The notes under the pieces: model-generated
Told to the model about the DNA's origin: nothing
The model's database searches: none
Seen by the model: the letters and a program-made list of their open reading frames with translations, nothing else
Shown here: positions 1 to 64,000 of the stretch, piece after piece
Layout of the letters: each line of letters starts with the position of its first letter
Numbering within the stretch: position 1 is the first letter of the stretch
Position numbers and translations under genes: made by a program
From: Flavobacteriales bacterium DA487
Lineage (GTDB): Bacteria > Bacteroidota > Bacteroidia > Flavobacteriales_D > Sanyastnellaceae
NCBI GenBank assembly: GCA_049334165.1
Contig: JBEGHD010000001.1
Direction: 5' to 3' (one strand)
DNA length: 64,000 nucleotides

Positions 1-1927
1 GATGGTGTTTGTCAACTCGCAACTCTTCAACTCCGAAGATCGCGGAAATTCCGTAGAGCAAATCCAAGAGCGGATTAAGCTATTTGAAAAAGAGACCGGT
101 ATCAACACTCACGTTTCTGGATTGCCGTACATCCGAACGGAGATGATGCAAAAGATTAAGGGGGAACTGCAGTTCTTTGTTATTCTCGCTGCCATTGTCA
201 CCTCCATTTTGCTGTTGCTCTTTTTCAGAAACTTCCGGGTGATGGTGACGTGCCTACTGGTAGTTTGTGTTGGCGTAATCTGGTCGATGGGGATGATCGC
301 CATTTTCGATTATCCACTCACCATGTTGATGGGATTGATCCCTCCGCTGATGATCGTTATCGGGATCCCCAATTGTATTTACCTGCTGAATAAATATCAC
401 TCCGAATACAAAAAGCATGGGAACCAAATGCGATCGCTTTCTCGTGTGATTTACAAGGTAGGGAACGCTACATTTTTGACGAACATGACCACGGCTCTCG
501 GTTTTGCCACGTTCATGTTTACCCACAGTCAGATCTTGCGCGAATTTGGCCTGATTGCGGCCATCAACATCATGTGCGTCTTCATCATTTCGCTGATCAT
601 CATCCCGATCGTGTTCAGCTATTTGAAGCCACCAAAAAGAAAGCACGTTCGCCACCTCGACCGCAGATGGCTTTACCATGTAATCGAGCAACTCCAAAAG
701 ATTGTGACGCACCACCGCAGAGCAGTCTACATTGGAACTGTTCTGGTTTTGGGTCTGGGCATTTACGGTGTCACGCTCGTGCAAACTACCGGAAACGTGG
801 TAGACGATTTGCCCGATGACAGCTCGGTAATTGTAGACCTCAAGTTTTTTGAAAAGAATTTCAACGGTGTGATGCCTTTTGAAATCCTGATCGATACGAA
901 AAGGAAAAATGCCATCACCAACGATGCGAACCTGAGACGAATTGAGAAGCTTCAGGAGCTGTTGGCCGAATATCCGCAGTTTTCGAAATCACTCTCAATT
1001 GCAGACGCTTCAAAATTCGCCAAACAGGCTTTTTATAACGGAGCACCCAATCGCTACGCGCTGATCAACAGAAACGAGCAGAGCTTCATTGGCCCCTACA
1101 TCCGTGGCGACTACCGAACGCAGGGCATCGAAAAAATGTTCATGGATTCTTCCAAACAGGTCACCAGAGTTACTGCACAGGTAGCCGATATCGGCACTCT
1201 CGAAATGGAGAAGCTGATGAACGACCTCAAACCCAAGATTGATAAGATTTTCCCTCCAGACAAATACGACATCACCATCACCGGGACGAGCATCGTCTTT
1301 TTGGAAGGAACGACCTACATGGTCAAGAATCTTTTCATCAGTTTGATGATTGCCATCGTGATCATCGCTTTGATCATGTCTTTCCTCTTCCGCTCAGCGC
1401 GAATGGTTTTAATTTCGCTTTTGCCAAACATGATTCCGCTGATCATCACTGCGGCCATTATGGGCTTCACGGGAATCACCATCAAGCCGAGTACTATTCT
1501 CGTTTTCTCTATCGCCTTTGGAATTTCTGTGGATGACACGATTCACTTCCTGGCCAAATATCGACAGGAGCTCGACCACTCGCACTGGACCATTGGAGAG
1601 TCTGTGTTGCGTGCTGTTCGCGAAACAGGAATTAGCATGCTCTACACTTCCATCGTGTTGTTCTTCGGATTTGGAATATTTGTAGCATCCGAATTTGAAG
1701 GAACTGCCGCACTGGGTGTGCTCGTTTCGGTTACTCTCCTGGTGGCAATGTTCACCAACCTTGTGCTGCTACCATCACTTTTGATGTCACTCGACAGAGC
1801 CATCACAACCAGAACTTTCAGCGAGCCGATGCTCGAAATTATCGATGAGGAAGAAGACATTGATCTTGACGAATTGGAGATAAAAGGCCAGCGCGAGATC
1901 GACAAAAGAGATAACGACCAGACTTAG
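1..1927 (+). CDS. RND superfamily / MMPL-type exporter, N-terminally truncated by the window edge (about 640 aa present: TM2-6, TM7, periplasmic loop 2, TM8-12)
   Basis: The ORF runs from the window edge with no upstream stop. Two hydrophobic helix bundles are separated by a periplasmic loop of about 250 aa, which is the typical RND/SSD architecture. Confidence 0.75.
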
Positions 1928-1950
1928 TAGAACACCGAAAACTACAAATC

Positions 1951-2820
1951 ATGAAAGGAATTATTCTGGCCGGTGGATCCGGCACACGACTTTATCCACT
2001 CACCAAAGCGGTAAGCAAACAACTCATGCCGGTTTACGACAAGCCGATGATCTACTACCCACTTTCGACCTTGCTTATTTCTGGTATTCGCGAGATCCTG
2101 ATCATTTCAACTCCACACGATTTGCCTGGGTTTAAACACCTTCTGGGTGATGGGTCGCAAATCGGGTGTTCCATTTCTTACAAGGAGCAACCGGAGCCAA
2201 AAGGACTCGCTCAGGCCTTCACACTTGGCGAAGAATTTATTGGTGACGACAAAGTAGCTTTAGTTCTCGGTGACAACATTTTTTATGGCAAAGGATTTGG
2301 AAAAATTCTCCGCGACAACACCGATGTAGACGGTGGAATGGTTTACGCCTACCACGTGTCAGACCCCGAGCGCTACGGTGTGGTGGAGTTCGACAAAAAC
2401 CAAAAGGCCATTTCTATTGAAGAAAAGCCGAAAAACCCCAAATCGAACTACGCGGTTCCTGGATTGTATTTCTATGACAACAATGTGATAGAGATCGCTA
2501 AAAACCTGAAGCCGAGTGCTCGCGGTGAGTACGAGATCACCGACATCAACAGGGCTTACCTAGAGCAGGGTAAACTCCAGGTGTCGAAGCTCGACCGTGG
2601 AACGGCCTGGTTGGACACCGGCACATTCCCGTCTTTGATGCAGGCCAGCCAGTACGTGCAGGTGATTGAAGATAGGCAGGGACTGAAAATTGGAGCCATC
2701 GAAGAAATCGCCTGGAGAATGGGCTACATCGATGATGCTCAGTTTGAAGCACTGGCAAAACCACTGGTTAAAAGTGGCTATGGCGATTATCTGTTGCAGC
2801 AGTTAAAAACCGAAAGGTAA
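1951..2820 (+). CDS. rfbA: glucose-1-phosphate thymidylyltransferase
   Basis: N-terminus [18 protein letters not shown] (nucleotidyltransferase G-rich loop); about 289 aa; overall RmlA-like sequence. Confidence 0.9.
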
Positions 2821-2841
2821 GCAACGTAAAAACGCACAAAT

Positions 2842-3837
2842 TTGAAACAGGAAATCGAACACTCCATGAAGTCGCTCTCGCAGTGTCAGCATCTAATCGT
2901 TGAAGCCATCGAAGAGTTTACTGCAGAAAATGGCAAAGGCGAACTCTACGAGCCCATCAATTACATCATGAACATTGGTGGAAAGCGGATGCGTCCTGCA
3001 CTCTTGCTCATGGCCTGCGATCTTTTTGGTGGAGATGTTCAAAAAGCGCTGAAGCCGGCTCTGGCCATAGAAGTGTTTCACAACTTCACCCTGATGCATG
3101 ACGACATCATGGACGAGGCTCCCATGCGAAGGGGCAAGAAAAGTGTTCACAAAAAGTGGGACACAAACGCGGCCATTCTCAGTGGAGACGCCATGATGGT
3201 GCAGGCTTACCAGCTGATCACCGAGACGCCCGACAAGCAATTGAAACCCGTGCTCGAAGTGTTCAGCGAAACGGCAATCGCAGTGTGCGAGGGCCAGCAG
3301 ATGGACATGGATTTTGAAAATCGGGATGACGTTGCCATCCACGAGTACCTCGAAATGATCAGGCTGAAAACCAGTGTTCTTGTAGCTGCAGCTCTAAAAA
3401 TCGGAGCCATCATTGCCGGTGCTTCCAAAAGAGATCAGGAACACGCTTATTTCTTCGGAGAAAAAATCGGGATGGCTTTTCAACTTCGTGACGATTATCT
3501 CGATGTGTTTGGCGAAGAAGACAAAGTCGGAAAACAAACCGGAGGCGACATCCTATCCGACAAAAAAACCTACCTCCTTTTGCGAGCCAGACAAAAAGCA
3601 TCGCCCGACCAGCTGAAAAAACTCAACGAGCTCAACGGCAACAATTCTGACCAAAAAGAGAAAGTCGAAAAGACCATCAAAATTTTTAGAGACCTGCGCG
3701 TAGATCACGAGCTGATTGAAAAATCGGAAATGTATTTCGCGGAAGCCATCACTCACCTCAACTCAATTAAACTCGAAGAGGAGCGCAAAATCGAACTTCA
3801 GCTCTTTGCCGAAAAACTCATGATCCGAGAAAGCTAA
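2842..3837 (+). CDS. polyprenyl diphosphate synthase family protein (IspA / GGPP-synthase-like)
   Basis: Two aspartate-rich motifs (LMHDDIMD and LRDDYLD) and KRMRPAL, typical of trans-isoprenyl diphosphate synthases. The start may instead be at the MKSLSQ methionine. Confidence 0.85.
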   Translation: MKQEIEHSMKSLSQCQHLIVEAIEEFTAENGKGELYEPINYIMNIGGKRMRPALLLMACDLFGGDVQKALKPALAIEVFHNFTLMHDDIMDEAPMRRGKKSVHKKWDTNAAILSGDAMMVQAYQLITETPDKQLKPVLEVFSETAIAVCEGQQMDMDFENRDDVAIHEYLEMIRLKTSVLVAAALKIGAIIAGASKRDQEHAYFFGEKIGMAFQLRDDYLDVFGEEDKVGKQTGGDILSDKKTYLLLRARQKASPDQLKKLNELNGNNSDQKEKVEKTIKIFRDLRVDHELIEKSEMYFAEAITHLNSIKLEEERKIELQLFAEKLMIRES

Positions 3838-3838
3838 G

Positions 3839-4219
3839 ATGGACGAAGACCCCGGTAAAAACACAGACCTTACTCCTCTTGTCTCTGAGATCAAAAAAGC
3901 CGGAGACTCAAAAAATCTCCTTGCCAAAACCCAGCGGCAAATCGAAAAAGACTTTAGCACTTTTTCCGTGGGCATTCCCTTTGACGAAAGTGAAACCCTC
4001 GACTCGCTTTTTCAAAAACTGAAAGCAGCGCTCGAACAGCTCACCGAAGAAAACAGAGCCAAGCTGAGTCAAATCCTCTACCGAATCGATCTTTCCGAAG
4101 CCCACCTCGGAGCCATTCTCACCGGAGCCGAAGGGCCTGATATCCACGGCCAACTCGCTTTTCAAATCATTCAAAGAGAAATGAAAAAAGTAATCCTGAG
4201 AGAGCGCTACAGCCCCTGA
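3839..4219 (+). CDS. hypothetical protein (126 aa), likely co-transcribed with the polyprenyl synthetase
   Basis: ORF beginning 2 nt after the upstream stop; no recognisable motif. Confidence 0.4.
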   Translation: MDEDPGKNTDLTPLVSEIKKAGDSKNLLAKTQRQIEKDFSTFSVGIPFDESETLDSLFQKLKAALEQLTEENRAKLSQILYRIDLSEAHLGAILTGAEGPDIHGQLAFQIIQREMKKVILRERYSP

Positions 4220-4347
4220 CCGAGGAAAGCCATCGTTTAGCTTTCCAACATTAGTTAAATGATGAACACTTCACGACAAATTGTGGTTTATAAACTCCGC
4301 AGACTTTGTAATTTTGTAATTCGAATTTTAACGCATCCCACAACATA

Positions 4348-7077
4348 ATGGACAACTACTCTTATCTGAGTAACGCAGACGTCACAGCGATAGACGACCT
4401 CTATCAAAAGTTTAAGGAAAATCCTGAGTCAGTCGATTTTGGCTGGCGCAAGTTTTTTGAAGGGTTTGAGTTTCACAGAACAGAATTTGAAAAAGACGGA
4501 GAGCAGGAACTTCCTGAAGATCTCCACAGGGAGTTTAAGGTAATCAACCTGATCAACGGATACCGCAATCGCGGCCACCTGTTCACCAAAACCAACCCGG
4601 TGCGCGAGAGAAGAAAATACTCTCCCACACTCGACATCGAAAACTTTGGCCTCGAAGAATCCGACCTGGACGAAACGTTTCAGGCTGGTCAGGAAATCGG
4701 AATTGGAAGAGCCACGCTCAAAGAAATTATTGAGCACCTAAAGCACACTTACTGCCAGTCGATTGGTGTGGAGTACATGTACATCCGCGATCCCGAAAGA
4801 CTCAAGTGGATTCAGCACAAGCTCGAGGAAAACAACCTGAAGAAATTTACCAAAGAGGAAAAGCTCGACATCTACAAAAAGTTGAGCCGCACCACGCTTT
4901 TCGAGCAATATCTGCAGCGAAAGTTTGTGGGACAAAAGAGATTTTCCATTGAAGGTGGCGAAGCGTTGATTCCAGCGTTGGACTCGCTTATCGAAAAAGC
5001 ATCTGCCAACGGAGTTGAGGAATTCGTAATGGGAATGGCCCACCGCGGTCGCCTCAACGCTCTGGCTCATATTTTTGGAAAGCCTTACGAAGAACTCTTT
5101 GCAGAATTCGAAGGACGAGAGTACAAAGACGATGTGTTCGATGGCGATGTGAAATACCACCTCGGCTACTCCAACACGGTGAAGTCCGACAAAGGAGCTG
5201 ACGTTCACCTTACCCTCTCCCCCAACCCTTCTCACCTCGAAGCGGTGGATCCGGTTGTGGAAGGTTTGACGAGAGCAAAAATCGACAACTACCTCAAAGA
5301 CGAGAACAAAATTGTTCCGATCCTCATCCACGGTGATGCGGCAATTGCAGCGCAGGGAGTGGTCTACGAAGTGGTGCAAATGGCACAGCTCGATGGCTAC
5401 CGAACCGGTGGAACTATCCACATTGTGGTGAACAACCAGATTGGCTTCACCACCAACTACCTCGATGGACGCTCGAGCACCTACTGCACAGATGTTGGTA
5501 AAACCACACTTTGCCCTGTGTTCCACGTAAATGGTGACGATGTGGAAGCCGTGATCCAAACAGTCAACATGGCGCTTGAGTACCGTCTGAAGTACAACCG
5601 CGATGTGTTTATCGATTTGCTCGGCTACAGAAAATACGGCCACAACGAAGGTGACGAGCCGAAGTTCACTCAGCCGCAGCTTTACAAAGCCATTTCGCAG
5701 CACCCCGACTTGCGAGAGATCTACAAAAATCAACTTATCGAAGAGGGAATTCTCACTGAAGATCAGGCCGATGAAATGAAGTCGGAGTTTGAGAAAATGC
5801 TTGACGACCGATTTGAGAAGAGCAAAAAGATCGAGAACAACTACGTGAAGCACTTCCTCGAGGAAACATGGAAAGATTTGAAAAAAGCTGATGACGATGC
5901 TTTTGACGAATCGCCAGATACAAGCTACGACAAGAAAAAACTCATAGAGCTCGGAAAGAAAATGAGCTCTCTGCCAGAAGGCAAAAAGTGGTTTAGAAAA
6001 GTTGAGAAGCTTTTCAAAGAGCGCACAAAAATGCTCGACAACAACAAGCTCGACTGGGGAATGGGCGAAATGCTCGCCTACGCCACGCTCCTGGAAGAAG
6101 GCTTCCCGGTGCGGATTTCCGGTCAGGATGTGGAGCGTGGGACCTTCTCTCACCGCCACGCTGTGGTGAAAACCGAAGACGAGGAAGAAATCATTCCGCT
6201 CAACCACATTGCCGACAAGCAAGCCGAAATGACGATCTACAACTCACTCCTAAGCGAGTACGGTGTTGTCGGGTTCGACTACGGTTACGCTTTTGCCACT
6301 CCAAACGGACTAACGATTTGGGAAGCGCAGTTTGGTGACTTCAACAACGGAGCGCAAATCATTATCGACCAGTTCCTGAGCTCTGCTGAAGATAAGTGGC
6401 GCACCATGAATGGATTGGTGATGCTGTTGCCTCACGGCTACGAGGGAATGGGCTCTGAGCACTCGAGTGGTCGCATGGAGCGCTACCTCACGCTTTGCGC
6501 TGAAAACAACATGCAGGTGGCCAACGCTACCACTCCGGCAAACTACTTCCACCTTTTGAGAAGGCAGCTACACCGCGAGTTCCGCAAGCCGCTGATCGTT
6601 TTCACTCCAAAGAAATTGCTCCGCTACGCCAAAGCAACTTCGAAAATCGAAGAGATGGCCGAGGGCAGATTCCAGGAAGTGCTGGACGATCCGAATGTGA
6701 AAAAAGGAGACGTGGACACGATTGCTTTCTGCTCTGGGAAAATCTACTACGACATCCTCGAAGAAAGAGAAAAGAAAGAGTCTGGAGAAAACATCGCAGT
6801 GGTGCGCCTCGAGCAGCTTTATCCGTTCCCGGAGAAGCAAATCGACAAGATTCTCGATAAGTACGACAAGGCGAAAAATTACATTTGGATTCAGGAAGAA
6901 CCTGAAAACATGGGCGCCTGGGGCTACATCCTCCGCACTTTCCGCAAGGTCAACCTGGATTTGATTTCCAGAAAAGCCTCCGGAAGTCCGGCAGCTGGAA
7001 GCACCATCGTACACGAGAAGCGCCACCGTGCACTGCTCGACAAGTTGTTCTCCTACGCCAAAGAAAAAGTATCATAA
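4348..7077 (+). CDS. sucA: 2-oxoglutarate dehydrogenase E1 component
   Basis: 909 aa with a SucA-like N-terminus (…DLYQKFKENPESVDFGWRKFFEGFEF…) and TPP-enzyme length and architecture. Confidence 0.95.
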   Translation: MDNYSYLSNADVTAIDDLYQKFKENPESVDFGWRKFFEGFEFHRTEFEKDGEQELPEDLHREFKVINLINGYRNRGHLFTKTNPVRERRKYSPTLDIENFGLEESDLDETFQAGQEIGIGRATLKEIIEHLKHTYCQSIGVEYMYIRDPERLKWIQHKLEENNLKKFTKEEKLDIYKKLSRTTLFEQYLQRKFVGQKRFSIEGGEALIPALDSLIEKASANGVEEFVMGMAHRGRLNALAHIFGKPYEELFAEFEGREYKDDVFDGDVKYHLGYSNTVKSDKGADVHLTLSPNPSHLEAVDPVVEGLTRAKIDNYLKDENKIVPILIHGDAAIAAQGVVYEVVQMAQLDGYRTGGTIHIVVNNQIGFTTNYLDGRSSTYCTDVGKTTLCPVFHVNGDDVEAVIQTVNMALEYRLKYNRDVFIDLLGYRKYGHNEGDEPKFTQPQLYKAISQHPDLREIYKNQLIEEGILTEDQADEMKSEFEKMLDDRFEKSKKIENNYVKHFLEETWKDLKKADDDAFDESPDTSYDKKKLIELGKKMSSLPEGKKWFRKVEKLFKERTKMLDNNKLDWGMGEMLAYATLLEEGFPVRISGQDVERGTFSHRHAVVKTEDEEEIIPLNHIADKQAEMTIYNSLLSEYGVVGFDYGYAFATPNGLTIWEAQFGDFNNGAQIIIDQFLSSAEDKWRTMNGLVMLLPHGYEGMGSEHSSGRMERYLTLCAENNMQVANATTPANYFHLLRRQLHREFRKPLIVFTPKKLLRYAKATSKIEEMAEGRFQEVLDDPNVKKGDVDTIAFCSGKIYYDILEEREKKESGENIAVVRLEQLYPFPEKQIDKILDKYDKAKNYIWIQEEPENMGAWGYILRTFRKVNLDLISRKASGSPAAGSTIVHEKRHRALLDKLFSYAKEKVS

Positions 7078-7150
7078 AAAATAATAGCATTTTGCGACAA
7101 CAGATCTCCAACGAGGCCACGAGCCGGGAGGTCAAACCAAAAAGATCGAC

Positions 7151-8470
7151 ATGCCAGAAATAGAAATGAAAGTACCGAGTCCGGGAGAATCCATCTCGGA
7201 AGTTGAAATAGCCACATGGCTGGTAAGTGACGGTGACTACGTAGAAAAAGACCAGGCCATTGCCGAGGTCGATTCCGACAAAGCCACACTCGAACTGCCT
7301 GCCGAAGAGTCTGGGACAATTACCCTAAAAGCCGAAGAAGGCGACACTGTAGAAGTGGGCGAAGTGGTGGCCCTCATCAACACCGATGCGGAAAAGCCAA
7401 AAGGCTCGGACGATAAAAAACAAGACGCCAAAGCAGCGAAAGACGAGAAGAAGGAGGAAGAAAAGTCGGACAGCAAAGACGACAAAAAAGAGGAGAAGAA
7501 AGAAGAGAAAGAGTCGAAGTCTGAAAGCAAGGACAAAAAGGACGACAAAGAGAAAGAGGAAGAGGATAGTCACGCTAAAGGGCACCCTTCTCCAGCTGCT
7601 CGCAAAAAAATGGACGAAGAGGGAATCTCTTCCGACCAGGTGAAAGGCACCGGAAAAGGTGGACGCATCACCAAACAAGACGTGATTGACGCCATGGCCG
7701 GAGGCATCAGCAGTGATGCAGCCCAGGGCTGGGGTGGAACCCGCGATTCTGAGCGCAAGAAAATGTCTTCGCTTCGCAGAAAAGTTGCCGAGCGACTGGT
7801 TTCTGTGAAAAACGAAACGGCCATGCTCACCACCTTCAACGAGGTGAACATGCAGCCGATCATGGACATGCGCTCCAAGTACAAAGAGACATTTAAAGAA
7901 ACACACGGCACTAGCCTCGGATTTATGTCCTTCTTCACCAAAGCGGTGACTGAAGCGCTGAATCAGTTCCCGGCAGTGAATGCCCAGATCGATGGTAAAG
8001 AAGTGATCTATCACAACTACGCAGATGTGGGTGTGGCAGTGAGCACGCCAAAAGGACTGATGGTTCCCGTGATGCGCAATGCCGAGCAGATGTCACTGGC
8101 TGAAATCGAAAGCGAAATCAAGCGACTGGCCATCAAAGCGCGCGATGGTAAAATCACCATTGATGAGATGACCGGAGGAACCTTCACCATCACCAACGGT
8201 GGAGTGTTTGGCTCGATGATGAGCACACCAATCATCAACCCACCGCAGAGTGCCATTTTGGGAATGCACAACATTGTGGAGCGACCAATGGCCGTGAACG
8301 GTGAAGTGAAAATCCTGCCGATGATGTACGTAGCCCTAAGCTACGACCACCGCATCATCGATGGGAAAGAATCGGTGAGCTTTTTGGTGAAAGTGAAAGA
8401 AATGCTTGAAAACCCGGAGAGCATGATCTTCGGAGGCAAAAACCCCGCAGAAGTTTTGATGGGACTGTAG
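7151..8470 (+). CDS. sucB: dihydrolipoyllysine-residue succinyltransferase (E2 of 2-oxoglutarate dehydrogenase)
   Basis: Lipoyl domain ([14 protein letters not shown]), E3-binding segment, and a C-terminal acyltransferase catalytic domain (…SYDHRIIDG…). Immediately downstream of sucA. Confidence 0.95.
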
Positions 8471-8496
8471 CCAAACGGCCACCCAAATAATTTTAA

Positions 8497-8544
8497 ACCG
8501 CTGGTGGTCCTGATCTTGTTTCAGGATCTCTAGCGGTTTTTTTT
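8497..8544 (+). terminator. rho-independent terminator downstream of sucB
   Basis: Inverted repeat ACCGCTGG…CTAGCGGT with an internal TCCTGA/TCAGGA pairing, followed by T8. Confidence 0.6.
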
Positions 8545-8630
8545 GTGTTTTCATGCTCTTCCTTCAAAATAGTCGACTGTTGCCCTTAAACCAGAAAAGC
8601 CTTAGCTTAGTGCCACTAATCACTTTCTCC

Positions 8631-10175
8631 ATGTTCAAATTGATCGCTACCGCTTTTGTCTTTTTGCTGGTTTCGCTTTTAGGGTCGGGGTCGTGTGCCC
8701 AAACCTTTTCTAAGGTGTATGATCACTTCGACCGGGAACTGTTGGAAGAGGCATACAATATTGAGGAGACTGCAAATGGATATATCATATTTTATGCTGG
8801 AGGAGCTGCGGATGGTGTCTCTACACGTTTAGGTGTTCGAACAATAGATTGGGAAGGGAATTCGCTATTTCTGCACGAATATGGGGATGATAGTACAAGA
8901 ATGTTTGCAGGTTGGGCAAATAGTGGTTTTGAAGTTTCGGATGACAGTTACGCAATAGGAAATGGCTTTGACACAGTTGGGGTATCTAATTCCTCCAACT
9001 CAAAGCTGATGTTGTTCAATTCCAGTGGTGAACTACAAAACTCTTTCACTTACATTGATTCTCTTGCCAATGGAGGCAGCGGAGTGATTAATGCCGATAA
9101 TTTTTATTATATATATGGCAATTCTCTTGACACACCTAATGAATTACTTGGTGGATACCTAATGAAAATCTCCGAAGACTTAGAGCTTGTTTGGAAAAAA
9201 GTTTATCCAAATGAAGGTAGCGAAAACCTCAGCTTCAACAGCTGCACAGAGGCACATGAGGGTGGTTTCATTATTGGCGGTCGAGTAACAGACTTTGACA
9301 CATTTGGTGTTTGTGAAGATCTGGCTTACGATTCTGATCCTATTATCATGAGAGTGGACTCTGAGGGGAATGAAATCTGGCGAGAACAATTTGGCACCTG
9401 CAAAACCGAATGTGGAGCCCACGTCACCCGCACCTCAGATGGCAACTATCTTTTTTCTTCTTGTTTGAAGACAGATGAGCCTGTTTCCGGTGAGTTGTTT
9501 GGGTTTTGGCCTTACATTGTCAAGTTTGATTCAGACGGTGAGGTAATTTGGGAGCAGACTTATGGCGATGCCAACTTTGAAAGTGTTCTTACCAAAGTAC
9601 AAGAATTGTCGGATGGAAATATCATTGCCGGTGGATACAGATATGCGCTCAGTGAAAACACTGCACACCGTTGGGGACTACTCATCAAACTCAACCAGCA
9701 AGGTGACAGCCTTTGGTACCGCAAGTATTCATTTGCCGATGACACCCAATGTTTTTTCCGCGATGTGATAGAAACTTCAGATGGAGGTTTTGCCGCTTGT
9801 GGTCGCACCTGGCCATCAGAAGAAAACTCGAGTATCGACACCTGGGTGGTAAAAACAGATGAATACGGTTGTATCATTCCCGGTTGTCATATCGGTGTAG
9901 AAGAATTCACTGAAAAGTATGGCAGCTTTAAAGTTGGGCCTAATCCAGTGAGCCAGTCTGAAAATCTGGTTGTTTTTCTACCCGATGTCAAAGATCTCTC
10001 GGGTCTCTCCTTCCAGCTACGCAACCTCAGCGGTCAGGTCGTTAAATCTTTTGTCCCCGATGAAGGCGGTACTTCTTACCTTCTGCGAATGGACGATGTA
10101 GTAAAAGGCATGTACGTGCTTTCGCTTTTGAAAGATGGCACAAAAGTGCAGAGTGAGAAGGTGGTGGTGAGGTAA
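8631..10175 (+). CDS. secreted protein with a C-terminal T9SS (Por) sorting domain; N-terminal domain unknown
   Basis: Signal peptide MFKLIATAFVFLLVSLLGSGSCAQ. Roughly 80 aa C-terminal tail (…GPNPVSQSENLVVFL…GMYVLSLL…KVVVR) matches the Por_Secre_tail pattern. The start was moved to the ATG at 8631, where the signal peptide begins. Confidence 0.7.
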   Translation: MFKLIATAFVFLLVSLLGSGSCAQTFSKVYDHFDRELLEEAYNIEETANGYIIFYAGGAADGVSTRLGVRTIDWEGNSLFLHEYGDDSTRMFAGWANSGFEVSDDSYAIGNGFDTVGVSNSSNSKLMLFNSSGELQNSFTYIDSLANGGSGVINADNFYYIYGNSLDTPNELLGGYLMKISEDLELVWKKVYPNEGSENLSFNSCTEAHEGGFIIGGRVTDFDTFGVCEDLAYDSDPIIMRVDSEGNEIWREQFGTCKTECGAHVTRTSDGNYLFSSCLKTDEPVSGELFGFWPYIVKFDSDGEVIWEQTYGDANFESVLTKVQELSDGNIIAGGYRYALSENTAHRWGLLIKLNQQGDSLWYRKYSFADDTQCFFRDVIETSDGGFAACGRTWPSEENSSIDTWVVKTDEYGCIIPGCHIGVEEFTEKYGSFKVGPNPVSQSENLVVFLPDVKDLSGLSFQLRNLSGQVVKSFVPDEGGTSYLLRMDDVVKGMYVLSLLKDGTKVQSEKVVVR

Positions 10176-10548
10176 ACTAACTCTGAAGAATTTAATACTA
10201 TATTTCAAATAGGTGAAGGATTTGGGACCGGCCTTGAGCTCGCGCAAAAATTTTTCAAAGTCGAGACTTACGAAGACCGAGAAGCCGCAAGGATCACTCG
10301 GTCGTAGTTAGTTGAGACAAAGCAAAATTTTGAGTAGAGGTCACAGCCTTGATTTTTTTCTTTCTTTTTTCATCAAGGAAAAAAGATAAATTGAGTATCA
10401 GCAGCGGCTAGTCTGATATATTAAACGGCCCTCTTTATAAGCGTGCAACAAAAGCCATGAAAGATCTTTCATTTTCGGGATTCACAACAGAGCTATCGGT
10501 ATTATTTCTCACCCTTTTCAATGGGTACGTTTAATCCAAAAATTCCCA

Positions 10549-10556
10549 TAAATTTG
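10549..10556 (+). promoter_or_regulatory. candidate Bacteroidetes -7 promoter box (TAAATTTG) about 30 bp upstream of the gdhA ATG
   Basis: Matches the TAnnTTTG consensus of Bacteroidetes sigma-A promoters. No clear -33 TTG element was found. Confidence 0.35.
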
Positions 10557-10571
10557 CCCCCAATTCATTAA

Positions 10572-11948
<1,377 letters not shown>

Positions 11949-11972
11949 ATTCCCCATCGACTATAAAACTAA

Positions 11973-12022
11973 ATCCCGGTAGCAAGCAGAATTAGAACTG
12001 CTTCCTATCGGGATTTTTTTTG
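11973..12022 (+). terminator. rho-independent terminator downstream of gdhA
   Basis: Stem ATCCCGGTAG / CTATCGGGAT followed by T9. Confidence 0.6.
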
Positions 12023-12067
12023 ATTTCATTTTTCTGAGTTAGAAAATACTCATTCCCATTTCCACCC

Positions 12068-12106
12068 TTGTGTCTCGACTCCGCTCGACAACCGGCCTAC
12101 GCCACA
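12068..12106 (+). repeat. copy 1 of the short dispersed repeat (TGTCTCGACTCCGCTCGACAACCGGCCTACGC)
   Basis: Same sequence as copy 2 at 26872-26940, minus that copy's 31-nt insertion. Confidence 0.45.
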
Positions 12107-12152
12107 CTGTTCCAGCCGCATTCTCGTCTCCAAGAAATCACCCATTTGTTTG

Positions 12153-12160
12153 TACATTTG
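12153..12160 (+). promoter_or_regulatory. candidate -7 promoter box (TACATTTG) 20 bp upstream of the membrane-protein ATG
   Basis: Matches TAnnTTTG. Confidence 0.3.
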
Positions 12161-12179
12161 ACCCAAACACAAAGAAAAA

Positions 12180-12635
12180 ATGGAAACCGGACTCCTACAC
12201 CTACACTCACTTTTACGCTGGATTGCACTCGTGCTGATCGTTGTTTCTGTCATCAAGTTTTTTAGCAGTGCAGCCGGCAACAAATCGTTCACTTCGGGCG
12301 ATAAAAAACTCGGACTTTTCACGCTCATCACGTTTCACCTTCAGTTGGTGATCGGGCTGTTGCTTTATTTTTTAAAAGGATGGCATCAAGCGTTTAGTGA
12401 TATGGCAAATGCTATGTCAGATTCATGGACACGCTTTTACGCAGTGGAACACATGCTCGGGATGATCATCGCCATTGCTTTTGTCACTATCGGTTACTCA
12501 AGCGCCAAGCGCACCCGAGTTGACAGCAAAAAGTTTAAGAAAATGGCATGGTGGTTTTTGATCGCGCTAATCATTGTTTTGGTTTCCATTCCATGGCCTT
12601 TCAGAGAGGTGGGAGCAGGAAAAGGTTGGTTCTAA
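12180..12635 (+). CDS. hypothetical integral membrane protein (4 predicted TM helices), likely in an operon with the downstream cytochrome c
   Basis: 151 aa, strongly hydrophobic segments; its stop lies 5 nt before the next start. Confidence 0.5.
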   Translation: METGLLHLHSLLRWIALVLIVVSVIKFFSSAAGNKSFTSGDKKLGLFTLITFHLQLVIGLLLYFLKGWHQAFSDMANAMSDSWTRFYAVEHMLGMIIAIAFVTIGYSSAKRTRVDSKKFKKMAWWFLIALIIVLVSIPWPFREVGAGKGWF

Positions 12636-12640
12636 GTTTT

Positions 12641-12982
12641 ATGAAGCAAACAATTCTGGCAGTATCGATTGTAGCGCTCGTGGGCTTTGCCGGTGGCTGT
12701 GGCAGCAGCAAGGGTTCCGATGTGGCGTCTGCAGAGCCAACTCAAAAAGTGACTCCCGAAGAGGCAGTGAAAATCTTCAACCGCAAGTGCGGATTGTGCC
12801 ACGGGAAAGACGGTAAAAAACAACTTGCCGGAGCACCCGACCTTACCACAAGCACACTGGAAAAAGATAAACGAATTGCCATTATCACTTATGGCAAAGG
12901 CAGCATGCCTCCATTCGAAGAAAGACTTTCTGCTACCGAAATCGAGGCAGTTGCCGACTACCTTGCTACCTTTGCAGAGTAA
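12641..12982 (+). CDS. class I c-type cytochrome lipoprotein
   Basis: Lipoprotein signal MKQTILAVSIVALVGFAGGC, a single CGLCHG heme-binding motif, 113 aa. The start was moved to the ATG at 12641 (the signal-peptide start) within the longer computed ORF. Confidence 0.75.
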   Translation: MKQTILAVSIVALVGFAGGCGSSKGSDVASAEPTQKVTPEEAVKIFNRKCGLCHGKDGKKQLAGAPDLTTSTLEKDKRIAIITYGKGSMPPFEERLSATEIEAVADYLATFAE

Positions 12983-13002
12983 AAACGAAATTAACTTCCT
13001 GA

Positions 13003-14193
13003 TTGATAGAAACTGAAAAAATACAAGAAACCTGTGTGCTGGTGGGAGTGATCACTTCCAGCCAATCGCGTGAAGCAGTAGACGAGTACCTCGATGAGTT
13101 GGCATTTTTGGCCGAGACTGCCGATGCGCTTTCTCAGAAGCGATTCGTGCAGAAACTCGAGCACCCCGATCCAAAAACATTCATCGGCTCAGGGAAGCTC
13201 AAGGAAATAAAAGACTATGTTGAAGAGAACAAAATCGACATGGTGATTTTTGACGATGAGCTTTCGCCCACGCAGCTACGAAATGTGGAGCGCTCTTTCA
13301 AGGATGTGAAAGTGCTCGACCGCAACAACCTCATCCTTGACATTTTTGCATCTCGAGCAAGAACGGCCCATGCGAAAACGCAGGTGGAGCTTGCGCAGTA
13401 CGAGTACCTTCTGCCACGCCTCACCAACATGTGGACTCACCTCCAAAAGCAAAAAGGTGGTATCGGAATGAAGGGTCCCGGTGAAAAGGAGATCGAGACC
13501 GACAGGCGGATTATTCGCGATAAAATCTCAGGCCTCAAAAAGCAGTTGCAGAAAATCGACAAGCAGATGGCGACCCAGCGAGGAAATCGCGGAGCCATGG
13601 TGCGAGTTGCACTGGTGGGTTACACCAACGTTGGTAAATCAACGCTGATGAATCTGCTGAGCAAATCGGACGTGTTTGCCGAAAATAAACTCTTCGCCAC
13701 GCTCGACACTACGGTGAGAAAAGTGGTTTTGCAAAATGTTCCTTGCCTGGTTTCCGACACTGTTGGGTTTATCCGCAAGCTGCCTACTCAGTTGATAGAG
13801 TCTTTTAAATCCACGCTTGACGAAACTCGCGAGGCCGACATTCTGGTGCACGTGCTGGACATTTCTCATCCCAATTTTGAGGATCACTACAACGTGGTGA
13901 ACGAAACCCTGAGCGACATTGGTACACTTGGAAAACCTACGATTGTGGTTTTCAATAAAATTGATGCGTTCACTTACACGCCAAAAGACGAGGACGACCT
14001 CACTCCAAAAACGAAGGAAAACTACTCGCTCGAAGAACTGGAAAGATCGTGGATGGCGCGCGTTCAGGACAACGATGTGGTGTTTATTTCGGCAGAGAAA
14101 AAGATCAACATTGACGAGTTGCGCGATGTGCTCTACCAGCGAGTGAAAGAAATTCACCAGGAGCGATATCCGTACAACGACTTTCTTTACTGA
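13003..14193 (+). CDS. hflX: GTPase HflX
   Basis: HflX N-domain, then G-domain motifs GYTNVGKST, DTVGF and NKID. Confidence 0.9.
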   Translation: MIETEKIQETCVLVGVITSSQSREAVDEYLDELAFLAETADALSQKRFVQKLEHPDPKTFIGSGKLKEIKDYVEENKIDMVIFDDELSPTQLRNVERSFKDVKVLDRNNLILDIFASRARTAHAKTQVELAQYEYLLPRLTNMWTHLQKQKGGIGMKGPGEKEIETDRRIIRDKISGLKKQLQKIDKQMATQRGNRGAMVRVALVGYTNVGKSTLMNLLSKSDVFAENKLFATLDTTVRKVVLQNVPCLVSDTVGFIRKLPTQLIESFKSTLDETREADILVHVLDISHPNFEDHYNVVNETLSDIGTLGKPTIVVFNKIDAFTYTPKDEDDLTPKTKENYSLEELERSWMARVQDNDVVFISAEKKINIDELRDVLYQRVKEIHQERYPYNDFLY

Positions 14194-14215
14194 GACTTGT
14201 AAAAACTTACTACTT

Positions 14216-14560
14216 TTGCCGACTATGCCGAGTATCCGTCAGGAAAAAATAGCCAATGTCATAAAGCAAAGTCTGGCAGTGATTTTCCAGCAACAGAGCC
14301 ACATGCTCTTTGGTGGAATGTTTATCACCGTAACGCAGGTGCGCATCACTCCCGACCTCAAGTTGGCAAAAGTCTACTTGAGTTTTATGGCCGTTAAAGA
14401 CAAAAAAGAAGCACTCAAAAAAGTGCAGTCTGAGAAGAATCGCATCCGCAAACACCTCGGTGAAGAAGTTGGCAAGCAATTGCGCCTGACTCCCGACTTG
14501 CAATTTTACATTGACGACTCTATCGACTACGCTCAGAAAATCAACGAGCTGTTAAAATAA
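14216..14560 (+). CDS. rbfA: ribosome-binding factor A
   Basis: 114 aa; pattern …VTQVRITPDLKLAKVYLSF… …LRLTPDLQFYIDDS… characteristic of RbfA. Confidence 0.85.
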   Translation: MPTMPSIRQEKIANVIKQSLAVIFQQQSHMLFGGMFITVTQVRITPDLKLAKVYLSFMAVKDKKEALKKVQSEKNRIRKHLGEEVGKQLRLTPDLQFYIDDSIDYAQKINELLK

Positions 14561-14565
14561 TCCTC

Positions 14566-15372
14566 ATGCAGTACGATCCGATAAAACGCTCACTGGGAAA
14601 CGTATTTAATAGATCTCCATTTCTTCGCAAGACATTCTACAAGCTCCTCGACTTGTTGCTTTTGCGTGCATGGCATGTTCACCGCGAGCTTCGCAAATGG
14701 GCAAAAGACTACCCAGAGAAAGCGCATATTCTCGATGCCGGAGCCGGCTTTGGGCAGTACACCTACTACATGAGCAACATGAGCCGCAATTACTGCATTT
14801 TGGCTGTAGACGTGAAATCTGAGCAAGTCTCCGACTGCAACAAATTTTTCCAGGCGATTGACCGCAAGCACGTGGTTTTTAAAAAAGGCGACCTCACGGA
14901 ATTTAGAAAAGAAGAAGCTTTTGACCTGGTGCTTTGCGTGGATGTGATGGAGCACATCGAAGAAGATGTGAAAACAATGACAAACTACTGCCACTCGCTG
15001 AAGCCAGGCGGCATGCTTTTGATCTCCACTCCATCCGATCAGGGTGGATCTGACGTTCACGAAGATTCCGAAGAGAGCTTTATCGATGAGCACGTTAGAG
15101 ACGGCTACAACATGGAGGAAATCAAAGAAAAGCTGAAAAAAGCAGGATTCTCCAAAGTTAAAGCGCACTACTCGTACGGGACTCCGGGTAAAATCTCCTG
15201 GCGCATTTCCATGAAGTGGCCGATGAAGATGCTCAACTTTTCGAAAGTCTTCTTCATCATTTTGCCTTTCTACTACCTGATTTTTTACCCAATCGCTTTT
15301 GTGCTCAATTACATCGACAGCCACTCGGTACACAAAACCGGAACCGGGCTGGTAGTGAAGGCGTGGAAATAA
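14566..15372 (+). CDS. class I SAM-dependent methyltransferase
   Basis: LDAGAGFGQY SAM-binding motif I, post-I acidic residue, and motif II/III-like segments. Confidence 0.7.
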   Translation: MQYDPIKRSLGNVFNRSPFLRKTFYKLLDLLLLRAWHVHRELRKWAKDYPEKAHILDAGAGFGQYTYYMSNMSRNYCILAVDVKSEQVSDCNKFFQAIDRKHVVFKKGDLTEFRKEEAFDLVLCVDVMEHIEEDVKTMTNYCHSLKPGGMLLISTPSDQGGSDVHEDSEESFIDEHVRDGYNMEEIKEKLKKAGFSKVKAHYSYGTPGKISWRISMKWPMKMLNFSKVFFIILPFYYLIFYPIAFVLNYIDSHSVHKTGTGLVVKAWK

Positions 15373-15692
15373 AAAAGCCTTCCCCGGGCGAACCGAAGAA
15401 GGCTTAACTCACGCAATTCCTAAGGGTGTTGGGTTGTAAGTTGTAGATAGAATAATTGATTCATTCTGCACCCCATCTTGCGATGAATGTTCTTCAAATA
15501 TAAGTGCTCTTCTCTGGCAAAAGTGTAAGACAACCTTCGATAAGCTTTGTGGGAACTGTCTGACACTGAGAACTATTTGCATTGAGTGATTTGAGGAGAC
15601 CACTACCACTGTGGCTCAATAGTAGCTTAACAATTGAGTAAGCCGAAAATATTACCTTATTTTTGCCCGGTAAATTTCTCAAGAACAAGGCC

Positions 15693-16526
15693 ATGAGCAA
15701 AAGAAAAATATTAGTTCCCACAGATTTTTCGAAAATCGGTAACACTGCTATCGACCACGCACTGGTGACAGCCAAATCGCTCGATGCGGATATTTACATT
15801 CTCCATATCGTTGGCAATAAGAAGGACTTGCCCGAAGCGCAAAACATCCTTTCAGAACTGGCGAAGCAGGTTAAGGAAAATCACGGTGTTGAAGTAAACA
15901 CTATTCCACGTATCGGATCGATTTACGAAGACATCGACAACGTTGGAGTTGAGATTGGTGCTGACCTGGTGATCATGGGAACTCACGGTCTTAGAGGAAT
16001 GCAATTTATCACCGGTGGGCGCGCTATCAGAATTGTAACGAGCTCTTCAATTCCATTCATTGTTGTTCAGGAAAAGGGAATTGGTCCGGAAGGTTATGAT
16101 GACATTGTGGTGCCGCTTGACCTCAGCAAAGAGACCAAGCAAAAGCTCAAGATTGTTTCCGACATGGCAAAGTATTTCAAATCTCGCATCCATCTGATTT
16201 CGCCAGACGAGAAAGATGAGTTCTTGAAAAAGCAACTCGAACGAAACATCAACTTTGCCCGTGAATTCTTCAATGAAAAGGGTATCAAGTACACCGTAAA
16301 GATCAAGGGAAAGTCTGAGAGTGGCTTCTCAAAAGCGGTAATCGCCCACGCCAAAGAAAGCAATGCAGACCTGATTTGCATTATGAATCTCTACGAGAAA
16401 AGTTTGATGGGAATGATTGGTGGAAAATATGAGCAGCGCATCATCACCAACGAACATCAGATTCCTGTGATGTGCGTGAACCCCGTGGAGACTTACGTGA
16501 TGAACCGTTCGGTTTTCGCGAGCTAA
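15693..16526 (+). CDS. tandem universal stress protein (UspA family)
   Basis: Two Usp-like halves (KILVPTDFS…; …LVIMGTHG…). The start was chosen at the MSKRKILVPTDFS methionine. Confidence 0.8.
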   Translation: MSKRKILVPTDFSKIGNTAIDHALVTAKSLDADIYILHIVGNKKDLPEAQNILSELAKQVKENHGVEVNTIPRIGSIYEDIDNVGVEIGADLVIMGTHGLRGMQFITGGRAIRIVTSSSIPFIVVQEKGIGPEGYDDIVVPLDLSKETKQKLKIVSDMAKYFKSRIHLISPDEKDEFLKKQLERNINFAREFFNEKGIKYTVKIKGKSESGFSKAVIAHAKESNADLICIMNLYEKSLMGMIGGKYEQRIITNEHQIPVMCVNPVETYVMNRSVFAS

Positions 16527-18337
16527 ACGCGGACGCCAATCACCAGAATATCGTCTACCTGTTCGTAGTCGCCCTTCCAGTCGAGGAGCGAGTCGATGAG
16601 TCGATCTTCCTGAGCTTTCATTGGGAGGTCTGAGATTTCCAGGATGAGTTCACGGAACTGTTTCTTCATAAACTTCTTTCCCTTTTCTCCTCCAAACTGG
16701 TCAGCAAAGCCATCGGAAAAAACGTATACGTTGTCGCCCTTCTTGAGCTGAATACTGTGATTGGTGAATTCAGGTGCGTCAGCATCAAAGTCGCCAATGG
16801 ACATCTTGTCTCCGGGATACTGCCTGAGTTTGCCACCTCGCACAATAAAAATGGGATTTTGTGCTCCGGCACATTCAAGTTTCAGTGACTCCGTATCGAG
16901 CATACACATAGCCAGATCCATTCCATCGCGCGCTACAGTTGAGTTGTCTTCGCCAAATCGCAGGGCTTCACTAGCCAGGCGATTGAGGTTACTGAGGATT
17001 GATGCTGGCCGGGTAAATACCTTGGTTACCTGATTGAGGGCATTGTGACCAACGAGGCTCATGAATGCTCCTGGAACACCGTGTCCGGTGCAGTCTACGG
17101 CTGCCCAAATCTTCTTTTTGCCCAAATCCTTAAACCAGTAGAAATCTCCAGAAACGATGTCTCTCGGCCGGTAGAGCACAAAAGATTCTGGGAACATGTT
17201 GCTGATTTGCTCATCCGTAGGAAGAATCGTTTGTTGGATTCGCTTTGCGTAGTTGATGCTGTCGGTGAGGTCCTTGTAAAGATCAGTCACCTGCTCTTTT
17301 TGCTTCTCGATCTCTTCTTTTTGGTGTAGCACCTCGTTGGTTCGCTCAATAACTTTCGACTCCAGCACCCGCTCGTTTTCGGCCAGGCTGTCGCGCATTT
17401 TCAAAAGGGCGTGTCCCAGCTCATCGCTCTCACTGAGAGGTTGATAGCGCGCATTAAAATTTCCATTTCCAAGCTGCTGAGAAAATTCCTTTGTTCGGTT
17501 CAAGCCAGTCACCAGCCGATTCAAAGCGATGGTCATTTCTCCAATTTCATCGTTGGTAGCTTTCATGGGTTTGTGCGGATACATTCCCTTACCGAGGTAA
17601 AGCAGCGTCTTTTTGAGATGATTCACCGGCCGCACAATGGAGCGAATGGTGATCAGGGCAATCACCACTCCGAAAATTATGACGAAGGCAGAAATGTTCA
17701 CCAGATAAATTTGCAGCGTGTCAAAGCTGCCGATCATGTCATCGCGGATATTTTTCTCATTGTTCTGAAGAAACTGAATGAGCTCTCCAAGTCCCTCCTG
17801 AATTTCGCTGTGAAAAGTCGGCACTTCTTCGCCCTGTTCCATGAGCAGCTCAGCGCGCATCACATTTTGAGGATCTTCGTAGCTCGCAAAATCGGGAAGC
17901 ATGTATTCGATGTTTTCGTACATCAAAAACAAATTCTCAATCTCCACTTTTACACTTTGAAAGAGCTCTCGTTCTTGCTCTGTCCAGCTCTCGGAGTACT
18001 TTTCAATTTCGTTGATTTGGCTGGGAATGGTCTTGTTGACGAGGTGGCGAAGCTCAGCTTTCTCGGGCTCGTCTTCACGCGACTGGATGTAAACCCACTG
18101 ACGTGCCAGCATAACCGATCGGGCAACTTCGTGGCGCAGGTTTTCAATGGCCCTCAGCGAGGGTGAATAAACCTCGTTGATTTGATCGTTGATCTGCCGG
18201 CTTTCCTGAAGCGTTTTGTTGGTGAGGTAAAAGACAAGGCCGACTGCAGCTATGAACAAGCCGAATCCGAGAGCTATTTTTCCAGATATAGAAAGCTTAA
18301 ACTTCATGGCTGGCGTTGAAATTCCGGAAGTGATCAA
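16523..18337 (-). CDS. transmembrane signalling protein: N-terminal TM, periplasmic sensor region, second TM, HAMP, coiled coil, and a C-terminal PP2C/SpoIIE-type Ser/Thr phosphatase (RsbU-like)
   Basis: Hydrophobic helices at about aa 15-38 and about aa 205-230; HAMP-like linker; PP2C motifs (…VSGDFYWF…AVDCTGHGVPGAFMS…FSDGF…). 604 aa. Confidence 0.8.
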   Translation of the reverse strand: MITSGISTPAMKFKLSISGKIALGFGLFIAAVGLVFYLTNKTLQESRQINDQINEVYSPSLRAIENLRHEVARSVMLARQWVYIQSREDEPEKAELRHLVNKTIPSQINEIEKYSESWTEQERELFQSVKVEIENLFLMYENIEYMLPDFASYEDPQNVMRAELLMEQGEEVPTFHSEIQEGLGELIQFLQNNEKNIRDDMIGSFDTLQIYLVNISAFVIIFGVVIALITIRSIVRPVNHLKKTLLYLGKGMYPHKPMKATNDEIGEMTIALNRLVTGLNRTKEFSQQLGNGNFNARYQPLSESDELGHALLKMRDSLAENERVLESKVIERTNEVLHQKEEIEKQKEQVTDLYKDLTDSINYAKRIQQTILPTDEQISNMFPESFVLYRPRDIVSGDFYWFKDLGKKKIWAAVDCTGHGVPGAFMSLVGHNALNQVTKVFTRPASILSNLNRLASEALRFGEDNSTVARDGMDLAMCMLDTESLKLECAGAQNPIFIVRGGKLRQYPGDKMSIGDFDADAPEFTNHSIQLKKGDNVYVFSDGFADQFGGEKGKKFMKKQFRELILEISDLPMKAQEDRLIDSLLDWKGDYEQVDDILVIGVRV

Positions 18338-19239
18338 TCGCGGATCTCACCGGACTTGATCAACTCTTCCAATCGGTTTTTGTATTGATTCGACTTCTGC
18401 TCCTCACTCAAACTTCTGTAGATCGCCATCAATCCTTTTAGCGTTTCCTTTCGGTTGGGGCGCTGGCTATGGGCCTCCAGCATATAGGGAAGTGACTGCT
18501 TAAAGAGTTTTACGCTCTCGTCCTGAATCATGATCAACTCATAGATCTCGGTGTTGTAGTTCACCTGGCGAATTTTATAAGCTCCCTGATTGTAGTAGTT
18601 GATAGCGATGTTGTAGTTAGCCTGGTAGTCCGTGGGATCCATCTCAAGCACTTTCTTGTAGTACTCGATGGCCTTGTCGATATAAATCTGATTTTGCTCG
18701 CGATTTCTTTCGTAGAGCTTTCGATAGCCTGATCCGAGTGCTTTGTAAAGTTCGATTTTCTCTGCAGTGTAATCCTTGTCCGGATCAAAAAGCGGATAGA
18801 GGGAGCGGTACTTTTTGAAGAAATATTCCGGCTCGTTTTGATTTTGGTAAGTGAGATTGTAGGTGGCATCAACAGCATCGTTGAAGTAAGACACTGCCAG
18901 GAACTTGGCCGCCTTCCCGATGAGCTCATCGTACTTTCCTTCTTTGTCGAGTTCCACCGCCCGCTTGATTGAAGCCACGGCAATCTCCCTGTTTTCGGAA
19001 TACTTGTCGCGATTGTCGCGCTGCTTGTAGATCTCTTTGAAAATATATCCTTTCACAAACCAGGCGTATGGATCCTTTGCCACAGCTGGGTTTCGCAGAG
19101 CATCCTCAATGGTTTCTCTCGCTTCCGAAAGCTCACCTGCTTCGCACTGGCGAGCGGCTTGTTTCACAAGATCAGACTGAGCCTGAGCGCCAAATGCGAT
19201 CAGTAGCAAAAATGCGATATGTAGGATTGCACTTTTCAT
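18334..19239 (-). CDS. secreted tetratricopeptide-repeat (TPR) protein
   Basis: Signal peptide MKSAILHIAFLLLIAFGAQAQ, with multiple TPR-like W/Y…A…Y…G repeats. Its stop overlaps the phosphatase start (ATGA). Confidence 0.7.
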   Translation of the reverse strand: MKSAILHIAFLLLIAFGAQAQSDLVKQAARQCEAGELSEARETIEDALRNPAVAKDPYAWFVKGYIFKEIYKQRDNRDKYSENREIAVASIKRAVELDKEGKYDELIGKAAKFLAVSYFNDAVDATYNLTYQNQNEPEYFFKKYRSLYPLFDPDKDYTAEKIELYKALGSGYRKLYERNREQNQIYIDKAIEYYKKVLEMDPTDYQANYNIAINYYNQGAYKIRQVNYNTEIYELIMIQDESVKLFKQSLPYMLEAHSQRPNRKETLKGLMAIYRSLSEEQKSNQYKNRLEELIKSGEIRD

Positions 19240-19775
19240 TTTATCGCCCAGTTTTTAATCTTATCTCCGAGAATTATTTTCCGCTGGTCCGCCTCCTTTT
19301 CATTTATTTCAAATCGAATGTTGCCTTCCTGCACCACAAAGTTGATCATGACACCTTCATCGAGAGCTCCCGAAAAATCGGATATGATCATTGTGCTTTT
19401 CTTCGATAACTTCTTGGTGAGTTCAGAAAGTTCTTTTCGTTTTTCCTTGGAAACGAAGAGTACATGCGGCCTTTTTATCTCACTCACAGACTCGAACTGT
19501 GTAACCTCGAGCATCTGACTTCCGATCGACTTGGTGGCGTACTTGTCCAGCAATTCTTCGAAGACATTTTCGTCACCGTAAACTCCAACGTGGAATTTAC
19601 CCGATTTATATTCGTCAGGCCAATCGGAGTATTTCGAGAAGTTAAAGAGATAGTTTGCCTTGATCATGGCCACAGTGTTGGCTTCGTCAATCTGCGCGTC
19701 ATCTCCCTCAGAGTTTGAAACCCCCGAGGAAACTAGCACCAGTGCCAAAAATGTTATACAAAGCCCTCTGATCAA
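19236..19775 (-). CDS. YfiR-like (DUF4154-type) periplasmic protein
   Basis: Signal peptide, about 180 aa, and a sequence pattern (…VGVYGDENVF…FVSKEK…MIISDFSG…GNIRFEINEKEA…) typical of the YfiR/DUF4154 family. Non-ATG (TTG) start; overlaps the TPR gene start by 4 nt. Confidence 0.65.
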   Translation of the reverse strand: MIRGLCITFLALVLVSSGVSNSEGDDAQIDEANTVAMIKANYLFNFSKYSDWPDEYKSGKFHVGVYGDENVFEELLDKYATKSIGSQMLEVTQFESVSEIKRPHVLFVSKEKRKELSELTKKLSKKSTMIISDFSGALDEGVMINFVVQEGNIRFEINEKEADQRKIILGDKIKNWAIK

Positions 19776-19784
19776 TATCTTACA

Positions 19785-20200
19785 AGTTAAGATGCGTTAC
19801 TCTCTGTGCAGTTAACAAAAATAACTCTTGAGCTCCGCAGGCTGAGAAAAGGAGAATTTGTTTATCAACCTGTTGGTGTGTAAAATAGAAAGGTTGCGGG
19901 TTTGTGAGTAGTTGATGACCGTGGGAAGTAGGTAATTGGGGGATTGAGGTGACTTGGGGATTGAGGAGGCTCAAGCTAATACATTATTAAACTTTTACCG
20001 GCTAGTACCTGAGGGTGTCGAGATAAAGTAGAGACAAGGTGATGGGGCCTGTGCGGTTTTGATCATGATTTTTGGAATTTGGTGCTTCTGGGAAAAGTCC
20101 CAGTGGGACGACATTTTGGTAGATATTGGCATTTTCCAAATTTACAAAGCTCCAGAGGAGCGGCATTATGGTAAGTATTCCCAAGGGAAAAAGTAGTATT
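19785..20200 (-). repeat. copy B of a dispersed intergenic element (about 400 bp) that carries a conserved small ORF and the palindrome GTCCCA-C-TGGGAC; related to copy A at 28250-28590
   Basis: About 80% nucleotide identity over the roughly 85-bp core (ATGCCGCTCCTCTGGAGC…TACCAAAATGTCGTCCCACTGGGACTT…), plus a shared distal block TAACTGCAC…GCAT…AACTT. Confidence 0.55.
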
Positions 20201-20204
20201 GAAT

Positions 20205-20244
20205 GAAAAAAAGCACAACCAGCGTCCGCCAGTTGTGCTTTTCT
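20205..20244 (-). terminator. rho-independent terminator of the ferritin gene
   Basis: Minus strand reads AAAAGCACAAC-loop-GTTGTGCTTTTTTTC. Confidence 0.6.
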
Positions 20245-20289
20245 AAAATTTATTGAAGGACTAAAATTCCTCCTCTTTAAATATTGAGT

Positions 20290-20799
20290 TTAACTCGGAT
20301 CGATCATCGGAACATTCATGCTCTCCAGGTCGCGATCGAATAGGTAGAGACCACTTTTATTGTCTCCAATCAGTTCCACTTTGTCCACGAGTGTACGTGC
20401 CAGGCCTTCTTCTTCAATTTGCTCAGAAACATACCACTGCATGAAATTGTGCGTGGTGTAATCCTTCTCAGAAAGGCAGATGTCAACCACATTGTTGATG
20501 GCTTTGGTCACGCGAACTTCGTGTGCGTAGAGGGTTGTGAAAATATCGTGGATGCCTTTGAATTCCGCAGGCGGCTCATCGAGTTTTGGAATTTTCGCCT
20601 GTCCTCCACGCTCGTTGATAAACTTGATCAACTTAAGCATGTGCTCGCGTTCCTCGTCAGAATGAACGTAGAGAAAACGGGCTACTCCGTTGTATCCCTC
20701 TACCTCGGCCCAGCTCGCCATAGCCAGGTAAAATTGCGATGATTCGGCTTCAATCAGCACTTGCTCGTTGAGCGCTTTTTCTATCTTTTTTGCTATCAT
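20290..20799 (-). CDS. ftnA: non-heme bacterial ferritin
   Basis: 169 aa; ferroxidase-centre residues (…EAESSQFYLAMASWAE…HSDEEREHMLKLIKF…). Confidence 0.9.
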   Translation of the reverse strand: MIAKKIEKALNEQVLIEAESSQFYLAMASWAEVEGYNGVARFLYVHSDEEREHMLKLIKFINERGGQAKIPKLDEPPAEFKGIHDIFTTLYAHEVRVTKAINNVVDICLSEKDYTTHNFMQWYVSEQIEEEGLARTLVDKVELIGDNKSGLYLFDRDLESMNVPMIDPS

Positions 20800-20919
20800 A
20801 GTCTTACTTTTTTCGGTTACTCAAAGCTAACGAATTCGCTCGATCTTCCCAGGTTGGGCGGTCAATTTAGAATGGTTCTTGCCTGAAAAAACCCAGAGAA
20901 TTCCAGCTTTCCAGAAATT

Positions 20920-22239
20920 CTACTTTATCTCAACTCTAAAAACGCGTTCAGTGTTCTCCGTGATCCTAAAAGGATGTGCCACCCGAAAGCCGACAATCCA
21001 GGCAATTTCGCCTGCCGACTCGATCACCATAACCCGGTCTTTCTCAAAAACCGGCACTTTCTTCTGTATCAGGAAATCACTCACTTTCTGTTTACCGTTC
21101 ATACCCAGTGGTTGGAATTTATCGCCCTGCTGCCAGAGTCGAAGAGTGAGCGGAAACGTCAAATTGTCGAGATCCAGGAAAGCCTGATTTGAATTAGCAG
21201 ATTTAAAATCGTTCGAAACAGCCTCTTCCGAAAATTCCAACTTCAGAGGTTTATCGATTGAACTCTGTCCACGCTCAATTTGCTGGCTTTCAATTTCGTT
21301 ATTCTGATTTGGAACAAAAACCAGATGCTCTCGCTCGCGGAAGATTTTTCCTGAATTCGTCTCCACAAACTTTCCCGACTGGCTTTCGGCAAGGTCTTTC
21401 ACCTGATCGATCTGCACCGGCTCCAGACCCCAGCCTTCACTCAGGTGCTTCAAAAGAGCGCTTTTCTCGCGAACATCCTTCCAGCGCTTTAGGTCGAGAT
21501 AAGACTTTTCACCTTCAGTGTGCACGAGTTTCTCTGTCAGACCAGCCAAATGATTTTCAATAGCTGGTTTCAGTTCTGCAAAATGATCGATAGCCTCTGC
21601 AATGTGTTTTGAAGCTCCGGGCTTTATTTTTTCCAGCTCGGGGATCACGAGGTTTCGCAGTTCATTTCGAGAGTAGTTGTTTTCAAAATTCGTTTGATCT
21701 TCTCTGAAAGGGACTTTCTCCGTTTCTGAAAACGCCCGAATCTCTTCTTTAGAAGCCCATAGCAATGGCCGGATGACCTTTCCGTTTTGTGGAGACATCG
21801 AAGACCAGGCGCGATAGCCACCTCCGCGAATAAGGTTAAAGAGAAATGTTTCTACGGCATCATCGCGGTGGTGGGCCGTGGCAATCTTTGAGTAGTCGAA
21901 GAGCTCACAGAGCTTCTCGAACCACTCGTAGCGAAGCCTTCTGGCAGCTTCCTGAGTTCCCACTTTCCATTTTGCTTTCGCTTTAGCCACATCAAATTTA
22001 TTGCTGTTAAAAGCGATGTCGTTTTCTTCCGCAAACTGCTCTACCAGTTCTGCATCCAGATCAGATTCCTCACCTCTCAATCCAAAGTTGCAATGAGCAA
22101 TTCCGAAGTCCAATTCGCTGTCGATAAAAAGCTGTGCCATCACCATCGAATCTACTCCGCCCGAAACGGCCAGCAGAACCCGATCGCTTTTGCTAACCAG
22201 TTGGTGCTCAGAAAAGTATTTCTCAAACTGAGTTTTCAT
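20920..22239 (-). CDS. tilS: tRNA(Ile)-lysidine synthetase
   Basis: PP-loop SGGVDS near the N-terminus and overall TilS architecture. The start was chosen at MKTQFEKYF, whose PP-loop is correctly positioned. Confidence 0.85.
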   Translation of the reverse strand: MKTQFEKYFSEHQLVSKSDRVLLAVSGGVDSMVMAQLFIDSELDFGIAHCNFGLRGEESDLDAELVEQFAEENDIAFNSNKFDVAKAKAKWKVGTQEAARRLRYEWFEKLCELFDYSKIATAHHRDDAVETFLFNLIRGGGYRAWSSMSPQNGKVIRPLLWASKEEIRAFSETEKVPFREDQTNFENNYSRNELRNLVIPELEKIKPGASKHIAEAIDHFAELKPAIENHLAGLTEKLVHTEGEKSYLDLKRWKDVREKSALLKHLSEGWGLEPVQIDQVKDLAESQSGKFVETNSGKIFREREHLVFVPNQNNEIESQQIERGQSSIDKPLKLEFSEEAVSNDFKSANSNQAFLDLDNLTFPLTLRLWQQGDKFQPLGMNGKQKVSDFLIQKKVPVFEKDRVMVIESAGEIAWIVGFRVAHPFRITENTERVFRVEIK

Positions 22240-22362
22240 CTTCCTTCGGATAAGATTCTGTAAATGAGTTGTTAAAATTAGGAGTTTTGGGCAACCTTTG
22301 AGCTTTAGCGAAGTATATTCGTAGGCATACAAATCATACGTCAAACAACTAAACAAAAATCA

Positions 22363-23904
22363 ATGAAAAAACTCTTTACTCTTGCTGCGGCAGCGGTGCT
22401 GTCGTGGTCCGCAACTGCACAAAATGCCTCAGATTATTCAGCTGAGGTTGTTCTCAACTACAATGATGCGCTTTTGGAGTTTATCCCGGTAACCCCTGGT
22501 TTTACACCACCGGTGACTGCGCGCGCTTTTGGATATATCGGTCTCACTTTTTACGAATCTGTTCAGCCGGGAATGCCCGAGTACGGTTCTCTGGAAGGAA
22601 TGGCCAACGAACTCAACTCAGTACCAGATCCAGTTTCGGGTCAGGATTACCACTGGCCCACTGTGGCAAACAACGCCATGGCATCTATCATTGACAGTCT
22701 TTTCTCTAATTTGAGTCCTGCGCACCAGGCTCAACTTGAGCAAATTCGTGATGATTACAACAACCAGTTTTCGGGTGAAGTAAGCACTGCGATTTACAAC
22801 GCATCCGTTGATTTCGGTGTGGATGTGGCCAATGCCATCTACGATTACTCTGCCACAGACGGAGGTCACGAAGGACAGTTTTCCAACTTTCCAAATGACT
22901 TTACTCCGGCAGAAGGTCCTGGACTTTGGGAGCCGTTAGACGGTCAAAGCGCTCTTCAGCCTTACTGGGGTCAATTGAGAACATTCGTTGCTCAAAACAA
23001 CGAAGAGTCAAACCTTCCGCCAGCACCACCTGCATTTTCAACTGATGAAGAAAGTGAATTCTACTCCTATGCCTTCCAGGTTTATGATGCGGTAAACAAC
23101 TGCACGGAGGATCAGGCGAACATTGCTCAGTGGTGGGCAGATGGAGCCAACACCATCACACCTCCGGGACACAGCGTTAGTTTGATGACACAGGTTTGTG
23201 AAGAAACCAGTGCAACGCTCGAAGAAGCTGCAGTTTGCTACGCCATGCTCGGAATGAGCCTTTCGGATGCATTTGTGGCTTGCTGGAATTCGAAGTACAT
23301 CCACAACCTCGTTAGACCGATCACTTACATTCAGGATCACATCGATGAAAACTGGGGAACAACAGTGGCGACACCACCATTTCCAGAATACGTGAGTGGT
23401 CACTCTTCGCAAAGTGGTGCTATGGGAGAAATCCTCACTTATCGTTTTGGCCCCAACTACTCTTTTTCTGACGACACCTGGGCCGGCACATTCGGTGAGG
23501 AGCGCTACTTTACAAACTTCTGGCACGCAGCCGAAGAAGCGGCAATCTCCAGAATGTATGGCGGAATCCACTACCAGTTTGGAAATGACGAAGGTCTTTT
23601 CCTCGGTGAGAGAGTTGGTGAAAACATCATTTCGCTATTCTCAACTGTTGGAGTTAAAGAATTCCAGGATCCGGCTGAAAACTTCAGCATGTATCCAAAC
23701 CCGACTTCTGATCAACTGTTTCTGTCTACTTCCGACTTCGGTAAAAACACCATTCGCATCTTTAGCGCAACCGGCCGATTGGTAAAAGAAGTTGAGAACG
23801 TGAAGCAAATCAACACCAGCGAATTGAGCCAGGGAATGTACATTCTCGAATACTCAGCCGAAGGCATGCAAGCCCCGGTGAAAAAGCAATTTGTGAAGAT
23901 GTAA
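22363..23904 (+). CDS. T9SS-secreted PAP2 / vanadium-dependent haloperoxidase-like protein
   Basis: Signal peptide. PAP2/V-haloperoxidase motifs: K-x6-RP (KYIHNLVRP), PxxxSGH (PEYVSGHS) and SRxxxGxH…D (SRMYGGIHYQFGNDEG). C-terminal Por sorting tail (MYPNPTSDQLFLS…GMYILEY…). Confidence 0.7.
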   Translation: MKKLFTLAAAAVLSWSATAQNASDYSAEVVLNYNDALLEFIPVTPGFTPPVTARAFGYIGLTFYESVQPGMPEYGSLEGMANELNSVPDPVSGQDYHWPTVANNAMASIIDSLFSNLSPAHQAQLEQIRDDYNNQFSGEVSTAIYNASVDFGVDVANAIYDYSATDGGHEGQFSNFPNDFTPAEGPGLWEPLDGQSALQPYWGQLRTFVAQNNEESNLPPAPPAFSTDEESEFYSYAFQVYDAVNNCTEDQANIAQWWADGANTITPPGHSVSLMTQVCEETSATLEEAAVCYAMLGMSLSDAFVACWNSKYIHNLVRPITYIQDHIDENWGTTVATPPFPEYVSGHSSQSGAMGEILTYRFGPNYSFSDDTWAGTFGEERYFTNFWHAAEEAAISRMYGGIHYQFGNDEGLFLGERVGENIISLFSTVGVKEFQDPAENFSMYPNPTSDQLFLSTSDFGKNTIRIFSATGRLVKEVENVKQINTSELSQGMYILEYSAEGMQAPVKKQFVKM

Positions 23905-23951
23905 TCAGAATCTTCCACTGGCTGCTTCAAAGAAGTTCGCCAATGATTTTT

Positions 23952-23995
23952 AAGAGCCCTCGATCAAACTTGATTGTTGGGCTCTTTCTTTTTTA
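23952..23995 (+). terminator. rho-independent terminator after the T9SS haloperoxidase-like gene
   Basis: AAGAGCCC…GGGCTCTT stem followed by TCTTTTTT. Confidence 0.6.
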
Positions 23996-24044
23996 TGACG
24001 CTTAATTCCAATGCATTATTTTTAGAGGTTAAACACTCTTCTAC

Positions 24045-24770
24045 ATGAGTCGCGACTTTAACCAAAAAGACGAAATTGAAATCGTTGAAAAGCGAAAAAT
24101 AAAACGAATCACATTCGGCAATTTCGTGGCTTCAATTTTTGATGCCTTCAATCTCGAGCGCGGTTTAATTTTCACGATCAAACGGCTTTTTAAGAATCCG
24201 GGCAAGGCAGTTTCTGATTACCTTTCTACTGGACGGTTTAACTACACACCGCCCTTCCGACTACTTCTGGTAACTACTACCCTGATCATTTTGGTACTCA
24301 GCTTTTCCAGGTCAGGTAGTGAATTTATGAGTGGATTTACTTCAGAAATAGACAACGACAAGATCGTTCAGGACTTAAAATTCCTGGGACGGTTTCTCAA
24401 CCTAATTTTCTGGATTTTCATCCCAATCATCGCGTTTTTTCAATGGCTTTTCAACAGGCGCAGTGGCTACAACTACGCTGAGATGCTGGTTTTTCACACC
24501 TACATCTACTCCATTATTAATCTGATTTCACTTATCCTGGTTTTAGATTATTTCATCAACGGAGCCATTCTGACGCTCATCCTGATGGTGGGGTCTTCGA
24601 TCTACTACATTATTTCTTACAAAAGTTTTATGAAGAAAAGCTGGGGAAGAGCGATCTGGGAAATGATCGTTATCGGATCCATCAGCACCTTCATCTACAC
24701 AGTTATCATCATCGGGCTTATTGCGGGTATTATTATTCTGGAGCTCGGCCTGCCAGAAGTGGATATCTAA
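24045..24770 (+). CDS. multi-pass membrane protein (DUF3667-like)
   Basis: Soluble N-terminal segment of about 60 aa, then several hydrophobic helices; common Bacteroidetes architecture. Confidence 0.55.
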   Translation: MSRDFNQKDEIEIVEKRKIKRITFGNFVASIFDAFNLERGLIFTIKRLFKNPGKAVSDYLSTGRFNYTPPFRLLLVTTTLIILVLSFSRSGSEFMSGFTSEIDNDKIVQDLKFLGRFLNLIFWIFIPIIAFFQWLFNRRSGYNYAEMLVFHTYIYSIINLISLILVLDYFINGAILTLILMVGSSIYYIISYKSFMKKSWGRAIWEMIVIGSISTFIYTVIIIGLIAGIIILELGLPEVDI

Positions 24771-25303
24771 ACTCGCCAAACGACAGCTCTCAGGTCACCA
24801 TCGTGAGACATTGAAACATCCAGTTTTCGGCCTTTGTAAAGTCCGTAAGGCACACGTGAAGAGTCTTTTTGTAGAGTGATTTTTTGGCTTTTGAAATTGA
24901 TTGCTCTCGGTGCGGACTGATAGCTCTCGTACAAACTGGAAAACTCCAGATCTTCATTTAATTCAATTGCTGTGGCATGGATGTAATTACCGTCTTTTCG
25001 GCAAATACTTTTGAATCGAAGGTTTCCAATTTCAACCTGAAAGACAAACTCCTCTTCACTTACCTTGAATGCCTCGATGGAAATAGACTTCGGTTTAAAA
25101 ATACGCTCCCTGTACTTCTTAAACCAGGATTTATAAACCGCCTCTTTCACCGCCCAAAACTTCGCCTCCAGAAGAAATGGATCGTCTGCAGCTTCTATCC
25201 AGTTTCTCTCCCGCTGGGTGTAGATTTTCTGTCGGAAACGGCTGAGTCGATCTCCAGACCTGCGCTTCCAGTTGGGAAGGTAAACGAGGTCATTGCCGAT
25301 CAT
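24767..25303 (-). CDS. 4'-phosphopantetheinyl transferase (Sfp/AcpS superfamily)
   Basis: FWAVKEAVYK matches the W/FxxKEAxxK PPTase motif. 178 aa. Overlaps the ACP gene by 4 nt. Confidence 0.7.
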   Translation of the reverse strand: MIGNDLVYLPNWKRRSGDRLSRFRQKIYTQRERNWIEAADDPFLLEAKFWAVKEAVYKSWFKKYRERIFKPKSISIEAFKVSEEEFVFQVEIGNLRFKSICRKDGNYIHATAIELNEDLEFSSLYESYQSAPRAINFKSQKITLQKDSSRVPYGLYKGRKLDVSMSHDGDLRAVVWRV

Positions 25304-25557
25304 GATTTCTCTTTGAGCAGTCTTTCGGTAGCGTCAATAGCCTCACCCACAGTCAGCATTTTCTCGGCAGTGTCATCGTCAATTTCGATGTCAAACTCTT
25401 CCTCCATGTCGAGGATGATGTCGACCAGGTGAGCAGAATTGACCTGCAAGTCCTGGAGCATGTCGGTGTCCTCATTCACATTTTCAAAAGCCTCCTTGTT
25501 TTGCACGTAAGGCTCGATGACGGTTTTCAGTTTTTTGGTTATTTCCTCGCGGTTCAT
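25300..25557 (-). CDS. acyl carrier protein
   Basis: 85 aa, acidic, with the DLQVNSAHLVDI phosphopantetheine-attachment region. The start was chosen at MNREEI. Confidence 0.85.
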   Translation of the reverse strand: MNREEITKKLKTVIEPYVQNKEAFENVNEDTDMLQDLQVNSAHLVDIILDMEEEFDIEIDDDTAEKMLTVGEAIDATERLLKEKS

Positions 25558-26834
25558 GGAGTGTATTTTTTGAATATGACACATGAGTTGACATCGCCAA
25601 AGCCAAAGCTCGACTTTGCCACGACATTAATTTCTGCCTCCTCGAATGTACGTACAATTCGTTGTTCGTCAATAATGGCAGAGATCCCTGGGTGAACCTC
25701 TTCGCAATTGATGCTCGGATGCAAGAAGTTCTGGCTCAACTGAAGAACGGCAGCTACGTTCTCTATGGATCCCGCTGCACTGAGGCAATGGCCAATCAGC
25801 GATTTTAGCGCGTTGATTCGAGGGAAGTCGGCTCCACTTCTGCCGAGTGCTTCCGACCAGTTTTTCACCTCAGCCACATCGCCTTTGGTAGCCGTGAGGT
25901 GACCGGAAATCAAATCAATTTCCTTTGCTCCAATTTCCGCATCTGCCAGCGCTCCGCGAATGCAGTTTTGAATTCCTTCTTCGTTTGGCGCAGTCATACT
26001 TCCGCCATTTCTCTGTCCACCGCTGTTGAGGTGTCCACCGAGAACTTCAGCGTAGATTTTAGCTCCGCGGGTTTGAGCTGATTCAAGCGATTCGAGAATT
26101 AATGCCCCTGCTCCACTTCCGGGAACAAAACCTCCAGCGTCTGCAGCCATCGGTCGGCTTGCTGTTTGGGGGCTCTCGTTGTGCTTTGCGTTCAGAACCC
26201 GCATGGCATCGAAACCTCCCCACACGTAAGGTCCACCGGCATCGCAACTTCCCGCGATCATGATTTCCGCCCTTCCTCTTCGAATGTGATCGGTCGCCAG
26301 AATCACCGATTCAGTTCCGGTGCTGCAGGCACTGGCATTTGTAGTGACCCAGTTTCCGAGGCCAAATTTCCCGCTCAGGAAAGCACTGATTCCGCTGGGC
26401 ATGGTTTGCTCGACTGTTGAAGTGCCGAGTTTTCTCACCTTGACGTCATCGGTTTTATAGATCGCTTCTCTCAGCGTCTGAATTCCCGAGATGCCAGCAC
26501 CGAAAACGGCTCCACGGCCCCAGTGGGTTTGGCCCTCTTTTTCATCTGGAATTTCGAGTCCGGCAGAAAGCCAGGCCTCACGAGCAGCGAGTACACCGTA
26601 GATTACGCCATTTGCTTTTAGGCGCTTTCGCTCGAGAGGTGAAAAGTTGGCGTCCAGCATTTCTTCAGAAAGGTTTGGCGCACCGCCAACCTGGCACCGA
26701 AAGTCCAGTTCCTCCAATTCTGGGAAATAAGTGATTCCACTCCTCCCGGCTTTTAGAGCCCCGGTGAAATCTTCAACTCCAGTTCCATTTGGCGCGCAAA
26801 CGCCCAGCCCTGTGACGACAACTCTTCTGTTCAT
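25554..26834 (-). CDS. beta-ketoacyl-ACP synthase (KAS I/II-type)
   Basis: 426 aa; active-site Cys (NASACSTG) and two His (SGHLTATKGD, IGHCLSAAG). Confidence 0.9.
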   Translation of the reverse strand: MNRRVVVTGLGVCAPNGTGVEDFTGALKAGRSGITYFPELEELDFRCQVGGAPNLSEEMLDANFSPLERKRLKANGVIYGVLAAREAWLSAGLEIPDEKEGQTHWGRGAVFGAGISGIQTLREAIYKTDDVKVRKLGTSTVEQTMPSGISAFLSGKFGLGNWVTTNASACSTGTESVILATDHIRRGRAEIMIAGSCDAGGPYVWGGFDAMRVLNAKHNESPQTASRPMAADAGGFVPGSGAGALILESLESAQTRGAKIYAEVLGGHLNSGGQRNGGSMTAPNEEGIQNCIRGALADAEIGAKEIDLISGHLTATKGDVAEVKNWSEALGRSGADFPRINALKSLIGHCLSAAGSIENVAAVLQLSQNFLHPSINCEEVHPGISAIIDEQRIVRTFEEAEINVVAKSSFGFGDVNSCVIFKKYTP

Positions 26835-26871
26835 TTTTTTATTATCTGGTTCATTTTCAATTCTTCCTTGG

Positions 26872-26940
26872 CCATGTCTCGACTCCGCTAAACTTCCGCA
26901 GAAGCTTCAGTTTACTCAGTCGACAACCGGCCTTCGCACA
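26872..26940 (+). repeat. copy 2 of a short dispersed repeat (TGTCTCGACTCCGCT … CGACAACCGGCCTWCGC) carrying a 31-nt internal insertion; copy 1 is at 12068-12106
   Basis: The 15-mer plus 17-mer blocks are identical between the two intergenic sites (one mismatch). Confidence 0.45.
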
Positions 26941-26972
26941 AATGAATCAATTGATACCCCCGATTATTCATC

Positions 26973-27458
26973 TTACTGGTGTAAAATCTTCACCATCCCA
27001 CTCAGCTCGCCCACACAAACGCGCTCTTCTTTCTCATTGTAGAGTTCAACCAGACAGTTCAGTTTTCCGAGCCTCCAGTATTTTTTTCTAGAAATCACAT
27101 GCACCTTCTCACCGGGGTAAACCGGATTTTCAAACATTACTTTCGACTCGGTGAAGGCAAAAGCAGGCTGACCGTTTTCGGAGATCGATTCGTCATTCAT
27201 AGAAAGGTAAATTCCCAAGCAGGCTACGCCAATTTGTGCCATGCACTCGGTGAGAATCACTCCGGGAGTAACCGGGCGATCTTTGAAATGACCAGCATAA
27301 AAGTGCTCGTCTTCGCGGAACGTGTAAACTCCTTCGATGCTGTTTTCATCAATTCTCAACAGCTCGTCCACAAATCGAAATGGCGGACCATAAGGAAGAA
27401 TTTCCAGTATTTTTTCTTTTACATCTTTCATTTCACGCAATGTTTTCTCCTCCGTCAA
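26973..27458 (-). CDS. hotdog-fold 3-hydroxyacyl-ACP dehydratase (FabZ/FabA-like)
   Basis: …FYAGHFKDRPVTPGVILTECMAQ… places the catalytic His in the FabZ-like motif. Alternative start MKDVKEK at 27431 would remove the 26-nt overlap with the KR gene. Confidence 0.8.
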   Translation of the reverse strand: MTEEKTLREMKDVKEKILEILPYGPPFRFVDELLRIDENSIEGVYTFREDEHFYAGHFKDRPVTPGVILTECMAQIGVACLGIYLSMNDESISENGQPAFAFTESKVMFENPVYPGEKVHVISRKKYWRLGKLNCLVELYNEKEERVCVGELSGMVKILHQ

Positions 27459-28224
27459 CCGGAATTACCGCTCCGTTGATCCACTTTGATTCGGGTTTCG
27501 AAAAAAGATAAACGGCATTGGCCACATCTTCCGGTGTTGTCAGACGGTGATAGGGATTTCTTTTCAGGCTTCCTTCAATCAGCTTGTCGCTGCCGGGAAT
27601 CATTCGCAGTGCCGGAGTGTCGGTGATGCCAGGTTGCAAAACATTTGCTCTCAGTCCGAGAGGCGCCAGCTCCAACGCCAAATTTCTGTTGATGGATTCG
27701 AGAGCACTCTTGGCGGCAGCAACAGCTCCGTAATTCCGCCAGGCTTTTCGAGCACCTTCGCTCGTGAGCGCAAGAAGTGAAGCATCTTCGGAAAACAAAC
27801 TGCGACTCAAAATCGCCTTCGCCCAGGAATAGTAGCTCACGGCCATGGCGTTGATGGTGATTGAAAAATCATCTTCCGAAAGCGTGTTTTCTACACTTTC
27901 GCCCTGACTTTTGGGTGCCATAGGTTTTAAGTTTCCTTTGGCCAGCGAGTGAAGCATGAGATCGACTTTCACACCAGCTTCTGACAACTCGTCCAAAATG
28001 GAGTTGATGTTTTCTTCTTTGAGCGCATCGGCATTGAAACTGCGAATTTCGATTCCACCTCTGCGCCAATCCTCAAAAGCCTCCTCTACTTTTCGGGCAT
28101 CGCTCTTTCTGCTGCGATACACCAGCACGAGGTCAAAACCTTCGCTGGCGAGTTTCTTTGCGGATGCAAAACCCATCCCGCTGCTGGCACCGAGAATGAT
28201 AGCGGTATTTTTGTTTTTATTCAA
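27433..28224 (-). CDS. short-chain dehydrogenase / 3-oxoacyl-ACP reductase (FabG-like)
   Basis: TAIILGASSGMGFA Rossmann motif and an SDR catalytic S…Y…K arrangement. Confidence 0.85.
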   Translation of the reverse strand: MNKNKNTAIILGASSGMGFASAKKLASEGFDLVLVYRSRKSDARKVEEAFEDWRRGGIEIRSFNADALKEENINSILDELSEAGVKVDLMLHSLAKGNLKPMAPKSQGESVENTLSEDDFSITINAMAVSYYSWAKAILSRSLFSEDASLLALTSEGARKAWRNYGAVAAAKSALESINRNLALELAPLGLRANVLQPGITDTPALRMIPGSDKLIEGSLKRNPYHRLTTPEDVANAVYLFSKPESKWINGAVIPVDGGENIA

Positions 28225-28249
28225 TTTTTATTTGTTTTCATTTTTAAGT

Positions 28250-28590
28250 TAGACCATTATGTCGCTCCTCCGGAGCTTGTTCGTTGTTGGCTCTGTCATT
28301 GGCTACCAAAATGTCGTCCCTCTGGGACTTTCTCCAAAAGCAACTAAGTGCTCCGAAATGCTGGAGTTTCTCACAGAGACCACCGAAAAAAAGCACCGAG
28401 CTCACCTAGCGTTTTTCACAATTGAATACCCTCCTGATCAACCTACCAAGATTTCTCTGTCTTCTCCGTGAAGTCTCTGCGAGCTCTGCGAGAACATCCG
28501 TAGCTGCAAGCAACTCCCACCTTCGTTCTTCTACGCTGGGCAAGCATAAGTCAAAACAGATCTGCCCTAACTGCACGCATTCCAACTTTC
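28250..28590 (+). repeat. copy A of the dispersed intergenic element (see copy B at 19785-20200); it encodes the paralogous small ORF MSLLRSLFVVGSVIGYQNVVPLGLSPKA… and the palindrome GTCCC-TCT-GGGAC
   Basis: Aligned by eye against the reverse complement of 20085-20170; the distal TAACTGCAC…GCAT…AACTT block is also shared. Confidence 0.55.
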
Positions 28591-28642
28591 GTTTCACTAC
28601 GGTCGGCAAGCGTAATTCATAATTGACACTTTCATAACTCAA

Positions 28643-29701
28643 TCACTCCCATTTCAACAACAACCGCTGCGCGGAAAAGCCAGGACCAAAACTCAGCATC
28701 AATCCGTAATCGTCTTTTTTCACTTTCACGTTTTCGAGGTATTCTTCCAAAACATAAAGAACTGTTGCGCTGCTCATGTTTCCATAAACCCGCAACACTT
28801 CCCTGGTGACATCGATGTGTTTGCCGCGTGCATGCAGCAATTCCTCAACCATCTTCACGATTTTCTTTCCTCCGGGATGAAAAATAAAATGCTCCACATC
28901 GTCCACCTTCAAATCATTTCGCTCCAGGAAAGGCAACAAAATCCGATCGAAGTGCTCCTCAATCTTTTCGGGAACTGACGGGTCGAGCACCATTTTCAAA
29001 CCGGAGTTTTTCAGGTCGAAACCCATCATTCGCGATTCATCAAAGAAGTGATACATCGCCCGGTCGACAATTCTCGGCAAGAGTTTTTTATCGTCAGGAC
29101 CCAGAATCGTGCAAGCAGCTCCATCGCCAAAAATGGCGGCACTCACCATGTTGGTCATGCTGTAATCATCGAGCTGAAAAGTACTCGTTGGTGATTCCAG
29201 AGCAATCACAGCAGCTCGTTTGTCGGGTTGCGATTTGAGCAAGTCGTGGGCGTACATTAGAGCAGAAGTCCCGGCAGCACAACCCATCTCCGTTACCGGC
29301 AGGCGCATGATGTCCTGCTTCATTTTGAGTCGGTTGATGAGAAAAGCATCTACCGATGGAATCATAATTCCCGTGCAGGAAACCGTGATGATGTAATCGA
29401 TGTCTGTAGGTTTGAGCTCCGCTTTGGCAAGTGCTTTTCGCAAAGCATCCTCCGCCAGGTCTGTCATTCGCTCCGAGTAGAGGTTGTTCTTTTCTTCGAA
29501 AGAAGTTTGTGTAAAAACCTCTTCTGGCGACATGATGCTGTAGCGCTTGTCCACCTGAGCGTACTTAAAAATCCTGAGAACTTTGTCGCGAAAGCGTTTC
29601 GGTTGATCGCTCAACCAGCTTTCTACAAATGGCAGAATCTCTTCGGTCGTTCTTGTGTACTGGGGTAATGCTTTGGCGGTGGAGAGTATTTTGGTTGTCA
29701 A
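28643..29701 (-). CDS. type III polyketide synthase (chalcone/stilbene synthase family; alkylresorcinol/alkylpyrone synthase-like)
   Basis: Catalytic Cys in MGCAAGTSAL, His in FIFHPGGKKIV, Asn in GNMSSATVL, and the C-terminal SFGPGFS (GFGPG signature). 352 aa. These motifs distinguish it from FabH/DarB-type KS III. Confidence 0.85.
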   Translation of the reverse strand: MTTKILSTAKALPQYTRTTEEILPFVESWLSDQPKRFRDKVLRIFKYAQVDKRYSIMSPEEVFTQTSFEEKNNLYSERMTDLAEDALRKALAKAELKPTDIDYIITVSCTGIMIPSVDAFLINRLKMKQDIMRLPVTEMGCAAGTSALMYAHDLLKSQPDKRAAVIALESPTSTFQLDDYSMTNMVSAAIFGDGAACTILGPDDKKLLPRIVDRAMYHFFDESRMMGFDLKNSGLKMVLDPSVPEKIEEHFDRILLPFLERNDLKVDDVEHFIFHPGGKKIVKMVEELLHARGKHIDVTREVLRVYGNMSSATVLYVLEEYLENVKVKKDDYGLMLSFGPGFSAQRLLLKWE

Positions 29702-29707
29702 TATTTT

Positions 29708-30412
29708 TTAGTGTTTGGTGTCGATGATGGCCACCCAGCGAAACGCCCAGCGCCATTTCAATTTAAAGTTTTTGAGATCTGCTTTGTTCAGCAGCCTGTT
29801 CCAATCCTTTTTGGTGAAACTCTTTTTTACACTCAACTTCCCATCGTGGCGGCTGATGTGAGAAAATCGAAAAATACGAGAAGTCAGTCGAAAAAGCTGA
29901 TACGGAATCCAGTTTCGCTGCAAATCGTTGATGACAATGAATCGCGAGTTTTCGGCAGCCCTTTGCAGCAGCTCCACAATCTGATCATCGCTAAAATGAT
30001 GCAGCACCAGATTGAAAAGAACGATATCGAAATTTTCTTCGGGCCAATTTTCAAAAAGATCGGCACACACAAAATGAATGTTATCGAACGCTGCATTTTC
30101 CTTTTTGGCAAACTCCACGGCCGTTGAGTTGGCATCAAGCCCCACAAGTTCAAGTTTGCGGTTCTTAAAAATGGGGGTTTTGGCCAGGGCAGCCAGCGTA
30201 TCGCCTCCTCCACAACCCAGGTCGGCAATTCTCCAGTTTGATTTTGGGTCATCGCTGAGAATTTCCCTCACCGCACTAATGGCAATTTGATGTCCACCGA
30301 GCAGGCGATTTACTTTTCCGAGCTCGCGAAGATTTTCTGTCAGATCATTCCCAGTCAGCTCCAAATCGTCCAGTATTTCAGGCTCTCGCGAACGTTCTCT
30401 AATCTTTAGCAT
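29708..30412 (-). CDS. class I SAM-dependent methyltransferase
   Basis: IADLGCGGGD motif I; 234 aa. Confidence 0.8.
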   Translation of the reverse strand: MLKIRERSREPEILDDLELTGNDLTENLRELGKVNRLLGGHQIAISAVREILSDDPKSNWRIADLGCGGGDTLAALAKTPIFKNRKLELVGLDANSTAVEFAKKENAAFDNIHFVCADLFENWPEENFDIVLFNLVLHHFSDDQIVELLQRAAENSRFIVINDLQRNWIPYQLFRLTSRIFRFSHISRHDGKLSVKKSFTKKDWNRLLNKADLKNFKLKWRWAFRWVAIIDTKH

Positions 30413-30414
30413 TG

Positions 30415-31539
30415 TTATTCTACTGGTTTTCCGTGGGCCATTTTGGAAGCTCGCCCCAGCAATGGCGGAAATGTGCGCATTAAGCCAAGAGCCGCTCCGG
30501 TCAATCGCGGCTTGCCGAAAAGCTTACTCGCCTTGCGGCCAAAATAAAGCCTCGAGCCAAATTCATTTTTCCACGCTTTGCCGTAGCTTTTTTCCATCTC
30601 TTCTCTGGAGCAATTGCCGCTCAAAAATTGGTGAATTGCATCAGAACAAATCTGTGCGCTGTGAATGGCCATGGCCATGCCGTTTCCGCAAAAAGGATGA
30701 ATCAAACCGGCCGAGTCGCCACTCATCATCACGTGATCTTCGACAACCGGCTTTGGGTCAAAGTTGATCTGGCTGATCACAAGGGGTGACTTAAAAATCG
30801 GACTTGAATTCTCGAAGAAACTCTTGAGGTGAGGATTTTGAGCGAGGTGGTTCATCTCCATTTCCTCTATTCCAGAATATTTTTCCAAAACTTGCTGATC
30901 TACCAGGTAGCAGAGGTTCACCGCTCCGGTTTCCACTTTTGACAGCCCGCAGTAGCCACCATTAAAGTTGTGCAGCTGAACCAGATTTTCCTGAAAGTCT
31001 GACTCGTAGTGGCACTTCACACCAACGTAGGAAGTTCGCTTTTGCATAAAACTCCTGTCCAGTTCCTTGTCGAGATTGCTGCGCTTGCCAAAAGCTCCAA
31101 TCACAACCTGCGCTTTCACTTCCACTCCGCTTCTTGTCTTCAGGAAAAAGTGATCTGCATCGAAAGCCAGTTGTTTCACTCGCTCGTTGATCAAAACTTC
31201 AGCTCCCGACTTTTGGGCAACATCGGCCAGATGATCATCAAAAGCAAAACGGCTGATTCCGAATCCAGCGAGGTCTAGCTCCGATCCGACAACTTTGCCC
31301 GAAAGGTCGCTGATCTCGAGTCGATCAATTTCAGCGACATTTAAATCAGTCGGAAAAGCTCCGAGTCGATTGAGATAAGGCCTAATCTCGTTGCTCACAA
31401 ATTCACCGCAAACTTTGTGTTTGGGAAATTTGTCTTTTTCGAAAAGCACCACCGAGTAGCCCCGTTGCGAGAGGTCAATCGCGTTCACCAACCCGGCCAG
31501 CCCGCCACCGATGATCGCTATTTGATAATGACTTTTCAT
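30415..31539 (-). CDS. FAD-dependent oxidoreductase (geranylgeranyl-reductase / flavin monooxygenase-like)
   Basis: N-terminal dinucleotide-binding fold IAIIGGGLAGL…VLFEK…CGEF; 374 aa. Confidence 0.8.
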   Translation of the reverse strand: MKSHYQIAIIGGGLAGLVNAIDLSQRGYSVVLFEKDKFPKHKVCGEFVSNEIRPYLNRLGAFPTDLNVAEIDRLEISDLSGKVVGSELDLAGFGISRFAFDDHLADVAQKSGAEVLINERVKQLAFDADHFFLKTRSGVEVKAQVVIGAFGKRSNLDKELDRSFMQKRTSYVGVKCHYESDFQENLVQLHNFNGGYCGLSKVETGAVNLCYLVDQQVLEKYSGIEEMEMNHLAQNPHLKSFFENSSPIFKSPLVISQINFDPKPVVEDHVMMSGDSAGLIHPFCGNGMAMAIHSAQICSDAIHQFLSGNCSREEMEKSYGKAWKNEFGSRLYFGRKASKLFGKPRLTGAALGLMRTFPPLLGRASKMAHGKPVE

Positions 31540-31604
31540 CTGTGGCTTCAGGGCGGTGAGTGGTTTTAATCTTTGGGTTCAAGTGCTTTTCGCAGCTCAG
31601 GAAA

Positions 31605-32396
31605 TTATTCCAAAACTATCACTGCTGCGGGGTCAAGCACCTCAAAGGTAAACGATTCGGTGAAGTACAAATTCACATTTTTCACTTCGTGGTAGTCGTA
31701 GCCGACAGACAAGTCTCGACCGAGGGTCAACCTGAAGTCGCCTCCGCGCTGCGACACCAAAAAGGCATCTTTGATGTGATGGGAGAAAATGATTTTACCA
31801 CCCAGCAATTTTTCAACTTGTTTTTTCAACGGATAGCCGGAATCAATGTCGCTGGCCAGTTTTTGCCATTTGTCTTTATCAACTACCAGCGAATAAGGAC
31901 CTTCCACTCCGGCTTTCTTAAACATGCTCAGCCCTTGCGCAATCGTCTGGAGCAGTTCTGAATTCTCGCCAAACTTCAACTTCTCGTGTTCACTAGCATC
32001 TTTCAAACCTTTAATCCCGGCCTTGTTCATACCGTAGTAAATCGCTTTCTCTTCAAATTCAGCAATGGCGTTAGCCGCGTCTTCCAGGTTGTCGAGTTCC
32101 ACGTCTTCATTTCCGCGCTCAGCATTGTCAAGCTCCCACACGTTGAGTTTAAAACTCACTCGCGGTTCCACCAGCGGCTGCACTTCGTGAATTCCGTACT
32201 GTAAACTTCCCTTTTGTCCTTTAGGGATTTCCAATCGGCCTTTGCTCACCGATCCGTAGTCCCAACCTTTGGGTCCGTCCACGTCCACAAACTTCCGCGC
32301 AGAAAGCACCGAGCTAAAAATCTCAACTGATTGTTCATCTATTTCGTCCCAGGCCTTGTCGGCAATGGGCGCCAAACTTCTTCTCAATAAATCCAT
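31605..32396 (-). CDS. Family 1 encapsulin nanocompartment shell protein (HK97-fold, linocin-M18-like)
   Basis: 263 aa; collinear with the T. maritima encapsulin throughout (MDLLRRSLAPIADKAWDEID…RKFVDVDGPKGWDYG…WELDN…ERG…GVEGPYSLVV…YPLKKQVE…GGKII…RGGDF…LGRDLSVGY). Confidence 0.9.
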   Translation of the reverse strand: MDLLRRSLAPIADKAWDEIDEQSVEIFSSVLSARKFVDVDGPKGWDYGSVSKGRLEIPKGQKGSLQYGIHEVQPLVEPRVSFKLNVWELDNAERGNEDVELDNLEDAANAIAEFEEKAIYYGMNKAGIKGLKDASEHEKLKFGENSELLQTIAQGLSMFKKAGVEGPYSLVVDKDKWQKLASDIDSGYPLKKQVEKLLGGKIIFSHHIKDAFLVSQRGGDFRLTLGRDLSVGYDYHEVKNVNLYFTESFTFEVLDPAAVIVLE

Positions 32397-32417
32397 TTCT
32401 GTAGTCTCCTTTTGTTT

Positions 32418-32777
32418 TTAGTGATCAATTTTTCCAATTCCGAGTCCCTTGTCAGCACCACCTTTTTTACCAGACGATTTTCCTGTAGCCTCTTTTTCAG
32501 CTTTCAGAATGTCGCCCTCGCTAAACAGGTAGGTGCGCAATTGCTCGTCCCATCCAGGCTGATTTCTCCTCAACCACTCCAGGGTCATGCAAGCGTGTTC
32601 CATCTCCTCGTTGCGGTTGTGCTCCAGTATTTTTCGAAGTTGTTCGTCCTCGCAAGGATCGATGCGCTGCTGATACCAGTCAATCGCCTCAACCTCTTCT
32701 TGCAAGGTGTTAAGAGCGCGTCTGTATTCGCGCGTTTCTTTGCTGAGCTCTTCAGCCGGTTCGTGAAATTCTGACAT
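32418..32777 (-). CDS. encapsulated ferritin-like cargo protein (EncFtn) with a C-terminal encapsulin-targeting peptide
   Basis: EncFtn-like core (…EAIDWYQQRI…LRKILEHNRNEEMEHACMTLEWLRR…), a flexible Gly/Lys linker and the terminal GLGIGKIDH cargo-loading motif. The start was chosen at MSEFHEP, 119 aa. Confidence 0.85.
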   Translation of the reverse strand: MSEFHEPAEELSKETREYRRALNTLQEEVEAIDWYQQRIDPCEDEQLRKILEHNRNEEMEHACMTLEWLRRNQPGWDEQLRTYLFSEGDILKAEKEATGKSSGKKGGADKGLGIGKIDH

Positions 32778-32883
32778 GTCTTTTTTGTTTTGGGTTTCAA
32801 ATAAAAAATCAACGACCACCGACCCGAAAAGATCGACAGCCATTGATTTAACAACAAGAGAATCGTAAGATGTTCAAATTTTT

Positions 32884-32975
32884 GGGCGCCCACCGCTCAA
32901 TCGCGGTGCCGGGCTTTCCGCTATATCTTGCCCTCAGCCGGGCAAGGATGCCGCGTCAATCCCTGGCGCGGGGCG
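32884..32975. other. GC-rich (about 67% GC), stem-rich element of about 92 nt; candidate structured RNA or protein-binding site. Strand unknown
   Basis: Nested complementary segments CGCCC…GGGCG, CGCGGU…GCCGCG, CUUGCCC-UCAGCC-GGGCAAG, and two TCAATC-loop hairpins. GC content is far above the flanking DNA. Confidence 0.3.
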
Positions 32976-32998
32976 TAGTAAAGACACTGCGATTAAGG

Positions 32999-34570
32999 CT
33001 ACTTGAAAGTTACCTTGCCAACTTTCTGCTTATTTCCGTCAAGGGTATACATAAACAGATGACCGCCATCACGAGATGCCTCAGAAAATCCTGGCACCAG
33101 AAGTTGTCCTGTTTCGTCATTGTTACTCAGTAATTCCGAACTCACATTTCCCGATTCATCCACAATTGTCCACGCTGTAAAGTTGGTTTTGAGGGTCGAT
33201 CGACCCATTCCTTTTTGCTCTTCTTCAGAATAGAAAAACTCACCCGCTACATTGTAGAAAAGATGGATCTGTCCATTCTTAAATACAGGGTACGTATAAG
33301 CCTCATGGAAGTCAGGACTCCGGCTCTCGAGCTCTTGCTTTTTATCAACCATAGAAATCCACTGAATCTCACCTTCCGAGCTCGCTGACACCGTGATTAT
33401 GTCCATGGTTTTCATGAAGTATTTAGTGTCTGATTCACTGTCAAAATACTGTTCAGCAACAAATTGGAAACCATTTGTACTTGCATTCAAACCTCTCAAC
33501 TCCATTTCTATTTCTGGTCTATACCTGGATTCCGCACCGAGTAAACCTTTTCGAACCATGCTTTTAGCAATAACACCACTTGCGAACTCGTCCGCACTTG
33601 ACCCTGTAATTCTCATACTGTTCGGGTCAACACTAAAAACAAATGCACCATCAGTCGTAACATCCTCGTCAGACGTGATGTTGTTGCTAAAGATGCCTCC
33701 GACAAGCAGGTTATCTGATGATGCAAAAGCATAATCCGATATCAAAACACGTCTATTCTCTAAATCAAGATTGAGATACTTTTCTGTACCCTCAGAAATT
33801 GAATATTTATAAAGTAGCAGCCGGTCCATTTTTGGCTTTTCTCCGAGAGAACGGCTTTCAAGACCCGGTTCCTTTTTGTTCTCACTGATCAATTGAATAA
33901 AAAGATCCCCTGACCCAGTCGCTCTGGGGACAAAATGAATCGGGTTGTAGAAAGAAGTCCATTTCATAATCGGCTCAATATCATAATCCTCAAGCTCGAG
34001 TACAATTTCTTTTTCATGCTGCAGATTCATTTCCAAATCGAAAAGCTTGTAGTCCACTTGCATGCCATACTTATTGTTTAAAATAGCGATTTTAGACTCA
34101 TCCTCTGAAAAGAGGACTTCAAAGGAACCTCTATAATATTTGTCCGGCAGCCTCTCTTTCGTTGACCAAAATACTTTTGGTGAAGCTGTAACCCTGAAAG
34201 ACTTAATGTCGATTTTTAGAAACGCAAGTTTATCAGACTTTTCAATCTCCGAGTCGTCTTTCAAAAAGACAAATAATTCATCTCCTACAACAAGTAGTTT
34301 GACAAACTCTGCTTCACCTTCAGCAAATTTGCCAGAAACTTCGATCGTACCTGCGAGATTCATATTCCCGTCAAACTTTTCTACTGTAATATCTCTTCCC
34401 GCTTTGACAATGAAAAAATCACTATTTGCTACAATGGTTTGCTCAACCTCCTGCTTGCGTGAGTTCTTAACCTCCTCGCTCCACTGAATTTCTGCTTTCT
34501 CGGTAAGATCCTGGGCTGTGAGTGAAATAGAAATAAAGGCTGACATTAGTCCAATGAATAGTTTGCGCAT
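32999..34570 (-). CDS. hypothetical secreted protein (523 aa)
   Basis: Signal peptide MRKLFIGLMSAFISISLTAQ; no motif recognised. Confidence 0.6.
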   Translation of the reverse strand: MRKLFIGLMSAFISISLTAQDLTEKAEIQWSEEVKNSRKQEVEQTIVANSDFFIVKAGRDITVEKFDGNMNLAGTIEVSGKFAEGEAEFVKLLVVGDELFVFLKDDSEIEKSDKLAFLKIDIKSFRVTASPKVFWSTKERLPDKYYRGSFEVLFSEDESKIAILNNKYGMQVDYKLFDLEMNLQHEKEIVLELEDYDIEPIMKWTSFYNPIHFVPRATGSGDLFIQLISENKKEPGLESRSLGEKPKMDRLLLYKYSISEGTEKYLNLDLENRRVLISDYAFASSDNLLVGGIFSNNITSDEDVTTDGAFVFSVDPNSMRITGSSADEFASGVIAKSMVRKGLLGAESRYRPEIEMELRGLNASTNGFQFVAEQYFDSESDTKYFMKTMDIITVSASSEGEIQWISMVDKKQELESRSPDFHEAYTYPVFKNGQIHLFYNVAGEFFYSEEEQKGMGRSTLKTNFTAWTIVDESGNVSSELLSNNDETGQLLVPGFSEASRDGGHLFMYTLDGNKQKVGKVTFK

Positions 34571-34785
34571 AGCTCAATATTTTGGTTAGAATTCTGCAAG
34601 GAAAGAATATTTGATCAGTTTCTCAACTTTAACTCCTGATAGCGAGAGTTAGGAAAATGATTCAGATCATCAGTTTCTAAAAAAGACATGACAAAGATCA
34701 GTTCTAAACAACACCTCTATGACATTCTCGTGACAAAATGGAGACATTCGGTTTCGATCTTTGTCAACGTTGAAAAAAGAACTGC

Positions 34786-36024
34786 GTGGAAGAGCTAAAA
34801 GTAATTGCATTAACCCATAAAAACCTCAGCCTCGAAGACATTGGCAAGTTTCACCTTGCCGATGACGAACGCGAATCGAGACTGCAGGAAATCAAAGAAA
34901 AATTCGGATTTGACGAATTGATGTTTCTCAGCACGTGCAATCGTGTGGAGATCGTCCTTTCGGTAAACCGTTTTTACTGCATGGGCCAGGCAAGAGAATT
35001 GCTTCAGGAACTCTCCAGCGATGTGCATCCAGATTTTCTTCAGCGCATCGTGCACAAAGTTGAGCTCTTCTCGGGTCGTGCTGCGCTCGAGCACCTCATC
35101 AAAGTAGCTTCATCGCTCGACTCGATGGTGATTGGCGAACGCGAAATCATCACGCAGGTGCGCAAAGCATTTGAAGAAAGCCGTCAGTTCGGAATTTCAG
35201 GCGACCTCTGCAGATTGGTGATCAAGCAAACCATCGCTTCGGCAAAAAGAATTTACACCGACACGCACATCGCTCGCAAACCGGTTTCTGTGGTTTCGCT
35301 GGCCTGGCAACGAATTCTTTCCAAAAAACTCCCGAAAGACTCCAGAGTGCTGTTGATCGGTGCCGGACAGATCATCCGCAACATGAGCCGCTTTTTGCAA
35401 AAAGGGAAGTTCGAAAACGTGACTGTTGCCAACCGCACCCTCCACAGGGCTGAATCAATTGCCGACCTTTTCGAAAACGGCAAAGCCATTTCTCTCGAAG
35501 ATCTTTCGACCTACGAAGGCGGCTTCGATTTGATGATCACCTGCACCGGTTCTGACGAAGCAGTGATCACAGAAAAAATCTACGATCAGCTCACCAAAGG
35601 TGAAGACACACACAAAATCATTTTCGACCTGGCTCTTCCGGCCGATGTGGATCCTACTCTGACCAACATCCACGACATCGACTACACCGGCATGCCGCAG
35701 CTCAAAACTGTAGCCGACAAAAACATCGCTGAGCGATCCAAAGAAGTTGAGCGCTGCGAAAGACTGGTTCAGGAAGGCATGGCCGAGTTCGACAAAATGC
35801 ACGAGCAGCGTCAGATTGAGATCGCTATGCGCGATATCCCCAGAGCGATCAAAGAAATTCGCGAGACAGCCATCGGTGAAGTCTTCGCCAAAGACCTCGA
35901 AGGCCTCGACTCTGAAAGCCGTGAAGTCCTCGAAAAAATCATGGGCTACATGGAAAAGAAATACATCAGCGTTCCCATGAAAATGGCCAAGCAGGTGATT
36001 TTGGAGAGTAAGGGGCGGAGTTGA
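34786..36024 (+). CDS. hemA: glutamyl-tRNA reductase
   Basis: STCNRVE active-site region; NADPH-binding GAGQ motif; GTG start. Confidence 0.9.
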   Translation: MEELKVIALTHKNLSLEDIGKFHLADDERESRLQEIKEKFGFDELMFLSTCNRVEIVLSVNRFYCMGQARELLQELSSDVHPDFLQRIVHKVELFSGRAALEHLIKVASSLDSMVIGEREIITQVRKAFEESRQFGISGDLCRLVIKQTIASAKRIYTDTHIARKPVSVVSLAWQRILSKKLPKDSRVLLIGAGQIIRNMSRFLQKGKFENVTVANRTLHRAESIADLFENGKAISLEDLSTYEGGFDLMITCTGSDEAVITEKIYDQLTKGEDTHKIIFDLALPADVDPTLTNIHDIDYTGMPQLKTVADKNIAERSKEVERCERLVQEGMAEFDKMHEQRQIEIAMRDIPRAIKEIRETAIGEVFAKDLEGLDSESREVLEKIMGYMEKKYISVPMKMAKQVILESKGRS

Positions 36025-36025
36025 T
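35980..36025 (+). repeat. 46-bp direct repeat, copy 1 (the native 3' end of hemA)
   Basis: AAAATGGCCAAGCAGGTGATTTTGGAGAGTAAGGGGCGGAGTTGAT is identical to 36739-36784. Confidence 0.85.
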
Positions 36026-36081
36026 AGTTTTGTCTGATGTTAGGTCAGTCCTTTTTCTTACCTTTAGATAAAATCAGTCGT

Positions 36082-36297
36082 ATGGACTCCATCAAAGTAG
36101 ATATATTAAACCCCACTGCTAAAAAGTTACTAAAGGCTCTGGCGGAATTGAAGCTTATAAGAATTCGTCCAGAGAAATATGACTCTACTGAATTCTCCGC
36201 CTTTCTAGAACAAATCCGATCGAAGTCTCAGGAGCCCTTGTCTCTTGATGAAATCACAAAAGAGGTCGAAGATGTAAGGAAGAAACGCAATGAGTAA
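36082..36297 (+). CDS. putative antitoxin of a PIN-toxin pair (71 aa)
   Basis: Small ORF immediately upstream of, and overlapping by 8 nt, the PIN-domain gene. The start was chosen at MDSIKV. Confidence 0.5.
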   Translation: MDSIKVDILNPTAKKLLKALAELKLIRIRPEKYDSTEFSAFLEQIRSKSQEPLSLDEITKEVEDVRKKRNE

Positions 36298-36700
36298 ATC
36301 CCGGGTCATAGTTGATACCAATCTCTGGGTTTCATTTCTAATCACTAAAAGTCACCAAGTTTTCGAAAGGCGGATCTCTGAGAATAGAATTGCCCTAATA
36401 TTTTCAGAAGAATTGATTCTTGAGTTGGTTGAAGTCCTCAATCGTCCCAAGTTTTCAAGATATTTCTCCAAAGAGGACATTGAAAATTTGCTTTTGATAA
36501 TAGAAAATATCTCTGAGTTGATTATCTGCACATCGCGAACTCGAGTTTGCCGGGACGAAAAGGACAACTTCCTTCTTGATTTGGCTAAAGATGGGCAAGC
36601 CGATTATCTCATTACTGGCGATAACGACTTGCTGGTCTTAAAAAATTTTGACGGCACCCAGATAATCAGGTTTTCCGAATTTGAACAATTGTTTTCCTAA
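36290..36700 (+). CDS. PIN-domain toxin (VapC-like)
   Basis: Acidic PIN residues in VIVDTN…, …DEKDN… and …ITGDNDL… over 136 aa. Confidence 0.75.
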   Translation: MSKSRVIVDTNLWVSFLITKSHQVFERRISENRIALIFSEELILELVEVLNRPKFSRYFSKEDIENLLLIIENISELIICTSRTRVCRDEKDNFLLDLAKDGQADYLITGDNDLLVLKNFDGTQIIRFSEFEQLFS

Positions 36701-36738
36701 TTTGAGACTATCAAAGAAACAAGTTAGCGTCCCTACGA

Positions 36739-36784
36739 AAAATGGCCAAGCAGGTGATTTTGGAGAGTAAGGGGCGGAGTTGAT
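36739..36784 (+). repeat. 46-bp direct repeat, copy 2 (duplicated hemA 3' end downstream of the TA cassette)
   Basis: Identical to 35980-36025. Confidence 0.85.
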
Positions 36785-37029
36785 TCCTGATACCGAGTTC
36801 GAACAGTCACATTTCAATTATTTAGTCAAAACGATTAGCTTGGAGGTCGAAAAACTATTCGATACTTCTGGAACTCTCAATCCTATATCGCAATGGAGAA
36901 CACCTGGAAACATTTTCCAGAAATCTCACTTCGGAATTTATCCGTGAGAAAATCCTGTCCCTCAATTGGAATAATTTTCATGAAGTACTGCTAGTTCGGG
37001 GAGATAATTTCTCCGCAGTTGGCGGAGAC

Positions 37030-37680
37030 TTGAGCAAGGATGGACTTTCCTATCACTGTGAAGTCAATGGCATTATGGAGATTTCAAACCGAAAGCCAAA
37101 ATCTATTGATGACCTGGTCAACATCATGTTATTTCATTTTTCCCAGGGGATTTCTCTTCCCTCAGACAAAGCTTTTTCAAATAACAGATTAGACACCAAT
37201 CGGGGTAAGGTGATAACTCCAGATCTCAATGCCCGAAAGAGAGTCATTAAAAACAAATATTTCGAAGCTGATCGGATCGAAAAGAAGAAACGATTGGTGC
37301 GTCTCATTCTCGCGTCTCTCACTTTTCTGATCGTTCCAACTTTCGTTTATATTTCTTTTAGCGGAAACTTACCGTACTACTTAAACAATACTGTGCAAAC
37401 AAAAGCTGAGGTAGTCAACACCCGCCCATTCCAAATTATTGGGCGTCACAAGATTTATGTCAAATATTTCTACGAAGTGAAAGGTCATGTTTACGAGGGA
37501 ACATTTAAACAAACTAAGTCTTTTCATCATGTTCCTCTATTAACTAAAGACAGCCTGGTTATCGAGTATCTCGAAAACGATCCTTCAACCTCCCGCCCTA
37601 TTTCAGTCCACAGTGTCTGGTCTGAAACTCACCCAAATAAACTCAGGCCTCCATCTTCAATTCCTAAGAAATCAAACTAG
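37030..37680 (+). CDS. hypothetical single-pass membrane protein in an AT-rich stretch
   Basis: 216 aa; one TM helix (LVRLILASLTFLIVPTFVYISF); no recognisable motif. Confidence 0.5.
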   Translation: MSKDGLSYHCEVNGIMEISNRKPKSIDDLVNIMLFHFSQGISLPSDKAFSNNRLDTNRGKVITPDLNARKRVIKNKYFEADRIEKKKRLVRLILASLTFLIVPTFVYISFSGNLPYYLNNTVQTKAEVVNTRPFQIIGRHKIYVKYFYEVKGHVYEGTFKQTKSFHHVPLLTKDSLVIEYLENDPSTSRPISVHSVWSETHPNKLRPPSSIPKKSN

Positions 37681-37742
37681 CTCAAATTTTGTCGCCCAGA
37701 AGGCGTTTTTAAAAGACCTCCATCCCCACCACATTCTTATTT

Positions 37743-39338
37743 TTGCAAGCTATGGCAGAAAAGAAACCGATTATCATTGGCTCGCGCGGAAGCGACCTCG
37801 CTTTGTGGCAAGCTAACTTTGTGAAAGATCGCCTCACCGAGCTGGGTGAAAAAGCAGAAATCAAGATCATCAAAACGCAAGGCGATAAGATTCAGCACCT
37901 TAGTTTTGACAAGATGGAAGGCAAGGGATTTTTCACCAAAGAAATTGAAGCCGAGCTGCTCGATGGTACTATCGATCTGGCAGTGCACTCCCACAAAGAT
38001 CTGGAAACGACCAACCCCGAAGGTCTCACCATCGCTGCCGTGAGTAGCAGAGCCAATCCGGCCGACTTGCTGCTTATCAACCCAGACGCGGTGAAAGACA
38101 AACTGAAATTTCATCTCAAGTCCAACCCAGTGGTGGGAACTTCCTCTGCCAGACGCAAAGCCCAGTTGCTGTTTTTCCGCCCGGATGCGAAGATCAAAGA
38201 CCTTCGCGGGAACGTTCCTACTCGCATTCAAAAACTCAAGGACGGTCAGTATGATGCCATCCTGATTGCAAAAGCCGGAATCGACCGACTGAACATCGAC
38301 CTAAGCGATCTGCACGTTTTTGAGATGGATCCCACAGTTTTCATTCCGGCTCCGGCCCAGGGCGTTTTGGGACTGCAAGTTCGGGAGGGCGATAAAGACC
38401 TCATTGAAACGCTCAAATCGCTTAATGATGAAGAAGTAGCTGAGAGAATTGCCGTAGAAAGAAATGTTCTCAAATTGATGAAAGGCGGCTGCCAAATGCC
38501 ACTTGGTGTGTACTGCGTAAAAACAGATGACGAATACTTTGTTTATTCCGCTCTGGCCGATGCCTGGGATGCTCCCTTGAGGCGCGACTATGTGGAGACC
38601 AACACCCTCGCAGGAGTGGCTGAGGGAATCGCCAAAAGGCTTCAGCTCAAAGAACACAAAAGAACAGTTTTCATCTCTCGCGGTTTGCCCGAAAACTCAG
38701 ACATCAAAAGACTGCTGAGCAATATGGGAGTGAAATTGATCGACACTACGCTGATTCAGTCCGAGGCGCTTTCGTTTAGCTACGACAACGACCCCGACTG
38801 GATTTTCTTCTCTTCGAGAAATGCCGTCCACTACTTTTTCGGTCAGCACAAACCTTCTTCAAAATCGAAAATGGCAGCGCTCGGAAAGGGTACTGCCGAT
38901 GAACTGTCGCGCTACGCTAAAGTCGACTTCGCTGGCTCAGGTGCCGATACCAAAGCCATTGCAGAAAGCTTCAAAGCCAAAGTTGGCAAAGGCACCGTGA
39001 TGTTTCCGCAGTCGAAGCAGAGCTTGCGCTCAATCCAAAGCGTTTTCCCCGAAGAGCAGGTAGAAAATGTGGTCTGCTACGAAACGCTGGCTGACCCCAA
39101 ACCGATTCATGCGGATGTACTTTTCTTCACGAGTCCGAGCAACACCAGCGCCTACCTGATGATGAACGACATCGAACCTCATCAACTAGTGGTGGGGATG
39201 GGTGCTTCCACTTCGAACTTTATGAAAGAGCGAGGCCACACGGTGGTTGCCACTCCGAGAAACTACTCGGACCTGGCCATTTTGGATGCCATCCTTTATG
39301 CGCTGAGCCTCGAGGAACCAGTGAGTGAAGATGCCTGA
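37743..39338 (+). CDS. hemC: bifunctional hydroxymethylbilane synthase / uroporphyrinogen-III synthase (HemC-HemD fusion)
   Basis: N-terminal about 300 aa HemC-like (…IIGSRGSDLALWQAN…MPLGVYC…), C-terminal about 230 aa HemD-like. Confidence 0.85.
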   Translation: MQAMAEKKPIIIGSRGSDLALWQANFVKDRLTELGEKAEIKIIKTQGDKIQHLSFDKMEGKGFFTKEIEAELLDGTIDLAVHSHKDLETTNPEGLTIAAVSSRANPADLLLINPDAVKDKLKFHLKSNPVVGTSSARRKAQLLFFRPDAKIKDLRGNVPTRIQKLKDGQYDAILIAKAGIDRLNIDLSDLHVFEMDPTVFIPAPAQGVLGLQVREGDKDLIETLKSLNDEEVAERIAVERNVLKLMKGGCQMPLGVYCVKTDDEYFVYSALADAWDAPLRRDYVETNTLAGVAEGIAKRLQLKEHKRTVFISRGLPENSDIKRLLSNMGVKLIDTTLIQSEALSFSYDNDPDWIFFSSRNAVHYFFGQHKPSSKSKMAALGKGTADELSRYAKVDFAGSGADTKAIAESFKAKVGKGTVMFPQSKQSLRSIQSVFPEEQVENVVCYETLADPKPIHADVLFFTSPSNTSAYLMMNDIEPHQLVVGMGASTSNFMKERGHTVVATPRNYSDLAILDAILYALSLEEPVSEDA

Positions 39339-39936
39339 GAAACTTCCCAGATCATTTTATCAAAGAGAGGATGTGGTGCAGATTGCCAGAGATTTGCTGG
39401 GCAAACAGCTGGTAACTGAAATAGGAGGAGTCAGGACCTCAGCAAAAATCGTGGAGACGGAGGCCTACAAAGGTTCCACCGATCGCGCTTGCCACGCTTT
39501 TAACTACCGAAAGACCAAACGAACAGCAGTGATGTTTGAACCAGGAGGAGTTGCCTACGTCTACCTGTGCTACGGAATACACCACCTTTTCAATATCATC
39601 ACCAATATTGAAGGTGAGCCCGATGCGGTTTTGATTCGCGCAGCCGAACCTCTCGAAGGAATTGAAGAAATGCTTGCGCGGAGAGAGATGACAGAACTCA
39701 AAGCGAGACTTACAGCCGGACCCGGAAGTTTGTCCAAAGCTCTCGGCATTCGAAAAGAACAAACAGGTGTTGATCTGACCGATGACCAGATTTGGCTGGA
39801 AGATTACGGTGAAACTATTAGCTCAGAATTGATCATCGCTTCCCCTCGAGTGGGAATCGACTATGCCGGAGAAGACGCCAAACTTCCCTGGCGATTCAGG
39901 GTGAAAGAAAACAAGTGGGTGAGTCCAGCGAAGTAA
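39325..39936 (+). CDS. mpg: DNA-3-methyladenine glycosylase (MPG/AAG family)
   Basis: …IVETEAYKGSTDRACHAF…GGVAYVYLCYGIHHLFNI… typical of the family. Confidence 0.85.
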   Translation: MKMPEKLPRSFYQREDVVQIARDLLGKQLVTEIGGVRTSAKIVETEAYKGSTDRACHAFNYRKTKRTAVMFEPGGVAYVYLCYGIHHLFNIITNIEGEPDAVLIRAAEPLEGIEEMLARREMTELKARLTAGPGSLSKALGIRKEQTGVDLTDDQIWLEDYGETISSELIIASPRVGIDYAGEDAKLPWRFRVKENKWVSPAK

Positions 39937-39937
39937 T

Positions 39938-40726
39938 TTATCGCGCTTTCAACTCTTTTACATCGTTGTGAATTTCGTTGACCATTGAGGTCAGCTTACC
40001 GAGACCGTCAAAAGAAGCAAAGCCTTCGGGCAATGAAAAAGTGACGTAGCCCAGCGCTTTCCAGATTTCCGTCACCTGATCTACCGGCACATCGAAAGGA
40101 TCGTATTCCGGGTTGTCGGATTTCAAAACAAAGCGATTGTTCTCCTGAACTTCGTTGACTACTCGCTTATAAACCACGCCTTCATCCAAAGTGACAAACA
40201 CACAGCACTGACCGTCTTTCACAGTTTTCCAATCGTCTACAAACTGGCAGATCACGTAACTTCCAGAAGGAACCGGAAGCATGCTGTCACCTTCAGTTTG
40301 GAAGATTCTGTAGGTGCGATCCTGGGTCATTTCCGGGAAAGGCATCTCAAATTGTGGCAGCTGCTCGATGAACTCCATGTCACCGTAGTTGCTCAGATAA
40401 CCGGCCGAGGCGCGTTGCGGTACAAGTGGAATCAACTCCTTGCCCTCAGAGCGATCGATGCTCACCGGGAGAATTCTCAAGTTGTCTTTGATGTTGAGAT
40501 CGTAGGTTCCGGCTTTGGCGGTTTCGAGTCTTTTGCTGAGAAGGTCATCGAGACTGACTTTAAAAAAGTGCGCCATCGAGATGAGCGTTTTGAGCTTGGG
40601 CTCTGCTCTGCCCTCTTCGTAGGCGCCAATTACGGAGCGGTTCACTCCGAGTTTATTGGCTAAATCGGTTTGGGTGAGATCTTTCTGCTTTCGCAAAAAT
40701 TTGAGGTTTGCCGGCAACGTGGTCAT
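39938..40726 (-). CDS. XRE-family HTH regulator fused to an S24 (LexA/CI-like) autopeptidase domain
   Basis: N-terminal HTH (LTQTDLANKLGVNRSVIGAYE); C-terminal GDSM serine and a downstream lysine. Confidence 0.8.
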   Translation of the reverse strand: MTTLPANLKFLRKQKDLTQTDLANKLGVNRSVIGAYEEGRAEPKLKTLISMAHFFKVSLDDLLSKRLETAKAGTYDLNIKDNLRILPVSIDRSEGKELIPLVPQRASAGYLSNYGDMEFIEQLPQFEMPFPEMTQDRTYRIFQTEGDSMLPVPSGSYVICQFVDDWKTVKDGQCCVFVTLDEGVVYKRVVNEVQENNRFVLKSDNPEYDPFDVPVDQVTEIWKALGYVTFSLPEGFASFDGLGKLTSMVNEIHNDVKELKAR

Positions 40727-40789
40727 TTTGATCGATTTATGAGCATGCCAGCGAAGTTAGCAAAAATTAAAAATCAAGTTGAACTGATT

Positions 40790-40999
40790 CTAAGCCTTTT
40801 TCAAGAACTGAGTCTTCAAAACTACCTGGCTCTTACCGACTTTGCACTCCACCTCATCGGGGCTTCCAGTAAGTCTAATATTTTTAATCACGTTGCCGCG
40901 TTTCAAGGTTTTCGACATGCCTTTCACCTTGAGGTCTTTTACTACGTGAACGGAATCCCCGTCTTCGAGGATGTTGCCGTTACTGTCTTTTGTTTCCAT
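40790..40999 (-). CDS. PhnA/YjdM-like small protein (C-terminal PhnA domain)
   Basis: …DGDSVHVVKDLKVKG…LKRGNVIKNIRL…ECKV…VVLKTQFLKKA matches the PhnA C-domain pattern. Confidence 0.7.
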   Translation of the reverse strand: METKDSNGNILEDGDSVHVVKDLKVKGMSKTLKRGNVIKNIRLTGSPDEVECKVGKSQVVLKTQFLKKA

Positions 41000-41020
41000 T
41001 GACGGTTATAATAATGGACA

Positions 41021-41674
41021 TTAGATCTTCATCTCCGGCACCTCATCGGGCACAACCAAATCGCCTTCTGTCGCAGCTTTAATTTCTTCTACCGTAACGC
41101 CAGGAGCGCGCTCTAGTAAATGAAACTTTTCGTCTTTGATTTCGAGCGTGGCCATGTTCGTCACAATCTTGGTCACACACTTCACTCCAGTGAGGGGAAG
41201 CGTGCATTCGCGAAGTAACTTCGATTTTCCGGCTTTATTGGTGTGCATCATGGCAACGATGATGTTTTGAGCCGATGCCACGAGATCCATCGCTCCACCC
41301 ATACCTTTCACCATTTTACCTGGAATCTTCCAGTTGGCGATGTTTCCATTTTGGGCCACTTCCATAGCACCGAGAACAGTGAGCTGAACGTGCTGCCCAC
41401 GAATCATCCCAAAGCTTGTAGCTGAATCGAAGTATACAGCTCCAGGGCGAGCAGTGATGGTTTGCTTTCCGGCATTGATCAAGTCTGGATCTACCTCATC
41501 CTCGGTTGGGAAACGACCCATTCCGAGAATTCCGTTTTCCGATTGAAACTCAACATCGATGTGATCGGGAATGTAGTTGGCCACCATGGTGGGAATTCCG
41601 ATTCCCAAATTCACGTACCAACCGTCCTGAAGTTCCTGAGCGATGCGTTTTGCAATTCCGTGTTTATCTAGCAT
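41021..41674 (-). CDS. scoB: 3-oxoacid CoA-transferase subunit B
   Basis: 217 aa; …NLGIGIPT…ENG… glutamate-CoA-transferase motif. Confidence 0.9.
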   Translation of the reverse strand: MLDKHGIAKRIAQELQDGWYVNLGIGIPTMVANYIPDHIDVEFQSENGILGMGRFPTEDEVDPDLINAGKQTITARPGAVYFDSATSFGMIRGQHVQLTVLGAMEVAQNGNIANWKIPGKMVKGMGGAMDLVASAQNIIVAMMHTNKAGKSKLLRECTLPLTGVKCVTKIVTNMATLEIKDEKFHLLERAPGVTVEEIKAATEGDLVVPDEVPEMKI

Positions 41675-41685
41675 GATGTTTTTCT

Positions 41686-42390
41686 TTAAGATTCGCGAAC
41701 GGTACGCTGTTCGATGCGTTTTTCGTAGTTCACTCCCTGGAAGATGCGCTGAACAAAAATCCCCGGAGTGTGAATTTCGTTGGGGTCGAGCTCACCTGCA
41801 GGAACGAGTTCTTCAACTTCTGCCACAGTGATTTTTCCGGCCATGGCCATCAGTGGGTTGAAGTTGCGAGCTGTCGCTTTGAAAATCAGGTTTCCGGCCG
41901 TGTCTCCTTTCCAGGCTTTCACCAGAGCAAAATCCGCGGTAAGGGCCGACTCCAAAATGTGCGGCTTTCCGTCAAATTCACGGACTTCCTTGTTTCCCTG
42001 AACTTCGGTTCCGTATCCAGCTGGAGTAAAGAAAGCGGGAATGCCAACACCTCCGGCACGGCATCTCTCAGCCAGCGACCCCTGAGGAATGAGATCCACC
42101 TCGAGCTCACCGCTGAGCATCTGGCGCTCGAATTCATCGTTTTCTCCCACATAGGAAGAAATCATTTTCTTGACTTGCTTTTTCTTGAGAAGGAGTCCGA
42201 GTCCGAAATCGTCAACTCCGGCATTGTTGGAAATGCAGGTGACATCCTGGACGTTGAGCCTCACCAATTCCGAAATGCAGTTTTCGGGAATTCCGCAAAG
42301 TCCAAAGCCTCCGAGCATGAGTGTCATGCCGTCTTTCACACCCTCGCATCCTTCGCGAGCGTCTTTAACTACTTTATTGATAACAGCCAT
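41686..42390 (-). CDS. scoA: 3-oxoacid CoA-transferase subunit A
   Basis: 234 aa; …[14 protein letters not shown]…. Confidence 0.9.
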
Positions 42391-42497
42391 TTCTTCGCTT
42401 TTTTAGGGATCGCCAAATTAGAAATTTTGACGGGACTGGAGAAATGAACCTTCAGGAAAGCAGGACGCACTAAATCGATTAGGTTCTGTTTGAAAAA

Positions 42498-44942
42498 TTA
42501 ATCAAACAATTCACCATCGTCATCACCATTGAAGTTGTTGAAGCGCTTTACATAATCAGAGCAATTCAGATTGATGCCAATGTCAACATCGGGTTCTGTA
42601 AAATCCTCTTTGGAAATGCTCAGCGAGTCGTCTGCGTAGACATCCTGCATGTAGTAGCCGTAGATCGGCAGACCGGTATTAGCTCCCTGTCCGTAGTAAG
42701 TTCGTGAGAAACGAACGGTAGGATCCTGAGCTCCCACCCACACTCCGGTTACCAAATCGGGAGTGAGACCCATAAACCAACCATCGGTGTTATTTTGGGT
42801 TGTTCCGGTTTTTCCGGCCATTGGTGCCTTAATGTTGTCGTACTTTCTGCTGGCCACGTCCATTCTCAGGCGAACTCCAGTACCCATCGTTTCATCCTTT
42901 TCACGGTTGTAGGCACCATCCACCACTCCTTTCATCATTTCTAATGTGATGTAAGCCGAGCGTTCATCCAGCGCCTCTCGCGTCTCTGGCGAAGCTTCAA
43001 AAATCATGTTTCCGTTTTTGTCTTCGATGCGAGTGATCAAAATCGGCTCGATGTAAACTCCCTTGTTCACCAGTGCTGAGTAAGCAGCCACCATTTCGTA
43101 GAGCTTCACCTCGGCAACTCCAAGGGCGATAGATGGCACTGCAGGCAACGGACTCTCGATTCCCATATCGCGCGCCAGCCTGATCACCGGTTCGGGACCG
43201 TATTTTTTGATGAGCATGGCCGTGATCGTGTTGATCGAATTGGCAAGTGCATACTCGAGCGTCACCATTTCTCCGTATTCAAAATCGGAGTTGTCGGGAC
43301 ACCACTGCGGCTGCCCGTCTGGCATGTCGATGCAGATTTTCTGATTGGGATACTCCGTGCAAGGATGTTCTCCAAAACGAATTGCCGTAGCATAAACAAA
43401 TGGCTTGAAGGTAGATCCCACCTGTCTGCGCGACTGGTAAACGTTATCGAACTTGTAATGCTTAAAGTCAACCCCACCTACCCAGGCTTTTACAAAACCT
43501 GTTTGTGGATCCATCGACATCAGCCCTGCATGCAAAAATGCTTTGTGATATCGGATCGAATCCAATGGCGACATGGTGGTGTCAATGTCGCCACCGTAGC
43601 TGAAGACTTTCATTTCAGTTGGCTCTTCAAAAACCTGCATCACAGAATCTTCCGGAAGTCTTCTCCAGTAGTGGCCGCAACCGCCTTCATCTTCCATACA
43701 GTGAAACATGTCTTTTCCGTCCTGGATTACCGGCTCAATGTAGTGAGCCGGCCTTTCGCAATCCGGGCAGAGCTTTCCGGTCATCATTTTGTATCTGCGA
43801 CTTTCTTTTACTGCGCTGTTCATGATGCGCTCCATGTCGCGCGGATCGATTCCGTTATAAAAAGGGAAGTTTTTGTCTCTCCGTTTGGTGAGGTCGTGCC
43901 AAAAGTCTTTTTGAAGCTCTCCCGCAATGTGTGTTTCCACAGCATTTTCAGCGTACTGCTGCATTCTGGAGTCGAGTGTGGTGTAGATTTTCAAACCATC
44001 TCCGTATAGGTCATAAGGCTCGCCATCACTATTTGTCATCACGAAGTTTCCATCTTCGTCTTTTTCTTCGAGCATGTTGGTCACGCGCTGCCTCACCACC
44101 TCTCTGAAGTACGGTGCCATTCCTTCATCGTGACTTACTCTCTGGAAATCTAGACCGAGCGGCAACTGACGAAGCGAGTCGTAGGCAGCCTCTTCCAGAA
44201 AGCCGTATTTCACCATCTGGTTCATCACAACTTCTCTGCGGTCGAGCACCATTTGCTCCCTCCTCAAAGGATTAAAAAGGGCTGCGTTCTTTAACATCCC
44301 CACGAGCATGGCACTTTCCTGAATGTTGAGTGAGTCAACCGGTTTGTTGAAATAAATCTCTGCCGCACTTTTAATTCCCACTGCCTGATTGATAAAGTCG
44401 TAGCGATTGAGATAAAGCGCAATAATTTCGTCCTTGGTGTAACGCTTCTCAAGACGGGCCGCGATGATCCACTCCTGTAGTTTCTGCCAAACCCGTTCTT
44501 TAAAGTTCTTGGTATAATCTCCTGTAAAAAGCATCTTGGCCAACTGCTGGCTGATGGTACTTCCTCCACCTTTGCTTCCCATGTAGGCCACGGCTCGGGC
44601 GGTTCCGATGAAGTCTATTCCCGAATGGTCATAGTAACGCGCATCCTCCGTTGCGATCAAGGCGTTGACAAGATGATCCGGAAGCCGATCAAATTTTACA
44701 TCTGATCTGTTCTCGCGGTAGTAGCGACCGATCACCTTCTTGTCGGTGGTGTAAACTTCTGTTGCGAGGTTGGTCTTGGGATTTGCGAGCTCTGCCGTTT
44801 TAGGTAGGTCGCTATTGCTGGCGGCAAAAAGCAGGAGTCCAAATCCCACGATGGGAAGCAAGATGATGATCCAAAAAAGGATCACCAGTCTTTTATAATT
44901 AGACTTCTTCTCTCTTTTATTTCCGGCTTGTTTCTTTGTCAT
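42498..44942 (-). CDS. mrcA: penicillin-binding protein 1A (bifunctional transglycosylase/transpeptidase)
   Basis: 814 aa; N-terminal TM; GT51 motifs (EDARYYDH…); transpeptidase STFK and KTGT motifs. Confidence 0.9.
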   Translation of the reverse strand: MTKKQAGNKREKKSNYKRLVILFWIIILLPIVGFGLLLFAASNSDLPKTAELANPKTNLATEVYTTDKKVIGRYYRENRSDVKFDRLPDHLVNALIATEDARYYDHSGIDFIGTARAVAYMGSKGGGSTISQQLAKMLFTGDYTKNFKERVWQKLQEWIIAARLEKRYTKDEIIALYLNRYDFINQAVGIKSAAEIYFNKPVDSLNIQESAMLVGMLKNAALFNPLRREQMVLDRREVVMNQMVKYGFLEEAAYDSLRQLPLGLDFQRVSHDEGMAPYFREVVRQRVTNMLEEKDEDGNFVMTNSDGEPYDLYGDGLKIYTTLDSRMQQYAENAVETHIAGELQKDFWHDLTKRRDKNFPFYNGIDPRDMERIMNSAVKESRRYKMMTGKLCPDCERPAHYIEPVIQDGKDMFHCMEDEGGCGHYWRRLPEDSVMQVFEEPTEMKVFSYGGDIDTTMSPLDSIRYHKAFLHAGLMSMDPQTGFVKAWVGGVDFKHYKFDNVYQSRRQVGSTFKPFVYATAIRFGEHPCTEYPNQKICIDMPDGQPQWCPDNSDFEYGEMVTLEYALANSINTITAMLIKKYGPEPVIRLARDMGIESPLPAVPSIALGVAEVKLYEMVAAYSALVNKGVYIEPILITRIEDKNGNMIFEASPETREALDERSAYITLEMMKGVVDGAYNREKDETMGTGVRLRMDVASRKYDNIKAPMAGKTGTTQNNTDGWFMGLTPDLVTGVWVGAQDPTVRFSRTYYGQGANTGLPIYGYYMQDVYADDSLSISKEDFTEPDVDIGINLNCSDYVKRFNNFNGDDDGELFD

Positions 44943-45132
44943 AACTTAAAAGGCGAAACGGTGTGATGGAAGATTTATGTTTCTGCAAGTTCTAAACTTT
45001 TGCAAAAGTACGCGGGCTACAGCTACTTTTTTGAATTCGATTGACAAAAAACTTTAATCTTTGCGCTGAAAGGCCGGGGGAGAACTCTCAAGTTACTAAT
45101 TTTGCCGCTCTTCCGAATCAACGAAAGCAAGT

Positions 45133-46440
45133 ATGGAAATCCTTATAAAAGCAGCACAGCTTATTCTCAGTTTATCTATTCTCGTAGTGCTGCACGAATT
45201 TGGTCACTTTTTGCCAGCCAAATGGTTTAAGACGAAAGTCGAAAAATTCTACCTCTTTTTTAATCCAGGATTTTCTCTTTTGAAATTCAAGAAGGGAGAA
45301 ACTGAATACGGTGTGGGATGGCTGCCGCTTGGCGGATATGTGAAAATTGCCGGGATGATTGACGAAAGCATGGACAAGGAGCAGATGAAAAAGCCTGCCC
45401 AGCCTTGGGAGTTTCGTTCAAAACCAGCCTGGCAACGATTGATTATCATGGTTGGTGGAGTGACGGTGAATTTGGTACTAGGGTTTTTGCTATTCGCAAT
45501 GATAATGGGTGTTTGGGGAAGAACTTTCCTGCCGGTTGAAAACACTACTTACGGTGTGCATCCCGACACAGTGATGGAGCAGTACGGTTTTCAGGATGGC
45601 GACCTGCCGATAGAAGCCAACGGAAAGCCAATTGAGTCTGTGAACCAGCTCAACAAGGACCTTTTGCTGGAAGACATTTCGACTGTTACCATCACTCGTG
45701 AGGGTGCCAGAAAAACGCTTGAGATACCAGCAGACTTCGGACAGTTATTGATCGACAGCGGTGTGAAAGTTCCATTTTCCACAAGGATTCCCGCTGTGAT
45801 CGACACCGTTATTCACGGTACACCTGCTTTTGCTGCCGGAATGCAAAAAGGAGATAGTCTGATTGCAGTGAACGATGTCAACAGTCCATTCTTTCAGGAC
45901 CTTGCTTCAGAAATCCGAAATAGCAAAGACCAGGAAATTTCCATTTCATTCTATAGAGACGGAACTCTAAATGAAAAATCAATTGAAGTGACGGAAGAAG
46001 GGACAATTGGCTTTGGACCAAAAAACCCATTTGAGTATAAAACCATCGAATACGGTTTTCTCGAGGCTATCCCCGCGGGATTTGAACTTGCAGGAAATGT
46101 CTTGAGCGACTACGTGGTTTCGCTTAAGTTTCTTTTCTCAGAAGCCGGAGTCAAACAAGTTGGTGGATTTATAGCCATCGGAAACCTCTTCGAAGCCGAG
46201 TGGAACTGGCATTCATTTTGGCACACCACGGCTCTCCTGTCGCTGATTTTGGCGTTTATGAACATATTGCCAATTCCAGCCCTGGATGGAGGTCACGTGC
46301 TGTTTTTACTCTACGAGATCATCACAGGTCGTGCACCGAGCGAGAAGTTCCTGGAGCGTGCTCAGCTCATCGGAATTATCATCCTTTTGGGACTGCTACT
46401 TCTCGCCAACGGAAACGACATTATCAGGGTGTTTTTCTAG
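45133..46440 (+). CDS. rseP: RIP site-2 zinc metalloprotease
   Basis: HEFGH zinc motif in the first TM, PDZ region, and the C-terminal LDGG motif. Confidence 0.9.
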   Translation: MEILIKAAQLILSLSILVVLHEFGHFLPAKWFKTKVEKFYLFFNPGFSLLKFKKGETEYGVGWLPLGGYVKIAGMIDESMDKEQMKKPAQPWEFRSKPAWQRLIIMVGGVTVNLVLGFLLFAMIMGVWGRTFLPVENTTYGVHPDTVMEQYGFQDGDLPIEANGKPIESVNQLNKDLLLEDISTVTITREGARKTLEIPADFGQLLIDSGVKVPFSTRIPAVIDTVIHGTPAFAAGMQKGDSLIAVNDVNSPFFQDLASEIRNSKDQEISISFYRDGTLNEKSIEVTEEGTIGFGPKNPFEYKTIEYGFLEAIPAGFELAGNVLSDYVVSLKFLFSEAGVKQVGGFIAIGNLFEAEWNWHSFWHTTALLSLILAFMNILPIPALDGGHVLFLLYEIITGRAPSEKFLERAQLIGIIILLGLLLLANGNDIIRVFF

Positions 46441-46985
46441 GCGTCAAGCACTTCAGCTGACTGTGTTCTCTTCTTCTTCAAAGCCAGCGCTCCGATGAGC
46501 GTGTAGATGAATCCGACTGGGAATATCTCGAAGAAGGTGTAGAAGATCATCATGTGGGTTTTCTTGTAGCTCTCTCTTTGCTCTTCGAGTGTGGCTTTTA
46601 GCTCCTTGTAATCCGCTTCCGAGAGATCCTGGTTTTCGAGGTTTTCTATTTGCTGCCCAAAGTAGTTGTCTGCAAAATCCGGCATGAAAATCGGTTGGTA
46701 GATCATCCATCCGATGACGTAGACAACGGAGATCACCAGGGTGATGTAAATCCCCGTGAGAAACGCTTTGGAAAATGAGATCTCACCTCCAAGCTCGTGA
46801 TCGCGAACGCGCTTGATTCCAAAAATTACCGACAGCAAGCCGATAAACATTGCGGCAAAACCGATGATTTCTCCGGCACCAAAATTCATGTCTTCCGAAT
46901 TTCCCGAGAGAATTGTCATGATGGCCCAGCCTAGAATCATGGTTCCAGATCCAATAAGTCCGCTGATAAAAATGATCTTTTTCAT
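46437..46985 (-). CDS. DUF4199-like membrane protein
   Basis: 182 aa; 4 predicted TM helices; common Bacteroidetes family architecture. Confidence 0.6.
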   Translation of the reverse strand: MKKIIFISGLIGSGTMILGWAIMTILSGNSEDMNFGAGEIIGFAAMFIGLLSVIFGIKRVRDHELGGEISFSKAFLTGIYITLVISVVYVIGWMIYQPIFMPDFADNYFGQQIENLENQDLSEADYKELKATLEEQRESYKKTHMMIFYTFFEIFPVGFIYTLIGALALKKKRTQSAEVLDA

Positions 46986-47098
46986 TTCTGATTTTGATTT
47001 CGTGATTAATTATAAAGTTTTGGGGCAAACCAACGAAAACCCCGTCAGGAAGCCTTCACCCGTTTGGGTGAATTTAGGTTTTTCACCCGAAAGGGCGA

Positions 47099-47524
47099 TC
47101 AATTCAATTCCAACTGGCGCACTTTCTGAACCGCCTGGGTTCTGCGCTGCACATCGAGTTTTGTGTAAATATTTGAGAGGTGGGTTTTCACTGTGTTTTG
47201 ACTCACGAAAAGCGCTTCGGCAATTTCTTTGTTGGTCATACCGCTGGAGAGCAATTTGAGAACTTCACTTTCTCTTGACGTGAGTTCATAAGTGGAGACC
47301 ACTTGTTCCCAGGAGATAGGATCTGGGTTTTCACGAGTTTTCTTTTTCTGAAAAATCAGCGCTGTGGCGACACCAACAGCTGCGAAAATCACGGCAATCA
47401 CCCCTCCGTAAACCTGGAGCGAAAAATCGCTAACCATGGTGCGATACTCCACAACACGAATCGCCAGCAGAAGGATACCGGCCAAAATGGCTACCACAAG
47501 TATGATCCAGTCCTTTCTTCTCAC
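47099..47524 (-). CDS. membrane-anchored LuxR-family transcriptional regulator (no receiver domain)
   Basis: Two N-terminal TM helices followed by a LuxR HTH (…LTSRESEVLKLLSSGMTNKEIAEALFVSQNTVKTHLSNIYTKL…). Confidence 0.75.
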   Translation of the reverse strand: MRRKDWIILVVAILAGILLLAIRVVEYRTMVSDFSLQVYGGVIAVIFAAVGVATALIFQKKKTRENPDPISWEQVVSTYELTSRESEVLKLLSSGMTNKEIAEALFVSQNTVKTHLSNIYTKLDVQRRTQAVQKVRQLELN

Positions 47525-47649
47525 TGAGCAAATTTAATCATTACCAGCTCTGGACTGTAAAGTGCTATTAACACAATAGCTTGTAAAAGTCTGTCCTTGT
47601 TAACTCACAGCCTCTGCTAAAACTCCTAATTTCGATCAAAATCGTTTTT

Positions 47650-48573
47650 ATGCAGAAACTCGTCTACGCTCTCTTTCTGTCGTTCCTTTTTGTGTGGGCT
47701 CCGGAAGCCGATGCCCAAAACGAAACCAGAGCCAAACAGCGCGATCTCTTTGTCGGACAGCCAAAGGCCAAGGTGGTGATCGTACCCTACGAAGGAAAAA
47801 TGCTGCTCAGCGACATCAATCGCGAGCTTGGAAGCGAACACGACATGACACTTCCAGAAATCAAGGACATCTTCCGCGAAGGACTCTGCCAAATGGTGGC
47901 CATGGAAGGAAGCAAGGAGTTCGACACGTTCGACATGATCAACTCTGGGGAAAAAGCAGTTTACCAGGACATTCAGTTTATCTTCAACAATCTGGGCTAT
48001 AAGTACACCGAAGTCCCTAAAAGTGCAGAGGAAGAAGAAGAGGAAAATGTGATTGACCGCATTGAAGAGAAGGTCGAAGAAAAACAAAATCCCAAGCAAA
48101 AAGGTCGAGGAGTTTACGTTGCCAAAGGTGAGATTCGCTCCAACTACGACAACCGCGAACGATTTATGGACGCGCGCATTCTCAAGCCAGAGCTGTTTGA
48201 GTACCTTCAGGAAACTTACGAAGCCGATTACTTCTTTTTCATCACTCAGCTCGATGTAAAAGTGATGCGCACACCGGAGATGCCCGAGTGGACTACTGCA
48301 GAGCGCAGGCTGAAAATGCACTATACCATTTTTGACGGGTCGGGCGAAAAAGTTGCGGGTTCGGCTTCATACGCCTATTTTGGACCCGAAGTAAAAGACA
48401 TCTTTCAGATCGTGAAAAATTACTTTCCGATTCTTGCAGAAGAAGCTCTGAAAAGCATTCCAACTGCGGAAGAGGAAGAAGAACAGAAGAGCACCGAGCA
48501 GCCCGATGAAGAACAAAAACAGGAAAGCTCGCCTTCTACAAGATTACTGGAAGACGATGACGATGATTTTTAA
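47650..48573 (+). CDS. hypothetical secreted protein with an acidic C-terminal tail
   Basis: Signal peptide MQKLVYALFLSFLFVWAPEADAQ; the C-terminus is E/D-rich. Confidence 0.5.
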   Translation: MQKLVYALFLSFLFVWAPEADAQNETRAKQRDLFVGQPKAKVVIVPYEGKMLLSDINRELGSEHDMTLPEIKDIFREGLCQMVAMEGSKEFDTFDMINSGEKAVYQDIQFIFNNLGYKYTEVPKSAEEEEEENVIDRIEEKVEEKQNPKQKGRGVYVAKGEIRSNYDNRERFMDARILKPELFEYLQETYEADYFFFITQLDVKVMRTPEMPEWTTAERRLKMHYTIFDGSGEKVAGSASYAYFGPEVKDIFQIVKNYFPILAEEALKSIPTAEEEEEQKSTEQPDEEQKQESSPSTRLLEDDDDDF

Positions 48574-48585
48574 CACAACCTGCTG

Positions 48586-49938
48586 ATGAACCTCGATGCT
48601 TACGTACTGGTAATTGCAGCGTCACTTATAGTGATTCTCTCTTACTTTTTCAATGTGATTTCCAAGAAAACGAACGTGCCCAGTGTGCTGCTGCTCATCG
48701 TGCTTGGTATCCTCATAAAACAAGGTGGAAAATACATCGGGCTGGACATTCCGGAGATGAATACCTTGCTCGAAGCCCTTGGCGCCATCGGGCTGATACT
48801 CATCGTTCTCGAAGCCGCCCTGGATCTGGAGCTTACCCGGGAGAAATGGCCCTTGATCTGGAAATCCTTCACGGTCGCTTTTGCATCGCTCATCATTTCT
48901 ACCGGAGCCATCGCTTTGGTGTTCTACAACTTTGTTTTCGAAGGCGAAGGAGCAGCCCTCTCTTCTGTGATTTACGCGATACCTCTTTCAGTGATGAGTA
49001 GTGCAATCATTATCCCCAGTGTAGGTGGGTTGCGCAAAGACAGAAAAGAGTTCATGGTTTACGAAGGAACATTTAGCGACATCCTGGGGATCATGTTTTT
49101 CTATTTTGTAACAGGTAACCAGGACGAGACAGCCGGAAACATTATACTCAACGTTTCGATAAACATCATCGCTACGCTGTTGCTCTCCTTTGTGGCCTGT
49201 TACATCATCATTTTCATTTTTCAGCGCATAAAGAGTCAGGTAAAGCTGTTCCTCATCATCGCCATACTCACACTTCTCTACGCAGTAGGTAAAAAAATTC
49301 ACCTTTCGTCACTGATCTTGATCCTGATTTTTGGATTGATGCTCAACAACTACAAGCTTTTCTTTAGAGGCAGGCTCAGGAAATTTATTGACGATGGGGT
49401 GCTGATTCGGATACTTCAAGACTTTCACCTGCTCACGCTCGAAAGTGCTTTTGTGATCCGAACATTTTTCTTTGTGATCTTTGGTGTTACCATCACACTG
49501 GCTTCCATCTTCAACTGGGAAGTGGTTTTCTACAGCATGGTTTTCACCACCATGCTCTACGTAATTCGACTCGTTTTCTTGCTGATCTTCCAAAAGGAAA
49601 ATGTCTTTCCTCTGCTCTACATCGCCCCTCGAGGTTTGATCACGATTCTCCTGTTCTTCGGAATTCCCGCTGAGCTGGCTACCGATGAGTTCGAACCCGG
49701 AATTTTGCTTTTCATGATTATCACCACGAATATCATCATGACTATTTCGCTGATTCAAACCGGCCTTGAAATTAAGCCCGTTCTTACTGACCACCAACCG
49801 TCTAGCAGCAAAAAGCAAAACGGCAAACAGAACGGTGATAACTCTGGAAAGTTAGAAAAGGGAGGAAATGGTGATAAAAAACCTGGAAGCCAAAGCGAAC
49901 CTGGAAATCAAAATGGCTCCAACCAACAACAGAGCTGA
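48586..49938 (+). CDS. monovalent cation:proton antiporter (CPA1/NhaP-like) with a low-complexity Gln/Asn/Gly-rich C-terminal tail
   Basis: 450 aa, 10-12 predicted TM helices; tail …QNGKQNGDNSGK…GNQNGSNQQQS. Confidence 0.7.
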   Translation: MNLDAYVLVIAASLIVILSYFFNVISKKTNVPSVLLLIVLGILIKQGGKYIGLDIPEMNTLLEALGAIGLILIVLEAALDLELTREKWPLIWKSFTVAFASLIISTGAIALVFYNFVFEGEGAALSSVIYAIPLSVMSSAIIIPSVGGLRKDRKEFMVYEGTFSDILGIMFFYFVTGNQDETAGNIILNVSINIIATLLLSFVACYIIIFIFQRIKSQVKLFLIIAILTLLYAVGKKIHLSSLILILIFGLMLNNYKLFFRGRLRKFIDDGVLIRILQDFHLLTLESAFVIRTFFFVIFGVTITLASIFNWEVVFYSMVFTTMLYVIRLVFLLIFQKENVFPLLYIAPRGLITILLFFGIPAELATDEFEPGILLFMIITTNIIMTISLIQTGLEIKPVLTDHQPSSSKKQNGKQNGDNSGKLEKGGNGDKKPGSQSEPGNQNGSNQQQS

Positions 49939-49957
49939 TTAAAAAAATCACACCGCC

Positions 49958-50311
49958 ATGAGCGAGGAAAACCTCATCGACTTAAACCATCTGAAAAACA
50001 TCAGCGGAGGTAACAGGGAATTCGTTTGTGAGATTTTGCAAATATTCGTGCTTCAAACTCCAGAGGAACTGGACAAGTTGCATTCTCACATTGAAAAGGA
50101 CGAGTTTGAAAAAATCGAGTACTACTCTCATAAGCTGAAATCGGCCGCAGATTCAATCGGTTTTGTAGAAGGCCAAATGCTTTTCAAACAAATCGAAGAC
50201 CATGCACATCAGAAAGCTGGCGATCAAATCCCGATGCTTTTCTCCAAAGTAAAAGAAACGTGCTCGCGTGCTTTCTCTCAGGTGGAAAAGGAGCTGGATT
50301 CGGGCGTGTAA
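49958..50311 (+). CDS. stand-alone Hpt (histidine phosphotransfer) domain protein
   Basis: …YSHKLKSAADSIGF… with the conserved phospho-accepting His in a four-helix-bundle-sized protein (117 aa). Confidence 0.7.
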   Translation: MSEENLIDLNHLKNISGGNREFVCEILQIFVLQTPEELDKLHSHIEKDEFEKIEYYSHKLKSAADSIGFVEGQMLFKQIEDHAHQKAGDQIPMLFSKVKETCSRAFSQVEKELDSGV

Positions 50312-50399
50312 GATTTCGCTTACACACCCCAAAGAGTGCTTCCTACCAGTGAACTTTCACTTTAGGACTTTATTTGTGTAAATAAATGAAAGCACAAAC

Positions 50400-50750
50400 A
50401 TGATTGACCTGCATCTTCTCACCAGAATTACGAGAGACGACTACTCGTTTTTGAGTATGATCAGTCAGAAAATCTGCAACAGCAACGACAAGTTCAGAGC
50501 ACAGTTTGATGCTGCCATGCAGGACAAGAACTGGAATCACTGCTACTTCCTTTTACTGGAGTTTTTCAAGAAAACATCGGCTTACAGCACCGGAAATTTT
50601 AAAAGTGCTGTACAAAATACGCTGGACACAGTGAAGATTTCGGACAGCAATGAATCCAGGAAAATGGCTTGTGAAAACATTCTTCAAAGAATTCAGGATG
50701 GCACCGATAATTTAAAATCGCGCTTCCCTTCTCCGACTGTTCAGGACTGA
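50400..50750 (+). CDS. hypothetical small protein (116 aa)
   Basis: ORF only. Confidence 0.4.
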   Translation: MIDLHLLTRITRDDYSFLSMISQKICNSNDKFRAQFDAAMQDKNWNHCYFLLLEFFKKTSAYSTGNFKSAVQNTLDTVKISDSNESRKMACENILQRIQDGTDNLKSRFPSPTVQD

Positions 50751-50752
50751 GA

Positions 50753-51856
50753 TCAACACAGTTCATAAACTTTGCCCGGCAGCGACCTCACAAGTCCATT
50801 GAATTCCATGTTTAGCAGTAGCGAACTCGTCTTGCTCATCGGAATTCCGCTTTCCACACTCAGCTCATCGATGGCCGACTTGCCCGACTGCAAAGCTTCA
50901 ACAATTCTCTCTTCCTCTTCTGTAAGATCGATGAACAGCTTTTGCTGATTTGACGATGGAGTTACACTTTCTCTGTTCCACCCCATCACGCGCATCACAT
51001 CGTCTGCAGATTGCACCAGCGAAGCTTTTTGTTCCTGAATGAGTCGATTGCACCCGATGGAGTAAGTGTCGCCCACTCTCCCTGGCAACGCCATCACATC
51101 GCGGCTGTAGGAGAAAGCAAGATTGGCTGTGATTAACGAACCTCCTTTGTGACCGGACTCCACTACCAAAACACCATCGGCCATGCCGGCAACTATTCTA
51201 TTTCTCTTTGGGAAATTCTGAGCATCGGGCTTTGTTCCTTTTCTAAACTCGCTGATCACACCTCCGTTTTTCATCATTTTTTCTGCCGTGCTCCTGTGCA
51301 GCGAAGGATAAAAACGATCGAGGCCATGACCAAGGCAGCCAATAGTTGGAAGATCATTTTTCAATGCGGACTTGTGCGCACAGATGTCGATCCCGTAAGC
51401 CATTCCGCTCACAATAGTAACGCCTGTGTCGGATAGATCACCAATTATTTTTTCGCACTCGTCAAGCCCATAAGGCGTGGCCCTACGTGTGCCAACGACT
51501 GAAAGCATCCGACCCGGATTCATCTTCAAATTGCCCTTTCCGTAGAGAACCAGCGGACTGTCCTGGCAATATTTTAGGCGATTTGGATACTCTTTGTCCA
51601 GGTAAAAGTAGATCGAGACTCCATTTTCTTCAGCAAAGTCAACCTCTTTCTGAGCTTCTTCCAGAAGGTCGTCATTAAATTCATCTTTGATCAGCTTGGC
51701 ACGAACTCCCTCGATTCCTTTAAATCCACTTTTCGAAGCTTCAAATACTTCTTTCACACCTCCGCAGTGCGAAACCAGTTTTCGCGCATTGATAGGACCG
51801 AGATTTTTGACAAGAGTGAGTGCTACTTTGTAGACAACATCTTCTGAATAGTTCAT
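50753..51856 (-). CDS. dprA: DNA-processing protein A
   Basis: DprA Rossmann-like core (…MAYGIDICAHKSAL…GCLGHGLDRFYP…). The start was chosen at MNYSEDV. Confidence 0.85.
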   Translation of the reverse strand: MNYSEDVVYKVALTLVKNLGPINARKLVSHCGGVKEVFEASKSGFKGIEGVRAKLIKDEFNDDLLEEAQKEVDFAEENGVSIYFYLDKEYPNRLKYCQDSPLVLYGKGNLKMNPGRMLSVVGTRRATPYGLDECEKIIGDLSDTGVTIVSGMAYGIDICAHKSALKNDLPTIGCLGHGLDRFYPSLHRSTAEKMMKNGGVISEFRKGTKPDAQNFPKRNRIVAGMADGVLVVESGHKGGSLITANLAFSYSRDVMALPGRVGDTYSIGCNRLIQEQKASLVQSADDVMRVMGWNRESVTPSSNQQKLFIDLTEEEERIVEALQSGKSAIDELSVESGIPMSKTSSLLLNMEFNGLVRSLPGKVYELC

Positions 51857-51963
51857 TTTCAAGTTGTTTGGCAATCTCAAAAATAGATAAAACGGCCATT
51901 GAACCAAAGCCATTCGGCAAACTGCTATTTTAGTATCATTGCATGTCTCCCGACCGAAGCGTT

Positions 51964-54381
51964 ATGAAAAAGCATCTCTGGCTCTCACTTTTCTTCTCGC
52001 TCATTTTTGCGATAGCTTCCAACGCGCAAGAAGTTTCGGGAATTGTCAAGTCTGCTGTTTCTGGTGAATCGCTCCCGGGTGTGACGGTCACTTCAAAATC
52101 GGGAAAAGGAACCTCTACCGATGCTGATGGTTTTTACCGGCTAGCACTAGACAGCGGCAAGCACACAGTCTCTTTTTCTTTCATCGGTTTTGAAAAAGTA
52201 ACTGAGAAAATTGCACTGGAGGTTGGCGAAACGCTTTCTCTCAACATTTCTTTGAATCCCTCTGCCGAGCTGCTCGAAATCGCTGTGGTATCTGCCGGAA
52301 AATTCGAGCAGGACCTCGAGGACCTCACTGTTTCGATGGAAGTTATAAAGCCCGACCTTATTCAAAATAAAAACACAACCGAGCTGCAAACTGTGATGCA
52401 GCAAACTCCGGGAGTGAGCATTGTGGATGGCGAGCCGCAAATCCGCAGTGGAAGTGGCTACAGCTTTGGAGCTGGCAGCAGGGTGCAGATTTTGGTCGAT
52501 GACCTACCCATCCTTTCGGGTGATGCCGGGCGACCGAGTTGGGGATTTTTACCGGTTGAAAATGTAGAGCAAATCGAAGTGGTGAAAGGAGCCTCTTCGG
52601 TACTTTACGGAAGCGCGGCCTTAAGTGGAGTAATCAACATTCGCACGAGTTTTCCCAGAGACACGGCCGTGACCAGAGTCCAGGTTTTTCAGGGAATTTA
52701 CAGCAACCCTCAAACTGAAGAAGCGGTCTACTGGGAGCGAAACCCGCTCAAGTCGGGAGTGAATTTTTTACATTCACAAAAGTTTGGAAACCTCGACCTC
52801 TCGGTGAGTGGTAATGCGCTGGTTGACGAAGGCTACCTCGGCCCGATTGAAGGTGATGGATCGGCCTACTCACCAGCAAACGTGAATCGCTACAATGGTG
52901 AATCGCGCATTCGCGGAAATTTGAAAATGCGCTATCGCTCGAAGAAAGTTGAAGGACTGAGTTACGGCCTCAACACGAGTTGGCTCAAGGGCGAATCGCT
53001 GGCCACCTTGATTTGGGAAAACAACAAAGAAGGACTTTACAGAGCTTACGATGGTTCGGCTACACGAACACGCCAGGTGGTTTCTTCGGTAGATCCTTTT
53101 GCAGAGCTGGTCACAGAAAATGGCAGCAAGCACTCACTCAACGGGAGGTGGTTTCAGCTCGACAACAACAACGACAACAATCAGGATAATTTTTCGGATG
53201 TCTACTACGGGGAATACCAGTATCAGCAGGACTTTGGAAGATTTGGAGTGAGCGACTTAAAAACCACTTTTGGCCTTGTCGGCATCCACACCGACAGTCG
53301 CGCAGAGCTCTACTCTGGAGGTGAAACGAACGGAGAAAATCAGTCGCAGAATTTCGCTTCTTACCTTCAGGTCGACAAAACTTTTTTCGACAGGCTGAAG
53401 ATTTCTGCCGGAGTTCGCTACGAGCATTTCAAAATTAACGACTCTGAAGAGGGAAAACCTGTCTTTCGGGCTGGAGCAAACTACAAACTCAGCAAGGCCA
53501 CATTTTTGCGAGCGAGCTACGGTCAGGGTTTTCGGTTCCCAACTATTGCCGAAAGATTTTTGCAAACCCAGGCGGGAGCCATTCGGATCTACCCCAACCC
53601 AGACCTGAAAGCAGAGACTTCCGAAAGTGTCGAGTTTGGAATAAAACAAGGGTTTAAAATTGGGCGGTTCAAAGGCTACCTTGATGCGGCCGTTTTCTAC
53701 CAACACTACCAAAATTTCATCGAATTCACGTTCGGCCCCTGGGGCCAGAACCCAACCCCTGAGAATATTTACGGACTCGGTTTTGCCAGTTTAAACACGG
53801 GAAATTCGGAGGTTAAAGGTGTAGACATCTCATTGCTCGGTGAGGGCAAAATCGGAAATGTAAATCTTCAAATGCTGGCTGGATACACCTACTCCCTGCC
53901 ACAAACACTTTCTCCTGAGCTTCCTTACAACGAAGAGGACGAGGTAAGTGTTTTCTATTACGCTCTCACCGGAAGCGCCACAGTGAACTACGAGTCATCG
54001 AGCTCAAACACGGATGACAATATTCTGAAGTACAGAATGCAGCATCTCGTTCGGGCCGACATTCAATTGTCGTGGAAAAAGTGGACCTTTGGAACGAGCT
54101 TCAGATACAACAGCTTTATGCAAAACATCGATCAGGTTTTTCTGGCTTTGGACGATCCCAACACTTTTGAGCAAGCTCAGGTGAACACTGGAATCACCGA
54201 GTGGCGAGAGAATCACGACAATGGCGACTACGTTTTTGACGGTCGTCTTTTGTTCAACATCAAACCCAACCAAATTGTGGGATTGATTGTGAGCAATGTG
54301 TTGAACAGAGAATACACCATCAGGCCGCTCGTTATCGAGGCTCCGAGAGAAACCACAATTCAATACACTCTAAAATTTTAG
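51964..54381 (+). CDS. TonB-dependent outer-membrane receptor with an N-terminal carboxypeptidase-regulatory-like domain
   Basis: Signal peptide, CarbopepD_reg-like segment (VSGIVKS…PGVTV…DADGFYRL), plug, and a beta-barrel ending in an aromatic residue (…LKF). Confidence 0.85.
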   Translation: MKKHLWLSLFFSLIFAIASNAQEVSGIVKSAVSGESLPGVTVTSKSGKGTSTDADGFYRLALDSGKHTVSFSFIGFEKVTEKIALEVGETLSLNISLNPSAELLEIAVVSAGKFEQDLEDLTVSMEVIKPDLIQNKNTTELQTVMQQTPGVSIVDGEPQIRSGSGYSFGAGSRVQILVDDLPILSGDAGRPSWGFLPVENVEQIEVVKGASSVLYGSAALSGVINIRTSFPRDTAVTRVQVFQGIYSNPQTEEAVYWERNPLKSGVNFLHSQKFGNLDLSVSGNALVDEGYLGPIEGDGSAYSPANVNRYNGESRIRGNLKMRYRSKKVEGLSYGLNTSWLKGESLATLIWENNKEGLYRAYDGSATRTRQVVSSVDPFAELVTENGSKHSLNGRWFQLDNNNDNNQDNFSDVYYGEYQYQQDFGRFGVSDLKTTFGLVGIHTDSRAELYSGGETNGENQSQNFASYLQVDKTFFDRLKISAGVRYEHFKINDSEEGKPVFRAGANYKLSKATFLRASYGQGFRFPTIAERFLQTQAGAIRIYPNPDLKAETSESVEFGIKQGFKIGRFKGYLDAAVFYQHYQNFIEFTFGPWGQNPTPENIYGLGFASLNTGNSEVKGVDISLLGEGKIGNVNLQMLAGYTYSLPQTLSPELPYNEEDEVSVFYYALTGSATVNYESSSSNTDDNILKYRMQHLVRADIQLSWKKWTFGTSFRYNSFMQNIDQVFLALDDPNTFEQAQVNTGITEWRENHDNGDYVFDGRLLFNIKPNQIVGLIVSNVLNREYTIRPLVIEAPRETTIQYTLKF

Positions 54382-54384
54382 TTC

Positions 54385-55137
54385 ATGAACATCATCGGAA
54401 TCATCCCAGCTCGCTTTGGCTCTACCCGTTTTCCCGGTAAGCCACTTGTCAAAATTGGAGGAAAGACCATGATTCAGCGAGTTTATGAGCAGGCTGAAAA
54501 ATCCGAAAAGCTGTCTGCAGTGCTAGTGGCAACCGACCACGAAGAGATCTATCAAACGGTAAAAGATTTTGGCGGCATGGCTGTGATGACAATTCCCGAA
54601 CATCCATCGGGCACCGATCGCTGCCTCGAAGCTGCCCGAAAATATTCTGAACCCGTGGACATCGTGATCAACATTCAGGGTGATGAACCATTCGTAAATC
54701 CCGCTCAGATAGATCAACTCGCTTCTTTGCTGGAGAAAGAACAAGTGGAAATCGGAACGCTCGTAAAGCCCATTTCAGACTCCGACACGTTGATCGACCC
54801 AAACAAAGTGAAGGTGGTTTTGGGAGCAAAAAATGAAGCGCTCTACTTTAGCCGAAGTGCAATTCCTTTTGTAAAAAACACTTCTTTAAAAGACTGGACC
54901 AAAAAACACACTTTCTACAAACACCTCGGGCTTTACGGTTATAAAATGGACACGCTCAACGAGATTTCTCACATGCAGCCAACAGCTCTAGAAGAAGCCG
55001 AAGGACTCGAACAATTGCGCTGGCTCGAAAATGGAAAGAAAATTTTCACCGCCATCACCCGCCACGAAAGCCTCTCAATCGACACACCCGAAGACCTGAA
55101 AAAAGCGGAACAACAGCTCACTGAAAATCCCGAGTGA
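54385..55137 (+). CDS. kdsB: 3-deoxy-manno-octulosonate cytidylyltransferase
   Basis: MNIIGIIPARFGSTRFPGKPL N-terminus; 250 aa. Confidence 0.9.
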   Translation: MNIIGIIPARFGSTRFPGKPLVKIGGKTMIQRVYEQAEKSEKLSAVLVATDHEEIYQTVKDFGGMAVMTIPEHPSGTDRCLEAARKYSEPVDIVINIQGDEPFVNPAQIDQLASLLEKEQVEIGTLVKPISDSDTLIDPNKVKVVLGAKNEALYFSRSAIPFVKNTSLKDWTKKHTFYKHLGLYGYKMDTLNEISHMQPTALEEAEGLEQLRWLENGKKIFTAITRHESLSIDTPEDLKKAEQQLTENPE

Positions 55138-55284
55138 AATTGCTAAGCTAAATCGTTAGAGCCGAAGAGAAAAGAACTTCCTCCAGCGAAAAAAGTGGAA
55201 AATTCTTTTAAGAATTACCTGTGATGACCTTTCTTTGAAGGCCCGATTTTTAACAACAAAATCGTATTTTAGCTACCGAAGCTT

Positions 55285-56382
55285 ATGGAAAGCAAAATTC
55301 TCGAAAATAGCATTGGCAATCTTCTATTCGATCACGACTGTGTGATCGTACCTGACTTTGGTGGGTTCGTGGTAAATTACAAGGCTGCACACATTCACCC
55401 AAAGCTCAACGTGATTGAGCCACCTTCGAAGCAAGTCACATTTAATCGTAACTTGGTCAACAACGATGCGTTGGTGGCGAACTACATCTCTCGCAAAGAA
55501 GAAATTTCGTACGAGGCGGCTTCGGCCTACCTGTCGAAATGTGTGAGAGAATACAAGCGTGCTCTTGCTGAAGGCAAGCGTCTGGAGATGGAAGGCATCG
55601 GGATTTTGTACAAAGACAAAACAGGCCGCTTACAATTTTTGCCAAGTCCGGACAACAACTTTTTGAAATCGTCTTACGGACTTTCTAAAATTTACCTTCA
55701 GCCTATTGAAGAAGAAAAAGCACCTGTAGCCGAGTCCAAAGTGATCAGTATGACTGAACCTAAAGACAGCCAAAAAGAAGAAACTACTGAAGAAGTGAGA
55801 TCTACTTCTCGCAGCAAGAAGTGGCGCATTGCCGCTGCTGCCGTGCTTATTCCGGCTGTGCTTATCGGTGGCTACATTGTGAAAGAATCGGGTTCTGGAA
55901 ACGGTCAACTCAACATCGCCAGCCTCAACCCTTTTAAAAATGCAGCGAGCCAACAGGCGGAGTACATTCCGAGAATCGAAGATGAAGACATTGTGTTCGA
56001 TTACGAAGGTGACTACAACAGCATCGAGAAAATTTCGTCTGAAATCGACAACATGCAGTCGATCTACTTTTCTTTTGTTGAAGATCGCGTTTCACCAGAC
56101 GGCATTCGCGTAAAGCTCGGTGAGAATTCATCTGCTGAAACTTCAAAAGCCTCACGTCTCAACATGTACTTCGTAGTTGGTGGAGCTTTCAGAGAAAAAG
56201 ACAATGCTGAAAACCTGGTAGACAAGCTGCGCATCAAAGGCTACGATGCTTCGATCTTTGGAAAAACAGGAAACCTCCACATGGTTTGCTACGGAAGCTT
56301 CACCACAAAAAATGCAGCGACCAGAGCGCTACGCGAAATCAAGCAATCTGAAAATCCATACGCCTGGCTAAAACGTCACTGA
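55285..56382 (+). CDS. HU-like N-domain / SPOR C-domain protein (septal-ring peptidoglycan binding)
   Basis: C-terminal about 75 aa has the SPOR-like pattern (…YFVVGGAFREKDNAENLVDKLRIKGYDA…); mid-protein TM helix. Confidence 0.6.
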   Translation: MESKILENSIGNLLFDHDCVIVPDFGGFVVNYKAAHIHPKLNVIEPPSKQVTFNRNLVNNDALVANYISRKEEISYEAASAYLSKCVREYKRALAEGKRLEMEGIGILYKDKTGRLQFLPSPDNNFLKSSYGLSKIYLQPIEEEKAPVAESKVISMTEPKDSQKEETTEEVRSTSRSKKWRIAAAAVLIPAVLIGGYIVKESGSGNGQLNIASLNPFKNAASQQAEYIPRIEDEDIVFDYEGDYNSIEKISSEIDNMQSIYFSFVEDRVSPDGIRVKLGENSSAETSKASRLNMYFVVGGAFREKDNAENLVDKLRIKGYDASIFGKTGNLHMVCYGSFTTKNAATRALREIKQSENPYAWLKRH

Positions 56383-56386
56383 TCGA

Positions 56387-57046
56387 ATGAGCAGACGACT
56401 GAGTGAACTCTCCCTTAAAGACATCGACACTATTATTTTTGATTTTGGAGGAGTCCTGTTCGATATCGACTACGACCTTCCCGTTAAAGCATTTCGCGAT
56501 TTTGGAGTTCCCGGTTTCGATGAGCTCTACAAACAATCCAAACAAAGCGATTTATTCGACCTACTGGAGACAGGAAAAATCAGTCAGAGCGACTTTTTGA
56601 ACGAACTCCGAAGAATTCTTAAAACTGAGCTTCCAGACGAAAAGCTACTCGAAGCCTGGAACGTGATCTTGCTCGACATTCCAAAGGAGCGCATCGACCA
56701 CATCTACAAGTTGAAGGAGCAATTTCAAACACTGCTGCTCAGCAACACAAATGCTATCCACGTAGAAGTTTTTGAAAAGCGCATTGACGAAAAAATGGGG
56801 CTCGATTATTTTTACGGGGCTTTTGAAAAAGTCTACTACTCCAATCAAATCGGCATCAGAAAGCCTCACCCAGAAACCTTTCTGGAGATCTGCAAATGGC
56901 ACAAGCTAAATCCTTCGAGAACCCTTTTCATAGACGATTCTAAACAGCACGTAGAAGGCGCCAGGGAAGCCGGTTTGCAAGCCTATCACCTCGAAGTTGA
57001 CAAAGAGGACATACGCGAACTGGGCCGGGAGATAGTGCATCAGTAA
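56387..57046 (+). CDS. HAD-superfamily hydrolase
   Basis: DxD motif I (IIFDFGGVL), motif III lysine, motif IV (FIDDS). Confidence 0.8.
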   Translation: MSRRLSELSLKDIDTIIFDFGGVLFDIDYDLPVKAFRDFGVPGFDELYKQSKQSDLFDLLETGKISQSDFLNELRRILKTELPDEKLLEAWNVILLDIPKERIDHIYKLKEQFQTLLLSNTNAIHVEVFEKRIDEKMGLDYFYGAFEKVYYSNQIGIRKPHPETFLEICKWHKLNPSRTLFIDDSKQHVEGAREAGLQAYHLEVDKEDIRELGREIVHQ

Positions 57047-57240
57047 CTCTCTTTTTTTTTTATTCTCTTTTCAGCGAGAAAGAACCAGCTGTTCACATTT
57101 AAGAAACTTTTCGATAACTATTATACGAGAACATCTGTTTTGGAACGCTCTGACAAAGTTGAATTTATGTAGTCTGGCGAATTGTAAAGCTGGAGAGATT
57201 TGTTTAAAATTGGTTTGTAAAACAACACCTTTCCAAACCC

Positions 57241-57840
57241 TTGTCCGACTCAAAATTCGACCCGTCCAATTCAGCAGACCGACTCGCCAGAGGATTTGCC
57301 AACAACGATGCGCAAGTGCTCGAAGAAATCTATTTGAAGAATTTTCCAACGGTGAGAAATTACATTTTGAAAAATAACGGCACTGAAGACGATGCGAAAG
57401 ATATTTATCAGGAGGCTGTGATTCATGCCTGGATAAATGCCAGAGACGGGAAATTCAAGCCGCAGTCAAATATTGCCCCTGGTGCTTACATCTACCAGAT
57501 CGCGAGGCACAAGTGGCTCGACAAGCTGAAGTCGAAAAAGCATCGCACCACAGTGAGACTAGCTGAAGAAGAGAGTCATCGCCTGGCTGAAGAAGAAATT
57601 GAGCAACTGGAAAATCGCCAACAACGAATCGATTATTCGCTTCAGCTCTACAATGAGCTCGGAAATCAATGCAAGCAGGTTTTGAAGATGTTCTACTTCG
57701 AAAAACGAAATCTAAATGAAATTGCCAGCGAGTTAGAAAAAGAGCCCGGCAGCATTCGAACGATCAAATACCGATGCATGATGAAGTTGAGAAACCTGCA
57801 CCAGGACATGCAGAAAAAGGAAGGAAAACGGAATGAGTGA
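57241..57840 (+). CDS. ECF-family RNA polymerase sigma factor (sigma-70 regions 2 and 4)
   Basis: …IYQEAVIHAW… region 2 and …IASELEKEPGSIRTIKYRCMMKLR… region 4 HTH. Apparent TTG start. Confidence 0.75.
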   Translation: MSDSKFDPSNSADRLARGFANNDAQVLEEIYLKNFPTVRNYILKNNGTEDDAKDIYQEAVIHAWINARDGKFKPQSNIAPGAYIYQIARHKWLDKLKSKKHRTTVRLAEEESHRLAEEEIEQLENRQQRIDYSLQLYNELGNQCKQVLKMFYFEKRNLNEIASELEKEPGSIRTIKYRCMMKLRNLHQDMQKKEGKRNE

Positions 57841-58567
57841 GCACTACGAACCATCACAAGAGCAGTTTGAAAAAATTGAGCGCTACCTCAGCGCAGAGTT
57901 GAGTGAAGTGGAACGGCTTGCTTTCGAATCTGCTTTAAAAGCTGACCCTGACCTCAAATCTGAGCTTGACCGACAGAGAGAATTGAGGGAAGTCGTTGAG
58001 ATCGGAGGCATGAAGTCCAAACTCGATGAGTTTCACCAAAAGGTAGCATCCGAGCACTCAAAGAAATCGAGCGGGATTCGCTGGTGGGCAATTGCAGCTG
58101 CGTTTATCGGACTGATCGTAGCTTCCTATTTCATTTTTTTCAATCAAACAAAAAGTGAGAAGCTCTTCGCAGATTATCACACCATTGACCCTGGTTTGCC
58201 AACCCCAATGAGTGCGACAGACAATTACGATTTCTACGATGCCATGGTGGACTACAAAAACGAAAAGTATGAGCTGTCAATTGAAAAGTGGAAGCCCTTG
58301 CTAAAAGAAAATCCCGATAACGATACCTTGAATTTTTACATCGGAAGTGCTCATTTTGCCAATGAAAAGTATCAAAAAGCACTGCCATACTTCTCCACCG
58401 TACGCGAATTGGATCAATCGGCATTTAGCGACAAGGCCGAATGGTACGTGGCTCTTTCCTTTCTCCATTTGGAAGAGCTCGAGAAGCTCGACAGTTTGAG
58501 CACTGCTGCGACTGGAAAATTTGCCGACAAGATTAGAGAGATCAATTCTCAGCTTCAGCAAAAATGA
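57833..58567 (+). CDS. putative anti-sigma factor (cytoplasmic N-domain, single TM, periplasmic TPR-like domain)
   Basis: Overlaps the sigma gene by 8 nt; TM WWAIAAAFIGLIVASYFIFF; position and topology match cognate anti-sigma factors. Confidence 0.6.
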   Translation: MSEHYEPSQEQFEKIERYLSAELSEVERLAFESALKADPDLKSELDRQRELREVVEIGGMKSKLDEFHQKVASEHSKKSSGIRWWAIAAAFIGLIVASYFIFFNQTKSEKLFADYHTIDPGLPTPMSATDNYDFYDAMVDYKNEKYELSIEKWKPLLKENPDNDTLNFYIGSAHFANEKYQKALPYFSTVRELDQSAFSDKAEWYVALSFLHLEELEKLDSLSTAATGKFADKIREINSQLQQK

Positions 58568-61500
58568 TAGTGCGCGGGTTAAATACAGTTCTGATGCTTT
58601 TGCTGAGCATCGTGGCTCTTTCTCAAAGTTTTGACCCGAAACTCTACAACGATCGAAGTGAGGCAATTGACTCACTAATGGCCAACGGAAACTATACCGA
58701 AGCCGCACCTCTGCTGGATGCACAAGTTGAGATGCTCGTCAGCTCGAAAACTTACGATTCGTTGTATCACTTTTCTTACAATGCTGCTCGCGCCAGATGG
58801 AAAACTGTAGATGCCCGGGCTGGACAAAGGCGAGTGGATGAGCTACTTGAGATGGTGGAGGAAAAAGACGGAAATCCGCATCACATCCTTCAGGTGCTCA
58901 ACGATAAATCCTGGATTTACTACGAAACAGGTGACTACAAAGAAGCGGTGGCAGCTGACAGTGCGTATCTCAAACTGTGCTTTAAAATACCGGACCCCAC
59001 ACCAAATGAGCTTTACATGGGCCATTACAACGTAGCTTTTGGCCTGGTAGACGCTGGCAAACCCAGGGAAGCTGCACACCATTTTGAAAAATCCATCATA
59101 CCGCTTCTTGCCGACACAGCGAGTTTCAGAAATGACTTAATAAATGGCTACAATGGTTTAGGTGCGGCACTTTTTAGAGCAGGAGATTACAACAAGGCAG
59201 AGGAGGCTTACAAAAAGAGTCTTGAGCTCATTCAGCAGCAACGCGACCCTTTTCAAAAGCTCGCCAACACGGCAAACATTTATGGCAACCTCTCGCTCAT
59301 CAAGCAAGACAAGCAAGATTTTATTGGGTGCAAAGAATATTTGAGCAAGGCAATCCAATACAGAACAAAGTCTTTCGAAATAGCTGAAAGTGAACACCTT
59401 CGTGATCAGGAGCGTGACCACTTGATGAAACATTACCGCGGGCTGGCTTCGGTGTACCTCTCTTTAGGTGATTTTTCAAAATCTCTAAAGCTACTCGACC
59501 ACGTTCACAAAGAGCGTTCGCAGCATCTCGAGCCAAATGATCCCAAACTCCACAATTATTACGAAGGTTATGGAAGTGTGCAACTCGCCATGGGCGACTA
59601 CACAGCCGCTCTTGAAAACTTAAAAACCTATGCCGACCTGTGCCTCCGTGAGTATGGCGTTGAAAGTTTCACAACTGGAATCGCCTTCAAGCGACTCGGC
59701 CAAATTTATTTGGAACTCAATCAGTTTGAGAACGCGATTGACGAATTTGACCAGGCCATAAAATCTTTTGAGGCAACCGAAGATCCTGACAAGGGCAACC
59801 ACCTTGCCTCGGCATTGCAATACAGAGCGGAGGTATTCTCGAAACTGGGCCAAACCGAAAACGCAACCAGAGACATAAACCGAGCGGTCAGAATTTTACA
59901 GACCAGCCGTAGCGGATTTGACATTACCATGGCAAGGGCTTACTTGATTCGAGCCAGAATTTTTCTCCGGGACAAGCAATTTGATGAAGCTGAAGTTTCA
60001 GTTGATCAGGCCTTCGAATTGTTTGGTAAAGAACGAAAACTACTTTCTGAAACCATTGCTCCTGAGGCTTTTTTGATTAATTCTAAGATTCAGTTTGGGA
60101 GAGACCAAAGGAACCAAGAGAACATCGAGAAAGCGCTCAACCTGGCATTACAGGCATCTGCAAAGCTTTCAGAATCTCGCAGCTCTTTTGATAAGGATGA
60201 ATCGCAGGTGTGGTACTACGAAACCAACAGCGAAATTTTTGATTTTGCCAAAACTCTCAGCTTCAAAATGTATGAGGTTTCGGGAGAATCAAAGTATTTG
60301 GAAAGTCTGTTTCAGCTTGCCGAAGGGAGCAAAATGCTCGTGCTCAGAAATCAGCTCAACACTTTTTCTTCTCTTGAGTTTGCCAATATTCCAGACTCCA
60401 TCCTCCAGCGAGAAAAGGAACTTTTAGATAGCTTGAACTTTCTGGAATCAAATCCGCGGGAATACGATCAACTGCTCGTAGCTGAGGCTAATTACCGAGA
60501 TTTCAAAAAAATGATTGAGCAAGATTTTCCAGAGTACTTTGCCCTGAAATTCAACGACAAAACCCCAAGTCTTAAAGAGATTCGAGCAGAGCTCCTGAAG
60601 GAGGGTGAAACGCTCATACAATTCTCTGCAGACGATTCCCTGCTTTTCGGAACAGTTATAACTCGTGAAAATATTAAAAGCCTGACGCTTCCAAAGAATT
60701 TGATTTACCATTTGATCGATTCGCTGAACAACGCCTTGGTAAGCAATGACCTCACAAGCACAGGCAACATATCTCACGAACTTTATAAAGAGCTATTTCA
60801 GCCTTTTGAAAAATGGATTGCAAGCGAGAAACTCCTTATCGTTCCCGATGGAAAACTATTTGCACTGAATTTTGAGGCATTGCGAAAAGAAAAGGGCTCC
60901 GAAGTGACGGACTATCTTCTGTTCGACTACTCCATTTCATACCTCTTGTCTGCCAGTACGTCCATCGCCTTCAAACAACTTGAAACTTCCGCAAAAGGAA
61001 TACTGGCAGTGGCACCTGGTTTTCATGAAGACCAGAAAGCACGCTATCGACAGCTGATAGAAGACAGCCTCAATTTTGATGAAAAGTATCTAACTCTTCT
61101 CCAGCAGCCATTTGCGGTGCAAACAGCGGAGCGAATCGCTCGACTCTTCCCGGGTGAAGCTATGGTGAAAGGAGAAGCTACAGAGGAAAAGTTTAGGGCG
61201 AATGCAGGCCGCTATGGAATTCTGCATTTTGGAACACACGCTGAAATTAACCATCAATCACCATTGCTTTCCAGGTTGATGCTGAATGCCCAAAGTTCTT
61301 CTCCCAGTGACGATGGCATGCTGCACGCCTATGAAATTTACAACATGCAATTGAGGTCGGAGATGGTGGTTTTGGGTGCTTGCCAAACGGGAGCAGGAAA
61401 GTCCCACTCGAGTGAGGGAGTGATGTCATTGGCTCATAGTTTTGCCTATGCCGGCTGCCCAAGTGTGGTGATGTCACTGTGGCAAATCGATGAAAAAACT

Positions 61501-61776
61501 TCGAGCGAAATTATAGAGGCATTCTATGAAAACCTGTCTGAAGGAGAGTCGAAAGTAGAAGCATTGCGAAAGGCAAAAATTGAATACTTGCAAAACAATC
61601 AAAATGAACTCACCGCTCCATATTACTGGGCCGGGCTGGTGCTTATGGGTGACACTACTCCGATAAGCACCTTGCCTGGCAATTCATTCCATTGGGTCTG
61701 GTGGACTGTAATTGTGGGTGTACTCGTTCTCTTCTTGATCTTTTTAGGAAAACGAAGAAGAACTGTAAGAAAATGA
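58564..61776 (+). CDS. TPR-repeat + CHAT-domain (caspase-like peptidase) protein with a signal peptide and a C-terminal TM anchor
   Basis: N-terminal signal; many TPR units; CHAT catalytic dyad context (…GILHFGTHAE… and …VVLGACQTGAG…); terminal TM WVWWTVIVGVLVLFLIFL. Overlaps the anti-sigma gene by 4 nt. Confidence 0.8.
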   Translation: MIVRGLNTVLMLLLSIVALSQSFDPKLYNDRSEAIDSLMANGNYTEAAPLLDAQVEMLVSSKTYDSLYHFSYNAARARWKTVDARAGQRRVDELLEMVEEKDGNPHHILQVLNDKSWIYYETGDYKEAVAADSAYLKLCFKIPDPTPNELYMGHYNVAFGLVDAGKPREAAHHFEKSIIPLLADTASFRNDLINGYNGLGAALFRAGDYNKAEEAYKKSLELIQQQRDPFQKLANTANIYGNLSLIKQDKQDFIGCKEYLSKAIQYRTKSFEIAESEHLRDQERDHLMKHYRGLASVYLSLGDFSKSLKLLDHVHKERSQHLEPNDPKLHNYYEGYGSVQLAMGDYTAALENLKTYADLCLREYGVESFTTGIAFKRLGQIYLELNQFENAIDEFDQAIKSFEATEDPDKGNHLASALQYRAEVFSKLGQTENATRDINRAVRILQTSRSGFDITMARAYLIRARIFLRDKQFDEAEVSVDQAFELFGKERKLLSETIAPEAFLINSKIQFGRDQRNQENIEKALNLALQASAKLSESRSSFDKDESQVWYYETNSEIFDFAKTLSFKMYEVSGESKYLESLFQLAEGSKMLVLRNQLNTFSSLEFANIPDSILQREKELLDSLNFLESNPREYDQLLVAEANYRDFKKMIEQDFPEYFALKFNDKTPSLKEIRAELLKEGETLIQFSADDSLLFGTVITRENIKSLTLPKNLIYHLIDSLNNALVSNDLTSTGNISHELYKELFQPFEKWIASEKLLIVPDGKLFALNFEALRKEKGSEVTDYLLFDYSISYLLSASTSIAFKQLETSAKGILAVAPGFHEDQKARYRQLIEDSLNFDEKYLTLLQQPFAVQTAERIARLFPGEAMVKGEATEEKFRANAGRYGILHFGTHAEINHQSPLLSRLMLNAQSSSPSDDGMLHAYEIYNMQLRSEMVVLGACQTGAGKSHSSEGVMSLAHSFAYAGCPSVVMSLWQIDEKTSSEIIEAFYENLSEGESKVEALRKAKIEYLQNNQNELTAPYYWAGLVLMGDTTPISTLPGNSFHWVWWTVIVGVLVLFLIFLGKRRRTVRK

Positions 61777-61778
61777 CG

Positions 61779-62393
61779 CTAGCCCCTCGCTCGCATGGCT
61801 GTAGCACCAGCTCCTACCACCAGTAGAAATATCCCAGCCCATTGGGTGTAGTTCATTCCACCGCCTGGTTCGTCCATTTCGAAAACGAACACTGTTTTGC
61901 CAAAAGCATCGGTATCGATTTTCACATTTTCTGCCTGGTTCGGTAAGGTAACAGTCGTTGTTTGACGAATGGATCCGCCATATTCCTGAGGGCTTTCAAC
62001 CATCATAAATTTTCGCTCAGTCAGTTCAGTGACGTTGGCATCTTTGGTTTCGGTGTTCATGGTCCACCTCCCTTTTCGATCTACGTCACAAGCGCCATAG
62101 GCTTTGAAAGTGAGTTCAAATGAACGGTTCATATCGTCCTTCTCAAACTTAAAATCATCGAGAAAATAAGAAGGTAAGGCTCGTTCCATTTCCCGCTTGA
62201 GAGCTGCTGGATTGTTCCCGTAGGATTGGACCCAACCTTCCCATTGCTGGGCATTCATTTCCATCGATACTTTCAAATGTGCATCGCCAATGCTGTCGAT
62301 TCTCATATCAATTTGCTGGTCCGTGACCTGGCTTGTAGCAGTTTGAATAAAAAAGCTGGTTACAAGAAAAACAGTGATTAGATAAGTTCTCAT
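61779..62393 (-). CDS. hypothetical secreted protein with a C-terminal TM anchor (204 aa)
   Basis: Signal peptide; terminal hydrophobic WAGIFLLVVGAGATAM segment; 5 nt downstream of the transglutaminase-like gene. Confidence 0.5.
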   Translation of the reverse strand: MRTYLITVFLVTSFFIQTATSQVTDQQIDMRIDSIGDAHLKVSMEMNAQQWEGWVQSYGNNPAALKREMERALPSYFLDDFKFEKDDMNRSFELTFKAYGACDVDRKGRWTMNTETKDANVTELTERKFMMVESPQEYGGSIRQTTTVTLPNQAENVKIDTDAFGKTVFVFEMDEPGGGMNYTQWAGIFLLVVGAGATAMRARG

Positions 62394-62398
62394 GTCGG

Positions 62399-64000
62399 TT
62401 ATTTTATGGTTCTAAAAATTTGATTGAGCTGCGGTGAATACTGGTCGTAAACTGCCTGGGAGGCGCCAACTGTGGCAATTCGAATTCCACCTGAAGTCTG
62501 TGTTGCAATTCCTTTCCAAACGAAGTTGCCATACTGCTGGTAGGTCAAGCCACTCACCTGGTTGCCGCTAATTTGATAGTCGATTTGTGCACCCATCTGA
62601 TTGAAGTACTGCTGCAAAACCATCATGGCCTCATTCAACGACCCGGCAGGAATATCATACACGGAGGCATTGGCCATTTGGTCAGGAGAGTTTACAATCA
62701 TGGTCCAGATAGGAATCTGCGGTGAGGGATTGCGCGACAGCTGCCAATTTGGTGGAACAGCCATAGAAAGCGGGCCAGGAGTTCGATTGCTGTAGTTGGA
62801 GCTTCCTCCACCTCCTCCACCGCGATTTGAAGCATACTGGCTTTGACCTCCACGCTGCGCATTGGGTGAAGTAGAAAAGCTTTCTGCGATCTTATCTACC
62901 TTGGCCTTCAGAAAATCATCATCTGGCAGATCCATCGCTATCGCACCTTGCTGGTTTAACTGGTGAATGTCTACCAGTGAATACCTCGGATCGCCCATTT
63001 GCATTCGCTGGATAAATTCCTGAAGTTGCTTTTGGCCTTTTTCCAAAGCCTGCTCAACCGACCCAATTCCTCCAAGACCTTCTCCGCTAATCATCGTAGC
63101 TTCAATAGCGTAGTACTGTCCGTTCATCCTGAAACCGGGATATGCGTGACCGGGAACTAAAAAGATCACTGGATCGACACCAGCAGCAGAAAGCACGCTG
63201 GCATAGAGACAGCTCAGCTCGATGCACAATCCTGTATTTCCTGTGATCACCTCTCTGGGAAGCCGAACACTTTGTACAATTGATTGCACGTCATCGGTCG
63301 ACTGAGGAACGCCTTTGGTTCCGCTGTAAACCATGTGGGCCATGCGGGTAGCTTCGTAAATCCCCGCCAACAATCGCACACCGTCTTTCGGATTGTTGCT
63401 TACCGTAGCCTGTTCTCCCTTCAGCACCTTTTCCTGGACAATTTGGGTGTAGTATTTCACTACAGGATCGTTGGGAGTTACAAAGCACGCCAGCAGATCA
63501 TCGTTGTCGAACATATCGCCCCAGCTCGCCACTTCGTCTGTAGGAACGCTCGTGTACACGTACTCATTTCTGCCAGTCATTTTGAATGAGAATTCTTCTT
63601 CGAGTGCATCCTCATTTCCATCCCAGCCGATACTCAGCTTCACTTTCTCTAGTGACTCATTTGTTTTGGAAGTGATCCCTTTATCAAAATCTGGATAACA
63701 AGCCACCACAGCGGATTGGCCAGGCAGCATTCGTTTGATGTCTTTTAACTCAGTGGACTCAATAAACCCGGGGATTTCATAATTCACCTCTACATCCTCT
63801 ATGATGTGTCCTGTGTTGTTTGTAATTCTGGCTTTAAACAGGTGATACTTTCCATTGAGTGCTTCCGGATTCGCGTAAACATTGTGAACAGCCGGCATCA
63901 CAAAAGCGGATTTCTCAATCTGAAGGTCGAGTTCGCCTGAATTGGCTGAAAAGCTAAAAGTCCCGAAGGCCAAAAGTGCCAAACCTGCTATAGCAACAGC
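62399..64000 (-). CDS. secreted transglutaminase-like cysteine-peptidase-fold protein; N-terminus lies beyond the window end
   Basis: Core TGase-like Cys/His context (…TGNTGLCIELSCLYASVL…LVPGHAYPG…). The signal-peptide tail is visible at the window edge and the reading frame continues past 64000. Confidence 0.65.
   Translation of the reverse strand, partial: AVAIAGLALLAFGTFSFSANSGELDLQIEKSAFVMPAVHNVYANPEALNGKYHLFKARITNNTGHIIEDVEVNYEIPGFIESTELKDIKRMLPGQSAVVACYPDFDKGITSKTNESLEKVKLSIGWDGNEDALEEEFSFKMTGRNEYVYTSVPTDEVASWGDMFDNDDLLACFVTPNDPVVKYYTQIVQEKVLKGEQATVSNNPKDGVRLLAGIYEATRMAHMVYSGTKGVPQSTDDVQSIVQSVRLPREVITGNTGLCIELSCLYASVLSAAGVDPVIFLVPGHAYPGFRMNGQYYAIEATMISGEGLGGIGSVEQALEKGQKQLQEFIQRMQMGDPRYSLVDIHQLNQQGAIAMDLPDDDFLKAKVDKIAESFSTSPNAQRGGQSQYASNRGGGGGGSSNYSNRTPGPLSMAVPPNWQLSRNPSPQIPIWTMIVNSPDQMANASVYDIPAGSLNEAMMVLQQYFNQMGAQIDYQISGNQVSGLTYQQYGNFVWKGIATQTSGGIRIATVGASQAVYDQYSPQLNQIFRTIK

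Follow-up and report, generated by a model that had tools for sequence, protein, structure and literature searches.

Head-to-tail hairpin doublets in Halocola as probable REP-type elements, and a candidate Y1 transposase partner of this repeat family in Bacteroidota

The DNA considered here, in the following called the window, is a stretch of 64,000 nt from Flavobacteriales bacterium DA487; its type III polyketide synthase (PKS) and its YfiR protein are 100% and 99% identical, respectively, to proteins named Halocola ammonii. Two non-coding regions of the window contain a related sequence. Copy A is located in sense orientation between the ferritin gene and the YfiR operon (site A), and copy B between the genes for the type III PKS and the KR, antisense to the polyketide cluster (site B); both copies are intergenic. 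A reading of the window made from the sequence alone had described them as diverged copies of one dispersed element in opposite orientations, with a shared core of about 80% identity, and this was borne out: Smith-Waterman local alignment (score 74) yielded a common core of 90 nt with ~80% identity, which is on the minus strand in copy A and on the plus strand in copy B (Table 1). The perfect palindrome reported at that time was likewise recovered, with arms of 5 bp (GTCCC-N3-GGGAC), and is accompanied by a second one (GCTCC-N3-GGAGC); also recovered was a tandem motif, a 17-nt repeat (GGGGATTGAGG-type) at positions 19930-19966.

Each core consists of two units of ~29 nt, which are arranged head-to-tail with a start-to-start distance of 52 nt. 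In the window a unit comprises a tail of 13 nt (CTACCAAAATGTC), which is single-stranded and conserved, then a G+C-rich stem of 5 bp, a loop of 3 nt, the return stem, and TT. The order of the units is the same in both cores: in unit 1, the hairpin GCTCC-N3-GGAGC is preceded by the tail ACCATWATGYC, and in unit 2, the hairpin GTCCC-N3-GGGAC by the tail CTACCAAAATGTC. The pattern ATGYCGYYCCNNNGGRRCTT matches the window four times, once in every unit, compared with 0.15 matches expected by chance from dinucleotide shuffles; four matches were reached in none of 100 shuffles. The longest inverted repeat of the whole window is found at 20078-20131 / 28294-28347 (54 nt, 81%).

Table 1. Positions of the repeat units, their parts, the doublet cores and the surrounding non-coding DNA in the window. 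Bit scores and E values refer to the covariance model R1 (see text).
Feature	Position	Strand	Remarks
Copy A, unit 1	20141-20182	-	R1 38.2 bits, E 6e-8; ATGYCGYYCCNNNGGRRCTT match at 20147-20166
Copy A, unit 1, parts	tail 20175-20162; hairpin 20161-20149	-	tail CTTACCATAATGCC; hairpin GCTCC-TCT-GGAGC, then TTT
Copy A, unit 2	20089-20130	-	R1 38.5 bits, E 5e-8; ATGYCGYYCCNNNGGRRCTT match at 20095-20114
Copy A, unit 2, parts	tail 20122-20110; hairpin 20109-20097	-	tail CTACCAAAATGTC; hairpin GTCCC-ACT-GGGAC, then TTTT
Copy B, unit 1	28243-28284	+	R1 32.1 bits, E 2.5e-6; ATGYCGYYCCNNNGGRRCTT match at 28259-28278; hairpin also detected in terminator scan
Copy B, unit 1, parts	tail 28251-28263; hairpin 28264-28276	+	tail AGACCATTATGTC; hairpin GCTCC-TCC-GGAGC, then TT
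Copy B, unit 2	28295-28336	+	R1 42.9 bits, E 4e-9 (top score in the window); ATGYCGYYCCNNNGGRRCTT match at 28311-28330
Copy B, unit 2, parts	tail 28303-28315; hairpin 28316-28328	+	tail CTACCAAAATGTC; hairpin GTCCC-TCT-GGGAC, then TTT
Copy A, doublet core	20083-20172	-	unit 1, 32-nt spacer, unit 2, ~14 nt of 3' flank (TTTTCCCAGAAGCA)
Copy B, doublet core	28253-28342	+	heterodimer layout as in copy A
Site A, extra segment	19904-20203	-	lineage-specific, non-coding; doublet in the 5' part, then a G-poor tail of ~185 nt
Site B, gap	28225-28642	+	418 nt, non-coding, from type III PKS to KR; doublet KR-proximal, then ~300 nt G-poor

The element is smaller than had been assumed. An extent of 340-415 nt had been given, which included a distal block (TAACTGCAC...GCAT...AACTT) said to be common to both copies; when the core was removed, the best alignment of the remaining sequences was the bare 9-mer TAACTGCAC, and this was equalled by 66% of shuffles. 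In copy A, the distal block is kept in two relatives in which the repeat is absent (L071 and L082), and it is therefore the promoter/leader of YfiR and lies outside the element; the box TATTTTTG just upstream of this block presumably represents the Bacteroidetes -7 consensus TAnnTTTG, which it fits. Since neither the distal block nor the supposedly conserved small ORF (see below) could be upheld, the size of the element is ~90-100 nt. Further diverged units were absent from the window: model R1, run with filters off, detected only the four units of Table 1, the next best match having E > 1.

The elements are absent from both orthologous sites in relatives. In L071, whose YfiR is 71% identical, ferritin, terminator and YfiR promoter are contained in 202 nt, and the ferritin terminator directly abuts CTATTTTACAC; the corresponding region of the window measures 514 nt, so that ~300 nt (the extra segment of Table 1) have to be regarded as additional. 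L082, with a nucleotide identity of 92%, can be aligned with the window as far as position 19903 and is unrelated upstream of there. For site B, only 34 nt separate the PKS and KR genes in Owenweeksia hongkongensis, and a YitT/DUF2179 gene is present at the PKS-KR junction of two metagenomic relatives (L073, L074). A pseudogene remnant of YitT/DUF2179 was considered for the 418-nt gap and was not detected there by tblastn. No units were found in ~50 kb of DNA from the relatives. The extra DNA at sites A and B (300 and 418 nt) has three to four times the length of a doublet, and the interpretation as a REP-type element, which is developed below, covers the doublets and not the rest of this DNA. 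The two window doublets are closer to each other than to any other sequence (the best foreign match, L001, has 74% identity over 91 nt) and have the same heterodimer layout, which points to a duplication within the Halocola lineage. Judged from their identity of ~80%, they would be old paralogous copies; being two in 64 kb and ~20% diverged, they may be relics.

A species-representative collection of 185,579 genomes, of which the source genome is not a member, was scanned with the pattern CCAAAATGTCGNNCCNNNGGNNCTT, in which two stem positions and the loop were left free. The scan yielded 70 loci; ~60 of these have strong units and belong to Bacteroidota, nearly all of them, or to close neighbours, while the remaining ~10 (Pseudomonas, Streptomyces, Planctomycetota and others) look like chance matches, with a poor later score or none. 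The family ranges over Cytophagales, Chitinophagales, Saprospiraceae, Flavobacteriales, Sphingobacteriales and other groups. A covariance model, R1, was constructed from 140 units of other genomes (alignment A2), all window copies being excluded; in the window it detected exactly the four units, with 32-43 bits and E values from 2.5e-6 to 4e-9, and in the 452 kb of the fetched loci 277 units. Several assemblies contain 3-7 separate unit-bearing contigs each, even with the strict pattern, and the family is therefore dispersed within genomes; the 64-kb window, which is all that was readable of the source genome, holds two sites with four units. A string search of the literature for the unit sequence returned unrelated primers only.

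In the stems, pairing is preserved more than sequence. The two free stem positions are complementary in 167 of 193 units of the unfiltered regex set, compared with ~1/16 by chance. This is the valid count; the pair statistics of alignment A2 were not used, since A2 had been pre-filtered for complementary stems and a count from it would be circular. There are at least eight different stem types with perfect pairing, of which GCCCC (116), GTCCC (16), GCTCC (15) and GTTCC (12) are the commonest; rarer ones are GTGCC, GGCCC, GTACC and GAACC. Covariation analysis had been suggested in the sequence-only reading as a means to distinguish an RNA hairpin from a protein site, and its outcome is that the stems covary by compensatory change; the repeated retention of pairing in this manner speaks in favour of a hairpin formed by nucleic acid, and against the half-site of a protein. 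The information content does not extend beyond ~29 nt (-8 to +20 around the core), and the spacers vary between genomes. The hairpins are thermodynamically weak, and the folding energies of the 100-nt cores, with z values of -0.6 to -1.8, are not clearly better than those of shuffles.

The family is extragenic, since only 10% of its units are located inside stop-free stretches of at least 150 codons, though such stretches account for 79% of the DNA. All four contexts of gene orientation are occupied (30, 28, 20 and 18 cases), without a strong orientation bias. The DNA downstream of the arrays is mildly C-rich and that upstream mildly G-rich, a composition which hints at a weak preference for the 3' ends of genes. 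Adjacent units are on the same strand in 62 pairs and on opposite strands in 24 (62/86, i.e., 72% head-to-tail), and spacing on the same strand is concentrated between 47 and 56 nt; its mode, 52, is the value found in the window. Up to six units follow each other in L040, in steps of 53-56 nt, and Lacihabitans lacunae CECT 7956 (L045) also has large arrays; inverted pairs of units were seen at other loci, among them L006, L009 and L022. In forward orientation, most units have TT(T)(T) after the stem. A CRISPR array was considered and rejected: the spacers of L040 are themselves near-identical, so that the arrays amount to simple tandem repetition with a ~52-nt period, and no cas-like neighbour recurs.

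A gene for a Y1 transposase (154 aa) adjoins the arrays in 10 of 75 loci, all of them ascertained through the DNA motif and read in stretches of at most 8 kb around motif matches. Seven of these loci were identified by tblastn (L011, L047, L035, L058, L016, L029 and L070); the other three (L077, L078 and L080) came from an independent scan of JGI metagenomes with the doublet pattern, which gave five loci with Halocola-type doublets, none of them from Halocola, and the gene in three of the five. The homologues of the L011 protein at the nine further loci are 58-95% identical to it. In L011, the ORF has four units in reverse complement on its upstream side and four in forward orientation on its downstream side. 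The encoded protein matches Pfam Y1_Tnp with an E value of 3e-26 and NCBIfam transpos_IS200 with 68 bits (cutoff 55); the nearest solved structure is the TnpA of ISDra2 (2xm3, E 3e-6), and TnpA_REP of E. coli is not among the PDB matches of the protein at E < 0.1. The downstream units are oriented as the gene, the first one usually ~0-50 nt past the stop codon; upstream of the gene, the units have the inverse orientation in the five loci whose two sides are readable (L011, L035, L047, L058 and L070). At the other transposase loci, the sequence is truncated by the end of the contig or shows no upstream unit.

When the 409 ORFs located not more than 1.5 kb from a unit were all compared with one another, the Y1 transposase emerged as the only recurrent family of neighbours, with nine loci compared with at most three for any other family. 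Units are far more abundant than the gene, with 277 versus 7 in 452 kb. Between L011 and L047, which encode proteins of 95% identity, the numbers of units differ on both sides of the gene, which itself stays in place, so the arrays are dynamic. L078 and L080, which are from one assembly, have the same gene-array junction. All ten proteins contain the motifs DH[VI]H and YI.xQExHH and a conserved C-terminus, F.EEY...L..F...Y...Y.FEFY. They possess the hallmarks of subclass 1.2, which are Y---Q--HH, HuH with V/I, and a C-terminal domain; the motif Y---NP of class 2 RAYTs is absent, and transpos_IS200 is the only match in NCBIfam. Searches of the 64-kb window for a Y1 transposase gene by tblastn and with an HMM of the ten proteins were negative; we infer that such a transposase is present in Halocola ammonii.

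The properties of the family may be compared with those of REP and REPIN sequences and their RAYT (TnpA_REP) proteins, the "REPtrons" of E. coli, Pseudomonas and Stenotrophomonas (PMC2817692, PMC3116915, PMC6006769). As in these systems, the units are short extragenic hairpins with an unpaired conserved tail, which apparently occur in many dispersed copies and whose stems are kept by compensatory change; also, clusters of repeats stand in inverted orientation on both sides of a HUH/Y1 gene, which is much less frequent than the repeats themselves. With ~29 nt, a stem-loop and conserved pairing, the units agree with the size and structure of REPs (20-40 nt), and the arrangement which defines a REPtron, a Y1 gene flanked by inverted repeats, is seen at the loci of other genomes, with nothing alike in the window. 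In contrast to REPs, the sequence GT[AG]G is absent from the foot of the hairpin, which is TGTC; CTAC (GTAG on the other strand) occurs at the distal end of the 13-nt tail, 9 nt away from the foot, and the hairpin is small, with a stem of only 5 bp and a loop of 3 nt. Pairs in head-to-tail order dominate; among classical REPs, in contrast, pairing is head-to-head or tail-to-tail, and HT dimers have been called "negligible" (Di Nocera 2013, PMC3733652). Both window doublets are direct, unlike REPINs, which are inverted pairs of REPs, and the partner protein is of the IS200-like type with Y---Q--HH instead of the class 2 type. The foot without GT[AG]G, the short stem and loop, the head-to-tail order and the subclass 1.2 partner place the family outside the RAYT/REPIN family; we class it as a variant of REP and not as a member of that group.

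Another likeness is to the REPs tagged with CGTC or TGTC, a super-family which has been described from Bacteroidetes and Chlorobi (Di Nocera et al. 2013, PMC3733652), since an unpaired YGTC, here TGTC, stands directly 5' of the stem. The CGTC families have stems of 8-9 bp which start with A/T pairs, loops of 4-5 nt and a CCA tail, and they form mostly head-to-head dimers, reportedly without a linked transposase (Di Nocera et al. 2013, PMC3733652); the present family, in contrast, has G+C stems of 5 bp, loops of 3 nt, head-to-tail order and linkage to a Y1 gene.

Thus, the window copies would appear to be head-to-tail doublets of a REP-type, non-autonomous element, a variant of the REP/RAYT kind, to which we assign a probability of about 0.7. 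A miniature mobile element was among the explanations offered at the outset, and it is supported by the existence of a dispersed family of extragenic hairpins, by the linkage to Y1/HUH genes and by the lack of a strong orientation bias, and in addition by the absence of the element from the same sites in relatives. A small ncRNA, which had been proposed as well, is disfavoured because the bias of orientation with respect to flanking genes is not strong and because an Rfam match is lacking: no family attained its gathering score in the whole 64-kb window, and searches around both copies at E values up to 10 or 1 gave nothing meaningful.

The transposases of IS608 and ISDra2 recognise small hairpins and adjacent guide/cleavage nucleotides on single-stranded DNA. 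By analogy with the TnpA of IS200/IS605 and with E. coli TnpA_REP, the units of the present family could be recognised and mobilised by the Y1 transposase. A unit would fold into a hairpin on single-stranded DNA, e.g., on the lagging-strand template, and the transposase, acting in trans, would recognise the hairpin together with the tail. Cutting and rejoining of the strand could then lead to excision, insertion and side-by-side amplification of units or doublets; insertion beside an existing unit would create head-to-tail arrays with a period of ~52 nt, besides dispersed copies. An effect on transcription, either as a weak terminator consisting of hairpin and T-run or as a stabiliser of mRNA 3' ends, would be a by-product. 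The basis for the analogy with E. coli TnpA_REP is said to be the 2012 work of Ton-Hoang and that of Messing.

A more far-reaching proposal is that the subclass 1.2 Y1 transposases of Bacteroidota are the dedicated enzymes of a REP system of their own, with 29-nt units, a distal CTAC tail and head-to-tail arrays of ~52 nt period, which arose in the IS200 clade apart from the class 2 RAYTs; the window doublets would then be the footprints of this system in Halocola. We consider this tentative, with chances somewhat below even. The available text of Quentin et al. (2018, PMC6006769) gives Y---Q--HH as the signature of TnpA_Y1 subclass 1.2 and Bacteroidetes/Cyanobacteria as its range, and the array-adjacent proteins resemble this subclass in the motif Y---Q--HH, the size of ~154 aa, the conserved C-terminal extension and the occurrence in Bacteroidota; at the present loci, the subclass 1.2 genes lie amid arrays built from a defined hairpin unit. 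The manual REP table, in the form available from the same article (PMC6006769), has no 1.x rows, proceeding from the unclassified entries to 2.1 and ending with 2.7, 2.8 and 3, and the motif strings of the unit occur nowhere in that table. [quoted passage not shown] (2017, PMC5581495) describes as single-copy, absent from plasmids and flanked by abundant 16-mers, may be the same group as the array-adjacent transposases.

It is unlikely that the units are instead the ends or remnants of an autonomous insertion sequence of the IS200 type, with the window doublets as solo ends or as PATE/MITE-like derivatives. The protein does reach the NCBIfam equivalog cutoff for IS200/IS605; its nearest solved relatives are the TnpA proteins of ISDra2 and IS608, with which it shares the superfamily and similarity in sequence (2xm3, see above), and one junction between gene and array is common to L078 and L080 in one assembly. 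However, IS200/IS605 elements, and the PATEs derived from them, have a single subterminal hairpin at each end, both on the same strand, are without inverted repeats and move as a unit, whereas in the present family the gene is bordered by inverted arrays of several units and units are dispersed alone. The great excess of units over genes and the variation of array length between two close relatives with the gene fixed also speak against an autonomous element, and Y---Q--HH is the mark of subclass 1.2, whose members are low-copy and without IS properties according to the available text of Quentin et al. (2018, PMC6006769).

The hairpins might also be kept for an RNA-level function, be it intrinsic termination, insulation or the stabilisation of 3' ends, mobility being irrelevant or a matter of the past; we regard this as quite improbable. 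It would agree with the T-run which follows the stem in most forward units, with the one window unit that was scored as terminator-like, with the composition of the flanks and the preference for gene 3' ends hinted at by it, and with the 3'UTR effects of E. coli REPs, as far as the available part of a preprint describes them (bioRxiv 10.64898/2026.03.23.713779). Against it, every orientation relative to genes is occupied, copy B is antisense within a biosynthetic cluster, and copy A follows a much stronger terminator (20205-20245); a conserved tail of 13 nt and arrays of up to six or more units are not features of terminators. As simple intrinsic terminators the units were rejected, with a stem of only 5 bp, two to four T's, no strong orientation bias, and one copy antisense.

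Still far less probable is that the palindromes serve as operators for a dimeric regulator common to the YfiR operon and the polyketide cluster. Perfect 5-N3-5 palindromes, two per site and 52 nt or ~five helical turns apart, would be suitable for such a protein, and both sites are upstream of minus-strand genes; a shared regulator-binding module had been suggested at the outset. However, GCTCC and GTCCC palindromes occur together in each doublet, and elsewhere GCCCC and GTTCC are mixed in one array; different stems thus coexist in one doublet and one genome, and compensatory change has kept the pairing and not the sequence. In addition, hundreds of unrelated surroundings, and long arrays as well, contain the same unit, and the YfiR promoter is retained in relatives without units.

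That the ORFs of 60-70 aa at 20002-20184 (-) and 28259-28471 (+) encode a family of small proteins can practically be dismissed: both traverse the two units in the same frames and have YQNVVPLGL in common, but this run is merely the translated DNA unit, the peptides are unrelated outside the units, and a search of 5.8 billion proteins yielded no homologue. Since 52 cannot be divided by 3, the reading frame relative to the repeat differs between the two units of a doublet. Over the repeat family, unit spacing is evenly spread modulo 3 (20, 15 and 12), and the frame of YQNV is not open over longer stretches than the other two (median of 44 codons versus 45.5 and 45.5), so that a preferred reading frame is not seen across the family and a small peptide gene was rejected.

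If the copies are REP-type repeats, the similarity upstream of the YfiR operon and within the polyketide cluster says nothing about co-regulation of the two. To our knowledge, REP elements and domesticated transposases have been much studied in Proteobacteria and hardly in Bacteroidota. A repeat family of this type would account for a class of long intergenic gaps and of small, spurious ORFs in genomes of Bacteroidota. Two surveys found the subclass 1.2 Y1 proteins puzzling, being single-copy and IS200-like, without the features of insertion sequences. This group, hitherto an orphan without a known DNA partner, would gain a candidate substrate, and a defined and easily searchable DNA unit would be linked to it. 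A second, independent case of the domestication of a transposase could thereby become available for study.

The two unit doublets of the window, copy A upstream of the YfiR operon and copy B in the gap between the type III PKS and KR genes, occupy sites which vary among relatives of the source organism. The type III PKS-KR junction of the aryl-polyene/flexirubin-like cluster differs between these relatives (see table). At the site of copy A, the comparison was made with L082, a metagenomic contig from a relative, which is 92% identical to window positions 19101–19903. Upstream of window position 19903, the contig (L082, 1–150) bears no relation to the window at all. This break coincides exactly with the border of the extra segment (19903/19904) and indicates a strain-level rearrangement at this point.

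Downstream of each doublet of the window, read on the strand of the doublet, lies a G-poor non-coding tail of 185–300 nt. The tails of copies A and B showed no similarity to each other and were not present in relatives, and no further units were found within either of them. The GGGGATTGAGG motif, which had been named in the sequence-only reading, was recovered as a 17-nt tandem repeat (19930–19966). Family-wide, sequence lying 3' of arrays (runs of units, mostly head-to-tail) is mildly C-rich, with a GC skew below -0.2 in 25 loci and above +0.2 in 2.

Coordinates of features in the window and at the corresponding junctions of relatives
Feature	Position	Strand	Remarks
PKS/KR junction, window	28225–28642		418 nt, non-coding
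PKS/KR junction, L073	5069–6037		YitT/DUF2179 membrane-protein gene
PKS/KR junction, L074	5120–6079		YitT/DUF2179 membrane-protein gene
PKS/KR junction, Owenweeksia (L075/L076)	5069–5102		34-nt gap
G-poor non-coding tail, copy A	19904–20088	-	GC skew -0.43
G-poor non-coding tail, copy B	28343–28642	+	GC skew -0.26
17-nt tandem repeat, 2.2 copies	19930–19966		AGGTAACTGGGGGATTG on plus strand; inside copy A tail
Glutamyl-tRNA reductase gene (hemA)	34786–36024
46-nt repeat, copy 1	35980–36025		last 15 codons and stop (3' end) of hemA
46-nt repeat, copy 2	36739–36784

Other arrangements of units were observed in other genomes. In the chromosome of the cultivable Lacihabitans lacunae CECT 7956 (L045, 4777–6288), a composite of about 320 nt, built from units of both orientations (five or six in all), is repeated in tandem at least four times. 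In L011 (3598–3640), one of the units upstream of the IS200-like transposase gene carries a 16-nt insertion within its loop, GCCCCATCGG[TCGGGTCGCCGAAACG]GGC. Some forward units (L006, ~700–760; L009, ~4515–4590; L022, ~2940–3015) have an inverted unit immediately after them; the two 13-nt tails are thus complementary, and such pairs could form a long REPIN-like hairpin.

Elsewhere in the window, the 46-nt direct repeat at the hemA end is perfect, and its copies enclose an 86-aa ORF, for which Pfam gave no match, and an overlapping 136-aa ORF with a PIN_3 domain. This region has the appearance of a toxin-antitoxin-like cassette, about 760 bp long, whose insertion at the hemA end duplicated the target or attachment site.

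Follow-up and report, generated by a model that had tools for sequence, protein, structure and literature searches.

A widely conserved type III polyketide synthase cluster of Halocola ammonii that probably makes a long-chain phenolic lipid

A stretch of 64,000 nucleotides of Halocola ammonii DNA (hereafter the window) contains a compact 6.8 kb cluster of eight genes, in which a type III polyketide synthase (PKS), a methyltransferase (MT) and an FAD-dependent flavoprotein (FAD) lie beside five genes for a fatty acid synthase (FAS)-like module. We consider it probable that this cluster is an operon for the biosynthesis of a long-chain phenolic lipid, of either the alkylresorcinol or the alkylpyrone type. 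The catalytic residues are intact, and the gene content recurs in conserved co-linear synteny among relatives. Open reading frames for all eight genes described in an earlier reading made from the sequence only were found at exactly the following coordinates, all of them on the minus strand.

30415..31539, minus strand: FAD-dependent oxidoreductase (FAD), 374 aa; Pfam and NCBIfam, GG-reductase superfamily, 121 bits
29708..30412, minus strand: class I SAM-dependent methyltransferase (MT), 234 aa; PRK06202-like, E 2e-40
28643..29701, minus strand: type III PKS, 352 aa; Chal_sti_synt_N E 1e-21, Chal_sti_synt_C E 3e-23
28225..28642, no strand: intergenic spacer, 418 bp, Halocola-specific, with a REP-like repeat inside
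27433..28224, minus strand: short-chain dehydrogenase/reductase (SDR) of the FabL/FabI enoyl-ACP reductase type, 263 aa; NCBIfam, PDB match, motif
26973..27458, minus strand: FabZ-like 3-hydroxyacyl-ACP dehydratase (DH); FabA domain 3e-13
25554..26834, minus strand: FabB/FabF-like beta-ketoacyl-ACP synthase (KAS), 426 aa; Ketoacyl-synt N and C domains
25300..25584, minus strand: stand-alone acyl carrier protein (ACP); NCBIfam ACP models, best E 5e-13
24767..25303, minus strand: 4'-phosphopantetheinyl transferase (PPTase), ACPS superfamily, 178 aa; ACPS domain 5e-12

The short gaps or overlaps that had been claimed between these genes hold at five of the seven junctions (for example, 2 bp between FAD and MT, 6 bp between MT and PKS, and a 4-nt overlap of the PPTase gene with the ACP stop), but not between PKS and SDR (418 bp) or between DH and KAS (138 bp). 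Translation of two of the genes likely begins at an internal methionine, Met10 in both cases; for the ACP this start is at 25557, immediately past the stop codon of the KAS gene, and gives 85 aa, and for the DH it is at 27431 and gives 152 aa. These starts are preferred because the resulting lengths agree with those of relatives.

The PKS is a genuine type III enzyme, neither a FabH nor a DarB. Its Chal_sti_synt N and C domains score 77.4 and 82.9 bits against a Pfam gathering cut-off of 27, and its best matches in the PDB are Mtb PKS11 (6e-52), THNS (5e-43) and CylI (1e-41), to all of which the residues of its catalytic triad align. That triad (Cys141, His275 and Asn308) is invariant in 80 PKS homologues, as are the signatures MGC141AAG, FH275PGG, GN308MSSA and SFGPGF, so that every chalcone-synthase-family signature quoted in the sequence-only reading is borne out. 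The protein matches an NCBI entry, 'type III polyketide synthase [Halocola ammonii]', with 100% identity, and the JGI name for its family is 'alkylresorcinol/alkylpyrone synthase'. The closest solved relatives, PKS11 and CylI, are users of long-chain acyl substrates.

A FabH/DarB-type ketosynthase of a flexirubin-like dialkylresorcinol pathway, which the sequence-only reading had itself raised, is scarcely credible as the identity of this protein. Pfam does report weak secondary matches to ACP_syn_III domains, but the NCBIfam models for FabH and DarB reach only 91 bits (cut-off 249) and 36 bits (cut-off 550), whereas the DpgA model scores 168 bits and both the N and C domains of Chal_sti_synt are found. 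The chalcone synthase motifs HPGG, GNMSSA and GFGPG are present, and no DarA is found in the cluster.

The two genes that precede the PKS encode its candidate tailoring enzymes. The methyltransferase matches Methyltransf_31, 25, 12 and 11 as well as NF004851 (E 2e-40), and contains a DxGCGxGD motif. The flavoprotein falls in the superfamily of group-A flavoproteins, GG-reductases and halogenase-like proteins (Pfam, NCBIfam), and three motifs are invariant in 76 homologues: GGGLAG, K42-V-C44-G-E46, and G274-D-x-A-G...P-x-C-G-N-G-M. Foldseek matches of its AF2 model (pLDDT 88.7) are scattered among halogenases, 3-hydroxybenzoate 6-hydroxylase, UbiI and GGR and do not tell hydroxylase, halogenase and GGR folds apart; sequence and fold favour neither a hydroxylase nor a reductase. 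We propose that it is a putative ring hydroxylase. The top PDB profile matches are Mpy16, CmlS and PltA, and these, together with the unexplained chlorination of hierridin C, prompted a reading as a halogenase; a canonical flavin-dependent halogenase is rejected because the WxWxIP motif is absent from the protein, the region opposite DGWVWMIPI of CmlS being GGYCG(V/L)SKV.

All three proteins are full-length homologues of the planctomycetal Mtr, Fdo and T3PKS proteins, with 28–32% identity and alignment scores 3.5 to 8.5 times those of shuffled controls. MT and FAD were compared with Gimesia maris by frameshift-tolerant alignment to OCR-read DNA containing frameshifts, and PKS with the last t3pks sequence of the planctomycetal supplement. 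MT is ∼28% identical to Mtr over its full length (score 164; shuffles 34±6) and FAD is ∼30% identical to Fdo (score 131; shuffles 38±5). The planctomycetal PKSs produce pentadecyl- and heptadecyl-resorcinols (C15/C17) in C. glutamicum, and their operon has a relative in hidABC, the hierridin cluster (PMC10896814; PMC6836626). The triad is thus, as judged by these alignments, homologous to an experimentally validated alkylresorcinol operon, and the proposed association of the PKS with a methyltransferase and a flavoprotein, in the manner of alkylresorcinol pathways of the hid and srs type, stands.

The same architecture could also yield an alkyl-alpha-pyrone if the PKS lactonises its chain, as PKS11, PKS18 and ArsC do, instead of closing it by aldol cyclisation. 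The nearest solved relative is the alpha-pyrone synthase PKS11, and the JGI family name spans both outcomes; nonetheless, we think a pyrone somewhat unlikely, as the planctomycetal and cyanobacterial homologues of the triad give resorcinols, and a ring methyltransferase with a hydroxylase-like flavoprotein suits resorcinol tailoring (PMC10896814; PMC6836626).

The five remaining genes appear to form a dedicated FAS-like set. The SDR had been read as a FabG-like ketoreductase, and this does not survive closer comparison: its best NCBIfam match is FabL (144 bits against a cut-off of 328), its best PDB match is B. subtilis FabL (3oic) with the catalytic Tyr and Lys aligned, and its Y165-x6-K172 spacing is conserved, with the Tyr kept in 62 and the Lys in all of 65 homologues. 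A YxxxK motif was not found, the position four residues ahead of the Lys being Val in 60 of the 65. The Tyr-x6-Lys arrangement and the match to FabL rule out FabG; the protein is a FabL/FabI-type enoyl reductase (ER) and, with a score below the equivalog cut-off, a paralogue. The cluster is consequently without a ketoreductase (KR), and a malonyl transferase (MAT) is likewise missing from the eight genes.

The other members of the module retain their active sites. In the DH, neither His57 nor Glu71 varies among 74 homologues, and matches to ApeI-like and ApeP-like Pfam families occur among homologues. The KAS is most similar in the PDB to a Brucella FabB-like protein (3u0f, 8e-60) and its Cys170/His312/His349 triad is invariant in 69 homologues. 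The ACP scores 20.4 bits with Pfam PP-binding, just below the cut-off of 20.8, and its Ser50, within L-x-(I/V)-N-S, does not vary among 68 homologues. The PPTase is the fastest-evolving member of the cluster, with a median identity of 27% among relatives.

That these are simply housekeeping fab genes beside a type III PKS is very improbable. Similarity at the level of families, which is as far as the resemblance goes, accords with it, but the scores lie far under the NCBIfam cut-offs for FabF (280 against 494 bits), FabZ (66 against 113), the ACP model (49 against 71; 45 against 70 for the AcpP equivalog TIGR00517) and FabL, in keeping with the dedicated set that had been suggested. Moreover, the SDR is dispensable, being missing in 10 of 65 loci that are otherwise complete, the cluster has a PPTase of its own, 13 related loci carry a separate fabH-accB-accC set upstream, and one locus (L081) has a second KAS. 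No paralogues of the FAS-like genes were found within the 64-kb window.

The cluster is the standard type III PKS cluster of hundreds of Bacteroidota species. Among species-representative genomes it was recovered from at least 590 stretches, and the same gene order occurs in Flavobacteriales, Chitinophagales, Cytophagales and Sphingobacteriales. Among 65 loci of adequate length, 49 have a co-directional FAD-MT-PKS-SDR-DH-KAS-ACP arrangement, and 40 have the PPTase in addition; of 67 loci that extend far enough downstream, 51 contain the PPTase. Median intergenic gaps are ∼0–8 bp. The recurrence of this order in four orders, and in 49 of 65 loci, makes the cluster typical of Bacteroidota, and the suggestion that it is unusual in a Bacteroidetes host has to be abandoned. 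Type III PKS clusters constitute ∼10% of Flavobacteriaceae biosynthetic gene clusters (BGCs; PMC7440613; PMC10734526), and genome mining found an Aquimarina type III PKS family to be unlike any MIBiG entry (PMC9860996). Our search of the literature recovered genome-mining mentions and no characterised product of a Bacteroidota type III PKS.

The two halves of the cluster are closely associated in these relatives. Of 72 loci that include upstream flank, 71 keep the co-directional triad, its order is FAD-MT-PKS here and in 75 related loci, and when loci were sampled by KAS instead, four of five KAS homologues adjoined a triad. In them, PKS and the next gene are separated by a median of ∼1 bp and never by more than 223 bp. 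Lipid-related accessory genes accompany the cluster in some relatives (an MMPL transporter and a YceI-like lipid binder).

It could nevertheless be that two independent operons are merely neighbours, the triad drawing on ordinary acyl-CoA or housekeeping acyl-ACP while the module makes a separate lipid such as a special fatty acid. Each half is seen alone, the five-gene module in an Ignavibacteriaceae MAG (L081) and the triad in three related loci (L010, L055 and L007) and in planctomycetes and cyanobacteria (PMC10896814); furthermore, planctomycetal PKSs function without a dedicated ACP, and in Halocola a spacer divides the halves. We regard two operons as unlikely, however, given that tight co-directional adjacency is maintained in several orders in which the genes flanking the block differ widely, and that accessory genes such as YceI and Gre-like genes are found outside the eight-gene block, on one flank or the other, and in no case between its halves.

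The 418-bp spacer is peculiar to Halocola, with no homologue among 80 related loci. A ∼90-bp REP-like repeat lies within it at 28253–28342, and an inverted copy with 76% identity is at 20083–20172. A hidden gene or RNA is rejected, as the spacer has no Rfam match and no family was found for its 78-aa open reading frame. Scans of the gaps for promoters and terminators, and a search for TAnnTTTG, gave nothing above background. With a repeat-bearing spacer of this length between the halves, co-transcription in Halocola is not assured.

Two features of the neighbourhood were considered as further members. An encapsulin/EncFtn operon adjoins the cluster in Halocola, but none of the 80 related loci contains it and a functional link is rejected. 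An MMPL gene is present at 2–1927 of the window, with 25–28% identity to the cluster-linked MMPLs of relatives; it is not counted in the cluster because of this low identity and its distance of 23 kb. No AMP-binding domain was found in the cluster or in the flanks scanned (∼4.5 kb downstream and 8 kb upstream).

From these observations we infer a route, and with it the hand-off of the starter, the chain length, the type of ring and the tailoring chemistry. The dedicated PPTase would convert the stand-alone ACP to its holo form, and the FabB/F-like KAS would take an acyl chain from primary metabolism and condense it with malonyl on the dedicated ACP, so transferring the growing chain to it. The DH and the FabL-type ER, with housekeeping FabG and FabD, could then finish one or more elongation cycles. 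The resulting acyl-ACP would be the starter for the type III PKS, which would add malonyl units and cyclise the chain to a phenolic head, and the methyltransferase and flavoprotein may subsequently methylate and hydroxylate the ring. The outcome would be a methoxy-alkylphenol, hydroquinone or quinone of the hierridin or Srs kind. As the cluster is compact, with eight genes in 6.8 kb, it should be easy to test by heterologous expression.

Couplings of a FAS to a type III PKS are known with a type I FAS (ars), as fused FAS-PKS proteins (Steely), and with a FAAL-ACP pair (ftp). We suggest, tentatively, that the block is a previously undescribed coupling that makes an unknown family of Bacteroidota phenolic lipids or polyketide quinones, in which a minimal module of discrete KS, DH, ER, ACP and PPTase proteins would perform 'chain-transfer elongation' from the primary to a private ACP. 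If this is so, many marine and soil Bacteroidota make dedicated phenolic lipids or polyketide quinones, methylated and hydroxylated, by a route whose starter-supply design is not yet described biochemically. Lineages without the enoyl reductase (Polaribacter, Tenacibaculum, Flavobacterium and Pedobacter) would make unsaturated variants. The products might be constituents of the membrane or outer membrane, act as antioxidants or serve as alternative electron carriers. Type III PKS clusters rank among the commonest biosynthetic clusters of Flavobacteriaceae, and we found no published product or function for them.

The closest parallels for the triad are hidABC (hierridin B in Cyanobium) and the planctomycetal mtr-fdo-t3pks operons, in which the same three enzyme classes are also co-directional with the PKS last, although the first two genes are swapped (MT-FAD in those operons, FAD-MT here). 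The motifs FP(K/R)xKVCG and GDxAG..P..G.GMA are common to the Halocola and planctomycetal proteins. Unlike the Halocola cluster, these operons lack an ACP, a KAS, a DH, an ER and a PPTase, and their starters are believed to be fatty-acyl thioesters of primary metabolism. Streptomyces griseus srsABC, likened here by enzyme class, also combines a PKS, a methyltransferase and a flavoprotein, and yields methylated alkylresorcinols and alkylquinones, although it too is without a FAS-like module.

For the supply of starter, the analogy that had been drawn to arsABCD of Azotobacter vinelandii holds for function, fatty-acid-synthesising machinery being encoded beside a type III PKS in both, but not for architecture. 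The ars system pairs multidomain FAS proteins of type I (ArsA and ArsD) with two PKSs (ArsB and ArsC), whereas the Halocola cluster combines a single PKS with five discrete proteins of a type II-like kind, lacks both a KR and an AT, and adds the methyltransferase and flavoprotein tailoring genes. In ars the acyl chain passes directly from ACP to PKS, a transfer that the conserved adjacency alone suggests here. Precedents in which a type III PKS receives its starter from a carrier protein are ArsA, in the account of Miyanaga 2008 given in PMC3098273, and FtpC/FtpD, in that of Hayashi 2011 given in PMC10896814. The Myxococcus xanthus ftp system (FtpA PKS, FtpC ACP and FtpD fatty acyl-AMP ligase) likewise supplies its type III PKS with starter from a stand-alone ACP, but this ACP is loaded by the ligase, and in Halocola a KAS/DH/ER set stands in place of the AMP-binding enzyme. 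Finally, the aryl-polyene and flexirubin machinery of Bacteroidota also employs discrete KS, ACP and FabZ-like dehydratase proteins, a likeness extended by the MMPL exporter in some relatives' loci. The Halocola cluster differs from it in having no second KS/CLF, KR, DarA/DarB, TAL or 4CL, and the aromatic ring here would come instead from the type III PKS.

Eight ORFs lie on the minus strand between 24767 and 31539, and the ORF list of the window matches exactly the coordinates proposed for them in an earlier sequence-only reading. They comprise a triad of flavoprotein, methyltransferase and type III PKS followed by a set of fatty-acid-synthase-like (FAS-like) genes.

Genes of the cluster (window coordinates, strand, assignment)
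30415-31539, minus: FAD flavoprotein (FAD); TIGR02032 GG-reductase superfamily, 121 bits, below cut-off
29708-30412, minus: class I SAM methyltransferase (MT); NF004851, E 2e-40
28643-29701, minus: type III PKS (PKS); Chal_sti_synt_N and Chal_sti_synt_C
27433-28224, minus: SDR; profile search, best NCBIfam match FabL
26973-27458, minus: FabA/FabZ-like dehydratase (DH); profile search
25554-26834, minus: FabB/F-like ketosynthase (KAS); profile search
25300-25584, minus: ACP; profile search
24767-25303, minus: ACPS-family PPTase (PPT); profile search

NCBI protein entries from Halocola ammonii match the PKS, KAS and flavoprotein at 100% identity; this halophile of the Flavobacteriales was described only recently (PMC12838360). 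Most neighbouring genes overlap by up to 31 nt or are separated by no more than 6 bp, in keeping with the short gaps or overlaps originally described; the exceptions are DH-KAS (138 bp) and PKS-SDR (418 bp).

The PKS carries the chalcone-synthase-family signature motifs attributed to it and is a genuine type III enzyme rather than a FabH- or DarB-type ketosynthase, scoring 168 bits against DpgA, 91 against FabH and 36 against DarB (cut-off 550). Among solved structures its best matches are M. tuberculosis PKS11 (6e-52), S. coelicolor THNS, CylI and Steely1, and all 80 homologues keep Cys141, His275 and Asn308.

The SDR had been labelled a FabG-like ketoreductase (KR), but it is of the enoyl-reductase type. 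Its top NCBIfam match is the FabL enoyl-ACP reductase (144 bits), with FabI next, and its top PDB match is B. subtilis FabL (3oic), with the catalytic Tyr and Lys aligned. Within the family the Tyr165-x6-Lys172 pair is kept (Tyr165 in 62/65 members, Lys172 in all 65), and Val stands where a classical YxxxK motif would have its Tyr. With an enoyl reductase (ER) in this position, the module therefore consists of KS, ACP, DH, ER and a PPTase of its own. Its gene content includes neither a KR nor a malonyl-CoA:ACP transacylase, functions that housekeeping FabG and FabD would supply. Homologue alignments show intact and conserved active sites in the KAS (Cys170/His312/His349), DH (His57/Glu71) and ACP (Ser50). 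All four FAS-like proteins score far under the NCBIfam equivalog cut-offs (FabF 280 vs 494, FabZ 66 vs 113, ACP 49 vs 71, FabL 144 vs 328), and the 64-kb window contains no paralogues. Together with the attached PPTase, the absence of the ER from some related loci and a separate fabH-accB-accC set in others, this indirectly suggests a dedicated module rather than the organism's housekeeping fab genes.

The arrangement had been proposed as unusual for this host, but species-representative genomes yielded at least 600 matches to the pattern, at least 590 of them confirmed relatives, which mark it as a common Bacteroidota cluster. We compared the best 80 of these relatives by tblastn mapping and ORF clustering, and they share the co-directional order FAD-MT-PKS-SDR-DH-KAS-ACP-PPT, with median intergenic gaps of ∼0–8 bp. 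FAD and MT are both present in 71 of 72 loci with sufficient upstream flank, and DH, KAS and ACP in 61 of 67 with sufficient downstream flank; seven genes are found in 49/65 loci and the full eight in 40/65. Hosts include Owenweeksia, Polaribacter, Winogradskyella, Psychroserpens, Aequorivita, Tenacibaculum and other Flavobacteriales, Chitinophaga and Saprospiraceae among the Chitinophagales, and one Cytophagales MAG; Flavobacterium and Pedobacter were recovered by KAS-based sampling. Since the flanking genes vary by lineage, it is the block that is conserved as a unit, not its surroundings.

The ER is missing from 10/65 otherwise complete loci, and many Polaribacter, Tenacibaculum, Flavobacterium and Pedobacter loci lack it. 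Some Polaribacter loci have an unrelated ∼190-aa ORF at the usual ER position (L046:11067-11627, L058:11138-11698, L066:11085-11669), which by eye looks like an IS200/RAYT-type transposase. One locus has the triad only (L010), one the triad plus ER (L055) and one the PKS alone (L007). Conversely, an Ignavibacteriaceae MAG (L081:3698-7079) has only the SDR-DH-KAS-ACP-PPT module, its KAS 59% identical, and neither a type III PKS nor a methyltransferase or flavoprotein lies nearby. That locus also has a second KAS, encoded on the opposite strand.

Several accessory genes accompany the block in relatives. A YceI-like lipid-binding protein and a ∼150-aa partner occur together in L019 (7131-8159), L039 (14089-15073) and about 35 other loci, on either the upstream (FAD) or the downstream (PPT) side of the block; the partner belongs to no Pfam family, its C-terminus appears GreA/GreB-like by eye, and both proteins are missing from the Halocola window. 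An MMPL transporter directly follows the PPTase in 12 related loci and in L085, a further locus, with no counterpart at the Halocola cluster. A second methyltransferase, found in some relatives, is likewise not in the Halocola cluster, and 13 related loci have a separate fabH-accB-accC set a few kb upstream. At 2-3837 (plus strand) the window contains a truncated MMPL/RND-type transporter, an NTP-transferase and a polyprenyl synthetase; the transporter gene is 23 kb from the cluster and just 25–28% identical to the cluster-linked MMPLs.

At 418 bp, the PKS-SDR spacer is peculiar to Halocola and longer than any other in the set (relatives' median 1 bp, maximum 223 bp). It holds a ∼90-bp dispersed REP-like repeat (28253-28342, plus) with two short GC-rich hairpins, an inverted copy of which (20083-20172, minus; 76% identity) lies downstream of a ferritin gene; Rfam, Pfam and the related loci revealed nothing else in it. 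Upstream of the cluster, starting 65 bp from the flavoprotein gene and running in the same direction, is an operon of a family-1 encapsulin shell gene (31605-32396, minus; encap_f1, 280 bits) and its partner, an EncFtn ferritin-like cargo gene (32418-32843, minus). This operon is linked to the PKS cluster in 0/80 related loci. Just upstream of EncFtn is a full-length match to the Flavo-1 RNA motif (32903-32972, minus; 40.3 bits, just under the gathering score, 42; E 5e-6), and upstream of the operon is a same-strand 523-aa ORF (32999-34570, minus) with no Pfam family.

The flavoprotein has further profile matches to QhpG, LodB, UbiH and halogenase models. In PDB profile searches carrier-dependent flavin halogenases rank best (Mpy16, CmlS, PltA), followed by GGR (3oz2), although the segment opposite the halogenase WxWxIP motif reads GGYCG(V/L)SKV; KVCGE contains an invariant Cys like that of GGR. 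A confident AF2 model (pLDDT 88.7) fits no one class better than the others, with similar matches to halogenases, 3-hydroxybenzoate 6-hydroxylase, UbiI, PqsL and GGR. Ring hydroxylation is its most likely role, judged from HidB and SrsC as analogues; it may instead be a reductase.

Type III PKS clusters make up ∼9–11% of Flavobacteriaceae BGCs in genome mining (PMC7440613; PMC10734526), and an Aquimarina type III PKS family has no MIBiG compound match (PMC9860996). We found no characterised product or account of this architecture in the full-text literature, coverage of which excludes most subscription journals. What stands of the original interpretation is a phenolic-lipid-type cluster that carries a putative starter-supply module of its own; its rarity and its ketoreductase do not. 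From gene anatomy and homology, we consider it rather probable that the module would supply the starter for the PKS and that the methyltransferase and flavoprotein would then tailor the ring.

A planctomycetal operon encodes a methyltransferase, an oxidoreductase and a type III PKS; its PKSs yield pentadecyl- and heptadecyl-resorcinols in C. glutamicum (PMC10896814), and its proteins are 48–55% identical to cyanobacterial HidABC, the maker of hierridin B (PMC10896814; PMC6836626). Using a frameshift-tolerant aligner with shuffled controls, we compared the Halocola proteins with synthetic Gimesia maris mtr and fdo and one planctomycetal t3pks, machine-read from the PMC10896814 supplement.

Halocola triad against machine-read planctomycetal genes (identity, score, shuffled control)
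MT vs Gimesia maris mtr: 28%, 164, 34±6
FAD vs Gimesia maris fdo: 30%, 131, 38±5
PKS vs planctomycetal t3pks: 32%, 286, 34±4

These identities, the scores over shuffles and the shared motifs REPE(l/i)xD, GGGD, FP(K/R)xKVCG and GDxAG..P..G.GMA show the triad to be distantly homologous to its hid-type counterpart, albeit with the first two genes in swapped order. None of hid, srs, ars, ftp and agq has a discrete KS/DH/ER/ACP/PPTase module, whereas the Halocola cluster does; ars relies on FAS proteins of type I (PMC3098273) in place of discrete ones, and ftp, as cited in PMC10896814, has a fatty acyl-AMP ligase and an ACP.

Follow-up and report, generated by a model that had tools for sequence, protein, structure and literature searches.

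We found that two adjacent genes in the window (the whole 64,000-nucleotide stretch of DNA analyzed here) form a canonical, self-contained Family-1 Flp/EncFtn encapsulin system, in which the EncFtn cargo gene and the shell gene make up one operon. The pair stands directly upstream of a type III polyketide synthase (PKS) cluster. We consider it probable that the whole is best explained by a canonical iron-storage encapsulin that has come to lie beside the PKS cluster in one lineage; functional coupling between the encapsulin and the PKS genes is unlikely. The NCBI annotation for Halocola ammonii, the organism of the window, already names both genes as EncFtn and encapsulin, and the GC content of the region is unremarkable. 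The components of the operon are as follows.

31605..32396 (-), Family-1 encapsulin shell gene, 263 aa; NCBI WP_459072672.1
32397..32417 (-), spacer between EncFtn and the shell gene, 21 nt, A-rich; read from the sequence
32418..32777 (-), EncFtn cargo gene, 119 aa; NCBI WP_459072673.1
32421..32447 (-), cargo-loading peptide GLGIGKIDH, with the LGIGKI anchor at 32427-32444

The original prediction had read these two neighboring minus-strand ORFs as EncFtn and a Family-1 shell, and all of its sequence-level statements agreed with our analysis.

Shell and cargo

In the family search, both proteins exceeded the curated cut-offs of the Pfam and NCBIfam/TIGR profiles. The shell matched PF04454 (Linocin_M18) with 283 bits (cut-off 24.3) and NF041155 'encap_f1' with 280 bits (cut-off 100), in both cases over the full length. 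Residues 1-262 of the shell aligned to residues 1-263 of the T. maritima encapsulin (3DKT/7MU1; E=3e-75) and were collinear throughout, as had been claimed for Thermotoga-type encapsulins. The AF2 model of the shell (pLDDT 84, pTM 0.79) was used to check for the HK97 fold with Foldseek, and it matched the T=1 shells of T. maritima and H. ochraceum (7KQ5, 7OE2, and 7ODW) with TM 0.91-0.94 and rmsd 1.9-2.3 Å; shells of the T=3 and T=4 types were matched with only 18-23% identity.

The HK97 fold is common to phage capsids, and a weak match to PF09950 (Major_capside) was obtained below its threshold (19 bits, cut-off 26.8); the shell might thus be taken for a degenerate prophage major capsid protein. 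This explanation was refuted by the tests of family and context. The score on the encapsulin equivalog model is 280 bits, the identity to the T. maritima encapsulin is 45%, and a cargo gene with a cargo-loading peptide is adjacent. The neighbors of the shell gene are EncFtn, a gene for a 523-aa secreted protein (family unassigned), hemA, and biosynthetic genes. No phage morphogenesis genes (portal, terminase, protease) were found next to the shell gene, and no neighbor matched a phage protein family.

The cargo gene, which encodes the C-terminal targeting peptide, is located 21 nt upstream of the shell gene. EncFtn matched PF22277 (137 bits, cut-off 27) and TIGR04535 (152 bits, cut-off 125) and aligned to the EncFtn of H. 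ochraceum (7OE2, E=1e-35) and that of R. rubrum (5DA5, 7e-31). Its metal-site motifs EEVEAIDWY and NEEMEH are matched by EELEAVDWY and NEEVEH in the H. ochraceum protein, and the residues of the ferroxidase center are present in this alignment. In R. rubrum EncFtn, we take the ferroxidase center to be E32, E62, and H65, with Y39 nearby.

The start codon of EncFtn is the ATG at 32777. A longer ORF of 141 aa, starting at 32843, was rejected, because frame-shifting indels in a sister lineage (about 77% nucleotide identity) preserve a hairpin in the leader rather than the encoded peptide, and because the NCBI record is 119 aa long, in agreement with the start at 32777. In the longer ORF, this start is Met 23, and the family models align only from residues 25-26.

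The tail of EncFtn ends in GLGIGKIDH, the cargo-loading peptide that had been proposed. A C-terminal LGIGK[I/L] or a near variant was found in nearly all relative loci (15/16), and the linker before the anchor varies freely. When all 378 ORF segments in the window were searched for the targeting-peptide motif, the one in EncFtn was the sole cargo-loading peptide; a second encapsulin cargo was not found.

As for the function of the system, we infer the T number, the assembly, the cargo loading, and the ferroxidase activity by analogy with homologs. Because the shell is 263 aa long, is collinear with the T. maritima encapsulin, and is only distantly similar to shells of the T=3 and T=4 types (18-23% identity), a T=1 architecture is expected, and 60 subunits of the HK97-fold protein would most likely assemble as an icosahedral particle of about 24 nm. 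EncFtn would most likely form annular decamers, docked in the shell by the C-terminal LGIGKI anchor; its di-iron ferroxidase sites would oxidize Fe(II), and the Fe(III) mineral would be kept inside the shell. The outcome would be iron storage and protection from oxidative stress, alongside a conventional ferritin 11 kb away. This ferritin, which had been noted at 20290-20799 (-), matched PF00210 with 130 bits.

Sequences upstream and downstream of the operon

Two elements were found in the leader upstream of EncFtn.

32806..32849 (-), stable hairpin of 20 bp with a U-run behind it; the element ends 28 nt upstream of the EncFtn ATG
32903..32972 (-), Flavo-1-like RNA or repeat element, a near-threshold match to RF01705

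The fold z-scores of the hairpin are -6.1 for the window and -6.9 for the sister lineage. Compensatory changes between the two (A-U to G-C, and U-G to U-A) were observed, and the G-U pairs tie the hairpin to the sense strand. It resembles a terminator or an attenuator.

In the Rfam scan of the leader, nothing reached the gathering threshold. RF01705 gave 40.3 bits (E=2.4e-7 in a 401-nt search, positions 1-76) against a gathering score of 42; in the sister lineage, the match at the equivalent location was full length (1-76) with 41.3 bits. As the score is under the threshold of 42 bits, we call the element 'Flavo-1-like' and not a member of RF01705. A role of the leader as a riboswitch or a dedicated cis-regulator was rejected for three reasons: the sister lineage has a second, identical Flavo-1-like copy 9.5 kb away, antisense to its flanking genes; the encapsulin leaders of two other loci (L010 and L013) do not contain the element; and in transcriptomics, Flavo-1 matches occur in either orientation or beyond transcripts (PMC9723704). 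For the encapsulin operon itself, no convincing sigma-A promoter was located. The best candidate for an EncFtn promoter, TTTATTTG, has one mismatch and is not conserved, and was discarded.

The genes downstream of the shell gene lie on the same strand.

30415..31539 (-), FAD-dependent oxidoreductase; Pfam DAO and FAD_binding_3, TIGR02032 (121 bits)
29708..30412 (-), SAM-dependent methyltransferase; PF13847 and PF13649
28643..29701 (-), type III PKS; PF00195 and PF02797; NCBI WP_459072669.1
24767..28224 (-), acyl-chain unit from SDR to PPTase; profile matches
27433..28224 (-), SDR
26973..27458 (-), FabZ-like
25554..26834 (-), KS
25300..25557 (-), ACP-like
24767..25303 (-), PPTase

The identities that had been given to the first three genes were upheld by the profile matches. 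The FAD-dependent oxidoreductase, encoded by the first gene of the trio, has 100% identity to that of H. ammonii; the gaps within the trio are 2 and 6 nt. The type III PKS has the motifs MGCAAG, FHPGG, and GNMSSA, with the Cys-His-Asn triad. This combination is a known type of alkylresorcinol operon (PMC10896814), and by sequence the trio is hidABC/srsABC-like, with alkylresorcinol as the predicted product class. The genes from SDR to PPTase are dedicated acyl-chain genes, conserved beside the trio in Flavobacteriales.

The physical adjacency to this cluster is the one observation in favor of a shell that encloses the enzymes or intermediates of the PKS pathway, like the Family-3 encapsulins, which sit in BGCs containing PKS and SDR genes (PMC8346489). 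We regard such a biosynthetic compartment as very improbable. The shell belongs to Family 1 (PF04454/NF041155), not to the PF05065-type Family 3, and has its own dedicated EncFtn cargo; moreover, related genera carry the PKS cluster with no encapsulin. No cargo-loading peptide or similar motif was found at the ends of the oxidoreductase, the methyltransferase, the type III PKS, SDR, FabZ-like, and KS proteins. The PKS enzymes are not encapsulin cargo.

The junction between the shell gene and the trio contains two regions of interest.

31540..31604 (-), spacer from the shell stop codon to the ATG of the FAD-dependent oxidoreductase, 65 nt
31630..31679 (-), block in the 3' end of the shell gene, 50 nt, 100% identical in the sister lineage

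The spacer had been described as 65 bp without an intrinsic terminator, and this description was correct: the terminator scan and the fold z-scores gave no terminator-like site in the spacer of the window or of the sister lineage. With z-scores of -0.9 and +1.6, respectively, it is unstructured in both. The length of the spacer is kept (65 nt in the window and 64 nt in the sister lineage) and its sequence is poorly conserved. As there is no terminator in the spacer, some read-through from the encapsulin genes into the PKS trio may be possible.

The 50-nt block is the longest perfect run of coding sequence in the 8-kb alignment of the window and the sister lineage. It spans 16 identical codons, which was reached in 40 of 20000 shuffles. 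Bacteroidota promoters use TAnnTTTG, and this motif occurs 12 times upstream of gene starts in the window, compared with about 2.3 expected. The block includes TTTG-N17-TACCTTTG, with the -7 box at 31643-31650, which is a candidate internal sigma-A promoter of the PKS genes; the trio probably also has its own promoter within the 3' end of the shell gene. On the other hand, the conservation of the motif may be a by-product of coding, because it overlaps the conserved FTFE codons and because a similar TAnnTTTG is present in a Chitinophagales shell gene without a PKS cluster downstream. As for elements that would separate the two sets of genes, we found no terminator and one candidate promoter. 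The missing terminator and the conserved 64-65-nt spacer are equally compatible with obligatory co-transcription.

Two other attempts were discarded. The more proximal TAGTTTTG (31611-31618) reads TCGTACTT in the sister lineage, and is therefore not conserved as a PKS promoter. A scan of 25-35 kb for sigma-70 promoters and terminators gave counts equal to those of shuffles; since Bacteroidota use TAnnTTTG, the scan was uninformative for promoters, and it was replaced by the TAnnTTTG motif scan.

Linkage to the PKS cluster in relatives

We compared 18 shell loci besides those of Halocola and the sister lineage; 13 of them had at least 0.8 kb of sequence past the shell gene, and five had less than 0.6 kb. 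The shell searches of genome and metagenome contigs gave few close relatives, and the closest contexts were obtained through exact-protein look-ups. EncFtn is located directly upstream of the shell gene in all 18 loci. None of them has the oxidoreductase, the methyltransferase, and the type III PKS next to the shell gene within the sequence available (13 with at least 0.8 kb downstream). In the loci whose neighbors were examined, these differ: DnaB follows the shell gene in one lineage, and in another a glyoxalase gene precedes the pair and a convergent gene follows it. Conversely, Owenweeksia and a related genome have the genes from the FAD-dependent oxidoreductase to ACP in the same order (FADox-MT-T3PKS-SDR-FabZ-KS-ACP) and no encapsulin.

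The encapsulin and PKS genes stand side by side only in H. ammonii and the one sister lineage (loci L014-L018 and L021; L027 covers the upstream half of the arrangement). Between the window and the sister lineage, about 20 kb from hemCD to TilS are collinear, and the retention of the linkage is no more than this general collinearity. Thus, the conservation of the linkage in relatives, on which the original prediction depended, was not found outside one sister lineage. That the pair physically adjoins a phenolic-lipid cluster with a type III PKS is confirmed; the functional 'fusion' that had been implied is not supported. The arrangement had also been called undescribed, and our literature search found no paper describing such an adjacency or linking encapsulin and PKS systems; one paper that mentions encapsulins along with polyketide synthases or alkylresorcinols treats them as separate categories of genome mining, with no linkage reported.

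These data also bear on a possible functional stress module, in which the encapsulin pair would be transcribed together with the alkylresorcinol/alkylquinone trio as a single unit responding to iron or oxidants; for example, the redox-active phenolic lipid would act as a membrane antioxidant beside iron sequestration, or hydroquinone electrons would release stored iron. All the genes are on the same strand, the spacer is free of terminators and of conserved length in both lineages, a strong terminator-like hairpin precedes the encapsulin operon and none follows it, and two lineages at about 77% nucleotide identity retain the adjacency. Polyketide quinones are electron carriers in other bacteria, according to work cited in PMC10896814. 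However, the linkage was not found in the 18 other shell loci (13 with at least 0.8 kb downstream), the orthologous PKS clusters of Owenweeksia and the related genome do without an encapsulin, and the retention in the sister lineage does not go beyond the 20-kb collinearity. In addition, a candidate internal promoter is present, the spacer sequence is poorly conserved, and our literature search gave no link between encapsulin and phenolic-lipid systems. We therefore think such a unit unlikely. A single stress-responsive transcript of the Halocola lineage, with the encapsulin genes promoter-proximal and driving the trio, so that iron sequestration and the phenolic lipid are co-regulated, also seems improbable; the lipid would then be a membrane antioxidant or an electron donor for iron release.

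The present evidence points to neutral juxtaposition rather than co-regulation. Family-1 Flp systems have been described as widespread, and encapsulin operons seem to be often transferred horizontally (Andreas & Giessen 2021, PMC8346489). The patchy distribution of the pair, the one line of evidence here, suggests horizontal acquisition: a mobile two-gene cassette would have been inserted between hemA and the older Flavobacteriales PKS cluster in the ancestor of Halocola.

The finding places a classical EncFtn encapsulin in a halophilic, recently described genus of Flavobacteriales, which is mainly of cataloging value, and gives a clean example of a two-gene encapsulin cassette in a new genomic context. 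It also indicates that two sets of genes side by side, with no terminator between them, give little evidence of functional coupling if each set is widespread on its own. If read-through were real and regulated, it would suggest that iron storage and redox-active lipids are co-regulated, and a co-regulated transcript would be the first natural link of a Family-1 encapsulin to polyketide metabolism.

Comparison with known systems

The order of cargo and then shell is that of the Thermotoga maritima encapsulin and Flp (TM_0785/0786; PDB 3DKT, 7KQ5, and 7MU1) and of the encapsulin-EncFtn systems of Haliangium ochraceum and Rhodospirillum rubrum (7ODW, 7OE2, and 5DA5), and the ferroxidase motifs are retained in the EncFtn core. 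At about 265 aa, the shell shares its length and HK97 fold with the known shells and aligns to them over the full length, with 41-45% identity; as in these systems, a flexible linker in the cargo leads to a targeting peptide at the C-terminus. Unlike in these systems, the host belongs to a halophilic Flavobacteriales genus (none of the named homologs retrieved is from Flavobacteriales), the anchor reads LGIGKI and is followed by DH, the leader of the operon contains a conserved hairpin and a Flavo-1-like repeat, and no terminator stands before the next gene cluster.

The Family-3 natural-product encapsulins (PMC8346489) resemble our system in that the shell gene adjoins PKS and SDR genes. However, their shells are of the PF05065 type and not PF04454, and no dedicated cargo has been identified for these systems, which are found in Actinobacteria and Myxococcota, whereas the shell here has its own EncFtn. 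The BGC here also exists without an encapsulin in Owenweeksia and the related genome, so the locus does not pass for a Family-3 system.

The trio shares with hidABC, srsABC, and the planctomycetal alkylresorcinol operons (PMC10896814) three co-directional enzyme classes with the PKS last. It differs from hidABC in the order, which is oxidoreductase-methyltransferase-PKS here and methyltransferase-oxidoreductase-PKS there, and from hidABC-type operons in that a dedicated SDR/FabZ-like/KS/ACP/PPTase unit follows. An encapsulin pair stands before the alkylresorcinol trio in the Halocola clade only.

The encapsulin shell and its ferritin-like cargo

The gene identities and the physical arrangement given in the original prediction are right, and the observation was confirmed in every detail. 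The encapsulin pair and the conventional ferritin are as follows.

Encapsulin pair and conventional ferritin (coordinates, strand, description)
31605-32396, minus: Family-1 encapsulin shell gene (263 aa; Linocin_M18 and NCBIfam matches)
32418-32777, minus: EncFtn gene, encapsulated ferritin-like cargo (119 aa; EncFtn-like and TIGR04535 matches)
20290-20799: conventional ferritin gene (PF00210, 130 bits)

The shell protein scored 283 bits against Pfam Linocin_M18 (cut-off 24.3) and 280 bits against the NCBIfam equivalog 'family 1 encapsulin nanocompartment shell protein' (cut-off 100), and its residues 1-262 aligned with residues 1-263 of the T. maritima encapsulin (E=3e-75), in agreement with the predicted Thermotoga-type collinearity. 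An AlphaFold2 model obtained with 27 homologues as input (pLDDT 84, pTM 0.79) gave TM scores of 0.91-0.94 on superposition with the shells of T. maritima and H. ochraceum, and has their HK97 fold. Because the best 27 structural matches were all Family-1 shells (about 265 aa, 35-45% identity), and the T=3 and T=4 shells of M. xanthus and Q. thermotolerans ranked after them with only 18-23% identity, the shell would be expected to assemble into a T=1 particle of about 24 nm.

The cargo scored 137 bits against Pfam EncFtn-like and 152 bits against TIGR04535 'encapsulin-associated ferritin-like protein' (cut-off 125), and matched the EncFtn of H. ochraceum (E=1e-35) and R. rubrum (E=7e-31). The motifs EEVEAIDWY and NEEMEH, which we take to be the site of the Glu/Glu/His/Tyr of the ferroxidase centre, with residue roles as in the R. 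rubrum structure, are both present. A longer frame, back to 32843, was rejected: in a sister lineage known from metagenome contigs, frame-shifting indels in the extension spare an RNA hairpin, not a peptide, and the NCBI protein has 119 aa. The extension is thus non-coding and the start at 32777 is right.

EncFtn ends in ...GLGIGKIDH. LGIGK[I/L] or a near variant (LKIGKI, LGIGQ[IL], LGIGNL or LGIGKN) lies within the last ~10 residues in 15 of 16 relative loci, the translation of the 16th ending early, and the preceding linker is freely variable. Judged by sequence, a constant anchor after a variable linker is the signature of a cargo-loading peptide, as originally proposed. Among 378 ORF segments of the window, the LGIGKI-type C-terminal motif is unique to EncFtn. 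Conservation within the cassette is uneven: in a comparison with a Chitinophagales MAG (L010-L012), the EncFtn core shows 90% identity and the adjacent shell only 63%.

The polyketide synthase cluster and the linkage in relatives

[quoted passage not shown]

Genes around the encapsulin pair (coordinates, strand, description)
30415-31539, minus: FAD-dependent oxidoreductase, downstream of the shell gene
29708-30412, minus: SAM-methyltransferase, downstream of the oxidoreductase
28643-29701, minus: type III PKS (Cys/His/Asn motifs present)
25300-25557, minus: ACP-like ORF (~85 aa), flanked by the KS and PPTase genes
32999-34570, minus: 523-aa protein with a signal-like N-terminus, between hemA and the encapsulin leader
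34786-36024, plus: hemA, upstream of the encapsulin pair
37743-39338, plus: hemC-hemD fusion, upstream, beyond hemA

This trio belongs to a known type of alkylresorcinol operon that is widespread, including hidABC in cyanobacteria, srsABC in Streptomyces and operons in 58 planctomycete genomes (PMC10896814). After a 418-nt gap, poorly conserved in the sister lineage, come the genes for an SDR, a FabZ-like dehydratase, a KS, the ACP-like protein and a PPTase. The ACP-like ORF (...LQVNSAHLVD...) reads Asn-Ser where a phosphopantetheine site usually has Asp-Ser, and no precomputed Pfam hit was found for it among relatives. Within the gap, a ~95-nt non-coding block upstream of the SDR gene (~28255-28350, minus) has a nearly identical counterpart in the sister lineage, whose gap is ~580 nt and otherwise unalignable. 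This block contains two short GC hairpins, GTCCCAGAGGGAC and GCTCCGGAGGAGC, has no Rfam match, and may be the promoter or leader of the SDR-FabZ-KS-ACP-PPTase unit.

The oxidoreductase matches a protein of Halocola ammonii at 100% identity. This halophilic species of Flavobacteriales was described recently, in a paper that does not mention the shell, EncFtn or type III PKS genes (PMC12838360). The NCBI annotation already carries the names family 1 encapsulin shell protein, encapsulin-associated ferritin-like protein and type III polyketide synthase.

We compared 18 other shell loci (L001-L013 and L022-L026; shells 47-73% identical), mostly from Bacteroidales, Chitinophagales and other Bacteroidota MAGs, 13 of which extend at least 0.8 kb past the shell gene, the other five ending sooner. 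EncFtn lies directly upstream of the shell in all 18, and none has the oxidoreductase, methyltransferase or PKS gene near the shell within the available sequence. The genes that follow the shell vary where listed (DnaB in a 63% relative, a convergent gene in a 73% relative). Conversely, Owenweeksia hongkongensis and a related genome share the order oxidoreductase-methyltransferase-PKS-SDR-FabZ-KS-ACP (oxidoreductases 53-54% and PKSs 76-79% identical to those of the window), and neither PKS cluster has an encapsulin. Beyond the window, the encapsulin-PKS arrangement occurs only in the one sister lineage (L014-L018 and L021; L027 covers the upstream half). The predicted physical adjacency stands and is found in this lineage, but it was not seen at the other shell loci within the available sequence, nor at these two PKS clusters.

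The sister lineage is 92% identical in the shell, 82% in the oxidoreductase and 77% in DNA over 8 kb, and its spacer between the shell and oxidoreductase genes is 64 nt, versus 65 nt in the window. Since the entire region from hemCD to TilS is collinear, retention of the junction is uninformative beyond shared ancestry. Within the trio, conservation is uneven (PKS 93%, oxidoreductase and methyltransferase 81-82%). In the simplest history, the Halocola ancestor would have gained a two-gene encapsulin cassette by insertion between hemA and an older PKS cluster of Flavobacteriales, in line with the horizontal transfer that Andreas & Giessen noted for encapsulin operons (PMC8346489).

The heme-biosynthesis genes hemA and hemC-hemD adjoin the iron-storage encapsulin, an adjacency conserved to the same degree as that with the PKS genes. 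The 523-aa protein matched nothing in Pfam or NCBIfam; its gene is absent from the sister-lineage position, where hemA and EncFtn diverge directly across a 415-nt intergenic region, and it was not found at any other locus compared. A small ORF and PIN-domain pair between hemA and hemCD (36037-36700, plus) resembles a toxin-antitoxin module, and related PIN pairs (36-45% identity) lie between the FabZ-like and KS genes of Owenweeksia and the related genome (L019 12264-12940, L020 14528-15368).

The leader, the spacer and a candidate internal promoter

A GC-rich leader of 221 nt extends from the stop codon of the 523-aa gene (32999) to the EncFtn ATG; no convincing sigma-A promoter of the encapsulin operon was found.

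Elements in the leader (coordinates, strand, description)
32903-32972, minus: Flavo-1-like element (orphan RNA motif RF01705, E=2.4e-7; near-threshold, 40.3 bits against a gathering score of 42)
32806-32849, minus: 20-bp hairpin plus U-run, the end of which lies 28 nt upstream of the EncFtn ATG

The sister lineage has two identical copies of the Flavo-1-like element 9.5 kb apart (L015 8569-8638 and 18079-18148; 40-41 bits over both lineages), and the ~92-nt core has a single mismatch between lineages otherwise 77% identical. We rejected an encapsulin-specific regulator and regard the element as a repeat or sRNA-like element that is dispersed and under strong constraint, because the second sister-lineage copy is antisense to its flanking genes, more distant encapsulin leaders do not contain the element, and published transcriptomics of F. 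psychrophilum placed Flavo-1 hits in both orientations, frequently outside transcripts (PMC9723704). The hairpin is very stable (z = -6.1 in the window, -6.9 in the sister lineage) and shows compensatory changes (A-U to G-C, U-G to U-A). As no co-directional protein gene lies upstream of it in the sister lineage, it would end or attenuate a non-coding or leader transcript.

The spacer (31540-31604) was predicted to have no terminator, and no terminator-like site was found there; its sequence is poorly conserved in the sister lineage and folds no better than shuffled sequence (z = -0.9 in the window, +1.6 in the sister lineage). Read-through from the shell gene into the trio is for these reasons physically possible, and co-expression of the encapsulin pair with the alkylresorcinol genes by this route is the only non-trivial possibility left for a coupling, though we consider it improbable.

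Bacteroidota promoters have a -7 box, TAnnTTTG (PMC9723704), to which our sigma-70 scan was blind. The window has 35 such motifs, 12 of them no more than 150 nt ahead of a gene start on the same strand. Given the share of the sequence that is so placed, ~2.3 would be expected, so the motif carries information here. The shell gene has two copies in its final 50 nt. The proximal one, TAGTTTTG (31611-31618), was discarded as unconserved in the sister lineage. The distal one, TACCTTTG (31643-31650), has TTTG upstream at a 17-nt spacing and falls within a 50-nt stretch (31630-31679) with 100% identity to the sister lineage, the longest perfect coding-sequence run in the 8-kb alignment; its 16 identical codons were equalled in only 40 of 20000 shuffles. 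However, the motif overlaps conserved FTFE codons, and a Chitinophagales shell gene without a downstream PKS cluster contains a similar one. The distal motif is a candidate internal promoter for the PKS genes, and nothing more.

Probable function and comparison with known encapsulins

The fusion of the encapsulin to the PKS pathway is not supported as a functional one, because both modules are widespread independently of each other, the junction is limited to a single small clade, and none of the PKS-cluster enzymes has a targeting peptide (378 ORF segments of the window examined). The compartment most likely functions like those of T. maritima, R. rubrum and H. ochraceum: the LGIGKI anchor would tether EncFtn decamers inside the T=1 shell, the tethered decamers would most likely oxidise Fe(II), and the mineral would probably be stored in the shell lumen. 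The shell of the window is a Family-1 encapsulin with its own cargo, not a Family-3 encapsulin of the kind set within biosynthetic clusters.

Follow-up and report, generated by a model that had tools for sequence, protein, structure and literature searches.

In the window (the whole 64-kb stretch of DNA analysed here) we find a 713-nt cassette encoding a candidate toxin-antitoxin (TA) pair, inserted precisely at the hemA stop codon and bracketed by a perfect direct repeat of the hemA 3' end; the cassette is missing from a sister lineage with a single copy of this gene end. The reading we favour, at a probability of roughly 0.5, is that the cassette arrived long ago by insertion with long target duplication and without a dedicated recombinase in cis, the core of the duplication having later been homogenised and the insert stabilised by its TA pair. 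Since two filled lineages can be set beside an empty site, the locus illustrates cleanly how, in nature, a two-gene addiction module with no recombinase of its own can settle behind an essential biosynthetic gene that remains undamaged. The features of the region are as follows.

34786..36024, + strand: hemA, glutamyl-tRNA reductase, 412 aa (Pfam GlutR_N 6.5e-34, Shikimate_DH 7.5e-25, GlutR_dimer 3.4e-5)
35980..36025, + strand: DR1, left repeat copy; comprises the final 42 coding nt of hemA, its TGA stop and the base that follows
36000..36032, + strand: Bacteroidetes-type promoter-like motif TTTG-N21-TAGTTTTG, from a pattern search; spans the junction of DR1 and cassette
36026..36738, + strand: cassette proper, 713 nt; absent from related contigs L019-L023, 85% identical to positions 1-713 of contig L017
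36082..36297, + strand: antitoxin candidate, 71 aa; ORF with ATG at 36082 and a VapB-like C-terminus
36290..36700, + strand: PIN-domain toxin candidate (PIN_3/TIGR00305), 136 aa (PF13470 1e-19; TIGR00305 7.1e-32)
36713..36738, + strand: decayed hemA-like stretch directly 5' of DR2, from local alignment to hemA
36739..36784, + strand: DR2, right repeat copy; non-coding pseudo-3'-end of hemA
36785..36867, + strand: original spacer downstream of hemA; host sequence outside the insert, aligning with L019 right after its hemA stop
36868..37680, + strand: gene for a conserved hypothetical membrane protein, 270 aa (tblastn with the 270-aa protein of L019)
37743..39338, + strand: fused hemC-hemD (hemCD), 531 aa (Porphobil_deam 8.4e-72, HEM4 5.4e-21)

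Exactly two copies of the 46-mer AAAATGGCCAAGCAGGTGATTTTGGAGAGTAAGGGGCGGAGTTGAT are present in the window (35980-36025 and 36739-36784). They are 100% identical and 713 nt apart, as the initial annotation had reported, and a match of this kind was found in 0/100 shuffled sequences. The left copy spans the TGA stop of hemA (36022-36024). In a local alignment the copies can be paired over 35955-36025 and 36713-36784, such that similarity extends about 25 nt further 5' (35955-35979 versus 36713-36738) at ~64% identity with a 1-nt indel; the perfect 46-nt part of the repeat stands as first described, while its limitation to 46 nt does not. The additional stretch translates as KKQVSVPTK, with KKYISVPMK as its hemA counterpart, and is the leftover of a formerly longer duplication; the right repeat as a whole is a decayed pseudo-end of hemA.

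Comparison with relatives demonstrates an insertion polymorphism at this point. In five related metagenomic contigs (L019-L023) the hemA end occurs only once and the cassette is missing, so that the empty-site comparison suggested in the initial annotation turns out positive; relatives with a duplicated 46-mer and no inserted genes, named there as contrary evidence, are not what these five contigs represent. They belong to a sister lineage whose hemA (P0121 in L019) is 94% identical to that of the window in amino acids and 86.6% in nucleotides, with an identical C-terminus, MAKQVILESKGRS followed by the stop, and with 41/46 aligned positions of DR1 matching the single copy of L019. Alignment of the window to the empty-site loci stops at 36025 and restarts at 36726, and both flanks of the cassette are colinear with L019. 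The GTDB species genomes that we compared are distant relatives only, with hemA identities of at most 48%; in these more distant Flavobacteriales hemCD directly abuts hemA, which makes absence of the cassette the ancestral state.

A third lineage, represented by the 4.5-kb contig L017, carries the same cassette (85% nt identity) at the same place behind hemA, with a repeat of its own. This contig starts inside the repeat, with the host sequence known from 44 + 27 nt only, and holds several more small gene pairs in the gap between hemA and hemCD. Identity between the cassettes, at ~85%, includes the 5' UTR, but the segments that link the PIN stop to the repeat core (36701-36738 in the window, 716-755 in L017) do not align. 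The cassette dS between the window and L017 is 0.73 and the hemA dS between lineages is 0.79, values close enough that the cassette looks old rather than recently mobile. Homology searches returned no further copies or intermediates, leaving two known occurrences of the cassette, both at hemA.

The insert is compositionally foreign to its surroundings, as judged from base and tetranucleotide usage. Its GC content of 38.6%, compared with 49.6% for hemA and 46.4% for the window, ranks among the lowest 0.6% for windows of 713 nt, its tetranucleotide distance among the top 0.3%, an atypicality for which the initial annotation had proposed to look. Together with one repeat copy it forms a 759-nt insertion unit (~0.76 kb), and it carries the two TA genes only. 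No recombinase genes or sites lie nearby: profile searches of the cassette, the L017 contig and the scanned window ORFs find neither integrase nor transposase, and the insert lacks terminal inverted repeats. An insertion sequence, transposon or MITE was rejected on these grounds, and because the duplication is at least 46 nt rather than of a short, fixed length. Rfam families give no match anywhere in the window at gathering thresholds, PADLOC finds no defence system, and a search of solved structures yields spurious lectin matches only.

The two genes between the repeats, a 71-aa ORF and an overlapping PIN-domain gene, are arranged as the initial annotation had them, in the same orientation with an 8-nt overlap (ATGAGTAA), and the PIN protein scores 110 bits against the TIGR00305 cutoff of 29, with PF13470 likewise above cutoff. 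In a homology search it matches P0001, an NCBI-annotated protein of Halocola ammonii, at 100% identity, which identifies this species as the source of the window; look-ups of the exact hemA and PIN protein sequences gave no record. Its acidic residues D9, E45, D89, D92, D111 and D113 are invariant in an alignment of 28 sequences that includes it. PIN toxins in known members are usually RNases. The antitoxin candidate gives no Pfam match and a weak C-terminal match to VapB15 (NCBIfam; E=5e-5, 23 bits, cutoff 80). At most of the repeat-flanked metagenomic loci that we examined, the PIN homologue is preceded by a conserved partner gene with the consensus M..I.VDILNPKAKKLL.DLA.L.LI...SL.EIT.EVE.VR, and L017 has a homologous partner as well. 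The pair resembles type II VapBC-like modules with a TIGR00305/PF13470 toxin in its conserved acidic residues, in the small, overlapping upstream partner with its weakly VapB-like C-terminus, and in forming an isolated two-gene insert among housekeeping genes, as such modules often do; it differs in that its antitoxin candidate exceeds the threshold of no curated family. Both genes are, judging from their sequences, intact and under purifying selection, with an omega of 0.13 for the toxin relative to the L017 copy, and they would be expected to act as toxin and antitoxin.

The region beyond the second repeat has a separate history. The initial annotation had described some 950 bp of AT-rich DNA after DR2, with one hypothetical membrane-protein gene; this region is not part of the cassette. 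It contains a conserved gene that is also found in the empty-site lineage, and the product is 270 aa long (36868-37680) rather than 216 aa. The 270-aa protein of L019 aligns with the window by tblastn in one frame over all 270 residues at 67% identity, and the gene is present in L019-L021 and L023, relatives without the cassette. It is an older occupant of the gap between hemA and hemCD, independent of the TA insertion. Its product matches nothing in Pfam, NCBIfam or PADLOC. The practical effect of the insertion on the genome is small, with hemA intact and hemCD already split off by this older gene.

The way in which the repeats vary between lineages bears on the mechanism. The repeat cores of the window and L017 lineages differ at 7/34 positions (20%), and the pair within L017 is 33/34 identical. 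At the lineage-variable positions the right copy matches the hemA of its own genome in 7/7 cases in the window and 6/7 in L017, 13/14 in total, a lineage-specific co-variation shown by the alignments. The part of the right repeat that tracks the resident hemA comprises its last 34-46 nt; further 5', the L017 counterpart of 36713-36738 is likewise only faintly hemA-like, and unlike the stretch in the window. Co-variation of the cores with the host's own hemA points to homology-dependent exchange rather than a recombinase acting at a fixed site.

We infer a Campbell-type origin followed by gene conversion. A circularised DNA fragment in which the TA operon adjoined a 3' fragment of hemA may have served as donor, entering the chromosome of the Halocola lineage at the hemA stop codon by a single-crossover, RecA-dependent insertion-duplication, with no dedicated recombinase in cis. 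Repeats that are long and vary in length follow automatically from an event of this kind, which also leaves the target gene intact, as it is here. The 759-bp unit consists of the 713-bp cassette plus the duplicated target copy, the duplicated hemA end having measured at least 46 nt and probably at least 71 nt originally; the left copy completes an intact hemA, and the right, non-coding copy joins the old downstream spacer. A single crossover with a diverged donor cannot by itself yield a perfect core next to a diverged flank, so that an extra step is needed, which could be gene conversion or a donor identical to the target at the outset. Since the insertion, which may date to about the split of the two Halocola-like lineages, the 5' part of the right copy would have decayed neutrally, while gene conversion or unequal exchange between the repeats would have held the 3' 34-46 nt identical to the functional hemA end, over a homogenised core that shrinks with time. 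The same repeats would permit precise loss of the cassette, which could account for the empty-site lineage if it was ever a carrier, and the TA pair, as an addiction or stabilisation module, would counter-select such loss. The locus thereby gives a rare time-resolved view of a target duplicate that decays from one side, with a 34-46-nt core that stays identical to each lineage's own gene end.

Site-specific integration by a recombinase supplied in trans, with the cassette as a CIME-like remnant or satellite between attL and attR, strikes us as unlikely. The 46-nt repeat would then be an att core in the hemA 3' end, with the integrase encoded elsewhere or lost. This is close to the original proposal for the locus, of which the genuine insertion, the intact hemA and the flanking duplication are borne out and site-specific insertion with a lost integrase is less well supported. 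Bracketing by direct repeats at a housekeeping gene's 3' end, with the gene rebuilt, is typical of integrative elements, and the two known copies of the cassette share one site. CIMEs, which are cis-mobilisable, att-flanked and integrase-less remnants known for instance from the fda 3' end in Streptococcus thermophilus, are likewise short elements without recombination genes whose direct repeats duplicate the 3' end of a housekeeping gene. The core also contains a dyad, AAAATGGCC-N5-GGTGATTTT, with a predicted hairpin, within which the inter-repeat identity of L017 begins, but this is a weak dyad, and in the empty-site lineage it is degraded. The element-side arm beside the core, where an attP arm would be expected, is unconserved between the two cassettes, and the cores match their own host at 13 of the 14 variable positions, which is not expected from a recombinase with a fixed crossover and sets the hemA islet apart from CIMEs in both respects. 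The absence of an integrase from the cassette, the L017 contig and the scanned window ORFs also counts against this model, and an ICE or integrase that uses hemA as its att site is not known to us. A phage or ICE with a hemA-like attP was considered and rejected, as none of the viral contigs searched contains the hemA core motif or a close PIN relative.

We give rather less credence to the idea that the window and L017 lineages acquired their cassettes independently and more recently at a shared hemA site, each insertion duplicating the host sequence afresh. Such a model invokes an actively mobile cassette that homes to hemA through a hemA-like segment which it carries, and it would explain why the cores are near-perfect within a genome and 20% different between genomes, and why each cassette has an older, diverged hemA-like stretch beside its core. 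It requires, however, that the core of the donor equal that of the recipient. The agreement of cassette and host-gene dS (0.73 and 0.79) fits co-divergence instead, and the failure of homology searches to return more copies or intermediates also speaks against an active element.

An integron-type gene cassette, with an attC after the PIN stop and the gap as a small array lacking an integrase (CALIN), is very improbable for the window, even though it is suggested by the wider family. Behind homologous TA cassettes at other loci lie imperfect, attC-like palindromes that have AAC...GTT boundaries and recur between adjacent cassettes, as in L054 (z -3.5 to -3.8), L028 and the Soonwooa buanensis isolate locus L106 (four repeat copies), and L017 has its several other small gene pairs in the same gap. 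As a compact, promoter-proximal two-gene unit with close family members in repeat-separated, palindrome-bearing arrays, the hemA cassette is indeed similar to integron cassettes and CALINs, from which it differs in that its repeat is host coding sequence and in lacking a significant hairpin or an integron integrase. Folding of the region after the PIN stop is not significant in the window (top strand z = -1.57, bottom strand z = +0.49, survey z = -0.73), and z is positive for the equivalent region of L017. A scan for AAC...GTT boundaries and inner stems finds no candidate in the window or L017, in a test that did not separate loci from shuffles. The 46 nt belong to the hemA coding sequence itself and also occur in the empty site; no intI-like gene or tyrosine recombinase domain occurs among the scanned ORFs, and the genes around the cassette are hemA, the one for the 270-aa protein, and hemCD. 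An attC was accordingly rejected for the window, the region being unstructured and its 3' part hemA coding sequence. That the structure is an artefact of a draft assembly in which a repeat was mis-joined or collapsed is scarcely credible: the second example does begin inside the repeat, but it is an independent assembly from another sample with the same order of hemA end, cassette and second repeat, a sequencing read is longer than the 46-nt repeat, and both flanks are colinear with L019.

The closest precedent for insertion with long target duplication comes from restriction-modification gene complexes (Furuta, Abe & Kobayashi 2010, PMC2853133; see also Nobusato et al. 2000 on such insertions, as cited in PMC2853133). 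In those cases direct repeats of more than 30 bp occur as a single copy in a related insert-free genome and can extend into the upstream gene's 3' end, the two H. influenzae cases measuring 46 bp (PMC2853133); the criteria of that study also include an insert of less than 20 kb without other mobile-element genes (PMC2853133). The hemA locus shows the insert polymorphism, repeats longer than 30 bp, the small size and the lack of mobile genes, whereas its cargo is a TA pair rather than a restriction-modification system, and so the resemblance is one of architecture and not of cargo. Shared features include a small addiction-type unit, absence of mobility genes and an atypical GC content. DNA double-strand breakage, suggested as a common property of restriction-modification systems (PMC2853133), is not an obvious property of PIN toxins, and the hemA repeat core differs further in showing evidence of long concerted evolution. 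Our literature search found no paper describing insertion with long target duplication for TA modules; an architecture documented so far for restriction-modification systems is here extended to a TA pair. The genomic islet is real, lacks a recombinase and is otherwise rather ordinary.

Across the PIN_3 family, tight flanking direct repeats accompany 12/70 members, as opposed to 1/338 displaced controls. One homologous TA cassette (L087) is flanked by a duplication of 231 nt from the 3' end of the neighbouring gene, and another (L099) by a duplicated 322 nt that includes the 5' end of a gene. The enrichment is heterogeneous: several cases are attC-like palindromic repeats and not target duplications, and for this reason we rejected the view that all flanking repeats in the family are target duplications. 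That type II TA cassettes spread as autonomous, recombinase-less units by long-target-duplication insertion, as a general mode of addiction-module mobility, is a tentative and on balance doubtful proposal, for which the Halocola hemA islet and the PIN_3 cassettes at L087 and L099 would be examples, the repeats of the hemA islet remaining recombinationally active over a long time; if general, it would help to explain TA modules scattered between housekeeping genes. More speculatively, the same TA family may shift in Bacteroidota between duplications of host-gene ends and attC-bearing arrays.

Scans for sigma-70-type promoters and terminators give about as many sites as in shuffled sequence. The Bacteroidetes-type promoter-like pattern has 3 matches in the window versus 1.4 expected, and the match at 36000..36032, unconserved in L017, is a weak candidate for a hybrid promoter from which the TA operon could possibly be transcribed.

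The window contains two, and only two, copies of the 46-nt sequence AAAATGGCCAAGCAGGTGATTTTGGAGAGTAAGGGGCGGAGTTGAT, one at 35980-36025 and the other at 36739-36784; these direct copies are perfect and lie 713 nt apart, and none of 100 shuffles gave a match. Weaker similarity (~64% identity, one single-base indel) extends for another ~25 nt on the 5' side of the two copies, and in this diverged stretch the right copy reads KKQVSVPTK against KKYISVPMK in hemA. The initial annotation correctly gave a perfect 46-bp repeat and missed this extension; its description of the locus is accurate, with the repeat, the hemA end, the toxin-antitoxin (TA) genes and hemC-hemD all confirmed.

Features of the hemA-hemCD interval (window positions)
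34786-36024, hemA, glutamyl-tRNA reductase, 412 aa; TGA stop at 36022-36024; the left repeat copy is its 3' end
36082-36297, 71-aa ORF, candidate antitoxin, between the repeat copies
36290-36700, PIN gene, candidate toxin, 136 aa; PF13470, E=1e-19; TIGR00305, 110 bits
37743-39338, fused hemC-hemD, downstream of the repeat-bracketed region

The 71-aa ORF and the PIN gene overlap by 8 nt, and we infer putative antitoxin and toxin activities from domain content, conserved catalytic residues, this overlap and purifying selection.

The PIN protein is 100% identical to an NCBI-annotated protein of Halocola ammonii (Flavobacteriales). Species-representative genomes contain only distant relatives (hemA identity ≤48%), and hemA directly abuts hemCD in the alignment at 11 of the 16 loci recovered from them. 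A hemA protein 94% identical to that of the window is encoded on eight JGI metagenome contigs, of which five, from a sister lineage, were retrieved (L019-L023); these carry hemA, a 270-aa hypothetical gene, hemCD, a methylpurine glycosylase gene and an HTH/S24 repressor gene, which is the gene order of the window minus the TA pair. The DNA alignment to these contigs stops at 36025 and restarts at 36726, with a single hemA end in the sister lineage, so that the comparison proposed for hemA-hemC loci of relatives is positive and yields a clean empty site. Since the distant relatives lack the cassette too, insertion is the derived state. The insert is foreign by composition, with a GC content of 38.6% (lowest 0.6% of 713-nt windows) and a tetranucleotide distance in the top 0.3%.

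The insertion unit measures 759 bp and is thus smaller than first proposed; it spans 36026-36784 or, counted with the left repeat copy instead, 35980-36738. The ~950-bp AT-rich region 3' of the second repeat, originally included in the range given for the cassette, aligns throughout with the empty-site lineage and holds the conserved 270-aa gene, the product of which is 67% identical over its full length between the two, with the first 32 residues identical. This gene therefore lies outside the TA cassette and occupied the hemA-hemCD gap before it. Other Flavobacteriales, in which hemA and hemCD are adjacent, lack the gene, so that its own presence reflects an earlier insertion at this place. 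The 270-aa gene (36868-37680) lacks a canonical start codon in the window; the CTG at 36868 is replaced by TTG in the sister lineage and by ATA in L017, a contig of a third lineage. A listed 216-aa ORF (TTG at 37030) is probably a truncated reading of this gene, because the first 32 residues of the 270-aa form are identical in the window and L019.

The closest PIN homologue (83% aa identity) is found on the Logan contig L017 (SRR29699975), which opens within a hemA 3' end. Next come the same antitoxin and toxin genes, 85% identical in nt sequence to those of the window, and a second copy of the contig's own hemA end that matches the first at 33/34 nt. Small genes fill a further 3.6 kb, and the last 27 nt of the contig exactly match the beginning of the 270-aa gene in the window; L017 therefore represents the same locus in a third Halocola-like lineage. 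The window and L017 lineages differ at seven positions of the 34-nt core, and at these positions the right repeat agrees with its own hemA in 7/7 cases in the window and 6/7 in L017. Between the PIN stop and the core, the two cassettes cannot be aligned, and each shows only a faint likeness to hemA there; elsewhere they are ~85% identical, non-coding leader included. The two PIN genes give a dS of 0.73 (omega 0.13), close to the hemA dS of 0.79 between the window and the empty-site lineage. The hemA-to-270-aa-gene gap is a hot spot gathering cargo: in L017 (790-4489) it holds a 67-aa ORF, a 147/104-aa pair, a trypsin-like protease, a 108/121-aa pair and a DUF2442 gene, and a second repeat pair (2174-2220 and 4423-4469, 87% identical) duplicates the 3' end of the DUF2442 gene plus its junction with the 270-aa gene.

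We surveyed the TA family in 80 fetched metagenomic loci with PIN homologues at 46-55% aa identity, scoring a tight repeat where one copy lies just upstream of the antitoxin and the other starts ≤90 nt past the PIN stop. Tight flanking direct repeats are present in 12/70 evaluable cassettes versus 1/338 displaced control positions in the same loci, and their sequences differ from locus to locus and are of at least two kinds. Repeats of the first kind, which often follow homologues of the TA pair, are attC-like imperfect palindromes with AAC...GTT at their ends, and they reappear between adjacent small cassettes.

attC-like repeats at other TA loci
L054, 794-945, z of -3.5 to -3.8; R'' CACCACAAC pairs with GTTGTGGTG at the cassette start
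L028, 4405-4605, AAC...GTT-bounded imperfect palindrome
L106, 2850-5509, Soonwooa buanensis isolate; four copies of a repeat ending CCGTTA
L095, 889-976, AAC...GTT-bounded imperfect palindrome

Judged from these motifs, the palindrome-bearing loci look like integron-type cassette arrays in Bacteroidota-like genomes. The window's own post-PIN region does not resemble an attC: neither strand has significant structure there and the 3' 46 nt are hemA coding sequence. Repeats of the second kind are duplicated ends of neighbouring genes: in L087 the cassette is followed by a second copy of 231 nt from the 3' end of a 194-aa gene, arranged as in the window, and in L099 it is preceded by a copy of 322 nt that include the 5' end of the 230-aa gene downstream. 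Several isolate genomes have the TA pair between housekeeping genes with repeats absent.

The anatomy of the window insert is that of an "insertion with long target duplication", known for restriction-modification (RM) gene complexes from genome comparisons, in which an addiction-type unit without mobility genes is flanked by repeats of >30 bp that are single-copy in the empty genome and sometimes overlap the upstream gene at its 3' end; the repeats are 46 bp long in two H. influenzae cases, and the mechanism was left open (PMC2853133). Our literature search found no report of such insertions for TA modules. We infer a Campbell-type insertion-duplication, in which a circularised fragment, with the TA operon adjoining a 3' fragment of hemA, would recombine once with the resident hemA end to give intact hemA, the cassette and a truncated hemA end, with the fragment boundary setting the repeat length. 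The same scheme would yield the arrangements in L087 (3' end) and L099 (5' end). The repeats allow precise deletion, which the TA pair would counter-select. The insertion appears to be an old event, as suggested by a cassette dS similar to that of the host, by a right repeat whose 5' part is about one-third diverged from hemA, as under neutral decay, and by the independence of this 5' decay in the two lineages; recent mobility of the element is unlikely. The 3' cores, perfect and specific to each lineage, call for concerted evolution, by gene conversion or unequal exchange between the repeats, or alternatively for two independent insertions in the window and L017 lineages.

Site-specific insertion by an integrase since lost, as initially proposed, ranks second to insertion-duplication. 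The insertion and its att-like duplication are real, but the integrase is unsupported: a recombinase with a fixed crossover would not make the repeat cores follow the host's own hemA, and the two cassettes share no conserved sequence in the supposed arm region. The cassette encodes the two TA genes only and has no terminal inverted repeats; 19 of 20 further window ORFs in a Pfam scan are housekeeping-type or otherwise unrelated to mobility, with no recombinase or transposase among the 20 (two without a Pfam match), and the 30-44 kb block is colinear with L019. No recombinase was found on L017, no hemA core or close PIN relative on viral contigs, and no Rfam match in the window. The locus adds a case with a different cargo, a TA pair, to a type of event already known; its value lies chiefly in how well it is resolved and in the lead it gives towards surveying TA loci systematically.

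Within the repeat core lies a weak dyad, AAAATGGCC-AAGCA-GGTGATTTT (35980-36002 and 36739-36761), with a small predicted hairpin, and identity between the two L017 copies starts inside it; this could be a recombinase core-type site or coincidence. A Bacteroidetes promoter consensus match, TTTG-N21-TAGTTTTG (36000-36032), arises across the repeat/cassette junction, with its -33 box in the hemA end and its -7 box formed by the last repeat base and the first cassette bases. The antitoxin ATG follows ~50 nt downstream. The 64 kb contain only three such matches, and this one has no conserved counterpart in L017. A DprA (DNA processing protein A) gene at 50753-51913 would fit the uptake of foreign DNA and its loading with RecA, but carries no information specific to the hemA insertion.

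A second lineage-specific insertion of ~1.7 kb (32977-34685) lies on the other side of hemA and is missing in L019-L022, which have ~116 bp in its place; no flanking direct repeat was found. It contains the following ORF.

32999-34570, minus strand, 523-aa ORF, GC 40.8%; no Pfam, NCBIfam or PADLOC match

The insertion is bordered by a GC-rich repeated element of ~97 nt, TTTTGGGCGCCCACCGCTCAATCGCGGTGCCGGGC...GGCGCGGG (32880-32976). The window has this one copy; the sister lineage has two within 21 kb, 95-98% identical to it (L019 9690-9785 and 178-275; also L021 7-103). The element, whose sequence suggests secondary structure, has no Rfam match and is possibly of REP/MITE type or a small RNA.
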